The position numbers and the translations under genes were made by a program. A stretch of 64,000 nt of DNA from Macrostomum lignano (Eukaryota): the NCBI GenBank assembly GCA_002269645.1, contig NIVC01002013.1:149324-213323 (forward strand). The letters are read 5' to 3'. This document shows positions 1-64,000 of the stretch, piece after piece. Under the pieces are notes generated by a model, which had not been told where the DNA came from, did not search any database, and worked only from the letters and a program-made list of their open reading frames with translations. Positions within the stretch are counted from its first letter, which is position 1, and each line of letters begins with the position of its first letter.

Positions 1-218
1 AACGCTCACGCGTGCGGAGAGTCCTAAATTATCGATGTACAACTATTATACAAAACGCTCACGCGTGCGGAGAGTCCTAAATTATCGATGTACAACTATT
101 ATACAAAACGCTCACGCGTGCGGAGAGTCCTAAATTATCGATGTACAACTATTATACAAAACGCTTACGCGTGCGGAGAGGTATAAATTATCGGTGTACA
201 ACTATTATACAAAACGCT
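1..218. repeat. 53-bp minisatellite, about 4 copies, truncated by the window start
   Basis: Unit aacgctcacgcgtgcggagagtcctaaattatcgatgtacaactattatacaa recurs directly. Confidence 0.95.
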
Positions 219-366
219 CTAAATAGATCGTAAACACAATAGGACAAAAATAAAGCGGCCCAATTGAGGGCCACAATACGGAAAAAACGTTGAGGAAATA
301 GGAAAAGATACGAATTTTGTCAGTTTATACACGTATGCATAAACCTGACTACGCGACTCCGCGCAG

Positions 367-539
367 GCCACATGCAACTGTTGGACAATCGCCGAGTACT
401 TCACGGTCGTCTGGCGTTCAACGTGATAGGAACTGCTGAACGATTCCTGCACGGCGGCTACGTGGAATGGGACGAGGTTTACAGCCGGATGCGAAGGCTC
501 GAAGAGGCGGCCAGAGGCGACGCCAGAGAGGCGCAATAG
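367..539 (+). CDS. Probable terminal coding exon of an unidentified gene that starts upstream of the window
   Basis: Branch-like ctgac, acceptor ccgcgcag, then an open GC-rich frame HMQLLDNRRVLHGRLAFNVIGTAERFLHGGYVEWDEVYSRMRRLEEAARGDAREAQ* followed by AT-rich sequence. Family not recognised. Confidence 0.5.
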
Positions 540-1743
540 GCCTTAATTTTTTTTTTTCAAATAGTTTCATTCCTTAACAGTGCTAAAAAGCATGTCGGTT
601 AAAAGTTACTTAAATGCGGCTCTTTTAAAAAGAAATTTCTGTGTGGCTTCTAACGCCTACTCTGAGTTGAGGCCATGTGAACTCCTAAGAAGACAAGTAC
701 GAGTAGATAGAGGAAGATAGAGGCTTCGATCAATACAACAGCCTGTCTATTAAAAAGTCTATTTTTTCTATTTTTCATACCTGGCAGTTCTCTTTTTCAC
801 TCCCACTATTTGCTGAGCTATAGAGGCTGTATAAAAGAGTTGTGTGCGAAAAGACCTTAGGAATAAATGCCTTATACTGCTATATATATATACGCTACTC
901 CAAGTCCGCTCCGTGTTTTTGCCTAACACCCCACAACTTAGTTACATTTACAGCATTCTCTCACCCTCTCAGAGGTGTGTTTACCCACACCTCTCCTCCA
1001 CTGCTTGCGCGACTCCGTGATGCAGATGATTGACTGACACGATCGGGAGCTGGGAGACTGGCAGACCCTTGTCTGTCTCATCCAGCAGTGCATCTTGAAA
1101 TATGGAATTTTCTCAGTAACCAAATCAAAAACTTCAGAACCAGATTCACTGATTCATATAAGAAAGCGCTAGAAAAAAGTTAATTTTGCACTTCAGACTC
1201 TAAGCAATAGCAAATCGTTGTGGCTTGTTTTCAAATAAAATGACCCGTGATTTTCGCCCGTGTTCATTCATTATTATCGACCATTTTTGTGTACCTCCGT
1301 TAGTCAATTGGCCATAGAGAGAACCTATAGCGCAAACTATGGGCCAGAGGAGGGCAGAGAGGAGAGAATAAAGGAGAAGGAGAGAGGAGAGGAAAGGAAA
1401 AGAGAGGAGAAAAGAGAGGACAGGAAAGATTAGAGATTGAAGAGAGTTGACAACATATTTAGAGACACAAACCTTGAGCGGGCCTGATTTGGCCTACCCC
1501 TGAATAAGCTAATTAATAAGCTTTCCTAAACCAAAGTCTTATCCAAGAGGCCTCAATTAACCGGGAGTATCGCAGCAACTTCTGCACGTTCAGTTTCAAT
1601 GTTGCGATTGCGTAGAAAATTTTTATTTGGAAACATATAAACATCAGAGTCGAATGGTGCAGGTAAATTTCTCGAGTTTTAACAAGTACTGGGACAACAG
1701 GAAGACGATCGTGTAGAGGTGGCCTCGCTGAGGAGCTCTGGCA

Positions 1744-2544
1744 CTACATCAGCACTCTGTCTTCTGTGCCGCCAGCTGATGAAGAAGCGACGCCATTCTT
1801 TGGCAGCATCGCCGAGGTGACTTCCGCTCCGGTGCCGAAGTCTTCAAAATCGTCAATAATATCGCCATCGTCCTCTGGAACGGCGAGTGTCGCAAAGACT
1901 AAGTCCGGGGGCGTCTGAGGTGGAGTCAGGGGCGGCGGTGGTGCCAATGGCATTGGAGGCGGAGGCAGCGGAGGTTGCGTTGGCGGCGGCGCATTCAGCA
2001 AAGACGAGTCCTCCACTGCTGCACCGGAAGCAATGGATGCGGCTGCTGCTGCTGCTGCTGCAACGGAGGCGTTGCGTCGAGCTCGCGACCTCGCCCGAAG
2101 ATGGCAGACCGTCATGCCGAGCGCCATCAGCGCCATCAGGACTGCCAGAATCGCGGCTGTCCTCAGCCCGTCCCAGGGGTCATAGTCTAGCCGTTCAATT
2201 CGTGACTTGACCCCGTCGTTGCGATAATATTTGTACAGCTCGTCGAACGAGATCAATCGGCGATCTTTGAAAGCCTGCTGGAGGCGACTCGGCGAGACAG
2301 ACCGACCAAGGCTGCCTTCTTCGGTACGATTGTTGGCGGAGGCATTGGCGACCACTGCGGGAACCATCGGGAGCATTGACTGTGCAGATCTGCTTTCTAT
2401 CATCCCCCGAGAGCAGCTGCGGTCAGTGGCGGTCGGGCTCTGTATGCCTAAATGAACTCTCATTTTTACCCCCCCCCCTCCAGCAGGGATAGCCAATCGG
2501 GAATCGAGGGGAGCAGAGAGGCCTACAGCTGGGCGCGGCTCCAT
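1744..2544 (-). CDS. Single-pass membrane protein, 266 aa, with Ala/Pro-rich and acidic tail
   Basis: ATG-initiated non-repetitive ORF. Hydrophobic stretch TAAILAVLMALMALGMTVCHL follows YDPWDGLR and precedes basic RARSRARR. Family not recognised. Confidence 0.75.
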   Translation of the reverse strand: MEPRPAVGLSAPLDSRLAIPAGGGGVKMRVHLGIQSPTATDRSCSRGMIESRSAQSMLPMVPAVVANASANNRTEEGSLGRSVSPSRLQQAFKDRRLISFDELYKYYRNDGVKSRIERLDYDPWDGLRTAAILAVLMALMALGMTVCHLRARSRARRNASVAAAAAAAASIASGAAVEDSSLLNAPPPTQPPLPPPPMPLAPPPPLTPPQTPPDLVFATLAVPEDDGDIIDDFEDFGTGAEVTSAMLPKNGVASSSAGGTEDRVLM

Positions 2545-3151
2545 GGACCTTATTTATCTAGGTCTTTGCGCTGCTTTTGCTAGAGTCAAGTTTCCTAATT
2601 TTCCTCGAGAAGGACAGTACACATGGCTCTCAACAAAGCAGGGAAGAGGGAAAACTGACCCTGTTGCCATAGCGTTGGGATCTGGGATGCTGCAGCGAGA
2701 TTGGGATGCATTTTCATTCGAAGAATAGCTATAGGTACAACCTGTATCTTCCCTCGGATAGTCTATTGGAGAGCAGATCTTTGAGTGGGGGGGGACAAAA
2801 TGTCACGTGAGAGCTCACCTCACGCGAATCGCTTGGGGGCAAATCCCCTATGCCAGGGCTCGAGCACTTGAGTTGGGGATTCCTGTTTTGTAGGATAGAA
2901 ATTTGCTCGCCCCCTCTCGATTCTACTGATGAGGCCAACGATTGCGTTGGAAAGGGCCACCCAGGGACTTGAGGCGGGGCTCATATGCTCATATTAAGTA
3001 CATGAGCATTGGCGAACTAAGACATTTTTGATTTTCTGCGTGAAACAAACTTGAAGTGCTTCTCGGATATTCATCAACTACAGAGCTGGCTTGCAGCCTT
3101 AAAGCCAGAAAAGGCATTGCCTTGCTAGAATAACTATCTAGAAACATCCCA

Positions 3152-4325
3152 TAGTGACAGAGTGACATGGTGACAGAGTGACATGGTGACAAAGTGACAT
3201 GGTGACAGAGTGACATGGTGACAGAGTGACATGGTGACAGAGTGACATGGTGACAGAGTGACATGGTGACAGAGTGACATGGTGACAGAGTGACATGGTG
3301 ACAGAGTGACATGGTGACAGAGTGACATGGTGACAGAGTGACATGGTGACAGAGTGACATGGTGACAGAGTGACATGGTGACAGAGTGACATGGTGACAG
3401 AGTGACATGGTGACAGAGTGACATGGTGACAGAGTGACATGGTGACAGAGTGACATGGTGACAGAGTGACATGGTGACAGAGTGACATGGTGACAGAGTG
3501 ACATGGTGACAGAGTGACATGGTGACAGAGTGACATGGTGACAGAGTGACATGGTGACAGAGTGACATGGTGACAGAGTGACATGGTGACAGAGTGACAT
3601 GGTGACAGAGTGACATGGTGACAGAGTGACATGGTGACAGAGTGACATGGTGACAGAGTGACATGGTGACAGAGTGACATGGTGACAGAGTGACATGGTG
3701 ACAGAGTGACATGGTGACAGAGTGACATGGTGACAGAGTGACATGGTGACAGAGTGACATGGTGACAGAGTGACATGGTGACAGAGTGACATGGTGACAG
3801 AGTGACATGGTGACAGAGTGACATGGTGACAGAGTGACATGGTGACAGAGTGACATGGTGACAGAGTGACATGGTGACATGGTGACAGAGTGACATGGTG
3901 ACAGAGTGACATGGTGACAGAGTGACATGGTGACAGAGTGACATGGTGACAGAGTGACATGGTGACAGAGTGACATGGTGACAGAGTGACATGGTGACAG
4001 AGTGACATGGTGACAGAGTGACATGGTGACAGAGTGACATGGTGACAGAGTGACATGGTGACAGAGTGACATGGTGACAGAGTGATATGGTGACAGAGTG
4101 ACATGGTGACAGAGTGACATGGTGACAGGGTGACATGGTGACAGAGTGACATGGTGACAGAGTGACATGGTGACAGAGTGACATGGTGACAGAGTGACAT
4201 GGTAACAGAGTGATATTGTGACAGAGTGATATGGTGACAGAGTAACAACGGACAGAGTGACGGTGGACAGAGTGACATGGTGACAGAGTGACAATGGACA
4301 GAGTGACGGTGGGCAGAGTGACATG
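3152..4325. repeat. 16-bp minisatellite (gtgacagagtgacatg)n, about 70 copies
   Basis: Near-perfect tandem array that decays at the right edge. It produces the spurious ORFs at 2989-4427. Confidence 0.98.
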
Positions 4326-7112
4326 GAGACATGCGCATTCTAATGTAAGACGCCTGTGAAATTTGAAATTTTTAGGGAATAAAGGGAATAATGAGAAAGA
4401 ATATTTTAACCAAACTATTAAGTCCACTCGTGCATGCCCTCAATGCAGGTGACGCTACTTAAATACGAAAATACGCAAAATACTAATAAATATTAATCTG
4501 AACGTGTGTCTAGATCTCCAGACCTTAAGGGAATATGCACTACCTGGAATAGTGCATTATTCAATTATTCTTTTTGGCTTGTATATTATAGATAATACGA
4601 GTATATAGTATAGCTACTCGTATTTATGGTTCGTATATTCATAAGTCCGCGGGCCCAGCCCAGTTGCTAGGGTTCACCCAAGCGGAGCAGGGCTAGAAGG
4701 ATTCCCTCCACCATGCAGCCTCAGGCGCATGCCTGACTGACTGCATGACGTGGCGTGAGGCCCGCCAATATAAAAGTGGGGCATTGAAAATCGCCACAAT
4801 GCCAAATATTTTTTTAGAATAAGCCGCTGAGAAGCATCTTTGTGAGTCTGGGTCACGTTATCTACATCTTTGATGCGGAAATCTGTTGGAACTTTTAAAG
4901 AAAGTAAAGCTATTGTGTCGCGAGCTATTGTTGATAAAGGTAGTATTATCGCATCGTTCACTGTGCTCACTCAGTGTGATTCACTACATAGAGAGTGACT
5001 CATTCAGCGTGATTCACTATATGTAAGACTCTGTGTGAGACTCAGTTAGTGTGATTTTTCGTGTGTGATCCATCAGAGTGACTCATCGTGTGTGTGGTTC
5101 ACTCGGTGTGTGTTTATTAGGATGCAATCTACTCACTCACTCATTCACTCATAGTGTGACTCTCACTCAGCAAGATTGCAGCCCGGACAGCATCCCACGG
5201 CTCATCCAGTTCCTTCGGGTGACAAGACGAGCCATTGTCTTCCCCACGGAAGATCACGCTGCAGGACGGACCGGCGGACCACCCTGACCGGCCCCCATGC
5301 CTCTGCCTGTCTGCTGGCCTTCAGGGGCCGGCGGAATGGGCGACCCTCGCCTCCCCGCTGTGTCTACCGACCACCCTGCAGCTGAGTCAAGTAAGTCAGC
5401 AAGATTGACTGTGCGTGGCTCACTTAAGAAGCGCAACTTATTCTTTGTCAAATTGAGTTGCCCCTGGCCCTGTTTCACTCAATGTGACTCACAGAGAATG
5501 GTTAGTGAATTGATAAACGTCACGTGATTGCCATACTTCAGACCAGAAGTTCATTATAATGCCTCCAGAAATTCAGGAAGCTCCCTGTGTTCCTTTCTCT
5601 TATTTTCTTCTGGCAGGCACAGCAGACATGAGGGAAAACTGCCTGCAGGCTATGTGGACAAGAAATGAAAATTTGTTGGCAATCAGAGATTGGCCCCCGA
5701 GGGGAAATGGCTCTCTGCTATCGCTAATGAGGCTGCAGCAGACTTTAGCATCTCAATTTTTCAAGCTAGTATGAATTCATCATTCAATATTCTGTATTAT
5801 TTCTACAATAGTTTGATAACAAATACAGTTTACCAAATCTTTGTAGAATTCTCCGGTAGGCTAATCTCTATAAACTTACAGAAGCCGATCAAACAAGGTT
5901 TGTCAATCTTCAGCCTTTACTCTACGGAAATTCAAACTCAAAGGCAAACCGCCTCACACTCGAAAGCTCACTACAAACGATTTTAGGCCCATAATTGAGT
6001 GTAAAAGAATTAAACTAATAGACAATTATAGATAACTGACCTCAGTTCACGCAGTCTCTCCCTTCACAAAGCACTCAGATCGATGAATATATTATGAAAG
6101 CCAAAAAAGAAAGCTCATTGACCTAAAAAGAAAAACGAGGGAAGCGAAACAGGCTATGATTCTAGAGATATGTATTTTGAGCAGAAGTGCAACTTCGATC
6201 GTTCTGCGATGAAGATCTTTATCGGTACCAACTGTTACACATACTTGCAGTCTTCGGATGAGAATATACGATCGATATTGACGTATTTTGTTTATCATCA
6301 GGCTATTAAAGCATTACCACCTGTGTACAGGTACATCTCTAGCCATGTAAAATGGCTTGAGCTATAAGTGCTGCATGGAGCCAAATGCACTTATATCCAA
6401 CATCTATGCATGCATTGCAAAGATCGAAACAGCCAAGCTTTTATAGACACACGTCACACAATATTGCGTGTAGTTGCAGAACCTCACTCAAAACTGCAGT
6501 ACAGCAAGTTATTCTACATCCTTTTAGTTCCCTTTACCCAGACTCTCGGCCCATTAGCAGCAGCTGTGGCGCTGAACTCATCTTTTAACCGGACTCACGC
6601 GATTACGATCAATAAAAGGTAAACAGAAATTATGCTTCCTGCACGCGATGGTTATATTAAGTGATGGGTACAGATGCATATATATGACGTACACTAATAT
6701 CATCCACTTTAATTTAACTCCGCGTGTATATATTTCTTAATTAATTTTCCCAACTCGCTCATTCTAAACACAATTAATTGACATGTACTTAAAAAAACTA
6801 CTTACAGAACTCATGTATTGTAATTATTATTAATTTGTAAATCATGCTTCTGGCCTATATATACTCGTAAGGTCAAAGCTGCACATGTTTGTAAAGTTAT
6901 ATTATACTTCGATAACTTATAGGTGTAAGCATATAGCACGACTCCCGCCTCTCTACAAGAATGTTACGAGTACAAACCAAAGGATCACTGCACTAGGGCA
7001 TACATAATTACATTAATAGATCATCCATTACGTACTTGCCCTCATCCAGTGTAAAAGTGCGCTGTTGCTGTCACTTCAGGAGAGGACAATCACACATACA
7101 TGTAAGTATAAG

Positions 7113-7472
7113 CAGGCGCGTCGCCACCGGGGGGACAGGGGGGACATGTTCCCCCCTGTAAAAACTATGGGGGACATGCCAATGCTTTGTCCCCCCACCC
7201 CATCTTGTGACTCGTTGTGCTAATCAATAATTTTTCTTCAGGGCGCCAAAATATAGCGCTTTCGGCGCCAAAATGAGTGCCTGCGTCGCTAAAATGAGTG
7301 CCTGCGTCGCTATAAAAGGAATGCCTGCGGTGCCAAAGTGAGTGATTGCGGCGCCAAAATGAGCGCTGACAAACACGATTCTCAAAATAATGGAAATGTA
7401 AAAAATTTAGTCATGTACATGTTGAATTCTTGGCTTTGTCCCCCCACCATAAAATCCATGGCGACGCCCCTG
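7113..7472. mobile_element. hAT-type MITE
   Basis: TIRs caggcgcgtcgcca / tggcgacgcccctg and an 8-bp target duplication agtataag on both sides. CAGG termini with 8-bp TSD are typical of hAT. Confidence 0.85.
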
Positions 7473-8142
7473 AGTATAAGTCTTCAGGCCCCAGGCTTCA
7501 GGCACGTACTGATCCCGCGGAAAGGCCGGGATAGGGCGATAGCTACTTGAATAGGACGAAACGACGGCGCTTCGTCGACAGCTTGCTGGGTGATGCCCAG
7601 CAGCGCCCAAACTCTTGTTAAGCACTTAAACAGTAAGCCTTAAAAAAATAGTACTTTCAGCTCTTATAACCCTTTTAGATGTTTTAAGGTCTTATTCAGA
7701 GTGTTTAACGATTGTTTAACAATGTCTATTTTGGCGCAAATTTGAATATAACGAAGGAGGCCAAGAAATTTTTCCAAATACATGCCCTATTATATATTGG
7801 CTAAACAGGCTAATTGCCTGAGCCAAATTCTTACTACTACTGAAACCTCAAGCCAGCACAATCATCATGGCTCTAGCCTCTTTGTGGCAAGGCAAATTAA
7901 GAGAAGGCCTAGACAAGAGTAAGGCAAAGCCCACATGAAAATATGTCTATTAGGCCTACTAATATTAATACTACTACTAGGCCTAACTATTACTATTACT
8001 TATATCCTTATTTATTGGGCAAATATTTATTTTCTGGACCTAATTAATAATGGCAGGTAATATTAATAAATTCAGGCAAACGCATAGCATATCGTATATA
8101 TTATTTATTAGGCTAGGCCTAATTGTATTGTAGGGTAGGGCC

Positions 8143-9630
8143 CTGGGTTTTTTTGCCAGAGACAAGGTGCGAAATCGCACCTTGTGCCAAATTTTAAGGT
8201 GCGATTTTAAGGCTCAGAGTGCAATTTCTCTTGAGTCTTATTTCAGACAACTGGGAATGTATATTTTAATATCTTAGATAAGGCTATAGTATAGCCATAG
8301 GCTATATGGCATTCCTTCGGTTTACGATCATTTTTCCACCCACATTTCGGTTCACGATCCCCATGTAATTTTTCATATAAATGATCATAGCTTGCTTGAA
8401 ATAAACAAAAATTGTTAAACTGAGCTTATTCGTTACATTAGAAAGAACTGAACAGAATAGCCGACAAATGGTTTCTTCAATGGCATTGTGATGACGAGGA
8501 TCCTATATATCCACTTCGGTTCACGATCATTTACATGTATTTCTTCAATTTAAATGATCGTGAACTGAAGCTAAGGGGGGTGTCGAAGACATATGTAGTC
8601 ATATATTTATTTGTTGGCTTGTTGGCAATTGAAATGTCATCTTGAGTTAACGTGCGCTCCCAAGTAACTTGATGCTTTATTATTCTCTGCACGCTGCCAC
8701 CCCCCTCAGCTTCAGTTTATGATCATTTACATGTATTTCTTCAATTTAAATGATCGTGAACCGAAGCTAAGGGGGGGGGTGTCGAAGACATATGTAGTCA
8801 TATATTTATCAAGGACTACTTAAGAACACAGGACGTTACACTTGCAAATATTGGCAGAATTCTAAAAGGCCGCTTTGAATGCATGTGTCTATGGTTTTAG
8901 TGGCCTTTTTGCTTAGTTATTATTATTATTGCTTTATTATTCTCTGCACGCTGCCACCCCCCCTCAGCTTCGGTTTACAATCATTTACATGTATTTTTGC
9001 CATTTAAATGATCGTAAACCGAAGTGGATATATAGGATCGTCTTCATGGAACAGTTCTGAGACGTGAAATGGTACACTAAAACCCCCTACCTTCGGTTCA
9101 CGATCATTTACATGTATTTCTGCCATTTAAATGATCGTAAACCGAAGTGGATATATAGGATCCTCTGCATGGAACAGTTCTGAAATGAGTTCTATAATGA
9201 GCAACTCTTTCAATTTGATGAATGTATGCGAATGAACAGATCTCTTTGCATCGTTTCATTCTGGTTGGCATTCAATTGTTTGACAACAGAAAAATAAGAA
9301 GGCTTGGAGTGATTTCAGTGCTGGTTTAAAAAATGATTAAAAACACGAATTTCTTACTCTTGCATATCTTTCTTATGGGGATCGTCACCAATTTCAGGGA
9401 TCGTAAACCGAAGGAATGCCGGCTATATCGCCTATATGACTTAATAGGATTTAAAGAGTTATTTTGTTTCATATTTTAAGGCAGTGCATGAAAAATAGCT
9501 TAAGCATGGTTAAGCCTTTAAAGAAAAATGGTTATAAGACTGCACCTAAACCGCAACTACTTTTTTAATTTCAGGGTGCAATTTTAAAATTCAGGGTGCA
9601 TATGCACACTCTGCGCACAAAAAAACCCTG
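8143..9630. mobile_element. Non-autonomous hAT-like element
   Basis: TIRs ctgggtttttttg / caaaaaaaccctg and 8-bp TSD gtagggcc (8135-8142 and 9631-9638). Confidence 0.8.
8308..9420. mobile_element. Nested non-autonomous TIR element, superfamily uncertain (8-bp TSD, GG termini, possibly Merlin-like)
   Basis: Perfect 22-bp TIR ggcattccttcggtttacgatc, TSD ggctatat on both sides, and many internal cttcggttcacgatc copies in both orientations. Confidence 0.85.
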
Positions 9631-11143
9631 GTAGGGCCTATTGCATACATAAAGATAAAATTGTATTGCACCCTTTGCCTTTGACTTTGGCTTGGTCTAG
9701 AACATTTGTAATGGCCTAGGCCAATGCCTAGGCTAAATAAATATTGCTAGGCCTCCCTATGCTAAAAAATTATCATTATCATCAGACATCCAAATATAGT
9801 TTCATAGACATAATCTAGTTTTATTTTTTGATACACATAGTATATTTTGCAGCTATCTTTTTAATGTTTTAGGCTTAGTGCTTAGGCCCAGGGGGTTGAC
9901 AGCTATTTTATCTGCTATAAAAGTACAATTGTTGCCAGTTTGTCTAAACTACTTTTGTTTGCTAAAATACAATAAGTAATAATGATATAATATAGTCATT
10001 TTTTGCTATAAAATATTAAGTGACATTGTTATTGATATAAGGCCTAGTATTAATATGTTTATAATAATATAAGGCCAACTGTTCCTCTGGAGGAGAAAGG
10101 AGAAGAACTTCCATCACCAGAATTCCATTCTCTGAAATTAATCAGCTGAATCCCATGACCCAAATCCCATCATCCAACTTTTCTTCAAATTCATCAAAAT
10201 CCTCTCCATGAAACTAAACACCATCAAAATCCTTTATGCAAAATAGAAATCCTCTCCATGAAACTGAAGAATATCAAAATCCTCTCCACAAAACTAGACT
10301 CAATCAAAATTTTCTCTGTCAAAAAGAATCAACTCTCAGGATTCATTTGTTAGGTTTAGGGTTAGGATTAAGGTTGGAGCTGCATAGAGCTGCATGTTAA
10401 AAGGGCCCAATAAAAATTGAGCTAATTGAATCAATAGATTGAGCAATTTAATTCTTAGTCAGTCAGTATCAGTCTCAGTTAAAGTTTACAAAAAGATTGT
10501 GCAATCTAAATCAACCCTCTATTACATAACACCAACCCCCTTCCAATACGCAGTGGCAGATAGAAATTGAAACCCTGCCTAACTACTAGGAGGTTGGTTG
10601 AATGCCATTGAACCCCAAAATGAGTATAATCTGCAATAACATTAAAAGTATGGAAATTTTTTGTTGGATACTGTGCTTTTGGTTTTCATATTTTAAGTAA
10701 ACAACTTATATCCTCAAACTCAGTGTTGCAAGATCTTTTCACCAATATAAGTCTCTTTTCTCAAATTATATAAATAAAAGAGTAGTTAGTGTTTGAAATT
10801 TCCCTATTTTTATCATTTTAATATTGAGTGTATATGCTCTGCTTACTAAAGAGGCTCAAAAGTTGATGCATTGAATTTCAATGTCCAACAACTACACAGG
10901 GCTGCCTATTGAAAGGAAAAGTAAATAAATAGTAGCCATATCATTGCGCAATTATCTATACAGTCAGCTAGTGAGCCAGGGTTCAATTCATCAAAATAGC
11001 CTATTTGTTGCATACAAAAATTCTGCATTGATATATATAAGTCCTGCATTTGAGTTGCTAGCCATCTAGGAAGAGATATGCATTAAACCTGGTTGATTGA
11101 TTGATGATCAGTCTAAGAATTTTAAAAGTAGCATCTAATCTGA

Positions 11144-11527
11144 CCTATATAACTTTTACCGACATATTTTTAGACACCTTGTCCAACACTTTTTTATGAC
11201 ACTTAAAATGTTGCAAAAAGTGTTAGAAAAAGGTGTCGTAACAATTAACTTTGCCAACATATCTTCTGACACTTTTTACAACACTTGAAATGTCATACAT
11301 GTCTAAAAATGTGTCCGTAAAGGTTTATTAATTGTTATGAAATTTTTGCTGACCCATCTTTTAGCATTTTCTATGACATTTTAAATGTCATAAAAATGTC
11401 AAAAGATGTTTTGGCAAAAGTTAATTATTCTAACACTTTTTCTAATATTTTGCAACATTTTATCTTTGAGTGTTATAAAAAAAGTATCAAAAGATGTGTT
11501 TGAATATGTTGGCAAAAGTAATATAGG
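11144..11527. mobile_element. Foldback/MITE-like inverted-repeat element
   Basis: cctatataacttttaccgacatatt at the left matches the reverse complement of aatatgttggcaaaagtaatatagg at the right. A second inner inverted pair lies near 11250 and 11410. Confidence 0.6.
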
Positions 11528-12269
11528 CCATTATCTGTAGTCTAGCTATTTATTAAGCTATTATAGCAAAAGATAGCAATTGATAGGATTTTATGGACTA
11601 ATATAGCAACTTGTTTCTATAATCAATGCTAGAATTGTGATATAGCCCATATGGCCTTGGCCTATATATAGAACTTGGTAATGCAAAAGTGCTTCTATAA
11701 AAATTCATTGAAACCAATTTTTTCTATAAATAAATATGACTTATAGTAAATAGCAATGATTAATATTGTTAGCAATCAATTCCTTAGCTCATAAAGCTGA
11801 GTTCTACCACTTTTGGTTGATACTAATAAACTGATACTAGACATTGGCATTGGCAATTGTAAACTGAAGGTAGCTAGCTACATTGCCTTAGTTGGTAATA
11901 GTAGAAAATAGTAAATTCAGGATAGTCTACCAAACAATGTTAGACAAAGCTAAACTTAGTCTTAGATAAGCCTTCTTAACTAGAGGCAAGAAAGGTAAGC
12001 CTGGAAGTAATTTCCTTTTTATTTTAGGAGGGATAATTTTTAATTCTAAATACCATACTAGTATGGATAATAAGATAAATGTGCCATATGCCTATAGTCC
12101 TAGTAATCTATATATGAATTTTTGTTAACTAGAATATATATATATTGGGTCAAACAGAAAGTTCTCACATTTTGTAGAGCCTTCCCCATGAAACAAAGTT
12201 TTTTAAAACAGGGAGGCACATCAATCCAAGATATAATTGTCATTATTATCAATCACTTTTTGTCAGCAA

Positions 12270-13023
12270 GTGATCATCAAAGCCATGTGTGGCCACACAT
12301 TGTCATCGGGGAATTGGATGGGGCCATGGTTAGGATGCTTATATTTGATATTGCAGCCAGTCTGTCCAGTTGTTGATAGTAGACAGTTGCATTAACACTC
12401 TGACCTGGGTTGAGCAGTCCCTAGTACAGCACACCTTGGCTGTCCCATCAGATGCACAGCAGGACCTTGCGGGGGTAGAGATCAGTCTTTGGCTGGGGCT
12501 AGGTGGTGCTGCTTTTGTCAACCCACAATTGGTGGCGGCGCTTGTTGAACAATAGACACCACTTCTCATCACTCGTAACAATCGACTTCAGCTAGGCTGT
12601 TGTGCATCGGTAGGACAGCAAAGTTGTTAAGGCACTGGATTGGCACTGGTAGTCAAAGGGAGTCAGATCGTGGGTACCCATTGGTTAATCTTGTATACCT
12701 TGCTAAGTGCATGTAGATGATTGACGACTGCTTGGTGTGATACTCCCAGTTCTTCTGCTAAGTTATAGGCAGTTAGGTGAGGATCATCCTATAGTAGCTG
12801 GAGGATGCAGTCGTCTTCAATGGTTGTGAGTCAACTGGATTGGGGCTGATTTTCAAGGCCCCCATTTCCAGATTGGAATCATTTAAACCAATATCGGGCC
12901 ATGAATTCGGACACAGTCCCATGGCCGAATGTGTCACATAAGCGGCGACTCAATTCAGCAGCGTTGAGACCCACTGTAAAGTCGTAAAGAAGACAGTCGG
13001 ATTTGGGGCTTGGATAGAGACAT
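12270..13023 (-). mobile_element. Degenerate mariner transposase remnant
   Basis: Minus-strand motifs QWVP, LKSIVTSDEKW, YPRKVLLCI*WDSQGVLY and NATVYYQQLDRL, with stops and frameshifts. Confidence 0.9.
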
Positions 13024-13556
13024 GTAGCATAGTATTGTAGCACTGTAGCTGAAACTTGAGTTTGGGTTGCTCTGCGTCAGTCAATGGACTTTTTATATCC
13101 CTGCACAAAAAACCTGGAAGCTTCCAGAAATTTCTGTTTAACCCAATAGAACTTTGCTTTTTAAAGTATATAAGAAATGATTTGTCTTAGCTCCCTAGAA
13201 AAAAATATAGTCATTCAATAATTCCAATCTTATTGGAATAAGTAACATTTGGTAGACATCATCTAGTATGCCTAGGAAAGTTGGTCTAGCTATGTATATG
13301 CACATGCATGGATGTATATCTATGATATAGAAATATCTGTGCATAGTGCTAGGGCAAAAGTGAATGTCACAAGCCTTGAGTGGGCTGAACGCTGAATTGC
13401 TGTTGTGAAGTTTCAAAAGACCCGAGGGCGGGATAGAGTGGCTTTGCAGGCTTAAGTTTTTCGACCCGAAAATTTGCAATACAAAAAGGGACGTAACTCG
13501 ACTAACAATTGATGCTTATAATAAACTAATCTAATAGCTCAAAATCATCATTGAGC

Positions 13557-16500
13557 ATGTTGGCAATTTCCAGTCGTCAAGGCCAACTAATTGGCCGATT
13601 TTTGTCTAGAAATGCGACAACTGCTCGCCACCTAGCTAGCGTGCCTAGTGCCAGTTTCAATGGCACCAATGGAAGCAGTCAGAGTCGAGGTCCTCAATGG
13701 GCTTCGAAAGTGGCACTTGTTAGCGGTGGATTCTTAGCTGGCTGCTGTCTGACAGTCTGGCAGTTGAGACGTCAGCGCAGCTTCAGCGAGGCTGCAGGCA
13801 GTGGCGTGGCTTTGGCTGCCAGCGCTAACAGGCCGACCCCGCCAACTAGCGTCAACCACATCGCCGATCTGGTGGAGCTGGTGTCTCCCACGGCAGTTAA
13901 CATCCGGGTAGAGGGCAGCACGGCGCTGCACTCAATGCTTGGCATGCCCAGCTCGCAGGGCTCCGGGTTTATTATACGCGAGGATGGCCTTATTTTAACT
14001 AATGCTCACGTGGCTGGAAGGTTTAAGGTGAGAACGGAGTAACCTGCTGTTGCTTGTTGGTTGGTTACCTGTGAATCTGTTATTCAAAGTCTAGGTGAAA
14101 TCTCTGTGTATGGGACACTATTGGCGCCATCTCTGACACTATTGACGCCATATTTGACACTATTGGCGCCATCTCTGACACTATCGACGCCATATTTGAT
14201 ACTATTGGCGCCATCTCTGACACTATTGGCGCCATCTCTGACACTATTAACGCCATATCTGACACTATTGGTGCCATCTCTGACACATTATTGGCGCCAT
14301 CTCTGACATTATTGGCGCCATCTCTGACACTATTGACGCCATCTTTGACACAATATTGGCGCTATCTCTGACACACTATTGGCGCCATCTTCGACACACT
14401 ACCAGCGCCAACTTTGACACACTACTGGCACCATCTCTGAGATAATTGGCACCAACTCTAACACACTATTGGCGCCATCTCTGGCACACTATTGGCGCCA
14501 TCTCTGACACGCTATCGACGCCATCTCTAATACACTGTCGGCGCCGCTATCTTTGACACACTATTGACGCCATCTCTGACAAACTATCGGCGCCATCTTT
14601 AACATAATCAGAGCAGTCTCTGAGACATAATCCGCGCCATCTCTGATACACTTTTGGTGCCATCTTCGACACACTACTGGCGCCTTCTTTGACACACTAC
14701 CGGCGCCAACTCTGAGGTAATCGGCGCTATCTCTAACACACTATTGGTGCCATCTCTGGCACACTATTGGCGCCATCTCTGACACTATTGGCGCCATCTC
14801 TGATACTATTGGCGCCATCTCTGACACTATTGGTGCCATCTCTGACACTATTGGCGCCATATCTGACACTATTGGTGCCATCTCTGACACATTATTGTTA
14901 GCATATCTGACACTATTAACGCCATCTTTGACACACTATTGGCGCCATCTTCGACACACTACTGGTGCCTTCTTTGACACACTACTGGCGCCATCTCTGA
15001 GATAATCGGCGCCATCTCTAACACACTATTGGCGCCATCTCTGGCACACTATTGGCGCCATATCTGACACGCTTTCGGCGCCATCTCTAATACACTATCG
15101 GCGCCGCTATCTTTGACACACTATTGGCGCCATCTCTGACAAACTGTCGGCGCCATCTTTAAGATAATCGGAGCAATCTCTGACACGCGATTGGCGTCAT
15201 CTCTGAGACAATCAGCGCCACTTTTATCTAATATATCGGTGATAATATCGGCGCTATTTTCTATCTTTCCAGATCTAGTACAGAAAGTCTAGTAGTGTTA
15301 CTATAAAAAAGTACTTTATTACCATTATCAACGCAGGGCAGCCTGGTTGTCACCCTAACAGACGGTCGCGAGCTGCCCGCAGAGCTGATAGCCATAGACG
15401 CTGAGAGCGACATGGCTCTAGTGAAGGTGTCGGCTCGCGACCTTCCCGTGCTACCGTTGGGCCAGTCGAAGCGCTGCCGAGCTGGCGAATGGGTCATCGC
15501 GATTGGCTCTCCGCTGACCCTCAGCAACACGGTCACGGTTGGTATTCTCAGCAATACAGCCAGAAATTTGGGCACCGGTAGCAATATTGAGTATCTGCAA
15601 ACTGATGCCGCCATCACGTTTGGCAATTCTGGCGGGCCATTGGTGGATATGCATGGCCAGGTGAGCCCGGTATTTTTATTATTGCCTGTTTAACACCTGT
15701 TAGACAGAAGCTATACCTGTTAGACATAAGCTATACTTGTTAGACAGAAGCTATACCTGTTAGACATAAGCTATACTTGTTAGACAGAAGCTATACCTGT
15801 TAGACATAAGCTATACTTGTTAGACAGAAGCTATACCTGTTAGACAGAAGCTATACTTGTTAGACATAAGCTATACCTGTTAGATAGAAGCTATACCTGT
15901 TAGACAGAAGCTATACTTGTTAGACAGAAGCTATACTTGTTAGACAGAAGCTATACATGTTAGATAGAAGCTATACCTGTTAGACAGAAGCTATACTTGT
16001 TAGACAGAAGCTATACATGTTAGACAGAAGCTATACTTGTTAGACAGAAGCTATACATGTTAGACAGGAGCTATACATGTTAGACAGAAGCTATACTTGT
16101 TAGACAGAAGCCTCACCTGTTAGACAGAAGCTATACTTGTTAGACAGAAGCCTCACCTGTTAGACAGAAGCTATACTTGTTAGACAGAAGCCTCACCTGT
16201 TAGACAGAAGCCTCACCTGTTAGACAGAAGCCTTTTCTGCTAGGCAGAAGCCTCACCTGTTAGACGGAAGCTTTACCTGTTAGACAGGAGCCTCACCTGT
16301 TAGACGGTAACTTTACCTGTTAGACAGGAACCTCCCCTGTTAGACAGAAGCCTCACCTGTTAGGCAGAAGCCTCACCTGTTAGACAGAAGCCTTATCTGC
16401 TAGGCAGAAGCCTCACCTGTTAGACAGAAGCCTCACCTGTTAGACGGAAGCCTCACCTGTTAGACGGAAGCTTTACCTGTTAGACAGGAACCTCACCTGT

Positions 16501-17048
16501 TAGACAAACCCTCAACTGTTAGACAAAACCCTCAACTGTTAGACGGAAGCTTTATCTATAAGACAGAAGCCTCACCTGTTAGACACAATTTCCGCGCACT
16601 TTTACTGCAGGCGATCGGCATCAACACGCTGAAAGCGGACGCTGGCATCAGCTTCGCCATTCCCATCGACGAGGCGAAGAATTTCGTAGACCAGGCCCTG
16701 TCCACCTCTCGCCAAGTGATCAGCCGGCCAAAGGCCTACCTGGGCCTCACGCTGCTGTCGCTCAACCCCACCATCGCCAGGCGGGTCTTCGGTCGCGATG
16801 GCATTGACAAAGGCGTCCTGGTGCACTCGGTTCACCCGGACTCGCCAGCTCAGCGGGCCGGCCTGGCCAGTTATGACGTCATTCTGACTGCGGACGGCGA
16901 GCCGGTTCGTCGGGTGTCCGATCTGCACCGCGCTGTTGCCAAGGCAACGCAAAGAGGCGGTGGTAAATCTGTGACTGTTCGATTGCTGGTGCTGCGGTCT
17001 GGGCGCGAGCTTCAGCTGGATGTGCAGCCAGAACTGCAGGGCGGATGA
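13557..17048 (+). CDS. HTRA2: Mitochondrial HtrA2/Omi-type serine protease with PDZ domain; exons 13557-14027, 15337-15660, 16611-17048
   Basis: Arg/Ser-rich N-terminus, TM segment, catalytic triad NAHV / DMALV / GNSGGP, AIGINT..GISFAIP and a C-terminal PDZ. Both GT-AG introns are phase 0 and join in frame. Confidence 0.95.
14115..15230. repeat. Degenerate minisatellite of about 21-23 bp in HtrA2 intron 1
   Basis: Core tattggcgccatctctgacac with higher-order variants. Confidence 0.95.
15690..16590. repeat. 20-bp minisatellite filling HtrA2 intron 2
   Basis: Unit ctgttagacagaagctatac grades into ctgttagacagaagcctcac toward the right. Confidence 0.95.
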
Positions 17049-17529
17049 GTGGCTGGTGACTATGGCCAGGTTTAAAGCCATTGAGGAAATATTGAGTATC
17101 AGCTTCTGCCTGTCTTTACTGTGTCTTTGTGCCTGTGTGTCTGCCTGTGTGTCTGCCTGTCTGTCTGCTCTGTCTGTCTGCTCTGTCTGTTAGTTTTCCT
17201 GCTGCAAATCTTTCAGAAGCTAAAGGATGCGAAAGAAGAGCTAGACAGGCTTATCCTGCGATTTAGTGTGTTAATATGGCTAGTAGACCTGCCGTCTTTG
17301 ATGCTTAGTTGAATAAAATGCAAGTATTGACTCCCAGCATCGCCTATTATTAGTTAATAAATAATTGTAATTAATTTTTTGCGCTCATAGTTTAATGTGT
17401 AGATATAATAAAAAGTTACTTGCTTAGAGACCGTGAGAGACACTGCATATTTCTAATGTCTTCGTTTGAAATTTCAATTTCATTAAATAGTTCATACTTT
17501 TAGTAGTCAATGCAAATCAGGGACTTATT

Positions 17530-18825
17530 AGCAAATCCCAGATCCTCATAATTCAGCTATTCAAATCCCAGATCCTCATAATTCAGCCATTCAAATCCCA
17601 GATTCTCATAATTCAGCCATTCAAATCCCAGATCCTCATAATTCAGCTATTCAAATCCCAGATCCCCATAATTCAGCTATTCAAATCCCAGATCCTCATA
17701 ATTCAGCCATTCAAATCCCAGATCCTCATAATTCAGCTATTGAAATCCCAGACCCTCATAATTTAGCTATTCAAATCCCAGATATTCATAATTCAGCTAT
17801 TCAAATCCCAGATCCTCATAATTCAGCTATTGAAATCCCAGACCCTCATAATTTAGCTATTCAAATCCCAGATATTCATAATTTAGCTATTCAAATCCCA
17901 GATCCTCATAATTCAGCTATTTAAATCCCAGATATTCATAATTTAGCTATTCAAATCCCAGATTCTCATAATTCAGCTATTTAAATCCCAGATCCTCATA
18001 ATTTAGCTATTCAAATCCCAGATCCCCATAATTCAGCTATTCAAATCCCAGATCCCCATAATTCAACTATTCAAATCCCAGATCCCCATAATTCAGCTAT
18101 TTAAATCCCAGATTCTCATAATTCAGCTATTCAAATCCCAGATCCCCATAATTCAGCTATTTAAATCCCAGATTCTCATAATTCAGCTATTCAAATCCCA
18201 GATCCTCATAATTCAACTATTCAAATCCCAGATCCCCATAATTCAACTATTCAAATCCCAGATCCCCATAATTCAGCTATTCAAATCCCAGATCCCCATA
18301 ATTCAGCTATTCGAATCCCAGATCCCCATAATTCAGCTATTCAAATCCCAGATCGCCATAATTCAGCTATTCAAATCCCAGATCGCCATAATTCAGCTAT
18401 TCAAATCCCAGATCCCCATAATTCAGCTATTCAAATCCCAGATCCTCATAATTCAGCTATTGAAATCCCAGATCCTCATAATTTAGCTATTCAAATCCCA
18501 GATCCTCATAATTTAGCTATTCAAATCCCAGATTCTCATAATTCAGCTATTCAAATCCCAGATCCTCATAATTCAGCTATTCAAATCCCAGATCCTCATA
18601 ATTTAGCTATTCAAATCCCAGATCCTCATAATTTAGCTATTCAAATCCCAGATTCTCATAATTCAGCTATTCAAATCCCAGATCCTCATAATTCAGCTAT
18701 TCAAATCCCAGATCCCCATAATTCAGCTATTTACGCTCGTAAGTCCCAGATCCTCATAACTCAGCTATTCAAATCCCAGATCCCACAATTCAGCCATTCA
18801 AATCCCAGATCCTCATAATTCAGCT
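17530..18825. repeat. 30-bp minisatellite between HtrA2 and MESD
   Basis: Unit aaatcccagatcctcataattcagctattc, about 43 copies. Confidence 0.97.
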
Positions 18826-18848
18826 GAACTCCCAATTCCCCTTTCCAG

Positions 18849-19409
18849 GCGACTGCAGCTGTCCGGTCTCTGCTGCTCCTGTGCCTGCTGCTCCCAGCCA
18901 GCAGCTCGGCCGAGCAGAAGAAGCCGCTGTCCGAGTACTCTGACGCAGACTTGGAGCGACTCTACAAGCAGTGGGAAGAAAGCGATCCGGACTCGGAGCC
19001 CGAGAGCACGAGCTGGAAGAGTCCACAGTTGGATCTGACCAAGGTGCCGGATTTGACAGATCCCACACTAATCCTGCAGCACTCCAGCCGTGGCCAGCCG
19101 GTGCCTCTGATTGTCCGCATCGCTGGAGCCGAGGGTCGCGACTCCGTATGGCTGGAGAATCTGTCGCGCAACTGGCAGCTGGAGATGTTCAACGCTCACA
19201 TGGAGACAACTAGGCGAGTTGTAGAAGACGGCACGGTGCAACTGATCGCTCTTGATGGCTCTCAGGTGGTGAAAGTGCGCGAATATTTGCTAGCCCAGCC
19301 TAACTGTTATTCTGTCACTATCGAGGGTCACACTGTACTCGGTAGGGGCGCTCCAGCTGCTGAAGTGGCCGCTGCCGCCGCTGCTAAAGCCAAAAATACT
19401 GAACTATGA
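18849..19409 (+). CDS. MESD: LRP5/6 chaperone MESD; coding exon begins at a splice acceptor and has no ATG of its own
   Basis: After the acceptor ccctttccag: ATAAVRSLLLLCLLLPASSSA (signal peptide), KKPLSEYSDADLERLYKQWEE (compare human DYNDADMARLLEQWE), WQLEMFNAH, DGSQ and C-terminal NTEL (KDEL-like). AATAAA near 19479. Confidence 0.92.
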   Translation, partial: ATAAVRSLLLLCLLLPASSSAEQKKPLSEYSDADLERLYKQWEESDPDSEPESTSWKSPQLDLTKVPDLTDPTLILQHSSRGQPVPLIVRIAGAEGRDSVWLENLSRNWQLEMFNAHMETTRRVVEDGTVQLIALDGSQVVKVREYLLAQPNCYSVTIEGHTVLGRGAPAAEVAAAAAAKAKNTEL

Positions 19410-19619
19410 ACAGTAGTATAGTAGTGTTAACTTTGTATTTTTTTAAAAATGATTTCAACTTATTTTGTTATGTACACAATAAATTGTCTGCTTCAATCAA
19501 TGTTTTAAATTACATGTAAATTCATTGTGCGATAACATTTTTTTGTGTGATTTCCTTGTTCAAACTTTATAATATAGTAAATGTTTTTTTCAACAATATA
19601 AAGTACATTCAGGTCTGTC

Positions 19620-19810
19620 CCCTCCTAAATGTACATTTACACCTCTACCCCCTTCAGGGCGTACATTCACAGCTCTACCCCCCAGAATGTACATTTACAC
19701 CTCTACCCCCAGAGTGTACATTTACAGCTCTACCCTCCAGAGTGTACATTTACAGCTCTACCCTCTCCCAGAGTGTACATTCACAGCTCTACCCTCCAGT
19801 GTATCCAGTG
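19620..19810. repeat. Short minisatellite of about 28 bp
   Basis: gtgtacatttacagctctaccc repeated about 6 times. Confidence 0.8.
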
Positions 19811-20329
19811 TACATGCAATTTGTGGACGCTCCTTAATTGGTTAACATAGGTCAATTACTTTAGTCTAGTCATTCTGAGTTTCCTTACATGACACCCTAA
19901 TATGCTAAAATTCTTTAGTAGTTCTAACCAAAGAATTCTGTGGTTCTAAATAAGCAATTAAATTCTTCCTGTGATGTTGAATCATAAAGGTTGTATCGTG
20001 ACTTATTTATTATCTTAACTGTTGATTTTGTCTTTATGTTAATTAGTTTGACCGTTTATTTAATGTTCCATTGATTTACTTTTAGTCCTACTTTTAGTAG
20101 CAATATATGCTGTTATTTTAAAATTATGCGAGCAAGAGATTTTCGTCAGTTCAAGAAAAGCACTCTGGTTGTATTTCTGCATAATATTGTTTTAAAATGT
20201 ACGGTATATTTCCTTAGATCAATCATGCCGGATTTACATTAACAGACCAATTGATTCTACGAGTACCACTAAAAATCAAAAGCATTTATTTTGGTCTTCA
20301 TTTATTTGTTGGAAAAAAGGAAGCCGCTT

Positions 20330-23300
20330 CTATTGAATCATCTTTTTTGGCTCCTTCAGGTTCTGTAAAGCTCAGGGTTTGCGATAGAGAGAGACAGTAG
20401 TTTAACTTGGCCTTGGCTTTACTTTATTGTACAGCACTATCTTCTTGTCTGCATAGCGGCTGCGGGAGGGTCGCTGCTGTTGCTGTTGCTGCTGCTGGAG
20501 CCGCTTGATTTCTGCCAACTGTTTGGGCGACAGTTTGGCCTCCCGTTCGGCGACACGCTGTGCCACCGATTCCGTCAGCTCTTTGAGCTCCGGAAAGTCG
20601 TCGAGATTGTCGATTAGCGGGATCAGCAGTGGCTCGATGCTTGGGTGCTTGCTGGCTGGAATTGGGCGATGCAGGTGAATTGAGACTGCATTCTTGATGG
20701 GCCGAGTGATAGACGGGAATGTACACTCGATTGGGATAGAGAGGCTGTATGTACATTCTTGATAGGCGGAGTGGTGATAGTGAGACTGTACACTCGATTG
20801 GGATAGAGAGGCTGTATGTACATTCTTGATAGGTGGAGTGGTGATAGTGAGACTGTACACTCGATTGGGATAGAGAGGCTGTATGTACATTCTTGATAGG
20901 TGGAGTGGTGATAGTGAGACTGTACACTCGATTGGGATAGAGAGGCTGTATGTACATTCTTGATAGGTGGAGTGGTGATAGTGAGACTGTACACTCGATT
21001 GGGATAGAGAGGCTGTATGTACATTCTTGATAGGTGGAGTGGTGATAGTGAGACTGTACACTCGATTGGGATAGAGAGGCTGTATGTACATTCTTGATAG
21101 GCGGAGTGGTGATAGTGAGACTGTACACTCGATTGGGATAGAGAGGCTGTATGTACATTCTTGATAGGTGGAGTGGTGATAGTGAGACTGTACACTCGAT
21201 TGGGATAGAGAGGCTGTATGTACATTCTTGATAGGTGGAGTGGTGATAGTGAGACTGTACACTCGATTGGGATAGAGAGGCTGTATGTACATTCTTGATA
21301 GGTGGAGTGGTGATAGTGAGACTGTACACTCGATTGGGATAGAGAGGCTGTATGTACATTCTTGATAGGCGGAGTGGTGATAGTGAGACTGTACACTCGA
21401 TTGGGATAGAGAGGCTGTATGTACATTCTTGATAGGCGGAGTGGTAGAGGGGATTGTAATATTCCTGCACGAAAACGAGACGCACGAGTTTGCGTGTAGG
21501 AAAATCATTGTCTTTTGACCATAGACAAAGTCATTACTGCACGGTTTTCGAGAAACGTTAAGAAGAGATGAAAATTGAGTGGAGAGTTTATAGAAAAGTG
21601 TATAAAGCTTATTGACTATGGCGTCTGTAATCGACTCGGCTCTGAATCCTCCATTAATTGATTTTCGCTATGCTACGGTGTCTGGATTAATTGGCGACGA
21701 AATGTTTATTGAAAGTGTGTCCAGCAACTTTGAGAGGACGGGCGACGATTTGACTCCACTGATAGCGGATTGCACGTTCAGCGAGGAATTAGAGAAACTT
21801 TTCAGCTCGGATCCGGAAACCTTGTGTAACCTTGACGAATTGGAAAGTCTGGCCGCTCAACTGGAACGCGACAACGAATGTCATTCGACTGTCTCTAAGG
21901 ATAAAGCTGTGATCAACCGCTTGACGGCCTGGTTGGCGGAGAATAATTTAAAAGTGGATTACGCGACTGCTTCGGTGGAAGAAATTGCCAAATGGGTCCG
22001 CTACTTCTATGCGACTCTGCGTAAGTCAGACGGCAGCTTCTATTCGCCGAATACAATCGTAGGAATTCGAGCCGCACTGTTCAGGTACTTTATGAAATTA
22101 CCTGACCTCAATATCATCGCTCACGAGGCTTTTCATAGCGCGAATTTGATGGTGAAGAATGTTTGCAATGCGTATTTGAAGTCCGGTGGTCGAGTGCAGC
22201 ATTACGAAGCCATTGAGTCGGACGACCTTTTCAAGCTTGCTTCTTACTTCGACAGAAGCACTCCAACACGTTTGCAAGAAGAGGTATATTTCAATGTGTT
22301 ATTTTATTTCGGCAATCGCGGCAGAGAATGGCTACGAGGTCTCACTGTTCGTTCATTCCGAGAGAAGGCCCCATCAAACGGAGCTATGGCGATCGAGTTG
22401 CAAGGCAGCACCTCAAAGCTTTATTTGTCGAAAATTACTGCCGTGCCGGGTTGGAATCAGGAGGACTTCTTTCTGCGTCCGAAACCACGAGTGAATGCGG
22501 ATGGCATCTGGTACACCAAAGTACCAGTTGGAATCAACACTTTGGGGCCGTTGCTCAAGAAGATCTCTTCGAATGCTAACCTGTCCAAGCTGTACACTCC
22601 GCATTGTGTGCGACCTACAGTTGTTACGGAGCTGCATGAAGCTGGCTTTTCTGTCGAAAAAATTGCGAAGGTGACAGGTCACAAGGTGAGCAATTCTTTA
22701 TTCTTAGTAAGTTTATTGACACATGGACAAGGAATTTATTAAACACCACCTCTATTCACAGAATAGCGCGTCGGTAGAACGATACATCCGGAGAGGCAAG
22801 AAGAGGGACTCGATCATGGCAGGGATGAGTGATCAGCTGACAGTCGCTCTAGCTGGAACTATGCCGGCACCAAGTTCTACATTGAGCGAAGCTCCTGCAA
22901 GGGCTGTTACAACTACCGACCCGTGCGCCCTGAGCGACGCTCCTACAAGGGCTGTTGCGACTACCGACCCGTGCGGATCAGCGTCAATGTCAACTGTCAA
23001 GAAGTCACTGGTTGTTGAAGAATCGACCACCACACTTTTAGCAGCCCCCACTAAGCGGATGAAGATTTTGGCAAACGGCAAAACGAATGTTGTGCAGTTT
23101 ATTTTCGAGTAAATGCCGAGAGGGGTGTGAGTAGGTCTATAGACTCATTAACTGTTTCCCTAGTTCCACTTATTATCCTTTTTGTTCTTCCATATTGTTA
23201 TTGATTACATATTCAGTTGCTTCTAAAAAAAAATTGTTAAATCGTGCAGGAATGAAGTCATTCCTGCACGATAAGCTAACGTATGTCAAGTGATTTCTAC

Positions 23301-26300
23301 CATAGACACAGACATTCCTGCACGATAATAAATCGAAAAAAATCATTCCTGCACGCTGTGGTCAAACGACAATGTACACTCGATTGGGATAGAAAGGCTG
23401 TATGTACATTCTTGATAGGCGGAGTGATAGAGGGGATTGTACACTCGATTGGGATAGAAAGGCTGTATGTACATTCTTGATAGGCGGAGTGATAGAGGGG
23501 ATTGTACACTCGATTGGGATAGAAAGGCTGTATGTACATTCTTGATAGGCGGAGTGATAGAGGGGATTGTACACTCGATTGGGATAGAAAGGCTGTATGT
23601 ACATTCTTGATAGGCGGAGTGGTGATTGTGAGACTGTATACTCGATTGGGATAGAGAGGCTGTATGTACATTCTCGATAGGTGGAGTGGTAGATATCTCT
23701 AGGCGGAGTGGTAAATATCTCTAGGCGAGATATGTACACTGTAGTACATGTAGGAGGATAATTAAAAACTTTAAGGAACAAAATACAGTGTACATTGTTT
23801 CTATCGATGCAGGCAGTGGTGAGCACTATAGGGTTCTGATGCTCTCGGTTCTAGGAAATATTGATTTTTTATTCTTATCAATTCGAATGAGATCATTCTT
23901 TGATTAAGCGTTTAAGACTTCCGGGAGTGAACTAAAATTAATCAATCTATGAAAGCTTTTGAACTCCCACCCTTCCTACCTTAGGTACATTAGTTTAAAT
24001 GAAATTAAAAGATACAAAATACTATAGTTATCCAATAAACCTAATTGGAATTGAAAAAAACATTAGAAGCGCTTTTCACTGTAAAGACTTTTATAATACA
24101 AATGATATTCCTGTTGTTGAGTAGTTAATCAGATATATTAAGGAATTTTCCATTTTACTGTACGACCTCCTCTTGTAAGCAATTTAATCAAATCAGAAGT
24201 TAATCCGGCTTTACGTTGAAGAACAATTTGGAAATTAAAATAACTGCGTCTTGCAATAAAGCGTGATAGCAGTTCAAAATGTATTCGAGTGCACTGCAGA
24301 CAGTCATTTTAACACATTTCTCATTCACAGATTTAGACCTTATCTACAGATTTCACATCTACAGATTTCTTATCTGCAGATTTCTCATTCACACATTTCT
24401 CATCTACAGATTTCTCATCTACAGATTTCTCATTCACACATTTCTCATCTACAGATTTCTCATTCACACATTTCTCATCTACAGATTTCTCTCCCAGAGA
24501 TTTGCAATCCCTGCTCACCTTGCAATTTGCACAGAACGACAACATCCCGACTGCCAATCTGATCCGATAGCGATTCGTGATCCTGCAGCTCGGGCAGCTT
24601 GAGCAGTTGGCCACCCACTGTGCTGAGCTCGATGACAGCTGGAATAGGAAAGTTTTTATACATTTTTAGTATGTAGCCAGGCTCTTAAAATTGTGGAAAT
24701 CCTAGATATTTTTATTGTGAAATGCCTGACAGGAAGCTTAGCAAGTTTCAGTGGGAGATTTTTTCCAATCTGACAAATAGTTCGCAGCAGGAGGCAAAAA
24801 AACACGATTACAGCATTTTTCCCATGAACTTATCTCAACAGAATTTTTTCACGCTTGTAGCTGCTACAATCACATGTAAGCAATACAGACAACTCATCAT
24901 CTGTTCGCTGCGTACGAGTACTCGTATACGCAGTAGTGTTATATTTCCACCGAGTTCCTCCGGGAGAACTGTAGCATCCAGCTAGCTAGCTGGTTATGAC
25001 ACCAACACTGCCAACCAACATGCTTGACCTGTCACTACACGTATTGGAAATTTCACCCTACGTCAGTTGCTTACCCGGCTAAAAATAAATAGAATTGAGG
25101 CTTTTTAACGAAACAGATGAGTGAACAGCAAAACCTCAGCAAAATGTTTTTACAGGGCACAAAAGATCTGCTTTGACTCTTTGGACTTTTAATGTATTGA
25201 AAACTAAAAGGGTTACGCAGGATTCTGTTGAGGCACGCAGGGGTCGGAAAAAAGATTGTGGGGAGAGCCAATCAAAGCCACGTACTTTGCACGCAGAGGA
25301 CGGAAAACAGGAGGTTAGCGAGAGCCAATCAAAAGCCACACATTTCACACGCAGAGGGACGGAAAACAGGTTGCGGGGAGAGCCAACCAAAAGCCACGTA
25401 CTTCGCACGCAGGGGATGGAAAACACGGGGTTGGTGAGTGAGAGCCAACCAAAAGCCACGTTACTTCGCACGCAGGGGATGGAAAACACGGGGTTGGTGA
25501 GTGAGAGCCAACCAAAAGCCACGCACTTTGCACGCAGGGGACGGAAAACAGGAGGTTAGCGAGAGCCAATCAAAAGCCACACATTTCACACGCAGAGGGA
25601 CGGAAAACAGGTTGCGGGGAGAGCCAACCAAAAGCCACGTACTTCGCACGCAGGGGATGGAAAACACGGGGTTGGTGAGTGAGAGCCAACCAAAAGCTAC
25701 GCACTTCGCACGCAGGGGATGGAAAACACGGGGTTGGTGAGTGAGAGCCAACCAAAAGCCACGCACTTCGCCCGCAGGGGATGGAAAACACGGGGTTGGT
25801 GAGTGAGAGCCAACCAAAAGCCACACACTTCGCACGCAGAGGGACGGAAAACACGGGGTTGATGAGTGAGAGCCAACCAAAAGCCACGTACTTCGCACGC
25901 AGGGGACGTAAAACAGGGGGTTGGTGAGTGAGAGCCAACCAAAAGCCACGCACTTCGCACGCAGGGGACGGAAAACAGGGTGTTAGCGAGAGCCAACCAA
26001 AAAGCCACGTTACTTCGCACGCAGGGGATGGAAAACAGGGGGTTGGTAAGTGAGAGCCAACCAAAAGCCGCGTACTTCGCACGCAGGGGACGGAAAACAG
26101 GGGGTTGGTGAGTGAGAGCCAACCAAAAGCCACGTACTTCGCACGCAGGGGACGGAAAACAGGGGGTTGGTAAGTGAGAGCCAACCAAAAGCCACGTACT
26201 TCGCACGCAGGGGATGGAAAACACGGGGTTGGTGAGTGAGAGCCAACCAAAAGCCACACACTTCGCACTTAGGGGGTGGGGCGGAAAACAGGGGGACAGA

Positions 26301-27945
26301 AGGATTGACCCGATCTCAAATCTTAAGAGTACGTTCGTATAACCATTCCAGTCTACATGTAGATAGCTCTATCTAGTTTATGCAACGTAAGAAACATCTC
26401 ATAGATTTTAAAACCAATAAAAATCTGTTGAGAGCTCACTATTTTGATCGAGTTTGCAGCTACGCCTGATTGCGCTGATCAGATGCTCTTTCTGGCACGT
26501 GATGTTGAACAGGGCTGTCTTATTGTCTGAAATAAGTAATTTTAATTGGTAAAGTGAAATATTTTTTGAATCCGAAAAAATTCAATCAGGTATCATTTTC
26601 CCTTAGGGTTAGGTCTGCACATGTATAATACAGCAAACTGAAAATCTATATGCATTGTATTATCCGTCTAGCCTAAATCTATGCTTAAAATATTCAATTG
26701 TCTCCGAAGCATTGGGCAGTTCTCGTATTACAAACCTAAGAGGCTTTGCAGCCTAATGCATCAGCTGCAGTGGGGGAGCATAGGGAGAGAGAGAGAGAGT
26801 AGAAGAAGAGCATTCAGAACCCAAAGTCGTACCTGAAGTCAGAATGGCAACAGGTGAATGGCACTCAGAAACAAGAGATGACAAGACGATAAAGAGAGAG
26901 AGAGAGCCTCTCGTCCCGACATTGATGAAGCTATGCGATGCTGGACAGTCTCAGATTAGTAAACAGTGCAATCATTTACAACTCCACTCTGTCCCTCTCC
27001 ATCCTCATTGCTATGGTATTAGTTGATGACCCACATAAAAATAGGCCTGGCAACCAGTCCCAGTGATTGATGAAGCTGCTACAGAGTTTCCGGTTGATGC
27101 TGAGAAGTCCAGAGAGCATCGCTGCGCAATCAGTTCGAGATTGCCGGGGTCTTCTCTGTGGGTGAGGCTGCCGCCCTATTCAACTAACCATATGACAAAA
27201 TACTCTCGAAGGGATTCATCAATATGAACTGTTAATACGCTTTGAGTATGATTAACTGGTACCCTCGATACACTGCAACAGTAGCCAATCTGCAGTGTTC
27301 CGCGGTAATTAGTCTGTCTGGACTAGATGAACAAGGACAAAATGTGATTGTATTATAATATTGTGACACTTGTTCTAACAGTCATTAGTTGCTGATATGG
27401 TGCTGGTTCATTTAGTTTCTTGATATTCAACATATTTCCTAGTTTCCTTTCGAATCAGGTGACTTTATTCACTAAAGAACTCACTCACTCATTCACTACT
27501 AATTCGCTCATTCAAACACTCATAAATCGCTCATCAACTCACTTTTCATCTTAAGGTGTCACTCATGAACTCACTCATGAAGTCAATCATGAAGTCACTC
27601 ATGAAGTCACTCATAAACTCACTCATGAACTCACTCATGAACTCACTCATAAACTCACTCATGAACTCACTCATGAACTCACTCATGAACTCACTCATGA
27701 ACTCACTCATGAACTCACTCATGAACTCACTCATGAACTCACTCATGAACTCACTCATGAACTCACTCATGAACTCACTCATGAACTCACTCATGAACTC
27801 ACTCATAAACTCACTCATTAACTCATCAACCCTTCCCAGCCCACTCACCGCCGTGCAGCACACAGAAGTACAGCGGTGGACAGGCCGCAGAACCGGTCGC
27901 AGAGCTCCGACCCGAGCCGGCGTCAGCGGCGGTGTCTGGCGTCAT
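20330..27945 (-). CDS. CXorf65/C22orf15-like small protein; exons 27849-27945, 26440-26526, 24519-24638, 20423-20655, 20330-20362 (last exon least certain)
   Basis: All junctions are GT-AG with matching phases, giving ...LYFCVLHGDNKTALFNITCQKEHLISAIRRSCKLDQNTVIELSTVGG...VVVLCKLQASKHPSIEPLLIPLIDNLDDFPEL. From memory this resembles CXorf65 MFIFIKHGDNQQFLVNTNC and C22orf15 LLENLDDHYPEL. Confidence 0.8.
21459..23374 (+). mobile_element. Crypton-type (DUF3504) tyrosine-recombinase DNA transposon with both ends present
   Basis: Inserted into the repeat unit ggattgTAcactcg with TA on both sides (21457-21458 and 23375-23376). Repeated terminal motif attcctgcacg. Encodes a recombinase. Confidence 0.9.
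21618..23112 (+). CDS. Crypton tyrosine recombinase; exons 21618-22685 and 22762-23112
   Basis: Motifs RKSDGSFYS, FGNRGRE (catalytic R), WYTKVPVGINTL, HCVRPT (HxxR) and TGHK|NSASVERY (H and catalytic Y), joined across a 76-nt phase-0 GT-AG intron. Confidence 0.92.
24335..24490. repeat. 15-bp tandem repeat (acagatttctcatct) in an intron
   Basis: Direct tandem copies with variants. Confidence 0.85.
25240..26270. repeat. Minisatellite of about 60-62 bp in intron 2 of the CXorf65-like gene
   Basis: Core gagccaaccaaaagccacgtacttcgcacgcagggga..gaaaaca.ggggttggtgagtga. Confidence 0.95.
27560..27822. repeat. 12-bp repeat (tcactcatgaac)n
   Basis: About 20 tandem copies in intron 1 of the CXorf65-like gene. 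Confidence 0.95.
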
Positions 27946-28509
27946 GCCTGCCTTGTCTCGTTCTGGCTGGCTGAGAAACCTGTGGTTTCGCTTCTAAATT
28001 AAAAGATGATTATTGCATATATATTTTACACTTCGCTAGCTCAGACCGCTCTAATAGTAACATTATCATTTCTGCTAGGCATTGCAACCAACTATTTAGA
28101 GAAAAAGCAAGAGATGAAAGACAGGAGAGAGAAGTGAGAGATAGAGAGACAAAAAATACATTACTTGGCCTATTCCCAGCTACAAGTGGGGTCATAATAG
28201 CTTAGAGAAACTGCGGTATACCAGTCCTGCATCACTTTGAATAGCTCGTATACTCTAGTTGGCGTACGTAGAAATTTAAACGAACTCAAAGTTAGTCTGT
28301 TACTGGCTGCTCGCTCTGTGCTCTTCTCTTTCTCCTGAGCAACAGCTCTTCTTAGAACTGCTTTGAAATTCTGTGAGCTGCTGGTAAACAGCTGTGAAAA
28401 ATTTGTAAGCAATACTTGATGTCTCTGATGGCCGCTTGCTAAAGGCCATTCATCATTATGTCATAATTATGTATTTAGCTTGATCTTTTACCAAATCTAG
28501 CTCTTAAAT

Positions 28510-29834
28510 GTGCGTGATCTGTCATTCTATCCATGCGTGATCTGTCACTCAATCCATGCTTGATCTGTCACTCAATCCATGCGTGATCTGTCACTCAATC
28601 CATGCTTGATCTGTCACTCAACCCATGCTTGATCTGTCACTCAATCCATGCTTAATCTGTCACTCAATCCATGCTTGATCTGTCACTCAATCCATGCGTG
28701 ATCTGTCAGTCAATCCATGCGTGATCTGTCACTCAATCCATGCTTGATCTGTCACTCAATCCATGCGTGATCTGTCATTCTATCCATGCGTGATCTGTCA
28801 CTCAATCTATGCATGATCTGTCACTCAATCCATGCATGATCCGTCACTCAATCCATGCGTGATCTGTCACTCAATCCATGCGTGATCTGTCATTCTATCC
28901 ATGCGTGATCTGTCACTCAATCTATGCATGATCTGTCAGTCAATCCATGCATGATCCGTCACTCAATCCATGCGTGATCTGTCACTCAATCCATGCGTGA
29001 TCTGTCATTCTATCCATGCGTGATCTGTCACTCAATCTATGCATGATCTGTCACTCAATCCATGCATGATCCGTCACTCAATCCATGCGTGATCTGTCAC
29101 TCAATCCATGCGTGATCTGTCATTCTATCCATGCGTGATCTGTCACTCAATCTATGCATGATCTGTCAGTCAATCCATGCATGATCCGTCACTCAATCCA
29201 TGCGTGATCTGTCACTCAATCCATGCGTGATCTGTCATTCTATCCATGCGTGATCTGTCACTCAATCTATGCATGATCTGTCAGTCAATCCATGCATGAT
29301 CCGTCACTCAATCCATGCGTGATCTGTCACTCAATCCATGCGTGATCTGTCACTCAATCCATGCTTGATCTGTCACTCAATCCATGCGTGATCTGTCACT
29401 CAATCCATGCGTGATCTGTCACTCAATCCATGCTTGATCTGTCACTCAATCCATGCGTTATCTGTCACTCAATCCATGCTTGATCTGTCACTCAATCCAT
29501 GCTTGATCTGTCACTCAATCCATGCTTGATCTGTCACTCAATCCATGCTTGATCTGTCACTCAATCCATGCGTGATCTGTCACTCAATCCATGCTTGATC
29601 TGTCACTCAACCCATGCTTGATCTGTCACTCAATCCATGCTTAATCTGTCACTCAATCCATGCTTGATCTGTCACTCAATCCATGCTTAATCTGTCACTC
29701 AATCCATGCTTGATCTGTCACTCAATCCATGTTTGATCTGTCACTCAATCCATGTTTGATCTGTCACTCAATCCATGCTTGATCTGTCACTCAATCCATG
29801 TGTGATCTGTCACTCAATCCATGCGTGATCTGTC
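28510..29834. repeat. 23-bp minisatellite
   Basis: Unit gatctgtcactcaatccatgc(g/t)t with higher-order variant blocks. Confidence 0.97.
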
Positions 29835-29845
29835 AAAATGGCGGC
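29835..29845 (+). promoter_or_regulatory. YY1-like motif AAAATGGCGGC
   Basis: Exact motif directly after the 23-bp array. Function not shown. Confidence 0.25.
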
Positions 29846-30393
29846 AATTTCGCCTGCATTTAAATCGATAAACTGATGGAGAATTATTGAAGAGACTGAA
29901 GGCAGAAGAAACCGTCAATTATGTGCTTAAAAAGTGTAGATTTTCCCTTGCCAATGCGTTTTTTAGGCAAAACATCTTTCTTGCGGTCCTTGCTTTCTAC
30001 ATTGGCAGCAGAAAGTGCACAAAAAACACCCCCAGTTTGTTGCCAGCCATCGGATGCCAGCCTTCATAAGCGCTCTGACAGATTAAGTTTGTTAGCTGCA
30101 GTGAAGTCATATTAAGGAGGAGAGCTCTGAAGTTTAATCATATCCTGCATTATGATATGGTGTACTGTGGCTCACCACTAATTCTTGGCTAGGCATTGAA
30201 GGCTGAAATAAATATGGAGTGAATAACTTCTTTGTCGATTGCAGAGCTGCGACAGAAATATGGAATGCCCGTGCATAATTGATGGGGCTTACTGCTTCAG
30301 ATGAAGCTCTGAAGCGATTGCGGCTTGAATGAAGATGGCTGTGCAATGCGGACTCAGTGTGAATAGACTGATTATGCTGGATACTGGATTAAT

Positions 30394-31026
<633 letters not shown>

Positions 31027-31121
31027 ATGGACATGAAAGGAACAGTCCTTAAAATTCTGACTTGACTCGGTCCGTGAGTGGCCAGGCTGCCCAGAGCCCA
31101 AGCCCAGGCTCCTCCAGCCTC

Positions 31122-31128
31122 CTATAAA
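31122..31128 (+). promoter_or_regulatory. Candidate TATA box for the secreted peptide gene
   Basis: cctataaag followed by a plausible non-coding exon (donor near 31198) and the acceptor tttcag two bases before the ATG at 31433. Confidence 0.4.
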
Positions 31129-31432
31129 GTTGCCTCATCATTGGTTTGTACGAGCTTCACTGTTCCAGACTGTGGAAGCTCAAGTTGGCTCTGCAGGTGT
31201 GACTTGTTAACACAAACATATTAACAGCTGTAATATTTACATATTAACTCCTTTATTAACTGAGAACAGGTGAGAATTGAATTGTTTGTCTCTAAAATGA
31301 GTTGGGCTTTGACTTTGAGCCGAGTGTGCGCGAGAGTATACTATGTAAATGTATTATTTTTTATTTTGTGTTATACGCTCGTACGTCTCATCAATCTGCC
31401 TCATCAGTTCTAAGATTGCTACTATTTCAGAG

Positions 31433-32333
31433 ATGCGACTTACCGGTCTGCTGGCTCTGCTGTCGGTGCTGGGGACTGCACTGTCTGCGGCACAACAACT
31501 CGGTGAGCTTCTGTGGGAATTCCTGTCTTTGTATCCACCTATCTTTGTATCTGCCTGTCTTTGTATCTACCTGTCTTTGTATCTACCTGTCTTTGTATCT
31601 ACCTGTTTTTGTATCTACCTGTCTTTGTATTTAACTGTCTTTGTATCTATCTGTCTTTGTATCTACCTGTATTTGTATCTACCTGTCTTTGTATTTACCT
31701 GTCTTTGTATCTATCTGTCTTTGTATCTACCTGTCTTTGTATCTACCTGTATTTGTATCTACCTGTCTTTGTATTTTCCTGTCTTTGTATCTATCTGTCT
31801 TTGTATCTACCTGTCTTTGTATCTACCTGTCTACCTGTCTAATGCAGATCTAATGCTGATCTGATGCAGATCTAATGCTGATCTAATGCTGATCTAATGC
31901 TGATCTAATGCTGATCTAATGCTGATCTAATGCTGATCTAATGCTGATCTAATGCTGATCTAATGCTGATCTAATGCTGATCTAATGCTGATCTAATGCT
32001 GATCTAATGCTATTCATCTAGCATCCTGTACTTGTGAATTCGTAAAATCCCTCAGATGAACAACAGTTGCGGCAGCAGAAGCCGATGCCGGATGCTGAAC
32101 TCCTCACTGACCTCATTGAGAAGCGAGGCGTCGAGCTGGCGGGCGACATGTACTGCTGCGTGAACGGCATCCCCGGCTGCTGCCGCCGGCGCCGCCGCCG
32201 CTCAGCGCCGGGTGCCGACGAGGCCCAGGAGAAGCTGCGTGCCGCCTGCAGCTGCTGCCGCAGGCGGTCGGCCTTGTCGAGTCCCTCGCCCTGCTGCCTG
32301 GCCTGTCGCCAGTTGGCGCACCAGCTGGGCTGA
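31433..32333 (+). CDS. Cys-rich secreted prepropeptide (neuropeptide- or toxin-like); exons 31433-31502 and 32056-32333
   Basis: Signal peptide MRLTGLLALLSVLGTALSA, in-frame phase-1 intron, acidic pro-region, then KR-GVELAGDMYCCVNGIPGCC-RRRRRR and ...ACSCCRRRSALSSPSPCCLACRQLAHQLG*. Confidence 0.85.
31525..32010. repeat. Two adjacent intronic arrays: 16-bp gtctttgtatctacct and 11-bp gatctaatgct
   Basis: Together they fill almost the whole intron of the peptide gene. Confidence 0.95.
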
Positions 32334-32657
32334 AGTTGAACAACAAAGACTTGAAAACAAAACAAAAGCAGAACAAACAGATCGAACAAAATTCCCCTTG
32401 TAATAAACGTTTATGAGCTTTGACTCAAGCGGCTGCGACTTGCTTGCAAATGCAGCCTTTTTTCTGAATTTTGTTTGCTTCTGTTCGGCTGCAGTTGCCC
32501 AGCTCAGGGCTGCGAAATGCTTTAGGTCGATGCCGCCTTGCCGCGGGATGGAGTACTTATTGATTGGTCTCGGAACCTCCTACTCGTAATTAGACAATGA
32601 GGCTGATGAGGGCTCTCTATTATGAGCGATCGAAGATGTCCCTCTGGCAGCTCGTGC

Positions 32658-32955
<298 letters not shown>

Positions 32956-33489
32956 CAACAGTGGAAAATGCAGCTTCGCCAATGCTATTTTGGTCGAATG
33001 CAGCTGCTGATCCGCCCACTCGGTCAAGGGCCAGCCCAAATTTACAATTGGCAGTGCGACGCACTCTTCAACTCTTCTTGAGTCTCGCGCGCACTTCATT
33101 AATTAACTTTGCTGCTCAACTTCCGAATAATTTCAGCCAGTTTCGCCCCCCCCCCCAGTTAGGAACTAGATTCCTTTCTCCATCCTTTTCTCCACTTGGA
33201 GCTGTCTACACATTGATTCATTGTCAGCGCGAGCTGGTTAGCAGAGGAAGTGAAAATCCGGCTTCCCAGCCGCCGAAAACATGTTTTCTTTATTTCTAGC
33301 CATGACAGTTTCTAGCCTCCAAAGGTAAATAGTCTTTGAGTTAATTCAATTTTGTGGGAATTCGTAGAAATAGCTGGTTAATTTGATCCATTGTTTCAAG
33401 TTCTGCGTGACAAAGCCGTGCTGACAATTTCCTAAGAGTTTTATTATTTACTATGCCCTAGCCAATTAGCTATGAGGGAGATAAGTGTC

Positions 33490-34430
33490 AGATGAGGGTG
33501 TCAGGTGAGACAGTAGGGATGTCAGTTAAGACGGTGAAGATGTCAGGTGAGACGTTGAGGATGTCAGATGAGACAGTGAGGATGTCAGATGAGACAGTGA
33601 GGATGTCAAATGAGAATATTTGAATTGAACGTTTCAAACAGTATTAATTTAAAATAGATTTTTATGCTTCATACGGTACTTGTTGCGTGAGAAAACAGAT
33701 TTGGATAGAATATCTAGAAATTTCTTCCTTTAATCTTCACTTCCCCAGTCCATTAGTCCAGTTTACCCCAAACCGAATGGGATATTAACTGACGTTCCCA
33801 GCCGCCTTTGAGCAGCAAGTCAAGTAAAAGGCGGTTGAATTATTCACAATAAAATCAATGCGCCCGACCGCCACAGGATCGTATCTGAACGAAATTGAAG
33901 ATCTTAACGTAAAATATGAAGTAATATTTATTTTTTTATGAAATCTACTCAACATACTACTGATCAAAAACTTGAGTAGTAATAACAGCTTTGAATATGG
34001 ATGAAGGAATAAGAGTCTCGTGATAGATTCCCCTACTAGATTGTACACCAAGACAAGCAATGAAAAACGGGAGCCTTTTGGCAGGAGCAAATTGGCAAAA
34101 GCACTTTGGCATGAGTATTTGGACAGGTGCAAATCATTTCGATTTAATAATAGTATCGTTTGATTAATAGCATCGTTTTAATAATAGTGTCGTTTCAATA
34201 ATAGCGTCGTTTTAAAAGCAGTGTCGTTTTAATGGTAGCATCATTTTAATGATAGTGTCGTTTTAATAATAGTGTCATTTTAATATTAGTGTCGTTTCAA
34301 TGATAGTGTCGTTTTAATAATAGTGTCATTTTAATATTAGTGTCGTTTCAATGATAGTGTCGTTTTACTAGTAGTGTCGTTTTAATAGTAGCATATTGTT
34401 TTAATAATGGTATCGTTTTTATAGAAGCAT
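33490..34430. repeat. Two short degenerate arrays: about 21-bp gatgtcagatgagacagtgag (33490-33615) and about 20-bp tagtgtcgttttaataa (34150-34430)
   Basis: Direct observation. Confidence 0.75.
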
Positions 34431-35744
34431 CGTTTTTAGTAGCATATAGTGCATAATAGTTTAGTAGTAATTTTAAGACTATTTACAAATAGAAAGCAAG
34501 ATATTTGACATAGTGTTAACGAAAACCATCTACTATAATAGCATAGTTGCGGAACAATGATTGAAGCATTGCACGATACGATAACAATTTGTCTATGGCC
34601 ATTAAGATAAAACCTGACTTTACAAAATACAGGACGGCTCATGGCTGAATTATTTGCACAGGCAAGCACAATTAACAATACAAAGCATATGAAAGCTCTT
34701 AAACAAAATTTTAAATACAATAAGAACACTTATCTCAAGCTAAAAGAATGGCCGACTCAAACGATGTCGCCTGTCCAGCATGTCGTTTGATGCTCTCCAG
34801 CGAGAACATAGTTAGACATATTGCCAGCCAAAATGTCAACTTTATCAACGAATTTGACTGGAGCAACGGAACCATTACGTCCGGCTGTTGATGCAACAAA
34901 TCTGCTCAAGGCGAAAGCAATATGGCATTCGTTGAGAGTACAATAGCAACCCGAGACGTCGCGTAACCGTAAAACAAGTGTCGAGGCACATCGTTTGGAC
35001 GTGTGCTCGAAAACCGGCAATCGATGGCACCGGCACCAGACACAACAGTGACGCCGCCGAACTAGATGAGCCCATGCCAGCCGGACCGTCAACCAGCGGC
35101 GTTACAACGGACCATGCGGCAACTCGCGATGAGAATGGAGACATCAGCGTCGACACCAACGTGACAGATGCAGCGACATGCAGCGAGATCGAGCAGCTAC
35201 AACTGAGTCCGCTGATCCCGCACGACAGTCAGAACTAAACATACAAATGTCGAATAGTTCGCGTACGCAGGACTCAGATCGGTCAAAAAATCTACCAAAC
35301 GCAAAACAGCGGACAACGTGGTCGTCTCAATTGCAGCATTAGATGGAGACACAATCAGTGCACCCGTCCGATTGAGCGCTAAGCAGACTGTTCAACAGGC
35401 CAAGGCGACACGGCCACATGGCGACATGACGATGGCGACAAGGAGTCAATGCGACACGACGATGACGGCGGCTGCGTTGACAGACGCCGATTAGAATGCG
35501 GAAGAGTTTTCACGTCGACTGTATGGTAAGAGAGAATATATTTTACATCAATCTGTGCAACTATACAGTAGTAATATACACTCAGCAACATTGAAAAGTG
35601 TCCACGTCTGCACAAAAGGCTACACTAGCTGAACGATTAGGATTGAAAGGTTTTTAACTATGTTTGGGCTATAGACAATCAAAATAAGGCAACAAAGAAT
35701 GAACAGCGAAACAAATCCATGGCCATTTCCATGCTGTGTACGTG

Positions 35745-36050
35745 TCTAAAGCACAGTCAGTAACACGTATAGATAGCAACCACGAGCATCCAACAGACCG
35801 CTCACTCGTCGAGACATTCCCGAACAAGGCGCCGCAGAAAGTCTTGTGGAAGCTGTTGCCACGCGACTGAAAGCGCATTGCGCAGCTGAACCATGTTCTG
35901 GGGGGATAGAGATTGATACACCGAATCATGCGCTTCAGGAAATCCCACACGTGCTCAATCGAGTTCATATCCGGTGATCTGGACGGCCAACGCAGAGTGC
36001 GCCAATCAGTCATTTAGCGGACTACGCTCGTATCGTTGTCATCTGCATCC
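35745..36050 (-). mobile_element. Tc1-family transposase C-terminal fragment
   Basis: WPSRSPDMNSIEHVWDFLKR (Tc1 SPDLNPIE motif), then after a frameshift PQNMVQLRNALSVAWQQLPQDFLRRLV. Confidence 0.88.
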
Positions 36051-36649
36051 AGATGCCTCCAGTAAACCCCTGTACACTCGTTACTGTAACGCTTTTCCCT
36101 GTGACACCAGATATCGGTCTTTACACTTTCCTGCCCTTTTTGCTCATTTGTCTATGGCCCAAAACCAATTGGCGAAACCATCGATCGTGCTGCCCATGGA
36201 CCCTTGGCGCAAGGGTGGACACTTTTAAATGTTGCTGAGTTTATATAGTCAGCCAGATTCGAGGAGTTTATTCAACAGACGAATTCTGCTGGCTAATAAA
36301 GTGGACGCTGTCGATATGGTGCGCGCACTTCGTAATCATGTTGACCTAGTTGTCCGCAATCTGTCAGCTAGCAAAATGGCATTTCACACTGACACCAGCG
36401 GTGCTGCCGTCGACGATCTCGAATAAGGGAGTAGACATGTCCGCTAGATTGTCGCCAATGCCATTGATGGCTTTGAACGCATTATATTGCAATAGGATTT
36501 AAACAAACAGGGCCATAACTCATGCTGAAACTCGATCTCGTTTACGCTTGTAGCTGAACTTTTGTTGAAGTGACCTGCTTAAAACTTTCTTTAAAACTTT
36601 GAATTCTTTTAGTTAATGATCATGGGATGCCAGATGAGACACACGGTGT

Positions 36650-36805
36650 ACATGCTCGTTGTATACACTCAATGTACACACTCAATGTACATATTCAATG
36701 TACACACTCAATGTACACACTTAATGTACATTCAATGTACACAGTAATCACACTCAATTTACACAATCAATGTACATACTCAATGTACACACCCAGTGTA
36801 CACAA
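36650..36805. repeat. Degenerate caatgtacac repeat
   Basis: Direct observation. Confidence 0.8.
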
Positions 36806-37229
36806 TCGACTCTCTCTAAACTGGTTTCCCAAAGATTTGCTTGTTGCTCAACGGTCAATGGGGTTTTGCCATAGACAAAGTCAAGGTACAGGTAAAAAAT
36901 CCGTTAAGAATAGTTAACCTACAGAAAGTGCATTTCTCGCCTCTTTCCCAGTCTCATCCTTTTCCCGAGGAACAGCAACTTCTATGGTAATTTATCGGTT
37001 GTAGGAGTCCTGCTACAGTTGCATTTAACAAATGTAAACTAAACAAAACCAACAACAACATGAAGTTTAACATAGTAAGAAATACGCCGTACACTGTGGA
37101 AGCGTCTTTTAAGCACTCACTCAAAAACGATTTCAACAGTGTTGGTGTTACCGTTGATGTTAGGCCTCATTTTCTTTGCAGGATTAGCTCTCACTACGTG
37201 CTTTGTTCCATAGCTTCAACAGAGAGTTC

Positions 37230-38850
37230 AGGCTCGGTTTTAATAGACTGAATTGATGACTGACCACCAGAAGAGCATGCGATACTTTAACATGGTCTTG
37301 TGCGTGAAACTGAATATAGCGCTCAATAGCTGTCGAAGAGTGTCCTGTCACACATGAGCAATGTCCTCTCTAGCGAAGCCAGCACGGTGTAGAGTACTTG
37401 CGCAAGTCTTGTATAGAGACTGATTACCTTTCAGTCACTCCAGTTAGGGGAGCCGTTAATTCACGAACAACACCGTCCAAGCTGTGACGGCCGACGGGTG
37501 ACAACTAGTAGCAGGATTCGTTGTTGCGGATTCTTTACTTTCAAAATATCTTAACACTCTAGATCTAAGTCGTCTTGCATTGTAAAATGTTACTGTTATG
37601 TATGTAGGAGACAAAAAAAATGGATGAACTGCTGTTATAGTTAGCCTAGGCTTGTTGAAACGGGGAGAAACGCACGGCATCCCGCCCGCTGCAATAATCT
37701 ATGGCCAACTTCAATAAGTAAAAAACTCGTATGCATATAAGTATCTAGTTAATGTTTCTACAACTTGTATATTTTAAAAGTAAAGCTTAGTGCTGCTTAA
37801 TAATTCTTAGTATCAGTTACTATTTTTTCAATTCGCAAAATAAGGAGTTTTGGCCATAGACAATTTTGGATTTCATTATTTCTTTGTCTTGTGTGCTGGT
37901 GTGCTAATGTGGGGGCTCCGCTACGCGCCTCAGCGTTATAGCTCATTTCTGCCCTCTGCAGCCCATCAATATTGGTATCAATATGAGACCGGGAGTGAAC
38001 GTAATTTATTTGCTTTTTGGCAGTCACCATACAAACAGCTAAGGAGAAATTAGGCAATAAACCAGAAGCAGAATAGCATATCGAAATGTTTAGTCCATCA
38101 CTGAAGTCAGCCTGGCGGACTGCGGCAGGAATCGATGGTGCCATCACAGTGAAATCCAAGGGGTCAGATGCAACCCAAGGGGTGAAGAAGGAGAGCTGGC
38201 TGAGGGTCAGAGGGTTAGAGCGATATCTGAAGGCTTTCACACTCAGTCTCATATTGAGCGTCTTATTCTCATTTTGATATTCCATTTTTTAGTCTATGGC
38301 CAAGCCATTCCTGCAGCCAAGACTGGGCATGATCTGGCCGTGGCTAGCCTGGCCTTGCTTGCGATCCTATGCAGTCTTATTTTGAATGTCTAAAGTCTTA
38401 TCTAGAGCGTCAAAAGCGATATATTAGGTTCACAACATTTTAGCCAGTCAGTCACATAGTTTGTGCCACAGACTAACTGTACTGGATATTGATGCGTCTT
38501 CGGCTTTCTGTAGGCTTCGCCTCGGCCTGAGAAATGCATCCTCGGACTTCCTTTTCCATAGCCACACTAGGAAAAGGATGAGAATGTATACATGGCAACA
38601 ACCGAGATTTCTTTGAACTTGGAGCTCGCTTGCATTTACAAGAAAAAAGTCTAGATAAACTTGCAATGCGGCAGGTGTTTGCTTGCTCCATTCTGGAAAC
38701 CCGGAAAAGTCCAGAAGATAAGATTTATTGACAACTTGGCGCCACAAAAAAAGATGAAAACTTCCCATTTTGCCAATGTAGCGAAATTCGCACGATTTGC
38801 CAGCGCAGAATCCTTCTGCATCAGCTCACCCAGCAACCAATGAGAACTCT
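37230..38850 (-). pseudogene. Second, decayed Crypton-type tyrosine recombinase (core 37230-37705 well supported, upstream part tentative)
   Basis: Minus-strand pieces IIAAGGMPCV, FYNARRL, CY*LSPVGRHSLDGVVRELT and KGNQSLYKTCASTLHRAGFAREDIAHVTGHSSTAIERYI, with stops and frameshifts. Possible RG motif LMGCRGQ near 37940 and N-terminal-like QVYLDFFLVNA near 38640. Confidence 0.75.
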
Positions 38851-38962
38851 AAAAGCCTCTGAGTCTGCTGACAAACTCTTTATCTCCAGCTGCAAGTTGA
38901 GCAAATCAATCCCCTGATCATGGTAACTAAAATCTCAGAGCTTCAATGCAGAGTCCGATACG

Positions 38963-45420
<6,458 letters not shown>

Positions 45421-46094
45421 AAGTGACCTAGTTGGAACCTTTTGTTCGCATAATTAATTGCTTTATTCACTCACATCTGTACACAGCGTGCAGGTTTCAA
45501 TGCAACACATTTGAATTCATTACTTAGTCCCAATGGTCATTAAAAAATGGATGAAAATTAACTGAACCTGTAAATCGAGTCCAAGTCCCACCCCGAACCG
45601 CAATAGTTTTTGTTGTTAATTATTCATCCTTAAATGTGATTGGCTGTTGAAAACGCTAAAAATTCCCAGAAATGATGAGATACTCGTAATTGAATATATA
45701 ATAATTTTGTTGATCATTTTCTTTGCAAGATTTCTTGGCACAGAATTATATGAGTAACGAGTTTTAGAATGTTGTTGAAATGGTTTATTTTATAAAGCAT
45801 ATGTTCTAGGTAAAACCAGTGGGTAAAACGAATAAAGACATAAACGAGCAAAAGGTTCAAAGATAATTTTTTGTTAACCAAGCAATACAGAAGCCATTTG
45901 CATCGAAGAAATTTGCAAGCAAAAATGACACAACTCGGAGACAGACATAACTGAGTGTACAAAAATTGGATTGATATTGTATGTATTACGGTAGGTTAAA
46001 ACCAAATTTAATAATTAATTTCGACAGTCCTGCTGTGACTGATACGAATTTTAAAGTTGGAAGTGGGTCACTGTTTCAATTAAAGAGGTGATCA

Positions 46095-46265
46095 GTCTGG
46101 GCCGGGTGTATATTGATGGGGTAGTGGGTGAGGGCTATTCTGGGCCGGGTGTATATTGATGGGGTGGTGGGTGAGGGCTGGGCCGGGGGTACATTGATGG
46201 GGTGGTGGGTGAGGGCTAGGCCGGGGGTACATTGATGGGGTGGTGGGTGGGTGAGGGCTAGTCTG
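46095..46265. repeat. Repeat of about 33 bp (ggccgggtgtatattgatggggtggtgggtgagggct)
   Basis: About 5 copies. Confidence 0.85.
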
Positions 46266-47127
46266 GACCGGGTATACGTCAATAGGCCGGATGCATAATG
46301 TCAATTCGAAGAAAAAACCTGGCTTAATCCATATACGAGCACTAAAAATGAGTTGTCTGTGACTAAGAAAAAAACAGGCTTAACTGAATCTAAAAAGCAG
46401 AACCACCAGATGCGAGTGAAACGCAAGCACAAAACAATACTGAAAACTTTACTATATAGTTCAGTTTGACAGACAAAATCTGAAATAAAAGTCAAACACA
46501 TTAAGAGATCATTTGCGCATAAAGATCGAAGGAATTCCAAAGCAATAAAACAATTTTATGAGTGACAGAATAAGAAATCAAGTCAGAAACATAAGAAATA
46601 TACGAAATAAAGCAATTAGGATAAGAAAAATGATCAAAATTTGCTGATAGATAATAATAAAAATCCACAGCACTCAGTCAAAAGTAGAGAGTAGCTGATA
46701 TAATATCAAATAAATCAAGAGCAGTCATTATTGCAATATTTTTTTAATTCTATAATAATAATAATGTCAAAACATCAGCAATGGTGAGTAGCGGCTTATA
46801 AAATTTGAAGACCTGTCTCCAAGTCAAGTCAGTAAAAAATGGCAGTAGATTATAAAATTGTAGGCACCTTAAAAATTCTACAGCCTATAGAAGGATTTAC
46901 AGGATAAGTATTGTAAAATGGGAACTTCAACACTCGAGAGTATAAACTTGAGACCTGTGCTACGGTTTGATTGTCTTAGATGTTAGACAGATAAAACAGA
47001 ACACAACAAAACAGAACACAACAAAACAGAACAGCCGTTTAAATAGGGTTATAGCAAACAAGAAACTACTTTATTTTGATTATTCGCTTTACTTGAAAAA
47101 GTAAAAACCTGTTACATATACTGGAAA

Positions 47128-47590
47128 TTTGTTAGATATGGGTGCAAACCTTTTAGATATGGGTGGAAACCTTTTAGATATGGGTGGAAACCTTTTAGAT
47201 ATGGGTGGAAACCCTACGGGTGGAAACCTGTTAGATATGGGTGGAAACCTGTTAGATATAGGTGAAACCCTGTTAGATATGGGTGAAAACCTGTTAGATA
47301 TAGGTGAAACCCCGTTAGATATGGGTGGAAACCTGTTAGATATGGGTGGAAACCCGTTAGATATGGGTGGAAACCTGTTAGATATGGGTGGACACCCGTT
47401 AGATATGGGTGGAAACCCGTTAGATATGGGTGGAAACCTGTTAGATATGGGTGGACACCCGTTAGATATGGGTGGAAACCTGTTAGATATGGGTGGAAAC
47501 CTGTTAGATATGGGTGGAAACCTGTTAGATATGGGCGGAAACCTGTTAGATATGGGTGGAAACCTGTTAGATATGGGTGGAAACCTGTTA
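47128..47590. repeat. 21-bp minisatellite ttagatatgggtggaaacctg
   Basis: About 22 copies. Confidence 0.95.
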
Positions 47591-47929
47591 TTGTTAATGT
47601 ATTAAACACGGGCGAATCAATCAAAGCAATCGAATTGAAAAGAAACATGTTGCTTCACGCAGACTCAGAAAAGTGCCGAGTCAAAAAAGCAAGACACAAT
47701 GGAATTGTGCGCTGGAATAAACAGACAGGAAGAAAGACAGATAGCAGAGACAGAGCCATTAAATGTTGAAAACACCTGCTGTGTAAAAATACAATGACAG
47801 AGAAATATGTACAAACAGTAAGGAGTAGAGCATTTACAACTAATATAAGTACAGCGAAGCTTTATTTCTTTGAAAAAAACCAGCTGAAGTTAGGACGCAA
47901 AATATGGGGACAATTGCGAATTGATTGGG

Positions 47930-48725
47930 GTCATTTGAGGACAACATGAACGGTCGTTTTTAAGGATAATATGAGAGGGGTCATTTGAGGATACAATGGA
48001 GAGGTCATTCAAGGACACGATCAAGGGGTCATATGAGGACACGGACAATGGGTCATAAGAAAACACGGCCAAGGGGTCATTTGAGGATACAATGGAGGTC
48101 ATTCAAGGATACGATCAAGGGGTCATATGAGGACACGGTGAAGGGGTCATTCAAGGACACGATCAAGGGGTCATATGAGGACACGGTGAAGGGGTCATTC
48201 AAGGACACGATCAAGGGGTCATATGAGGACACGGACAATGGGTCATAAGAAAACACGGCCAAGGGGTCATTTGAGGATACAATGGAGAGGTCATTCAAGG
48301 ACACGATCAAGGGGTCATATGAGGACACGGACAATGGGTCATAAGAAAACACGGCCAAGGGGTCATTTGAGGATACAATGGAGGTCATTCAAGGATACGA
48401 TCAAGGGGTCATATGAGGACACGGTGAAGGGGTCATTCAAGGACACGATCAAGGGGTCATATGAGGACACGGACAATGGGTCATAAGAAAACACGGCCAA
48501 GGGGTCATTTGAGGATACAATGGAGGTCATTCAAGGATACGATCAAGGGGTCATATGAGGACACGGTGAAGGGGTCATATGAGGACACGGTGAAGGGGTC
48601 ATATGAGGACACGGTGAAGAGGTTATATGAGGACGCGGCCAAGGGGTCATATGAGGATACGATGAAGAGGTCATTCGAGGACACGATCAAGGGGTCATAT
48701 GAGAACACAGCGTCGGGGTCATGCA
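47930..48725. repeat. Higher-order minisatellite with core gga(c/t)ac..aaggggtcat
   Basis: Short units are grouped into larger repeating blocks. Confidence 0.9.
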
Positions 48726-48936
48726 CGAACACACTAAAAGGCAATAATAGATGCACTAAACGCTGACATTCCAGTCAACAATGGATTTCTCAGGGCAGGA
48801 CTCGAAGCCGATCAGAGAATCGACGCCAGGATCCGCGCGACATCAAACTTAACCGGGCCTGAGGAGAGAAAATAACAACAAATGCTTAACATTCTATTAA
48901 AAGCAACTTTAGGGCAGCAAGCATTAGGATAATCTT

Positions 48937-51900
48937 CTATATTACAATCCTATGCTTTTTCTTATGTAAGGTTGAATTGCAATATTTGAAGGCCTTTACC
49001 GGATCAATGACGGCTTCGGGTTCGCCAGCGTCGCCAGATTCGCCGACTGGGGAGGCCGCGGCGGCGGGTGCCAGCCGGCGCTGCTTGGCGGCAGCAGAGC
49101 TGGCGGACTTTGCCCAGCTGAACATGATTGGACGCCACTTCAGGCCCAAACTGCGACTGTTGCCATTGTCAAAGTCGTTTTCATCGCCAGCTTCAGGGAC
49201 GACGACTTCAGCGGCTGGCTCGTCGCCTCCGCCACCGCTGCTGCTGCTGCTGACTTGCTCGTTGGCTTGGCCACCAGTTGCTGCCGTGGTCTTGGCCGAA
49301 GTCGTTGGCCAGCAGTTGCGCTTCGAACCGACGGCCGACTGGGTAAACTGCGATAAAGTTCGAAGACCACCGATCCGCTTAGCAACTAGAGACTGACGCT
49401 GATTCGAGCTGTCAATCATTCTAGCTCTGCTGCTGCTGTTAGAATCCTCCTCAGTTTTGGCCAAATCGTTAGCCAATAAGCCAACAGCTTGGCCAACAAC
49501 AGTGTCCACAGCTGGAAAGACATTGGACGATTCTGGCGGCGATTCTGACCAGGTAGGCCTGGAACTCGGCTGTTGGAGCAGCAGCGACTCGCCTCGGGCG
49601 ATGACCGACGCCAGCTCGGATTCGACCGAGCTCAATTCGCCCGCTATTAGCGACTCCATCGATTGCGTCACGTCTTGGATTGACTGATCGGCTACGAAGG
49701 TGTCCGCCTCGGAGGATGTCGACACGCGACGGGGCTGAGTCTCAGACGCTGTGGTCGTTGGTGCTGCCGGAGGCTCCGGCGCTGTAGTCGCTGGTGCTGC
49801 CGGAGGCTCCGACGGTGTAGTCCTTCGTGCTGATGGAGGCTCCGGCGCTGTAGTCGCTGGTGCTGCCGGAGGCTCCGGCGCTGTAGTCGCTGGTGCTGCC
49901 GGAGGCTCCGACGGTGTAGTCCTTGGTGCTGATGGAGGCTCCGACGCTGTAGTCGTTGGTGCTGATGGAGGCTCCGACACTGTAGTCGTTGGTGCTGAAG
50001 GAGGTTCCGACGGTGTAGTCGTTGGTGCTGATGGAGGCTCCGACGCTGTAGTCGTTGGTGCTGAAGGAGGCTCCGACGCTGTAGTCGTTGGTGCTGATGG
50101 AGGCTCCGGCGCTGTAGTCGCTGGTGCTGCCGGAGGCTCCGACGGTGCAGTCCTTGGTGCTGATGGAGGCTCCGACGCTGTAGTCGTTGGTGCTGATGGA
50201 GGCTGCGACGCTGTAGTCGTTGGTGCTGAAGGAGGCTCCGACGCTGTAGTCGTTGGTGCTGATGAAGGCTCCGACGCTGTAGTCGCTGGTGCTGATGGAG
50301 GCTCCGACGCTATCGTTGGTGCTGGAGGGGGCGGAGGTGGCGGCGGCGGAAAAGAGGAAATTGAAGGCGGCGGCGGAGGATCAGAGTCCAGCCGAGATTC
50401 GAATCGAATAAGCAGCTTCAGCGAATGCGACACGTCCAAGTCTATCATCTCGTTTGATGACGGCGGCAGTGGTGGAGGCGGAGGCCGCGGCGGCCTTGGC
50501 AGCAAGGGGCGCAGCTGCCTACGCCTGGCCTTGGTGTCGCCAACCGGCTGCACGGAGGCGTACTTCCGACACAAGCCGCACTGGCTGGGACTGACGACGG
50601 CCGCTCCCGCGTAGGGGACGAACTCGCGACTATCAGCTGGCGCAGCCGATCCCGACTGTGGATTGCTAGTGGACAAGTCGGCGACGCCGACACTGCAGGC
50701 GGCAATGACGGTGGACAGTCGGCTGTAGGCATCGGCAAGGGCAGCTGGCACGGTGTACTCCTGACTGGGGTCGGTAGTGTCCAGACGCATCAGCGGATCG
50801 GGACAGTCGCTGCTTGACGGCTGTTCCAGCAGGATGCAGGCTTCATCATTGCTGGCGTCCTTATCAACAGCGCCGTTGCTATCCTCGCCGCCGATGACGT
50901 GTTCCGGACCGACTAAACTTAAAGCGCAGTCGTTAACAAGGTCGTCAACCACTTCTAGATTGTCCAGATCGATGCTGCAAGAGTCGTCCTCCTCGTCGTC
51001 TTGTACAGCGCCGCCGTTCTGTTCAATGCTGGACGGATCAACAGTCTCGCAGGCTTCGGTAAAATCTTGTTGACTATCCGGTTCCGGGCGGTCGGCCTCC
51101 GCCTGCTCATCGGCTTTACGTGTGTCGGGTGTTGGGTCAGTTGCTAACAAACTAGCGTTCCGGTCCGCGCCCAAATCAATGACAATATTGCGGCAGAACA
51201 GGCCGGAAGCAGGGTACAGGACTTCCTCGGATTTCTGCTGCTGCTGGCGGCGGTCTGTTGAAGTGGTGTCAGAGCATTATTTACGGTTCTTAATGAGATC
51301 GAAGGGCGATTCTTAAATGAGATTGAAGGGCGATTCTCAGGTGGGATTGAAGGGCGATTCTTAAATGAGATCGAAGGGCGATTCTTAAATGGGATCGAAG
51401 GGCAATTCTTAAATGAGATCGAAGGGCGATTCTTAAATAAGATCGAAGGGCGATTCTTGAATGAGATCGAAGGGCGATTCCTAAATGAGATCGAAGGGCG
51501 ATTCTTGAATGAGATCGAAGGGCGATTCTTAAATGAGATCGAAGGGCGATTCTTAAATGAGATCGAAGGGCGATTCTTGAATGAGATCGAAGGGCGATTC
51601 TTGAATGAGATCGAAGGGCGATTCCTAAATGAGATCGAAGGGCGATTCTTAAATGAGATCCAAGGGCGATTCTTGAATGAGATCGAAGGGCGATTCTTGA
51701 ATGAGATCGAAGGGCGATTCTTGAATGAGATCGAAGGGCGATTCTTGAATGAGATCGAAGGCCGATTCTTAAATGAGATCGAAGGGCGATTCTTAAATGA
51801 GATCCAAGGGCGATTCTTGAATGAGATCGAAGGGCGATTCTTGAATGAGATCGAAGGGCGATTCTTGAATGAGATCGAAGGGCGATTTTTGAATGAGATC

Positions 51901-54900
51901 GAAGGGCGATTCTTAAATGAGATCGAAGGCCGATTCTTGAATGAGATCGAAGGGCGATTCTTGAATGAGATCGAAGGGCGATTCTTGAATGAGATCGAAG
52001 GGCGATTCTTGAATGAGATCCAAGGGCGATTCTTGAATGAGATCGAAGGGCGATTCTTGAATGAGATCGAAGGGCGATTCTTGAATGAGATCGAAGGGCG
52101 ATTCTTGAATGAGATCGAAGGGCGATTCTTGAATGAGATCGAAGGGCGATTCTTGAATGAGATCGAAGGGCGATTCCTAATGAAGATTGAATCAAATTGC
52201 TGGAGCTCATTAAGGGGTCATGCAAGGACACAAAGGGCGATTATTAAAAGAATTTGTTAAGAATTTGTTGTACCTTCCGTTTCGCTCCCGCTGCAACTGC
52301 TGATGGAAGCGGACGCGCTCCTCTTTCTAGAAACTTTCGTGTTGGCCTCCAGCGCGTCCAGGTAGCGCGCCAACGCCAGCCGGACGAACTGGCGCATATC
52401 CTTGTCGCCGCTGGCAGTCTCCACAACGCTGGACTGCCCGTCCAGCCCGTTAGAACTGGAAGCTACGCCCGCGTCAGCGAGGCAGCGCAGATACCAGCGC
52501 CGGCTGCTGGTCCAAACCGCGCGTGGGCCCTCTGGATTGAGTAGGTTGGAGGACTATGCAATGAGCTGTGATGTCTAGTATACATTGCTTTGGGTGGCGT
52601 GAAGATTTGAACAGAGTCTAAGGCGGATAGGTGACCATAGAAAGCATTGTGCACCATTGGAGGCAAGGCCCTAGACACCTGTGTCTGAGCTGGGGTCTCG
52701 ACCCTAGAGTGTCTGAGCTGGGGTCTTGACCCTAGACTGTGTCTGAGCTGGGTCTTGACCCTAGACTGTGTCTGAGCTGGGTCTTGACCCAAGACAGCGC
52801 GTCTAAGCTGAGGTTTTGACCCTAGACAGCGCGTCTAAGCTGTGGTCTTGACCCTAGACAGTGTCTGAGCTGGGGTTTCGACCCTAGACAGTGTCTGAGC
52901 TGGGGTTTCGACCCTAGACATTGTGTCTGAGCTGGGGTTATGTCAAAAAACAGAGTCCAAAATGGGCCATGATTTTAAAAGCATATCTAAGGTGGGGTTA
53001 TATGACCCTAAAAGCGACATTAAGGGCTGACTAAAAGCAGTGACAACCACGCGCCCAAAGAAATTCAAGCAGGCTTATAGAATGAGTTTGTGAAGTATGC
53101 AAAAACACTACTTCTAAACAGTAGTATAATGCAGATATACCCGCCATCGATTGGTAATAAAAATTTAGTTACAGACTAGGATAACTATTGGGTTCAGGAT
53201 GACTCACAAATAAACAGACAAACGGGACTAAAATAAAATGAATTATAGTCATACCTCAGCTGTTAAATATTCAATGCCTAAAAATATTATAGATATTCAC
53301 CTCATCAATAGTAATGATTTCTGCTGGACCTGGACAACAAGGAAAAAGCGTTAAACACTGAACAATCCGAGTAAAAATATACAATTTATATGGAGAAAAA
53401 AATCAATATAGTCTTACGATACAAAAATATAATTCCACAAATTTGAGTTATTATTAATTAAACCAGAATGACAATCGGACACATTAACGTCATTCGACTG
53501 ACGACGATTTAGATTAACGTTCGAGTTTGGGCTAGGGTTGACAGTCAAACGTCACTGACAGTCAATTGTCACCCTGGCAGTCAAATTTCACTGACAGTCA
53601 AATCACCTTTACAGTCAAATTATCACTGACATTCAAATGCCACTGACAGTCAATTGTCACTGACAGTCAATTGTCACTGACAGTCAAATTTCACCTTGAC
53701 AGTCAAATTATTACTGACAGTCAAATGTCACTGACAGACAATTGTCACTGACAGTCATTTGTCACTGACAGTGAATTATAACTGACAGTCAATTATCACT
53801 GACAGTCAAATTATCACTAACAGTTAATTGTCACTGACAGTCAAATTATCACTAACAGTTAATTGTCACTGACAGTCAAATTATCACTAACAGTTAATTG
53901 TCACTGACAGTGAAATTGCCTTAGACCCGAATGAAAACCTAGAAGATAAAAATTTCCCAGAAAGCCCAGCTCACCGTGCTGATTGGCAGCAGACAGCCAG
54001 AGATTAATTAGCAGATCGGACACGGAGCACAACAGCGAATAGGTGGAATCTGGCAGCGCGCTCAACAGGCCTGGGGCGGACACTGGGGACTCAGCAGGTG
54101 AGGAGGAGGCGGCAGCGGCGGCGAACTGAGACCGTCGAGCTCGAGCGCAGTTGAGGCGGGATAGCCGACCGGGACTGTCTAACAGGCTGCCGCCAGCAGG
54201 TATCTCCCCGGCTGACAAAAATGCGAAAAAAGATTAAATAAACTTCACAATAGCAATTCAGTCCGCTCAATGTTTATGTCTCTTCTCAGCTCTCTTCTGT
54301 TTTCTCCTCTCCCTCTATCTACTCTTCTCTCTTCTAGCCCGCAGTCATGCGCTAGGTTTGCCGACCCCCGATTTAGTAGATAGGCACTCTAATTTCCTGT
54401 CATTGGAGCTACTCACATTGATATTTCTGCATTGCCGCAGTCAGTTCAACGCTAAGGCAATGTTCGAGGCCTCTTAACTCGGCTGGGAGGCCGGCTCTAG
54501 CTGACTCATCTCCTGTATCTGCGCTGTCAGATGCGCCAACGGTAGACGCAACGGCGGCGAAACGACGACGCAATCGGCGTAATATTTGTTCGGCATCTTC
54601 GCAGGTTCGACAGGACAGCGACATTAGCCAGGCTGCGGTGAGGGAGCACGTGTAGGAAATGCTTGGGGCCTAGTTAGATGCTTTTGTGAATGTTTCTTTT
54701 TATTTATTACCTAATTCTCTTTATCGGTGCTTCAGTAGCCGCTAATCCCTCACTCTGATGCTTCAGCAGCCGCTAATCCCTCACTCTGATGCTTCAGTAG
54801 CCGCTAATCCCTCACTCAGATGCTTCAGTAGCCGCTAATCCCTCACTCTGATGCTTCAGTAGCCGCTAATCCCTCACTCAGATGCTTCAGTAGCCGCTAA

Positions 54901-55933
54901 TCCCTCACTCAGATGCTTCAGCAGCCGCTAATCCCTCACTCTTGATGCTTCAGCAGCCGCTAATCCCTCACTCTTGATGCTTCAGCAGCCGCTAATCCCT
55001 CACTCAGATGCTTCAGCAGCCGCTAATCCCTCAGTCTGATGCTTCAGCAGCCGCTAATCCCTCACTCTTGATGCTTCAGCAGCCGCTAATCCCTCACTCA
55101 GATGCTTCAGCAGCCGCTAATCCCTCACTCTTGATGCTTCAGCAGCCGCTAATCCCTCACTCTTGATGCTTCAGCAGCCGCTAATCCCTCACTCAGATGC
55201 TTCAGCAGCCGCTAATCCCTCAGTCTGATGCTTCAGCAGCCGCTAATCCCTCACTCTTGATGCTTCAGCAGCCGCTAATCCCTCACTCTGATGCTTCAGT
55301 AGCCGCGAATCCCTCACTCAGATGCTTCAGTAGCCGCTAATCCCTCACTCTTGATGCTTCAGCAGCCGCTAATCCTTCACTCTGATGCTTCAGCAGCCGC
55401 TAATCCTTCACTCTGATGCTTCAGCAGCCGCTAATCCCTCACTCTTGATGCTTCAGTAGCCGCTAATCCCTTACTCTGATGCTCCAGTAGCCACTAATAC
55501 CTCACTCTGATGCTTCAGCAGCCGCTAATCCCTCAGTCTGATGCTACACTAGTCGCTAATCCCTTATTTTGCTGCTTCACTAGTCGCTAATCCCTCAATC
55601 GCCCAGCATATTCATAAATCATAATATCAACTTACGAACAGACGCTGGCCATTCAAATCTTCGCATTCGATTTAAACATTTCGCCTGCGATTTAGTCAAA
55701 TTAGCCGATAGCTCGGATAGGCAGTCTGCAGGCATTCAAAGGAATTAAAGGTGCACAGGTTAGAACAGACACATTTAAACATTGTCTAGGCATCTGGTTT
55801 ATTAGAGTAGTACAGTTTACTAACCTTCAAATTCAATTTGTTGCGATGGTTGCAGTCCTGGTAGAGATGACAGCCTACCTTCACCACTTTCATCAGCTTG
55901 TTTAGCTGTCAAATTGTCATCTGATTCAGTCAT
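48937..55933 (-). CDS. Large orphan protein with acidic, poly-Pro and 11-aa PTTTASEPPSA repeat regions; exons 55825-55933, 55636-55725, 54417-54632, 53975-54211, 52274-52531, 48937-51254
   Basis: Five GT-AG introns, all phase 1, join in frame (FE|D, SV|P, YQ|S, QH|E, TE|D). The final exon holds the 745-aa ORF. No family recognised; a further upstream exon is possible. Confidence 0.8.
51285..52180. repeat. 24-bp intronic minisatellite ttgaatgagatcgaagggcgattc
   Basis: Fills intron 51255-52273. Confidence 0.97.
52670..55590. repeat. Three further intronic arrays: about 30 bp (52670-52940), about 22 bp (53540-53910) and 32-33 bp (54725-55590)
   Basis: Cores gggtcttgaccctagactgtgtctgagct, tgtcactgacagtcaaat and gatgcttcagcagccgctaatccctcactct. 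Confidence 0.92.
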
Positions 55934-58900
55934 GACTGCAGGCTGATTATTGACATGCTTCCCTGCACTGTTGAATTAAATCTACTGCAAAGTGCACGAA
56001 TGATATCCTTTGAATTTTAATTAAGTTTTTCAATGTTTGGTCTTGTTATAATTTTTTGTTTATGAATATATATGTATAACAATTATTATACAATGTTGAA
56101 CTGGTATGTTATAGTAAAGCCCATTTTTGGGATAAATATTTTTTGAGATAAGCAGTTTTTTATTGTTTACTACTATGAGTAGTTGGCTATTTATATTTCT
56201 AACATGCTATATAAAGGTACTTGATTATAATAAGAAAAGTTAACATTAAGGCTAGAAAGTCAATTGTTACTGACAATAAAATGTCAGATTTCAAATAAAA
56301 GCTATATTTCAAATAAAATATAGGTTCTTGACCCTAGATAGTGTCTGAGCTAGTCTAGGGTCCTAGATCAAATAATATTTGCCACTCAATAACTAAGACT
56401 TGAAATACCATTAAAATTATTGATTTGGTAGATAGGAGTAGAACAATAGAAGTGAAAGTAAATAAATATTGCCTATTTGAAAGCTATAATGAGAGGAACT
56501 ATAATTCTTTAAGGTTGGAATACTTAAGCTACCAAGGTTTTTTATGTTAGATTTTATTACAAAGATAATAAGAGCTATAGTTCAGATGAATGTTTTCATT
56601 TTAAATCAAAAAGGATCTTTAAAGTCCTAGGATCAAGAATTCAAGCAATAAGATTTTAATGAGATACAGTTATAATAAAAATAGTTTTAGATAAAAAAGC
56701 CTATGATTATAAGATTGATTATTTGCTCTGAGTCTTATTGACCATAGTAAATTAGGAATTTATTCATCTTTGGTATCTGTTATCACTAGCTTTAATATCA
56801 TTAAAAGTTATAGGAAGATATAGAAAATTTAATAACTATAGATGTAGATATAGTCTTTAGATATTAATATAGATTTCAGTAATAGGAAAAGTTAGATATG
56901 GCTATAGACACATATAAGTAAATTCCAGTTATGAGCTATAGTAAAACTTTGCCTTTCAAATACTAATACAAAATATAATATATAATGCATTTATATATAT
57001 ATATAATAGTAACACCCTGATTTACACTGGCCATACAACTTACTTTTTGACAAAAATTGTGACTTACCTATAAAAAAACCTAAGCGTAAGGTAAGCAAAA
57101 ATTAATATAATTTTGGATGACTAATAAGAAAAGGTCTAACTAGCCTACTATGACTATATTATTAAAGCTTATTGTTTAATCATCTAATAAGTACTACATC
57201 TATACTTTTTGGGTGGGAATTTTTGTAACTTACCTTGGCAAGGGGCTGGGCCCCTTGTCAGCTAGCTAGATTGGCTAGGTTGGCTGGGTATTATGTATGT
57301 ATGATATAGCCTAACCTATATTAAACTAGCTATCATTATCAAAGTCTTTAGATATAAACCCTATATAAAGTATTCTAAGAAAGACTATAAAATAGAATTT
57401 TAAAAAAGGTACCTTATACAAAATAATTGAATTAACATTAACAACTGGCAATTTCAAACAAATGCATGATAAAAACTGTCCAAAGAGTTAGGCCTAATAA
57501 AGTAGCTAGGGCCTAATTTAATTATCATAATACCAAAATGAGTCTAAGGCTGAGTGGTAATAATTTTGTATGCTCTGAGTTTCTATATCTATATAACTAC
57601 AACAAACACTAAAGTCTAAAGACATTGCCTTAGCCTAACTTTTATACCAGTTAATTTAATTAAATAAATATCAAACAAAATGCATAGTTTATACGTTTAA
57701 ACTCAGATAATACTGTTCAATATGCCTAGTCTATCGATAGGACTGCACTGCCATGGTGGCCCACTGCCATTACTCAGTATGTTTAACTAATAGAAAAAAT
57801 TAAAAATAAAATCTGTGGATTTAAATTTTCTCTTCAAAATTTCCACGCCGACGATTTCGTATGTTACGTGGCCCATATTGAGATAAATAGTTAGGTAAAA
57901 ACAAATATTTGGGCTAAGTGCTTAGAAATATGCATTGCCACGCCAATACAGGATTAATTTTTAAAGGAGTGGCTTTCACTCTAGCAGCTTAGTATTGTCT
58001 GTATATCAATATTTTCTTGTAAAGGACTAAATATTTTATTATTTCTTGCGCCATTAGTCATGGCCAACTATATTTACATGTAAATTCCGTGCTTGATCTC
58101 AGTTTTAAAAGCTTTTAAAGCTGCATAAAATAAAAAACGCAACAGTTTTAGTCCCTAGCTCTTATGCATCTTATTTAAATCCCATAAGGAGGAAAACCAA
58201 TGATATATTGCTCGCTTTACGACCAAATTTGCACAAATACAGCGACGACGTTAAAAGACTTGGTACAACTTTTACTTCTTGGTCATTTTTCTCAATATCG
58301 CTGTATTACTGTTTGAGTTATATTTTAATGTCGCTTAAATAAAATTGTAAGCGCTAGTACAATTTTATCTAAACAGCAACCTCGTAGAGTCCACATTAGA
58401 AACTTGTAACAAATGGAACAAATCACTTTCTCAGAGTTCGATTCTTTAAAAAGCCCGGAATCCGCATCATTAAACAAAGCCAACTCTTTTGCTAAAAAGA
58501 TTAACCAGAAATTTAAACGTAGGACATACTTTTTACAAAAAAAACTTAAAAATTAAAAAAAATGCTTGTAATTAGAAACGAAAAGAAAAAAGACGACACT
58601 GGCGATCTGCAAATTTCACACACGCGCAACTTATTAATCATGATAATCCAATATACTAAAATCTATATCTATTTACTATTAAAGAGTTAAAATGTTTTGA
58701 TACTCTGCAGGACCATAGAATGCACTTTTTGTATGGGCAGTCATACCAGTTATGCAAATTTGGATTTTTAATTGTACTGTTATGTATATTTACTTTATGC
58801 CATGTAAATTTGCTGGTTGTTTTTGACTCTTGCTTTAGCCGTGCTGGCTCACCAGTACTTGTTTCTGAAGCTACTGCTGATATGAAATGGCTGAAACTTT

Positions 58901-59991
58901 TATGAGACCATAAACTGATATGTTAAATGTTGTAGTATGGCTGGCTACATTTTAAAAGTTTAACAGTTAGTTTTACTATACCTGCATGATTACCATTTTT
59001 ATTCTTATAAAAGTGTGCAGTTCTGTATTCAAATTTTACATCCTCTTTCATTTATTTTCTCAGTTGTGAAGCTTGAAGTATTGTCCACTGGCTACACTTG
59101 CCACAGTTTTAAAAACAAGTGTGCTATTTTAAGATTTTTATTTCAAAATTAATTTTCATAGTACTTCAGAATATTTAGTTTTACATAGTTTATACCCTTA
59201 ATGGTATATATTGAAACATATGAGCATATTGCATAATTTATATGCTTTGGCATGGTTTGGCAATTTTAAAACTATTAATATTATTGCAATTATTGCAATT
59301 TTTCGATTTTGCAATTTTCATAAAATTGCAAATTGCACAAAATTGCAAAATTCGACTGCTACACTTGCCAGGCTATGTGGCGCTGAAGAGAGTGCCACAC
59401 TTCCTTAAATTAATTAACAATTTTAAAATTAATTAATGAGTTGAGCATTGAGTATTTAGTTTTTTCAATTTTTGTATGCTTTAAAACTATAATTTTTCAA
59501 TAGAGCATATATTCGAAAGCAATTTAATTTTGATAAATTATTTTAAACTGAAATTTTCATGTTTTGATACTTAAAAGCTATAATACTGTATCATAACATT
59601 AATTTGGTTATTGCTTACCATGCTTTTCTAATAAAAATGCTTCTTAGACACCATATAAACTTATTTGATTTTATAAATTTTAAATTTTCGAATATTTTAA
59701 TAACTACTGATAGTTAAATGTTCAATCTTTTCTTACTAAATAAAAATGCACAGGCTCCCTAACTAAGACAGATTGTTTTCGCATGACCTAAATGACAATT
59801 AATACAGTTTTGCAATATTCACTATTATTAATTTCCCTCTATAACAATGGAAATACTCGTTTTTTTAATCTTTTTTCATTGAATATTTACTTAAGCTTAC
59901 TGCATCTGATAACATAATATTATTTAGCCTAAAAGTAATACAAATTATTTAACTCTGTGTAATATTTTACTCGTTTGCTCACACATTTAAG

Positions 59992-62838
59992 GCCCACCAA
60001 AGCAGTCCCAGCAGAGTCATCATAGTCTTGCTGGACACACAGGACATTCCGGACGCCGATCTGCAAGTCCTGGCCAGCGGCTTTACAGAATTTCTCTGTC
60101 TGAGCGCCAACTGCAGCGGCGACTCGCCAGCCGCCATCTGCCTGATCTGCCTGCGCGGCAATCCAGCGCTGCTCTCGCTGTCCTCGAGCTGCAGCCAACT
60201 AGTCGAGCTGTTGAGCGCCTCCTTGCTGAAGGCCATCAACTTTTTCAGTTCGAAAATGGCCAAATCACCGCTGCTGGCGCTGGGGAAGCCTCTGAGATTG
60301 ACGTGGCTTTGGCGATAGCCGAACAGCAGGTCAAGTTAGCGTTGTTACCTCCGTCAGACTCCGCAGAGCTGTGCCTATTGACGCGTCGAAGCGCCACCAT
60401 TCTGAGGCTGCGCCGCAGTTTCAGCTCCAACTGTCCACAGTTTCCTAGTCTGCTGCGGCACTGTCGCAAAATTCGACTGCTACACTTGCCAGGCTATGCG
60501 GCGCCGAAGAGAGTGCCATCAACCACGGCCGAGTCCAGTGAAAATGAGGCAGCGGAGCAAAAGTTTGACCAGCTTGTCGAAGTGGCAACGGTGCGTCGAG
60601 CCGATCCGGAGCTGTTCCTGGCGCTGCGAGCTTGGCTATTACCGCCGTCAGCCACGAGTTCGGTGCGATCTCGAAGTTTATGCACACTTCATTGAGTCAA
60701 AATTAAATGCAGATGAGGCTGTTCCTGCATTATTTCTTAATTAAAAGTCAGACTATGCGTTTGCAGCCGTGGTCCTTGCGGTCTAAGCTACTGGTTTATT
60801 ATAATTATTCTTAGTGGATTTAACAGTAACTGGTTTGATTTGGGTAGAGTGCTGCCACCAGGTACCTGATTTTCTCTAATCCTAGTATTTAGGGATCAAG
60901 GAATAAAGGCAGGAAACTTGTGGTAAAAAACTGAATAAACGTAGAAATGAGCATGCAATAGTTATTACAATTACTTTCCTTAAATTGGTGCAGATTTAGT
61001 TAGGCGTCGACTGCTTTTGTACAGTGTTATGGGCATCGGCATCGACTACCTGTAGCAGTTTTACGTATTCCCCAACTCTACCTATTATTCCCAAGTTAGA
61101 ATTTGGCTTCAAGACTAAAACCAACTTGGAAACCAACAACGGGTTTTTTCCCGGAGCTCAATTTGTTTTTTGTTTTATATGTATGAGCGCTTCAGCCCCT
61201 AAGCCAGGGCTATTACGCTAATATTTATATTTGTTGTTCGATGTTGGTTACCCAGGAGCTCAACTAACTAACTAAATAAGTAAATCCGGCGCCTCAGTCA
61301 TTGAACAGGCTCTTACGCCACTAGAGAGATATAGGTTCCAGGTTGGGAGTGTACTAATGTACACTTAAATCCTAATTAGAACTAAGAGGACTGTACATCG
61401 AGCCGGGCAAGCGGCGCCAGTCAGGCCGAGAGCGGGCCCTACCCCCGACCCTCCGAGCGTACGCCTACCCCAAACCCAATAGGCTTATCTAAACCTCCCC
61501 GGGCTGGCAGAGGTTAAGTGAACCTCGGGGCAGCCCGTGCCTTCTCCTGGGTTAGAAAATGCCAAAAAGTGGTCCGAAGACCTCCCCACGGCCGTGGCCA
61601 CCCGGAGGAGCCTCCCCACCTACCAGACCCCGGGTACTCTTGCCAAGACAGTCCCGAATTCACGATCTAACCCCACCATAATTATTTTCCCTGGCTAGAA
61701 CTACTGATAGTAGCGTAAAAGCATATCTGCCCTACTACACATTGATGCTATTCATTTGTTAATCAAAATTAACAGGAGCGGCCTAGCAACCGTCTAATAT
61801 TCCCTAGTAACGGCTTTGAAAAAGAACGCTTTCTAAATTTCCGCCTATCAGAAGTGGTGCTAAACCCCGGCCTGCTCTCCGAACCAGCTGTGCTGGACGC
61901 GTTCCAGCCCCTGTTCGGTCCGCCCACCAGGCTTAGCCGACTGGTATCCAGCACCACTGAGCTAGACGCTAGCAATGAAGTTCACCTGGAAGCCTGCGGC
62001 TTGGCCAGCCTTACACGTCTATCGCCAGCTCATTTATTTGGCTGGCCGGTACTGCTTCGGCCAGTTGCTGCCGAGAATGAATCCGTTGCCAAATTTTGCA
62101 GTCTCGTAAAGCTGCTGCGTCAGCGAGGTCTCGTTCTTCTTGTTAGGTAAATGTTAGATACTGCTTGTTAGATACTTTAATCGATCCGCACCGATAGAGT
62201 CTAGCAGAAAGTACACCATTGTAGAACCTTTCTGTACATATCAGTTGAGCCAAAATGCGTTTGTTTCATGCTTCATGCTGGCACATCGCGATTTTCAGAC
62301 GCCAACGTCGTCGCCCTGGTAAGCATCAGCAACTGGCAGCGAATGTGGGTACATCAACTGGTGCAACAAACATACAAGGCGACGACGCGACTCCATCCGC
62401 TTCCACTCCAACCGGCCCGGCTGCCTACTTTGCCCTGGGTCCGACGGAGCACCTCGCTGATGCGTTGGTTGCCAGGGCTACGCCTGCGACGACCTTCTGT
62501 TGCCAGTGAACGTAACGGCTGCTGCTGAGTCAGGCGACAATACCGCACCGGATACCGGCTCCTCGGTAGACGACGGGCCCGCTGCTGCCGGGCCTGTTTT
62601 TGCGCCGGGTGATGAAGCCAACGCCAAGGTGTTTGCCGCGCTCAACGCTATTGACAGCTTGGAACAATGGACGCCGCATGATCTGGCCTGCCACTGGGCG
62701 CCAATATCTGGCTGGCAGGGCTGTTGCCGCCGCGGCTCGGGCAGGCAGGGAGAAATAACGTACTTGCTAAACTGGGTTTTTGATATTTTGTTTGCTATTC
62801 CTATCAGCGTTGAAAATAGCGCTTATCAATCTGTTTAA
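59992..62838 (+). CDS. M1AP: Meiosis 1 arrest protein (M1AP) homologue; exons 59992-60662, 61776-62146, 62299-62838; two apparent 1-bp deletions
   Basis: Colinear similarity to human M1AP as recalled: QSSPSRVIIV / QQPPRLLIV; FTEFLCLS / LQNFFSLA; LRAWL / FKAWL; FRLSEVVLNPGLL / CDLQERLLCPSLL; LFGWPVLLRP / TYGLPFILRP; LVARATACDDLLLP / LVKAVATRELMLP. Splice phases match. Confidence 0.75.
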
Positions 62839-63329
62839 CTATTTATTTGTTTGAAATTGAAAAAAAATTCGTTAGGTTTCGTTTGTTATTTTCACGACTA
62901 TCAACCACTCAATATATTTTTTCTTTCAAATCATTCTTGATTTTTTAAATTCTCTAACCGAATTAAATTGTTTGCTCAGAATTCAGTTATTTAAACATTG
63001 GAATATTTGAATTCTATTACTGAAAAGTAGTATTTAGTAAGGATACGTTGAATAAAATTGTCTATAATAATAGTGTACGTCCGTAGTATTAGATTCAAAA
63101 TAAAAACAAGGAACCAGTCACCAACACAAATTTAGACTGTCAGCATTGACAATAGGAGTAAAGTCTTCACCAATGGGAGTAATTTAGGCATTATTGATGC
63201 ATTAAAAAATAGTTCACCGGCCTCCTTTCCACTGAGAGTTACTGTCTTCATTGCTTTGGGCAACTGAAAGACAATACATTTAGGTGTTTGTAAGTATAAT
63301 ATGAATTTCATTAAATTTAAGAAAATTAA

Positions 63330-64000
63330 CAAAAATAATTTCAGACGCAACCGCCCAGCTTACATTCGCAGTCACAGCAACATTGTTGCCTTTGCATCGG
63401 CAGCTGTAGGCGACGCCTCTCGACATGATCTGGTAGTAATCCCAGCCTTTATCCAATTGCCGTGCTTGTCCTTACAGCCAGACGTATTCGAGTCTTCCTC
63501 CGTCGCTTCCGGTTGGCACTGGTGTACTGCGCGACCTTTAGCGCATACACAGATCCAAACTTTGCCGGCGTATAGCACTGTCACGGTGTCCCCGTAGTCA
63601 ATGTACCTCCCACTACGATGATCCTTGCACTTATCCCGATTCACGTAGTCCTCCTCCGTCATGCAGTTGCCATAGTTGTTTGTGCCCTGGCACACGCAAA
63701 TGAAGGTTTTCCCATCGGCTGTTCTCGCCACATTTTGTCCTTGAGATACGTATGTGCCATTGTCGTCCTTACACTTGCCTCTGTTCTTTATGCTCTCCTC
63801 CGTCACGCATCCTCTATACTGATCGGTGCCAATACATTCGCAGAAAATACAGCACTTCTGATCGCACCGTATTCGTACGTTGTCCCCTTACTAATGAATT
63901 CCCCGCTACCACGTCCTTGCACTGGTCCTGATGCAGTAGGATCCTCTGTTACACAATCACTGTAGCCCATTTGGCCTTTGCAGACGCACACGTATACCAA
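63330..64000 (-). CDS. 3' part of a Cys-rich protein made of tandem 4-Cys modules of about 40 aa (FN1-like); several frameshifts (assembly error or pseudogene)
   Basis: Modules CKDDNGTYVSQGQNVARTADGKTFICVCQGTNNYGNC, CKDHRSGRYIDYGDTVTVLYAGKVWICVCAKGRAVHQC and further frameshifted copies. The gene continues beyond the window end. Confidence 0.7.

What the first reader, a model, noticed from the sequence alone, without database searches (positions are those of the whole stretch)
17048..18900. MESD has no start codon: probable spliced-leader-supplied AUG and possible HtrA2-MESD operon
Seen: the signal-peptide frame starts right after a strong acceptor (ccctttccag|GCG at 18849). There is an in-frame TGA at 18825 and no ATG before the signal peptide. 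I found no ATG with a phase-0 donor between the HtrA2 poly(A) signals (about 17310-17360) and the 30-bp array. Known: flatworm spliced leaders end in AUG, which can act as the initiator, and SL-resolved operons are reported in flatworms including Macrostomum. Inference: SL+GCG gives MATAAVRSLLLLCLLLP, a clean signal peptide, and the two same-strand genes may be co-transcribed across a 1.3-kb minisatellite spacer.
Basis: partly seen in the sequence, partly recalled or inferred. Interest (0 to 1): 0.7.

Follow-up and report, generated by a model that had tools for sequence, protein, structure and literature searches.

The report
Flatworm MESD gene borrows its start codon
This Macrostomum lignano chaperone gene (MESD) has no start codon of its own and almost certainly takes its AUG from the spliced leader added by trans-splicing, probably as the second gene of a two-gene operon; this mechanism is well known in flatworms, so the case is real but ordinary.

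Summary
The window is the last 64 kb of Macrostomum lignano contig NIVC01002013.1. A single-exon MESD/Boca gene (18849-19409) starts directly after a strong acceptor (cccctttccag|GCG). An in-frame TGA lies 24 nt upstream. The next in-frame ATG is codon 113.

The acceptor matches the published M. lignano SL acceptor motif YTNCAG. It has the best pyrimidine tract in the 1.8-kb spacer. The M. lignano spliced leader ends in ATG. Joining it gives MATAAVRSLLLLCLLLPASSSA|EQ, a normal signal peptide, and homology to mouse MESD begins right after it.

Three paralogous copies share this structure. Their differences are 7 synonymous and 2 non-synonymous, so the frame is under selection. GenBank marks the two annotated copies as 5'-partial with no upstream exon.

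In both annotated paralogous loci, HtrA2 and MESD carry one transcriptional-unit prefix (Mlig011032g1/g2 and Mlig032997g1/g2), whereas the next same-strand gene has a different prefix. That supports co-transcription.

I could not obtain SL-junction reads, so the trans-splice itself is inferred. SL-AUG initiation is long established in flatworms and is noted for Macrostomum, so this is a new member of a known kind and of low interest. I put SL-supplied AUG at about 0.85 and the operon at about 0.6.

The parts
13517..13525 (+). TATA-like box (TATAATAAA) 40 nt upstream of the HtrA2 ATG; the probable promoter of the transcription unit
   Evidence: Sequence. The 9-mer occurs only 3 times on the + strand of the window. 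Promoter function is inferred, not shown.
13557..14027 (+). HtrA2/Omi exon 1 (CDS from its own ATG; mitochondrial-type presequence; GTGAG donor, phase 0)
   Evidence: The spliced translation reproduces PAA61622.1 (BOX15_Mlig008974g1) exactly.
15337..15660 (+). HtrA2 exon 2 (GTGAG donor, phase 0)
   Evidence: It contains the GNSGGPL serine-protease motif.
16611..17048 (+). HtrA2 exon 3 (PDZ region), stop TGA at 17046-17048
   Evidence: Pfam Trypsin_2 and PDZ are on record for the product.
17312..17412 (+). HtrA2 3'-end region with three AATAAA signals (17312, 17356, 17407). The last overlaps a second TATAATAAA motif at 17404-17412.
   Evidence: The region is conserved in both paralogs, except that 17407 reads AATGAA there.
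17532..18825 (+). 30-bp minisatellite, 42.9 copies. It fills the spacer, contains no ATG, and is closed in the MESD frame.
   Evidence: Its length varies among paralogs: about 17 copies in L001, and 24 copies plus a Ty3-type insertion in L002.
18825..18827 (+). In-frame TGA, 8 codons upstream of the exon
18828..18848 (+). Pyrimidine tract and 3' splice acceptor (actcccaattcccctttccag|). TTCCAG matches the SL acceptor motif YTNCAG. Proposed SL trans-splice site.
   Evidence: It has the highest pyrimidine content (0.87) of all AGs in the spacer and is one of only two YTNCAG sites there. The motif is from PMC8629364. The sequence is identical in all three paralogs.
18849..18911 (+). Signal-peptide coding part of MESD: (SL-Met)+ATAAVRSLLLLCLLLPASSSA, predicted cleavage ASSSA|EQ
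   Evidence: The 9-mer SLLLLCLLL has a mean Kyte-Doolittle score of 3.14. The alignment to mouse MESD 2KGL begins at residue 21.
18849..19409 (+). MESD/Boca (LDLR chaperone) single coding exon: 186 codons plus TGA, no genomic start codon, C-terminal KNTEL
   Evidence: 99% identical to PAA60838.1 with PF10185 on record. PDB MESD 2kgl E=8e-19. 35% identical to Plakobranchus MESD. dN/dS about 0.095 among paralogs.
18853..18858 (+). Second YTNCAG (CTGCAG|), 10 nt inside the exon: a possible competing acceptor. SL-AUG would be out of frame there and give a 60-aa product.
19478..19483 (+). AATAAA, the likely MESD poly(A) signal
   Evidence: The paralogs have AATGAA here.

Best explanation
MESD (window 18849-19409) is an SL trans-spliced gene of Macrostomum lignano whose initiator AUG is not in the genome.

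Proposed mechanism:
1. The 35-nt spliced leader (...TTATTGCATG) is joined to the acceptor cccctttccag|GCG.
2. The last three SL bases then become codon 1. The mRNA reads AUG GCG ACU..., that is MATAAVRSLLLLCLLLPASSSA|EQKK.
3. This gives a cleavable signal peptide that takes the chaperone into the ER, where the C-terminal xTEL motif would retain it.
4. The pre-mRNA most likely starts at the HtrA2 promoter (TATA-like box at 13517) and reads through the HtrA2 poly(A) region and the 1.3-kb minisatellite.
5. HtrA2 (capped, with its own ATG) and MESD (SL-capped, with the SL AUG) would then form a two-gene operon resolved by 3'-end formation plus trans-splicing.

Shown here: the sequence anatomy, species identity, MESD homology, selection on the frame, the lack of any usable genomic ATG, and the shared transcriptional-unit name in two paralogous loci.

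Inferred: the SL junction itself, use of the SL AUG by ribosomes, and read-through transcription at this particular locus.

My probabilities are about 0.85 for the SL-supplied AUG and about 0.6 for a true dicistronic unit with HtrA2.
For: Species and locus: the window equals NIVC01002013.1:149324-213323 over the 23,489 bases compared.

Gene identity:
- MESD is 99% identical to PAA60838.1 and PAA56096.1, both labelled 'partial'.
- It carries Pfam PF10185 and matches the mouse MESD structure at E=8e-19, starting at residue 21.

No genomic start:
- An in-frame TGA lies 24 nt upstream.
- The spacer has 8 ATGs, none with a credible phase-0 donor.
- The first in-frame ATG is codon 113, after an out-of-frame ATG.

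Acceptor: TTCCAG| fits YTNCAG, the top motif at 21,754 SL sites in M. lignano. It has the best pyrimidine tract in the spacer.

Spliced leader: CGGTCTCTTACTGCGAAGACTCAATTTATTGCATG has a single ATG at its 3' end. SL+exon translates to a canonical signal peptide.

The frame is functional: 9 variable sites among 3 paralogs, 7 synonymous and 2 non-synonymous, dN/dS about 0.095, binomial P=1.3e-3.

RNA-seq-derived gene models of both annotated paralogs start inside this exon, 21 and 24 nt after the acceptor, with no upstream exon. The HtrA2 models are similarly clipped 3-6 nt past their ATG, so model 5' ends run short.

Operon:
- HtrA2 and MESD are BOX15_Mlig011032g1/g2 and Mlig032997g1/g2.
- In that annotation, the prefix names a cluster of assembled transcriptional units. 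TBONE cuts these into genes using SL and poly(A) evidence.
- The next same-strand gene has an unrelated prefix (Mlig005367g11/g13), so sharing a prefix is not mere adjacency.
- The repeat-adjusted distance from the HtrA2 3' end to the acceptor is about 0.2 kb. The published operon threshold is 1 kb and the mode is about 100 bp.

Literature: the flatworm SL AUG works as an initiator (Cheng et al. 2006, cited in PMC12582326, PMC9851317, PMC5832876 and PMC7653826). In Echinococcus granulosus, 143 of 187 SL-bearing clusters were predicted full length when the SL ATG was taken as the putative start codon, although nearby alternative AUGs mean not all need it (PMC3510090). Macrostomum authors note that the SL's final ATG is a start codon (PMC10468722).
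Against: - No read, EST or cDNA showing SL joined at 18849 was available. The protein database holds no M-ATAAV... form.
- MESD is not annotated at all at this locus in GenBank.
- The annotated paralog CDSs start 21-24 nt inside the exon rather than at the acceptor. This fits a clipped model end but is not explained in detail.
- The shared transcriptional unit could be an assembly bridge through repeats. The array, and in L002 a sense-oriented Ty3-type element, may attract reads from elsewhere.
- Three AATAAA signals and a TATAATAAA motif (17404) lie between the genes, so an independent promoter with an outron is possible.
- The three copies are only 1-4% diverged, so conservation of the acceptor says little.
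- A second YTNCAG 10 nt downstream could compete and would give an out-of-frame product.
Confidence: 0.8

Rival explanations
1. MESD is SL trans-spliced and uses the SL AUG, but it is monocistronic. A promoter of its own in the unique 170 nt between the HtrA2 poly(A) signals and the array (TATAATAAA at 17404) would make a pre-mRNA whose roughly 1.4-kb outron is mostly the minisatellite. HtrA2 would then be only a neighbour.
For: TATAATAAA occurs only 3 times on the + strand of 64 kb. One copy sits 40 nt before the HtrA2 ATG and another at 17404. About 60% of SL trans-spliced M. lignano genes are not in operons. Transcriptional units can be mis-joined or split at repeats.
Against: In both paralogs the motif reads TATAATGAA. 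It also overlaps an AATAAA, so it may simply be a third HtrA2 poly(A) signal. HtrA2 and MESD share a transcriptional-unit prefix at two loci, while the next gene does not. The repeat-adjusted spacing of about 0.2 kb is typical of operons.
Confidence: 0.3
2. A cis-spliced upstream exon supplies the ATG. It could be a small unannotated exon (for example ATGCAA|GTATTG at 17318). It could also be HtrA2 exon 1 or 2, whose GTGAG donors are both phase 0 and so in frame with the MESD acceptor, which would give a fusion protein.
For: The phase-0 ATG..GT candidates are listed. HtrA2 exon 1 (471 nt from the ATG) and exon 2 (324 nt) both end in phase 0 with consensus donors.
Against: The only spacer candidates have non-consensus donors (GTATT, GTGTC, GTCTG, GTCTT against GTRAG) and lie inside the HtrA2 3' UTR. 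RNA-seq-based models at two loci show no upstream exon and keep HtrA2 and MESD as separate genes. An HtrA2-MESD fusion would put a mitochondrial presequence in front of an ER signal peptide, which makes no sense for an ER chaperone with an xTEL tail.
Confidence: 0.05
3. MESD has an ordinary capped transcription start just upstream of or within the exon, and translation starts at a non-AUG codon, for example one of the in-frame CUG Leu codons of the signal peptide.
For: The annotated 5' ends of the paralog models fall at CTG codons 21-24 nt inside the exon. Four in-frame CTGs lie in codons 8-14 of the exon.
Against: The two paralog models start at different CTGs although their sequence is identical. 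The HtrA2 models are clipped in the same way, just past a real ATG, so these ends look like coverage artefacts. The CUG contexts are poor. A scanning ribosome would first meet the out-of-frame AUG at 19148. The strong in-frame acceptor would be left unexplained.
Confidence: 0.04
4. The start-less MESD copies are non-functional (pseudogenes or assembly artefacts), and the real MESD lies elsewhere.
For: There is no genomic ATG, and this copy is absent from the GenBank annotation.
Against: Three independently assembled paralogs keep a full open frame with 7 synonymous and 2 non-synonymous differences. No other M. lignano MESD was found among 5.8 billion protein clusters. There is no SL remnant or poly(A) tract that would mark a retrocopy.
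Confidence: 0.02

Closest known systems
[quoted passage not shown]
   Same: The SL ends in AUG. The acceptor sits directly at the first sense codon. The SL AUG is in frame with a conserved ORF that has no other usable AUG, and it restores a full-length N-terminus.
   Different: Here it is inferred from the genome and the annotation, not shown by cDNA or translation assays. The species is free-living (Macrostomorpha) and the gene (MESD) is not listed in the papers I could read.
SL-resolved operons of Macrostomum lignano (Wudarski et al. 2017, PMC5730564; Ustyantsev & Berezikov 2021, PMC8629364)
   Same: Two same-strand genes, with the first not trans-spliced and the second behind a YTNCAG acceptor. 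The intergenic distance is inflated by repeats but is about 0.2 kb after subtracting them. The genes are functionally unrelated. The g1/g2 names come from one transcriptional unit in two paralogs.
   Different: At this locus the downstream gene is missing from the GenBank annotation, and the raw spacer (1.8 kb; 5.8 kb in one paralog) is long. The precursor RNA was not seen here.
Caenorhabditis elegans operons (SL2 trans-splicing of downstream genes)
   Same: Polycistronic pre-mRNA in which 3'-end formation of the upstream gene is coupled to trans-splicing of the downstream gene. The modal spacing is about 100 bp (discussion in PMC8629364).
   Different: M. lignano has one SL, not a dedicated SL2. 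Nematode SLs do not end in AUG and do not supply the start codon in this way.
MESD / Boca family of ER chaperones for LDL-receptor-family beta-propeller/EGF modules (PF10185; PDB 2KGL, 3OFE-3OFH)
   Same: The domain matches (E=8e-19 to mouse MESD). The architecture is N-terminal signal peptide, conserved YSDADxERL...WEE segment, core domain and C-terminal ER-retrieval-type tail.
   Different: The tail is KNTEL in this copy (KKTEL in the paralogs, GKTEL in a mollusc) rather than the mammalian REDL type. Codon 1 is not encoded at the locus.

Membership tests
mRNAs that take their initiator AUG from the flatworm spliced leader | The organism has an SL RNA whose leader ends in AUG | tested here: met
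   The window is M. lignano. The published 35-nt SL ends in ATG and has no other ATG. The SL gene itself is not in the window.
mRNAs that take their initiator AUG from the flatworm spliced leader | A 3' splice acceptor at the 5' end of the coding exon, with no matching cis donor upstream | tested here: met
   The YTNCAG acceptor at 18843-18848 has the best pyrimidine tract in the spacer. No ATG-bearing phase-0 donor of consensus type lies in the spacer. The paralog gene models have no upstream exon.
mRNAs that take their initiator AUG from the flatworm spliced leader | The SL AUG is in frame with the conserved ORF, and no other AUG can give the full-length N-terminus | tested here: met
   SL+exon gives MATAAVRSLLLLCLLLPASSSA|EQ. 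The next in-frame ATG is codon 113. An in-frame TGA lies 24 nt upstream.
mRNAs that take their initiator AUG from the flatworm spliced leader | The SL-exon junction is observed in RNA | not testable with these tools
   No M. lignano reads or transcripts are reachable. No M-ATAAV protein is in the collection. No supplementary gene lists are held.
mRNAs that take their initiator AUG from the flatworm spliced leader | Translation starts at the SL AUG | not testable with these tools
   This needs initiation-site ribosome profiling or a reporter. The mature protein loses the signal peptide, so ordinary N-terminal proteomics will not show it.
M. lignano SL-resolved operon (criteria of Ustyantsev & Berezikov 2021) | Adjacent genes on the same strand with none on the opposite strand between them | tested here: met
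   HtrA2 is 13557-17048 (+) and MESD is 18849-19409 (+). Only repeats lie between them.
M. lignano SL-resolved operon (criteria of Ustyantsev & Berezikov 2021) | Repeat-adjusted intergenic distance below 1 kb | tested here: met
   About 1,470-1,515 nt from the HtrA2 3' end to the acceptor, minus the 1,294-nt array, leaves about 0.2 kb.
M. lignano SL-resolved operon (criteria of Ustyantsev & Berezikov 2021) | The downstream gene is SL trans-spliced | tested here: inconclusive
   This is inferred from the motif, the frame and the missing ATG. No junction read was seen.
M. lignano SL-resolved operon (criteria of Ustyantsev & Berezikov 2021) | One precursor transcript spans both genes | tested here: inconclusive
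   The paralogs share a prefix (Mlig011032g1/g2, Mlig032997g1/g2), while the neighbouring gene is Mlig005367g11/g13. At this locus only Mlig008974g1 is annotated. Bridging through repeats cannot be excluded.
MESD/Boca chaperone family (PF10185) | Mesd domain | tested here: met
   PF10185 is on record for the 99%-identical PAA60838.1. PDB 2kgl scores 8e-19 and Boca 3off 1.6e-7.
MESD/Boca chaperone family (PF10185) | N-terminal signal peptide and C-terminal ER-retrieval motif | tested here: inconclusive
   The signal-peptide-like segment is present but is complete only with an added Met. The tail is KNTEL here and KKTEL in the paralogs. Function of the xTEL tail was not tested.

The most novel reading that the evidence does not exclude
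All three copies of the only detectable MESD gene in M. lignano lack a genomic start codon. If so, production of a chaperone needed for LRP5/6-type receptors (Wnt signalling) depends entirely on SL trans-splicing. The HtrA2-MESD unit would also stay co-transcribed across spacers of 1.0, 1.8 and 5.8 kb, the last holding a young sense-oriented Ty3-type retrotransposon with identical LTRs. The three paralogs would then form a natural series for measuring how much repeat and transposon load a flatworm operon spacer tolerates before the downstream gene fails.
Probability: 0.3. Interest if true: 0.4.

Novelty: new member of a known kind. Interest (0 to 1): 0.2.

Why it matters
The main value is for annotation.
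- Genes that take codon 1 from the spliced leader are written as 'partial' or dropped. MESD is missing from the GenBank annotation of this locus, and its two paralogs are labelled partial.
- SL-aware gene calling would fix this class of error in Macrostomum and other flatworms.

Biologically, this is a clean example of a conserved, selected gene with no fallback start codon, so trans-splicing is obligatory for making the protein. It also shows that a flatworm operon spacer can be mostly minisatellite.

None of this changes current understanding. SL-AUG initiation and SL-resolved operons are both established.

Tried and rejected
- Looked for the SL or an SL RNA gene in the window: none within 3 mismatches, and no Rfam family anywhere in the 64 kb.
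- Looked for a protein beginning M-ATAAV, or any transcript-derived MESD, in the 15-billion-protein collection. It holds only the two partial GenBank entries.
I rebuilt the spliced protein by enumerating GT..AG introns instead, and the exact look-up then worked.
- Searched supplements of four M. lignano papers for Mlig011032, Mlig032997, Mlig008974 and MESD. Nothing was held. Cheng et al. 2006 is not held either, so I cite it through papers that describe it.
- Scanned every YTNCAG in the window for long ATG-less frames as a chance baseline. The result was uninformative, because minisatellites with open frames dominate it.
- Tried to explain the 21-24-nt offset of annotated CDS starts by sampling more M. 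lignano loci. Too few annotated genes per locus to conclude anything.
- Considered the minisatellite as a functional element. Rejected, because about 30 similar arrays occur in the window, including in both HtrA2 introns.
- Considered a retrogene origin. Rejected, because there is no SL remnant upstream of the exon.
Full report
WHAT THE WINDOW IS. The MESD-like frame is 99% identical to two GenBank proteins of Macrostomum lignano, PAA60838.1 and PAA56096.1. Both are labelled 'partial' and both carry Pfam PF10185. Fetching the contig of a third HtrA2 copy (PAA61622.1, BOX15_Mlig008974g1) showed that the window matches NIVC01002013.1 of assembly GCA_002269645.1 (Mlig_3_7) at 23,489 of 23,489 compared bases. 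Window position = record position minus 149,323, so the window is the last 64 kb of that contig. M. lignano is a free-living flatworm of the Macrostomorpha.

THE OBSERVATION. All the sequence facts hold.
- HtrA2 stops at 17046-17048.
- AATAAA signals lie at 17312, 17356 and 17407.
- The 30-bp array (42.9 copies) runs 17532-18825.
- An in-frame TGA sits at 18825-18827.
- The acceptor is actcccaattcccctttccag|GCG, with the exon starting at 18849.
- The frame then runs 186 codons to TGA at 19407-19409.
- The 1,800 nt between the HtrA2 stop and the acceptor hold 8 ATGs, all upstream of the array.
- Inside the exon, the first in-frame ATG is codon 113 (19185), and an out-of-frame ATG at 19148 comes first.
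- A ribosome scanning a purely genomic transcript could therefore not make MESD.

IS IT A REAL, SELECTED GENE? The protein aligns to mouse MESD (PDB 2KGL, E=8e-19), to Drosophila Boca, and to a mollusc MESD at 35% identity. The alignment to the solved mature protein begins at residue 21, exactly where the hydrophobic N-terminal segment ends (ASSSA|EQKK).

The genome has three colinear paralogous segments: the window, L001 on NIVC01002104.1 and L002 on NIVC01002664.1. All three have the same acceptor and a full open frame. Across the 558-nt coding sequence there are 9 variable sites, 7 synonymous and 2 non-synonymous. That gives dN/dS of about 0.095 and a binomial P of 1.3e-3 against neutrality. 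The frame is therefore translated and constrained, and the pseudogene reading is very unlikely. No other M. lignano MESD turned up.

WHERE DOES THE AUG COME FROM? The published M. lignano spliced leader is CGGTCTCTTACTGCGAAGACTCAATTTATTGCATG. About 30% of genes receive it (PMC8629364). The top motif at its 21,754 acceptor sites is [T/C]TNCAG, placed right at the junction.

The MESD acceptor reads TTCCAG|. It is one of only two YTNCAG sites in the spacer. The other lies in the HtrA2 3' UTR, upstream of the poly(A) signals. Among all AGs in the spacer, the MESD acceptor has the highest pyrimidine content, 0.87. The SL has a single ATG, its last three bases. Joined at 18849, the message reads MATAAVRSLLLLCLLLPASSSAEQKK..., with a charged n-region, a hydrophobic core (Kyte-Doolittle 3.14) and a small-residue cleavage site. 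The chance of an in-frame YTNCAG in the eight codon positions between the stop and the signal peptide is roughly 0.02 at the window's own motif density.

ALTERNATIVES FOR THE START.
- Cis exon in the spacer. The only phase-0 ATG..GT combinations have non-consensus donors and lie in the HtrA2 3' UTR. The least bad, ATGCAA|GTATTG at 17318, sits on the first poly(A) signal.
- HtrA2 exons as donors. I rebuilt the HtrA2 exons (13557-14027, 15337-15660, 16611-17048). Both GTGAG donors are phase 0, so splicing from them into the MESD acceptor would be in frame. The product would place a mitochondrial presequence ahead of an ER signal peptide. The published models also keep the genes separate.
- Own capped start plus CUG initiation. 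The RNA-seq-based CDSs of the two annotated paralogs start 24 and 21 nt inside the exon, at different CTG codons of an identical sequence. The three HtrA2 CDSs likewise start 3-6 nt past a perfectly good ATG. These model ends look clipped rather than biological.
- Competing acceptor. A second YTNCAG (CTGCAG|) lies 10 nt inside the exon. It would put the SL AUG out of frame and give a 60-aa product.

OPERON OR NEIGHBOUR? Wudarski et al. 2017 assembled 'transcriptional units' from RNA-seq and named them by clusters of at least 95% identity. Their TBONE pipeline cut these units into genes using SL-read peaks and poly(A) reads (PMC5730564). The suffix gN numbers the genes from a cluster. For example, Mlig020950.g1 and .g2 are two loci of one gene (PMC5816591).

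By exact look-up of the rebuilt spliced protein, HtrA2 is BOX15_Mlig011032g1 next to MESD Mlig011032g2. At the other locus they are Mlig032997g1 and Mlig032997g2. Two unrelated genes can share a prefix only if they were cut from one assembled unit.

As a control, the next same-strand gene about 2 kb downstream is Mlig005367g11 at one locus and Mlig005367g13 at the other. Many dispersed copies share that prefix. Adjacency alone therefore does not give a common prefix.

Ustyantsev & Berezikov define an operon as same-strand neighbours with an SL-spliced downstream gene and a repeat-adjusted distance under 1 kb. They note that repeats inflate operon spacers, and that 18% of operons start with a non-trans-spliced gene. 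Here the repeat-adjusted distance is about 0.2 kb. HtrA2 has its own TATA-like box (13517) and its own ATG.

Caveats:
- At this locus only Mlig008974g1 is in GenBank, and MESD is unannotated. Possibly its model overlapped repeat annotation and was filtered out.
- Assembled units can be bridged through repeats.
- A TATAATAAA motif at 17404 leaves room for an internal promoter with a minisatellite outron. In both paralogs that motif reads TATAATGAA.

I put the operon at about 0.6. The monocistronic but still SL-dependent alternative is about 0.3.

THE SPACER. The minisatellite is background. The window has about 30 arrays, and both HtrA2 introns are mostly arrays. The stop-to-acceptor interval differs among paralogs: 1,044 nt in L001, 1,800 nt in the window and 5,791 nt in L002. 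In L002 a Ty3/gypsy-type LTR element is inserted in sense orientation into the array. Its pol ORF matches Ty3 at E=2e-58, and its 127-nt LTRs are 100% identical. I read only its ends and searched its pol ORF as a single piece.

COMPARISON WITH WHAT IS KNOWN. Use of the flatworm SL's terminal AUG as initiator was shown by Cheng et al. 2006 and is repeated as a general feature in later work. In Echinococcus granulosus, 143 of 187 SL-bearing clusters were predicted full length when the SL ATG was taken as the putative start codon. The authors caution that nearby alternative AUGs mean not all of them need it. The Macrostomum genome papers note that the SL ends in a start codon and that this complicates annotation. 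SL-resolved operons in M. lignano are also published.

The present case meets every membership feature I could test: an SL ending in AUG, an acceptor without a cis donor, and an in-frame SL AUG with no alternative. The two features that need RNA or ribosome data were not testable. It is a new member of a known kind.

VERDICT. The practical lesson concerns annotation: a conserved gene is missing at this locus and marked 'partial' at its paralogs, because codon 1 is not in the genome. Interest is 0.2.

Noticed in passing
window 18849-19409 (NIVC01002013.1:168172-168732): This MESD copy is absent from the GenBank annotation of the contig. Only HtrA2 (Mlig008974g1) and a minus-strand Il2rg-like gene are called nearby, although the two paralogous loci have MESD annotated as 'partial'.
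   Followed up: partly
window 19395-19397; L001 and L002 equivalents: One of the two non-synonymous differences among paralogs hits the C-terminal ER-retrieval-like tail: KNTEL in the window copy against KKTEL in both paralogs (a mollusc MESD ends GKTEL). It might weaken ER retention of this copy's product.
   Followed up: no
L002 1233-1235 (paralog of window 13557-13559): In the NIVC01002664.1 paralog the HtrA2 start codon ATG is CTG. No in-frame ATG or acceptor lies in the 10 open codons upstream, so that HtrA2 copy may be start-less or decaying.
   Followed up: partly
L002 about 5400-9899: A Ty3/gypsy-type LTR retrotransposon is inserted in sense orientation inside the 30-bp array between HtrA2 and MESD. 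It has a 1,095-aa pol ORF (E=2e-58 to Ty3), 127-nt LTRs that are 100% identical, and apparent 5-bp target duplication CAAAT, so the insertion looks recent. HtrA2 and MESD still share a transcriptional-unit name there.
   Followed up: partly
window 14115-15210, 15695-16585 and about 28 other sites: The window is very rich in minisatellites: about 30 arrays with periods of 4-67 bp. Both HtrA2 introns consist largely of arrays (23 bp x 49 and 20 bp x 45).
   Followed up: no
window 13517, 17404, 56671 (+ strand): TATAATAAA occurs only three times on the + strand. One copy is 40 nt before the HtrA2 ATG and one is in the unique spacer upstream of the array. The latter could be an internal promoter or just a third poly(A) signal.
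   Followed up: partly
window 14027/14028 and 15660/15661 against 18848/18849: Both HtrA2 splice donors are phase 0 with consensus GTGAG, and the MESD acceptor is phase 0. Exon skipping into MESD would therefore be in frame and give an HtrA2-N-terminus::MESD fusion. This is probably coincidence.
   Followed up: partly
window about 21612-23112 (+): A degenerate copy of a multi-copy gene with DUF3504 and phage-integrase-like domains (ZMYM2-like/QRICH1 C-terminal; family Mlig005367, at least 12 dispersed copies). Compared with the intact paralogs it has a deletion of about 100 bp and a broken frame. It is probably a transposon-derived family.
   Followed up: partly
L001 10001, L002 10001, L001 6016, L002 1236, L003 10001: GenBank CDS starts of M. 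lignano models here are clipped: 21-24 nt inside the MESD exon, and 3-6 nt past the HtrA2 ATG. The 5' ends of these models seem to run short by 15-25 nt, for reasons I could not establish.
   Followed up: partly
window 60117 (+): A 192-codon open frame without any ATG starts directly after another YTNCAG acceptor. It could be an internal exon or another SL-dependent start.
   Followed up: no

Follow-up and report, generated by a model that had tools for sequence, protein, structure and literature searches.

The locus considered here raises the question of why a Crypton should carry, close to its left end, what looks like an inverted copy of its own circle junction, and what part such a copy may play in movement of the element. 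The window, a stretch of 64,000 nucleotides from Macrostomum lignano (contig NIVC01002013.1, positions 149,324 to 213,323 of the forward strand), contains a CryptonA/DUF3504-type tyrosine-recombinase transposon of family 1 at 21457-23374 on the + strand (the span counts one TG, 23373-74). The recombinase is encoded by a single ORF and matches Pfam Phage_integrase and DUF3504, and no reverse transcriptase was found in the element at 21457-23374, which bears out the Crypton identity proposed in the initial annotation. Exon 1 (21618-22685, +; ORF, Pfam and comparison with P0001) is separated by a gt..ag intron (22686-22761, +), placed between GHK and NSASVERY by tblastn with P0001, from exon 2 (22762-23112, +; ORF analysis), which supplies the catalytic Tyr (VERY) and a C-terminal tail whose coding sequence includes a 48-bp tandem duplication (22883-22975). 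The Cryptons named for comparison are those of the CryptonA/DUF3504 type, reportedly of Goodwin 2003. Features in common with Cryptons are the R..K..H-x-x-R..H..Y residues, the lack of reverse transcriptase, LTRs and TIRs, short terminal direct repeats that reflect the crossover, a length of ~2 kb and a low copy number. One ORF encoding a tyrosine recombinase with the DUF3504/Phage_integrase fold is likewise typical of CryptonA/DUF3504 Cryptons (Kojima & Jurka 2011, PMC3212892; 'Glomhoppers', PMC13465315).

The ends of the element were established from independent insertions. For family 1 these are the window copy (the same locus as L005), L001, L003 (the same as L004) and L006, and all four read [flank]TG-TAatattcc...cgacaaTG-[flank], with right flanks that start ta, ga, ag and tt. 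The TA at 21457-21458 is therefore element sequence, the TA after the right end belongs to the satellite, and the flanking repeat is TG. The initial annotation had placed the element between two TA copies, which put its boundaries 2 bp off. That the repeat is TG follows from the four family-1 insertions, three family-2 insertions and two empty sites. One of the latter is the empty satellite unit ggggatTGTAcactcg, quoted earlier and present at 23433-23448 and elsewhere, which was compared with the window copy; the other, aagaatg/aacagc (window 35695-35701), was compared with the filled L008 site. The left copy of the crossover dinucleotide (21455-21456, +) is part of the satellite target ...ggggatTGtacactcg, as seen from the empty satellite units and the four insertions with TG on both sides. 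TG is invariant at the crossover, and upstream of it 19 of 28 left-flank positions agree with the right terminus (manual count). This crossover is typical of a tyrosine recombinase. The true circle junction of the window element is ...cgacaaTGTAatatt... / ...cgacaaTGTAatattcc..., and the last 6-8 nt of the right terminus (acaaTG, plus TA from the left end) are presumably the overlap region.

The inverted match itself holds exactly as first described. The reverse complement of 21493-21524 agrees with the joined ends at 28 of 32 positions without a gap, and the best match anywhere on either strand reached 20/32 in 300 shuffles of the element interior. The junction as originally joined lacked two bases, so that with the TG-TA boundaries the internal copy matches the true junction at 28/32 with a 2-nt gap exactly at the junction. 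The left end starts with TA (21457-21458, +), which has no partner in the internal copy by insertion and pairing comparison and would thus form a 2-nt bulge adjoining the crossover. It is followed by A' (atattcctgcacg; 21459-21471, +), the left-terminal copy of an 11-13-nt motif A. The internal copy, here called site I, consists of a' (cgtgtaggaaaat; 21493-21505, -), a degenerate inverted copy of A', and b (cattgtcttttgaccatag; 21506-21524, -), an inverted copy (17/19) of the right terminus B (ctgtggtcaaacgacaaTG; 23356-23374, +), to which it is complementary. Further copies of motif A are found 7 nt inside b (cattactgcacg; 21532-21543, +), adjoining B (23344-23355, +), and at 23313-23324 (+), where a partial b-like 'ccatagaca' box precedes the motif and the whole is a direct repeat of 21513-21543. 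Two inverted A motifs form a perfect 15-2-15 palindrome at 23241-23272 (also readable as 11-6-11); it has the canonical geometry of a tyrosine-recombinase core site and is also present in L001.

One adjacent internal segment is thus complementary to both termini. Site I forms the inner arm, and A' part of the outer arm, of an imperfect palindrome of 120-190 nt that has been split by integration. The window copy is defective: its hairpin core has lost 53 bp, and its ORF 102 bp in frame. The former deletion lies between 21479 and 21480 relative to the full-length copy L001, so that 21472-21492 (+) is a remnant of the palindrome core that lacks, among the 53 bp, a conserved cGAg-stem-GAA-stem-cGAg mini-hairpin. 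The latter, between 22418 and 22419 in exon 1, removes 34 aa right after the invariant Lys (P0001 K267), including the invariant N268 and C295-P296-V297. L005, with ~98.4% identity, shares the 53-bp deletion and not the 102-bp one. The spacing of about 20 bp between the two junction-like sites, given in the initial annotation, is correct for the window copy but is a deletion artefact; in L001 the two are separated by 74 bp (L001 2800-2873), and this intervening stretch is palindromic too. The observations first made at this locus were thus partly confirmed: the quoted strings are all present and the match is exact, but boundaries and spacing had to be revised.

The hairpin core is conserved in at least ten related lineages (31-54% protein identity), whose sequences differ and change together on the two sides. 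Pairing of the right terminus with a segment inside the palindrome can be read in 8 of the 10, including the window family: 17/17 in M. lignano family 2, 14/14 in L009, 11/11 in L012 with more beyond a gap, 16/16 in L015, 7/7 in L011, 18/18 in L020a and 12/12 in L021/L022. The other two are L010, where the core is present and the ends are ambiguous, and L020b, where the contig stops before the right end and hence only the hairpin is seen. Counted apart from these lineages, a non-autonomous, ORF-less mini-element of 222 bp in L003 has retained the end layout, with 14/15 paired. In every lineage with both arms readable, the internal arm falls short of the outer one precisely at the junction, by 2, 3, 7, 2, 2, 2 and 2 nt. 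The layout resembling the internal complementary region (ICR) of DIRS elements, as initially proposed, is therefore real and conserved.

With DNA parameters, sequences across the junction are predicted to fold as one hairpin (ΔG -55 to -70 kcal/mol, z -11 to -17), and the window copy with its deletion reaches ΔG -25.5 and z = -5.1. In 10/10 lineages the ORF-sense strand carries a GAA, GTA or GTTA loop with a closing C·G pair. Below it follow a Watson-Crick stem of 5-7 bp with compensatory changes (10/10), and a conserved 2×2 mismatch, which is a tandem A·G/G·A in 8/10 and varies in L010 (A·A, G·A) and L012 (A·G, A·C). None of the ten lineages has Watson-Crick pairs in place of this mismatch, which is followed by a C·G pair. 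Across seven lineages 94.9% were paired, with changes on both sides in 10 of 14 pairs, a level reached in 0/500 shuffles. The strict core motif is confined to these elements and to the + strand (0.0 per shuffled 64-kb window), and the complementary strand would have TTC/TAC/TAAC loops and C·T mismatches. The core loops correspond to the GCGNAGC/GCGNNAGC mini-hairpins, described as 'extraordinarily stable' in DNA and much weaker as RNA (Tm 39 °C vs 76.5 °C for DNA; PMC13037366). In nearest-neighbour energy the strands are <1 kcal/mol apart, since such special motifs have no terms in the model, and the strand-specific argument consequently rests on published biophysics rather than on the present computation.

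Our tentative reading, to which we give slightly less than an even chance, is that this CryptonA-type transposon, whose junction copy is the inner arm of the palindrome, uses its recombination site as folded DNA. The long imperfect palindrome is cut open asymmetrically by integration. In the excised circle, B would be joined to the left terminus via TG-TA and run on into A', and this stretch would pair with a'-b across the palindromic core, so that one hairpin (or cruciform) of 120-190 nt results. The crossover, directly after ...AATG, would lie within the stem, 7-19 bp above its base, and at a bulge because the opposite arm is 2-7 nt shorter. The module may be an attP-like site that works folded, as the ORF-sense strand, with the internal copy as complementary strand or splint; this copy would bring the ends into line, or display the junction, in the form of a duplex-like recombinase site whose overlap region is bulged. 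Strand exchange would occur at TG with partial target homology over ~6-8 bp, as it does at CTXφ attP(+) and integron attC, and the ultra-stable tip could start folding or be a priming signal on single-stranded DNA. Folding in vivo and action of the recombinase on the folded form might serve excision, integration or second-strand synthesis. The initial suggestion that the copy guides circularisation or the choice of crossover site would fit this anatomy.

Several known systems offer precedents. In CTXφ, two opposed dif-like sites ~90 bp apart, with central regions of 12 and 7 nt, fold into a forked hairpin of ~150 nt that is the real attP, and integration leaves the two halves separated as non-functional sites (PMC3089051). 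The opposed imperfect sites tens of bases apart, unequal central regions and strand-specific hairpin of CTXφ attP(+) and other Xer-exploiting elements are all paralleled here; but CTXφ is a bacterial filamentous phage that uses host XerC/D and single-stranded DNA from rolling-circle replication, whereas the Crypton is eukaryotic and encodes the recombinase itself, and no source of single-stranded DNA is known for it. Integron attC sites are also imperfect palindromes recognised by structure rather than sequence, with one strand used, extra-helical or bulged bases near the crossover, a crossover close to the stem base, and a conserved fold of widely variable sequence. They differ in being bacterial, 57-141 nt long and recombined by IntI with attI, and we know of no GNA mini-hairpin tip described for them. 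IS200/IS605 'peel-and-paste' elements, which move as single-stranded DNA, similarly define their ends by subterminal hairpins and internal guide sequences that pair with cleavage sites, but these bacterial or archaeal elements use an HUH (Y1) transposase instead of a tyrosine recombinase. The tip mini-hairpins are identical to those of the G4/St-1/α3 complementary-strand origins and RSF1010 ssiA (GCGAAGC-type, GCGTTAGC, CCGAAGG), of which GCGTTAGC and CCGAAGG occur at the single-strand priming origins of phages St-1/α3 and RSF1010 ssiA (PMC13037366). Those initiation signals differ in being sites at which primase recognises the single-stranded DNA of phages or plasmids. To our knowledge they have no link to recombination.

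No such junction structure is described in the published Crypton accounts examined, including PMC8969392 and PMC13465315, and the initial annotation likewise knew of no description of the layout for Cryptons. A short terminal direct repeat has been given as the sole distinguishing feature of Cryptons (Goubert 2022; PMC8969392), and in DUF3504 CryptonA elements no repeats were detected (Krysinska 2026; PMC13465315). Unlike animal Cryptons, which published accounts describe as lacking terminal repeats and structural hallmarks, this element has a 120-190-nt palindrome spanning its circle junction, an array of 11-13-nt motifs and a conserved hairpin tip. Supposedly featureless transposons thereby gain a structural hallmark and a testable mechanism.

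Some observations count against a folded site. Among roughly 2-kb metagenome contigs, circular ones numbered 0; the element encodes no Rep or helicase able to make single-stranded DNA; G·T and A·C mismatches along the long arms show no strand bias (4 vs 5), to which the small energy difference between strands is added; and three copies have damaged cores (the window copy, -53 bp; L006, -17 bp; L003, core replaced). A symmetric array of protein sites in duplex DNA would likewise yield palindromic co-variation, which also counts on this side. We consider a conventional duplex 'intasome' somewhat unlikely: here the 220-275 bp on either side of and across the circle junction would make up a λ-attP-like site that needs no DNA folding, with the motif A copies (seven in family 1) and B/b boxes as roughly symmetric binding sites for recombinase or host factors. 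Site I would bind protein as an accessory or a decoy, its spacer of 6 bp instead of 8 bp preventing recombination. The dense motif A array on both sides of the junction, the 13-8-13 geometry of the junction against 13-6-13 at site I, the canonical inverted A pair at 23241-23272, the similarity in size to λ attP and the lack of an encoded source of single-stranded DNA all suit this explanation. It leaves unexplained why the 40-60-nt arms are complementary almost throughout and not just at the 11-13-nt boxes, and why the C·G-closed GNA/GNNA tip and the 2×2 mismatch (tandem G·A in 8/10) lie on the same strand in 10/10 lineages.

DIRS1-type retrotransposons also integrate by tyrosine recombinase and have an internal segment complementary to both outer termini, side by side, a layout that gives the present element an inverted copy of its circle junction. 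DIRS elements have genes for RT/RNase H (and methyltransferase) as well as long inverted terminal repeats, and the ICR takes part in their reverse transcription, whereas this element is DNA-only, lacks long terminal repeats, and has its 'ICR' 21-74 nt from the left end (up to ~100 nt in relatives) within one continuous hairpin. The DIRS1 mechanism reportedly follows the model of Cappello and of Poulter & Goodwin. A strict ICR of this type, in which the internal copy is a template or primer-alignment site for DNA synthesis, appears quite improbable here. The displaced strand's 3' end (B) would base-pair with b, after which extension, or ligation across the splint, would regenerate or join the termini and make a circle; the recombinase would be needed just for integration. 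The topology is that of the DIRS1 ICR (described in PMC13465315), and such mini-hairpins do occur at priming sites on single-stranded DNA. Yet the element has no polymerase or reverse transcriptase, and copying from site I would not reproduce the observed termini, since it lacks the 2-7 nt found at the real ends.

An RNA structure or transcriptional control, whether by a hairpin in the 5'-UTR or promoter or by an operator through which the recombinase gene regulates itself, is about equally improbable. The hairpin does lie 80-300 bp upstream of the ATG with the structured strand as sense strand, but the stem runs on across the junction into the 3' terminus, the layout is kept in the mini-element without an ORF, the loops are motifs of DNA stability, and no Rfam match was obtained.

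Recombination between the junction and its inverted copy, flipping the short segment between them as first suggested, has very little probability. Two similar sites in inverted orientation are present, but at 21-74 bp they are too close for synapsis as two duplexes, an argument based on the minimum loop sizes for Cre and Flp. Flipping would change little, as the intervening segment is itself nearly palindromic; the spacer of site I differs in length, being 2-7 nt shorter at the crossover, and 7/7 independent insertions have the same orientation, with 0/7 inverted. The initial interpretation was thus supported for Crypton identity and ICR-like layout and not for TA flanks, spacing or inversion. 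An explanation by chance, or by an old self-insertion that left a relic without function, has in its favour only that self-insertion occurs; it can practically be dismissed, being refuted by the shuffle test, the co-variation in eight lineages and the mini-element, and the hairpin core common to ten. Integration through the second site, also anticipated, was observed in an unexpected way: the internal site of L003/L004 took up the nested 222-bp mini-Crypton.

The Crypton element is 1.9 kb long, lies on the + strand at 21457-23374 and splits a satellite of 65-67 bp (arrays 20720-21445 and 23373-23693) in a minisatellite-rich part of the genome of the flatworm Macrostomum lignano. Minisatellite density is exceptional across the window (1-64000): TRF lists 54 rows, some being overlapping descriptions of one array, with periods between 4 and 172 bp, and numerous arrays, each of 0.3-1.3 kb, follow in succession throughout. 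The sole open reading frame (ORF) encodes a recombinase of 472 aa, spliced from 21618-22685 and 22762-23112 (+ strand) with a gt..ag intron, and no reverse transcriptase or RNase H is present. The window-copy protein matches Pfam Phage_integrase (PF00589) at 5.9e-8, and DUF3504 falls below the Pfam cut-off (21.1 bits vs 29.7) because of a deletion in this copy. The nearest proteins, 506 aa long and named ‘ZMYM2-like/QRICH1 C-terminal domain’, come from M. lignano and have both PF12012 and PF00589; they include the full-length recombinase P0001, and PF12012 is annotated on P0001 and several relatives. DUF3504 is the hallmark of CryptonA and of domesticated ZMYM/QRICH1 derivatives. R236, K267, H363 and R366 are invariant across an 11-sequence alignment of relatives, H389 nearly so (at least 90%), and (V/I)xRY has a conserved tyrosine, together giving the catalytic R, K, H-x-x-R, H, Y set of a tyrosine recombinase. 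Compared as an inverted pair, the termini atattcc... and ...cgacaatg do not match, and neither terminal inverted repeats nor LTRs were found. Judged from its Pfam domains, the 506-aa relatives and the invariant catalytic residues, the element is a CryptonA-type (DUF3504) tyrosine-recombinase transposon, and it fits the Crypton definition, including short terminal direct repeats derived from crossover. The initial annotation had called it a Crypton with a tyrosine recombinase, which the domains, single ORF and catalytic residues bear out, and every sequence it quoted was found in place. The C-terminal tail of the recombinase contains a 48-bp tandem duplication (22883-22975, 1.9 copies, 91% identical) encoding LSEAPARAVTTTDPCA / LSDAPTRAVATTDPCG.

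Further copies were gathered via the protein cluster, and comprise family 1 (L001, L003 [= L004], L005 and L006) and family 2 (L002, L007 and L008), whose protein is ~50-54% identical to that of family 1. The left boundaries of family 1 read ggggat-TG-TAatattcc in the window copy (the L005 locus), aaacaa-TG-TAatatt in L001, ggacat-TG-TAatatt in L003 and aagcac-TG-TAatatt in L006, and the corresponding right boundaries read cgacaa-TG-tacact, cgacaa-TG-gaaaca, cgacaa-TG-agtaaa and cgacaa-TG-ttccat. Family-2 left flanks end in agat, gcaa or agaa, followed by TG-TTaggattc, and the right end is aataagaa-TG followed by flank. The element had initially been placed between two TA copies, but TG flanks both sides in 7/7 independent insertions. 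The left TA is constant in the four independent family-1 insertions and is therefore invariant element sequence, while the TA to the right of the window copy is the next two bases of the satellite. The four insertions share termini, at boundaries moved by 2 bp from those first given. Flanks share identity over 2 to 7 bp, with no fixed-length target-site duplication.

Two empty sites confirm a conservative crossover that lies within shared sequence. The empty site of the window copy is the satellite unit ggggatTGtacactcg. The other, that of the family-2 insertion L008, lies within the window at 35695-35701 (...caacaaAGAATG|aacagcg...); the filled locus on NIVC01002664.1 reads ...AAGAATG|TTaggattc......tcaaatAAGAATG|aacagcg, and its flanks are 96-99% identical to the window, making a clean pair. 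Target and family-2 right end have 7 bp (aagaatg) in common. Upstream of TG, left flanks match the right terminus of the element at 19/28 positions (manual count). These patterns fit an overlap region of ~6-8 bp (acaaTGta or agaaTGtt) in which TG would be needed and partial heterology tolerated. From the TG/TA boundaries and the empty sites, the circle junction was therefore deduced to be ...ctgtggtcaaacgacaaTGTAatattcctgcacg....

The internal site at 21493-21524 had been described as an inverted copy of the joined ends. Its reverse complement does match the ends as originally joined at 28/32 positions, ungapped, and the best of 300 interior shuffles, on either strand, reached 20/32. The originally joined ends are not the true junction; the internal copy matches the deduced junction at the same 28/32, with a 2-nt gap exactly at the crossover. 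Nor are the two junction-like sites ~20 bp apart as first reported: the distance is 74 bp in full-length L001, to which the window copy is 99% identical except that it lacks 53 bp between these sites (21479|21480) and 102 bp of the ORF (22418|22419). The latter deletion removes the 34 residues directly after the invariant Lys K267, including the invariant N268 and C295-P296-V297, and the window copy is defective. L005, which represents the same locus at ~98.4% identity, has the 53-bp deletion and not the 102-bp one. The window holds no other copies beyond 21457-23374, and exact ‘ttcctgcacg’ matches at 444 and 6636 are isolated. In the Logan contig L019 (SRR24204725, 900-974), TAATATTCCT, with 10 nt identity to the left terminus, comes after the right terminus ...cgacaaT, as in the junction but lacking its G, and gives way to unrelated sequence; this ambiguous join may represent a footprint, the remnant of a head-to-tail arrangement or an insertion at a junction-like pseudo-site.

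The internal site forms part of a larger structure. The left 100 bp of L001 consist of the left terminus (A'), a core and an inverted copy of the terminus (a'), and are themselves an imperfect palindrome; a segment b, which adjoins a' directly, is complementary to the right terminus (B). The internal site (a'+b) is complementary to the right end at 17/19 and to the left end at 11/13 positions. In a circle, B-TG-TA-A'-core-a'-b would form one continuous palindrome, with the crossover point within one arm, 19 bp from its outer edge. When junction-spanning sequences were folded with DNA parameters, L001 (ΔG -55.4 kcal/mol, z -12.0), family 2 as represented by L002 (-56.1 kcal/mol, z -11.1) and the deleted window copy (-25.5 kcal/mol, z -5.1) each gave a single hairpin with a 2-3-nt bulge at the junction. 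A motif of 11-13 nt, (t)cattcctgcacg, is present in seven copies clustered at both element ends (21459, 21493 on the minus strand, 21532, 23243 on the minus strand, 23259, 23313 and 23344). Two inverted copies form a perfect 15-2-15 palindrome at 23241-23272 (11-6-11 with the core motif), ~100 bp inside the right end, whose geometry is that of a canonical tyrosine-recombinase core site; three relatives have comparable inverted pairs of motifs close to their right ends (L010 2297-2355, L012 1932-2037 and L014 1637-1676). By eye, no inverted copy of the 11-13-nt motif that would make the junction a symmetric core site is hidden inside B (3/13 and 5/12 matches).

The layout is conserved where the sequence is not. 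In family 2 the right terminus AGAATCAAATAAGAATG (L002 4686-4702) complements 2892-2908 at 17/17 positions; 2892-2908 comes directly after the inner arm of a palindrome with the same core as family 1. More distant relatives, with 31-42% protein identity, were found on metagenome contigs of ~2 kb. Only pairs made by the right terminus with the segment immediately interior to the palindrome were counted, and they numbered 14/14 in L009, 11/11 in L012 with more past a gap, 16/16 in L015, 7/7 in L011, 18/18 in L020a and 12/12 in L021/L022, which are two insertions. The ends of L010 are ambiguous, with candidate right ends in its one copy at 2371 (AATG rule) or ~2393 (a 19-nt match to 738-756), and the contig of L020b stops short of the right end, leaving the hairpin alone visible. 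Every readable right terminus ends AAT(G). Wherever both arms are readable (7 lineages), the internal arm has fewer nucleotides at the junction, the difference being 2 nt in family 1, L011, L012, L015 and L021, 3 nt in family 2 and 7 nt in L009. Folds across lineages range from -55 to -70 kcal/mol (z -11 to -17). L013, L014, L016 and L017, which have less than ~250 bp upstream of the ORF, were left out of hairpin scoring, and L018 is no more than a weak homologue. The initial proposal of a layout like the internal complementary region (ICR) of DIRS retroelements is thus upheld: the internal site is complementary to both ends, and recurs in relatives with different sequences. The core observation proves stronger and wider in reach than first described. 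The ~70-bp core is nearly identical between L001 (2808-2878) and L002 (2811-2878), whose recombinases are only ~50-54% identical, which reflects either strong constraint on the DNA itself or recent exchange of the segment. An extra GC-rich insert of ~70 bp in L007 (1383-1453) and L008 (1314-1385), absent from L002, adds the hairpins gcgggggcAGAgcccccgc and gtgggggcGAAgcccccac, one with a GCGAAGC tip.

The apex of the palindrome carries a strand-specific signature. Tips of ten lineages were aligned and their pairs counted by hand because MAFFT put three cores with 5- or 7-bp stems out of register; the formal count covers the seven in-register lineages. On the ORF-sense strand, all ten have a GAA, GTA or GTTA loop closed by C·G on a Watson-Crick stem of 5-7 bp with compensatory variation. 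Below the stem is a 2×2 mismatch in the context 5'-cGA.../...GAg-3', never Watson-Crick in the ten lineages, with a C·G pair beyond; it is a tandem A·G/G·A in 8/10, whereas L010 has A·A with G·A, and L012 has A·G with A·C. Among the seven in-register lineages 94.9% of cells are paired and 10/14 pairs have changed on both sides; pairing was as high in 0/500 shuffles, and shifted controls were 21-49% paired. The strict tip pattern is confined to these elements and to the + strand (0.0 per shuffled window); on the complementary strand the loops would be TTC, TAC or TAAC and the mismatches C·T. A 5'-Y-GA-R-3' context is one in which tandem sheared G·A pairs are stable. The tips GCGAAGC, GCGTAGC, GCGTTAGC and CCGAAGG correspond to the DNA mini-hairpins GCGNAGC and GCGNNAGC, described as ‘extraordinarily stable’, with a sheared G·A pair (PMC13037366). 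Their RNA versions are far weaker (Tm 39 °C vs 76.5 °C), and they are typical of single-strand priming origins, as for GCGTTAGC in phages St-1 and α3 and CCGAAGG in RSF1010 ssiA (PMC13037366). Folding energies of the two core strands differ by <1 kcal/mol, a value unusable as evidence because the parameter set has no GNA-loop or tandem G·A terms. Along the long arms most mismatches are transversions, and G·T and A·C mismatches (4 vs 5) show no strand bias.

The sequence comparison thus establishes a conserved cis module spanning the junction, a conservative TG crossover, a shorter internal arm and a strand-specific fold signature; its function is inferred. Our tentative preference, which falls a little short of probable, is that the module serves as an attP-like site whose DNA is folded, whether as a hairpin of the top strand or as an extruded cruciform, and to which the internal copy would supply the complementary strand. 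Were an integrated copy to become single-stranded, pairing of A' with a' and of B with b would set ...caaTG|flank beside flank-TG|TA-A' on one splint, from which a single reciprocal strand exchange would produce the empty site that is observed as well as the junction that was deduced. With this pairing in the circle, the junction would take the form of a duplex-like site whose overlap is bulged. Counting against this reading, no single-stranded DNA or circle was seen (none of the ~2-kb metagenome and Logan contigs checked had the terminal overlaps of a circular contig), the element encodes no Rep or helicase, some copies have damaged cores, and the count of G·T vs A·C is neutral.

Known folded sites offer likenesses. 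Integron attC sites operate similarly to the attP of phage CTXφ, and like the Crypton module they are imperfect palindromes with an unequal centre or bulged bases at the crossover. In CTXφ, two oppositely oriented dif-like sites, separated by ~90 bp and with central regions that measure 12 and 7 nt, fold into a forked hairpin of ~150 nt that is the true attP, and only one strand pair is exchanged (PMC3089051). The parallel with attP(+) is close: the two Crypton arms likewise make up one recombinase site together, their lengths differing by 2-7 nt at the junction in the 7 lineages.

The main rival is a conventional duplex intasome: the repeated motif and the B and b boxes would serve for binding, and the internal site, whose spacer is 6 bp vs 8 bp, would be a decoy that does not recombine. 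A duplex protein-binding palindrome would account for the symmetry, but leaves the strand-specific non-Watson-Crick motifs unexplained, and we consider this rival possible and on the whole unlikely. The folded-DNA reading can be extended to a full pathway, in which this animal Crypton clade would transpose via folded ORF-sense single-stranded DNA with splinted ends or junction, one strand pair would be exchanged at the bulged TG, and a GCGNAGC-type mini-hairpin would prime the second strand. That pathway, a eukaryotic counterpart of CTXφ attP(+)/attC and perhaps ancestral to the DIRS ICR, is in its entirety possible but on the whole unlikely. DIRS-style templated end regeneration is a minor alternative in an element that shares the ICR logic, an internal region complementary to both outer termini, but which, lacking both a reverse transcriptase and long inverted terminal repeats, is not a DIRS element. 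A structure in RNA or a regulatory element is likewise a minor candidate; the Rfam scan, run on a full-length copy, had no hits. Little weight falls on an inversion switch or on chance.

To our knowledge no order of eukaryotic DNA transposons is less understood than Cryptons, and we know of no transposition intermediate that has been seen for them. YR retrotransposons have long been proposed to have arisen from a Crypton-like element, and a structural tie of Cryptons to the DIRS ICR bears on that origin. For Cryptons a short terminal direct repeat has been called ‘the only distinguishing feature’ (PMC8969392), a ‘lack of conserved structural features’ has been noted (PMC12130899), and a 2026 study of DUF3504 CryptonA elements detected no repeats with many repeat finders (PMC13465315). 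Reviews state that Cryptons lack structural features, so that their boundaries and non-autonomous derivatives are very hard to annotate. The Crypton literature examined describes no such junction palindrome. The module is the first structural hallmark for this Crypton clade and comes with a concrete, testable mechanism hypothesis. The palindrome with its diagnostic tip, cGA-stem-GNA/GNNA-stem-GAg, would be a sequence-independent hallmark for finding CryptonA-like ends and ORF-less mini-Cryptons, and it predicts the circle junction to the base (...cgacaaTGTAatattcc...), making circles searchable by PCR or long reads. The mechanism becomes testable with folded vs duplex substrates and by which strand is used; if DNA structure is truly what the recombinase recognises, this enzyme would be the first of the attC/CTXφ type among eukaryotic tyrosine recombinases.

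A search had been proposed for copies integrated through the internal site; in family 1 this site proved instead to have been the target of another insertion. An ORF-less element of 222 bp (L003 1172-1393, the same in L004) is nested exactly at catTG|tc of the internal site of its family-1 host, and its removal in silico restored the host sequence; the odd longer left end of L003/L004 is due to this nested element. It has TG flanks, starts ATatattcctgcacg and ends ...aatcagccgacaaTG, and its internal copy cattgtcggatgatt, when reverse-complemented, matches the right end of the insert at 14/15 positions; the insert has its own A', a', b and B, changing together. Since this ORF-less derivative keeps just the module, the module is the part required in cis on the DNA for movement. 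As the nesting also demonstrates, integration can take place at the internal site, and the insert points to a MITE-like non-autonomous Crypton family in M. lignano. Two different Cryptons of the same clade lie ~1 kb apart on one 4.9-kb metagenome contig (L020, 464-1771 and 3221-4669), the right flank of L009 repeats the first 6 nt of its own left end, and that of L010 carries sequence resembling its own B box. Together with the nested mini-element, these arrangements hint that insertions may favour junction-like sequences in other copies, or positions adjacent to them.
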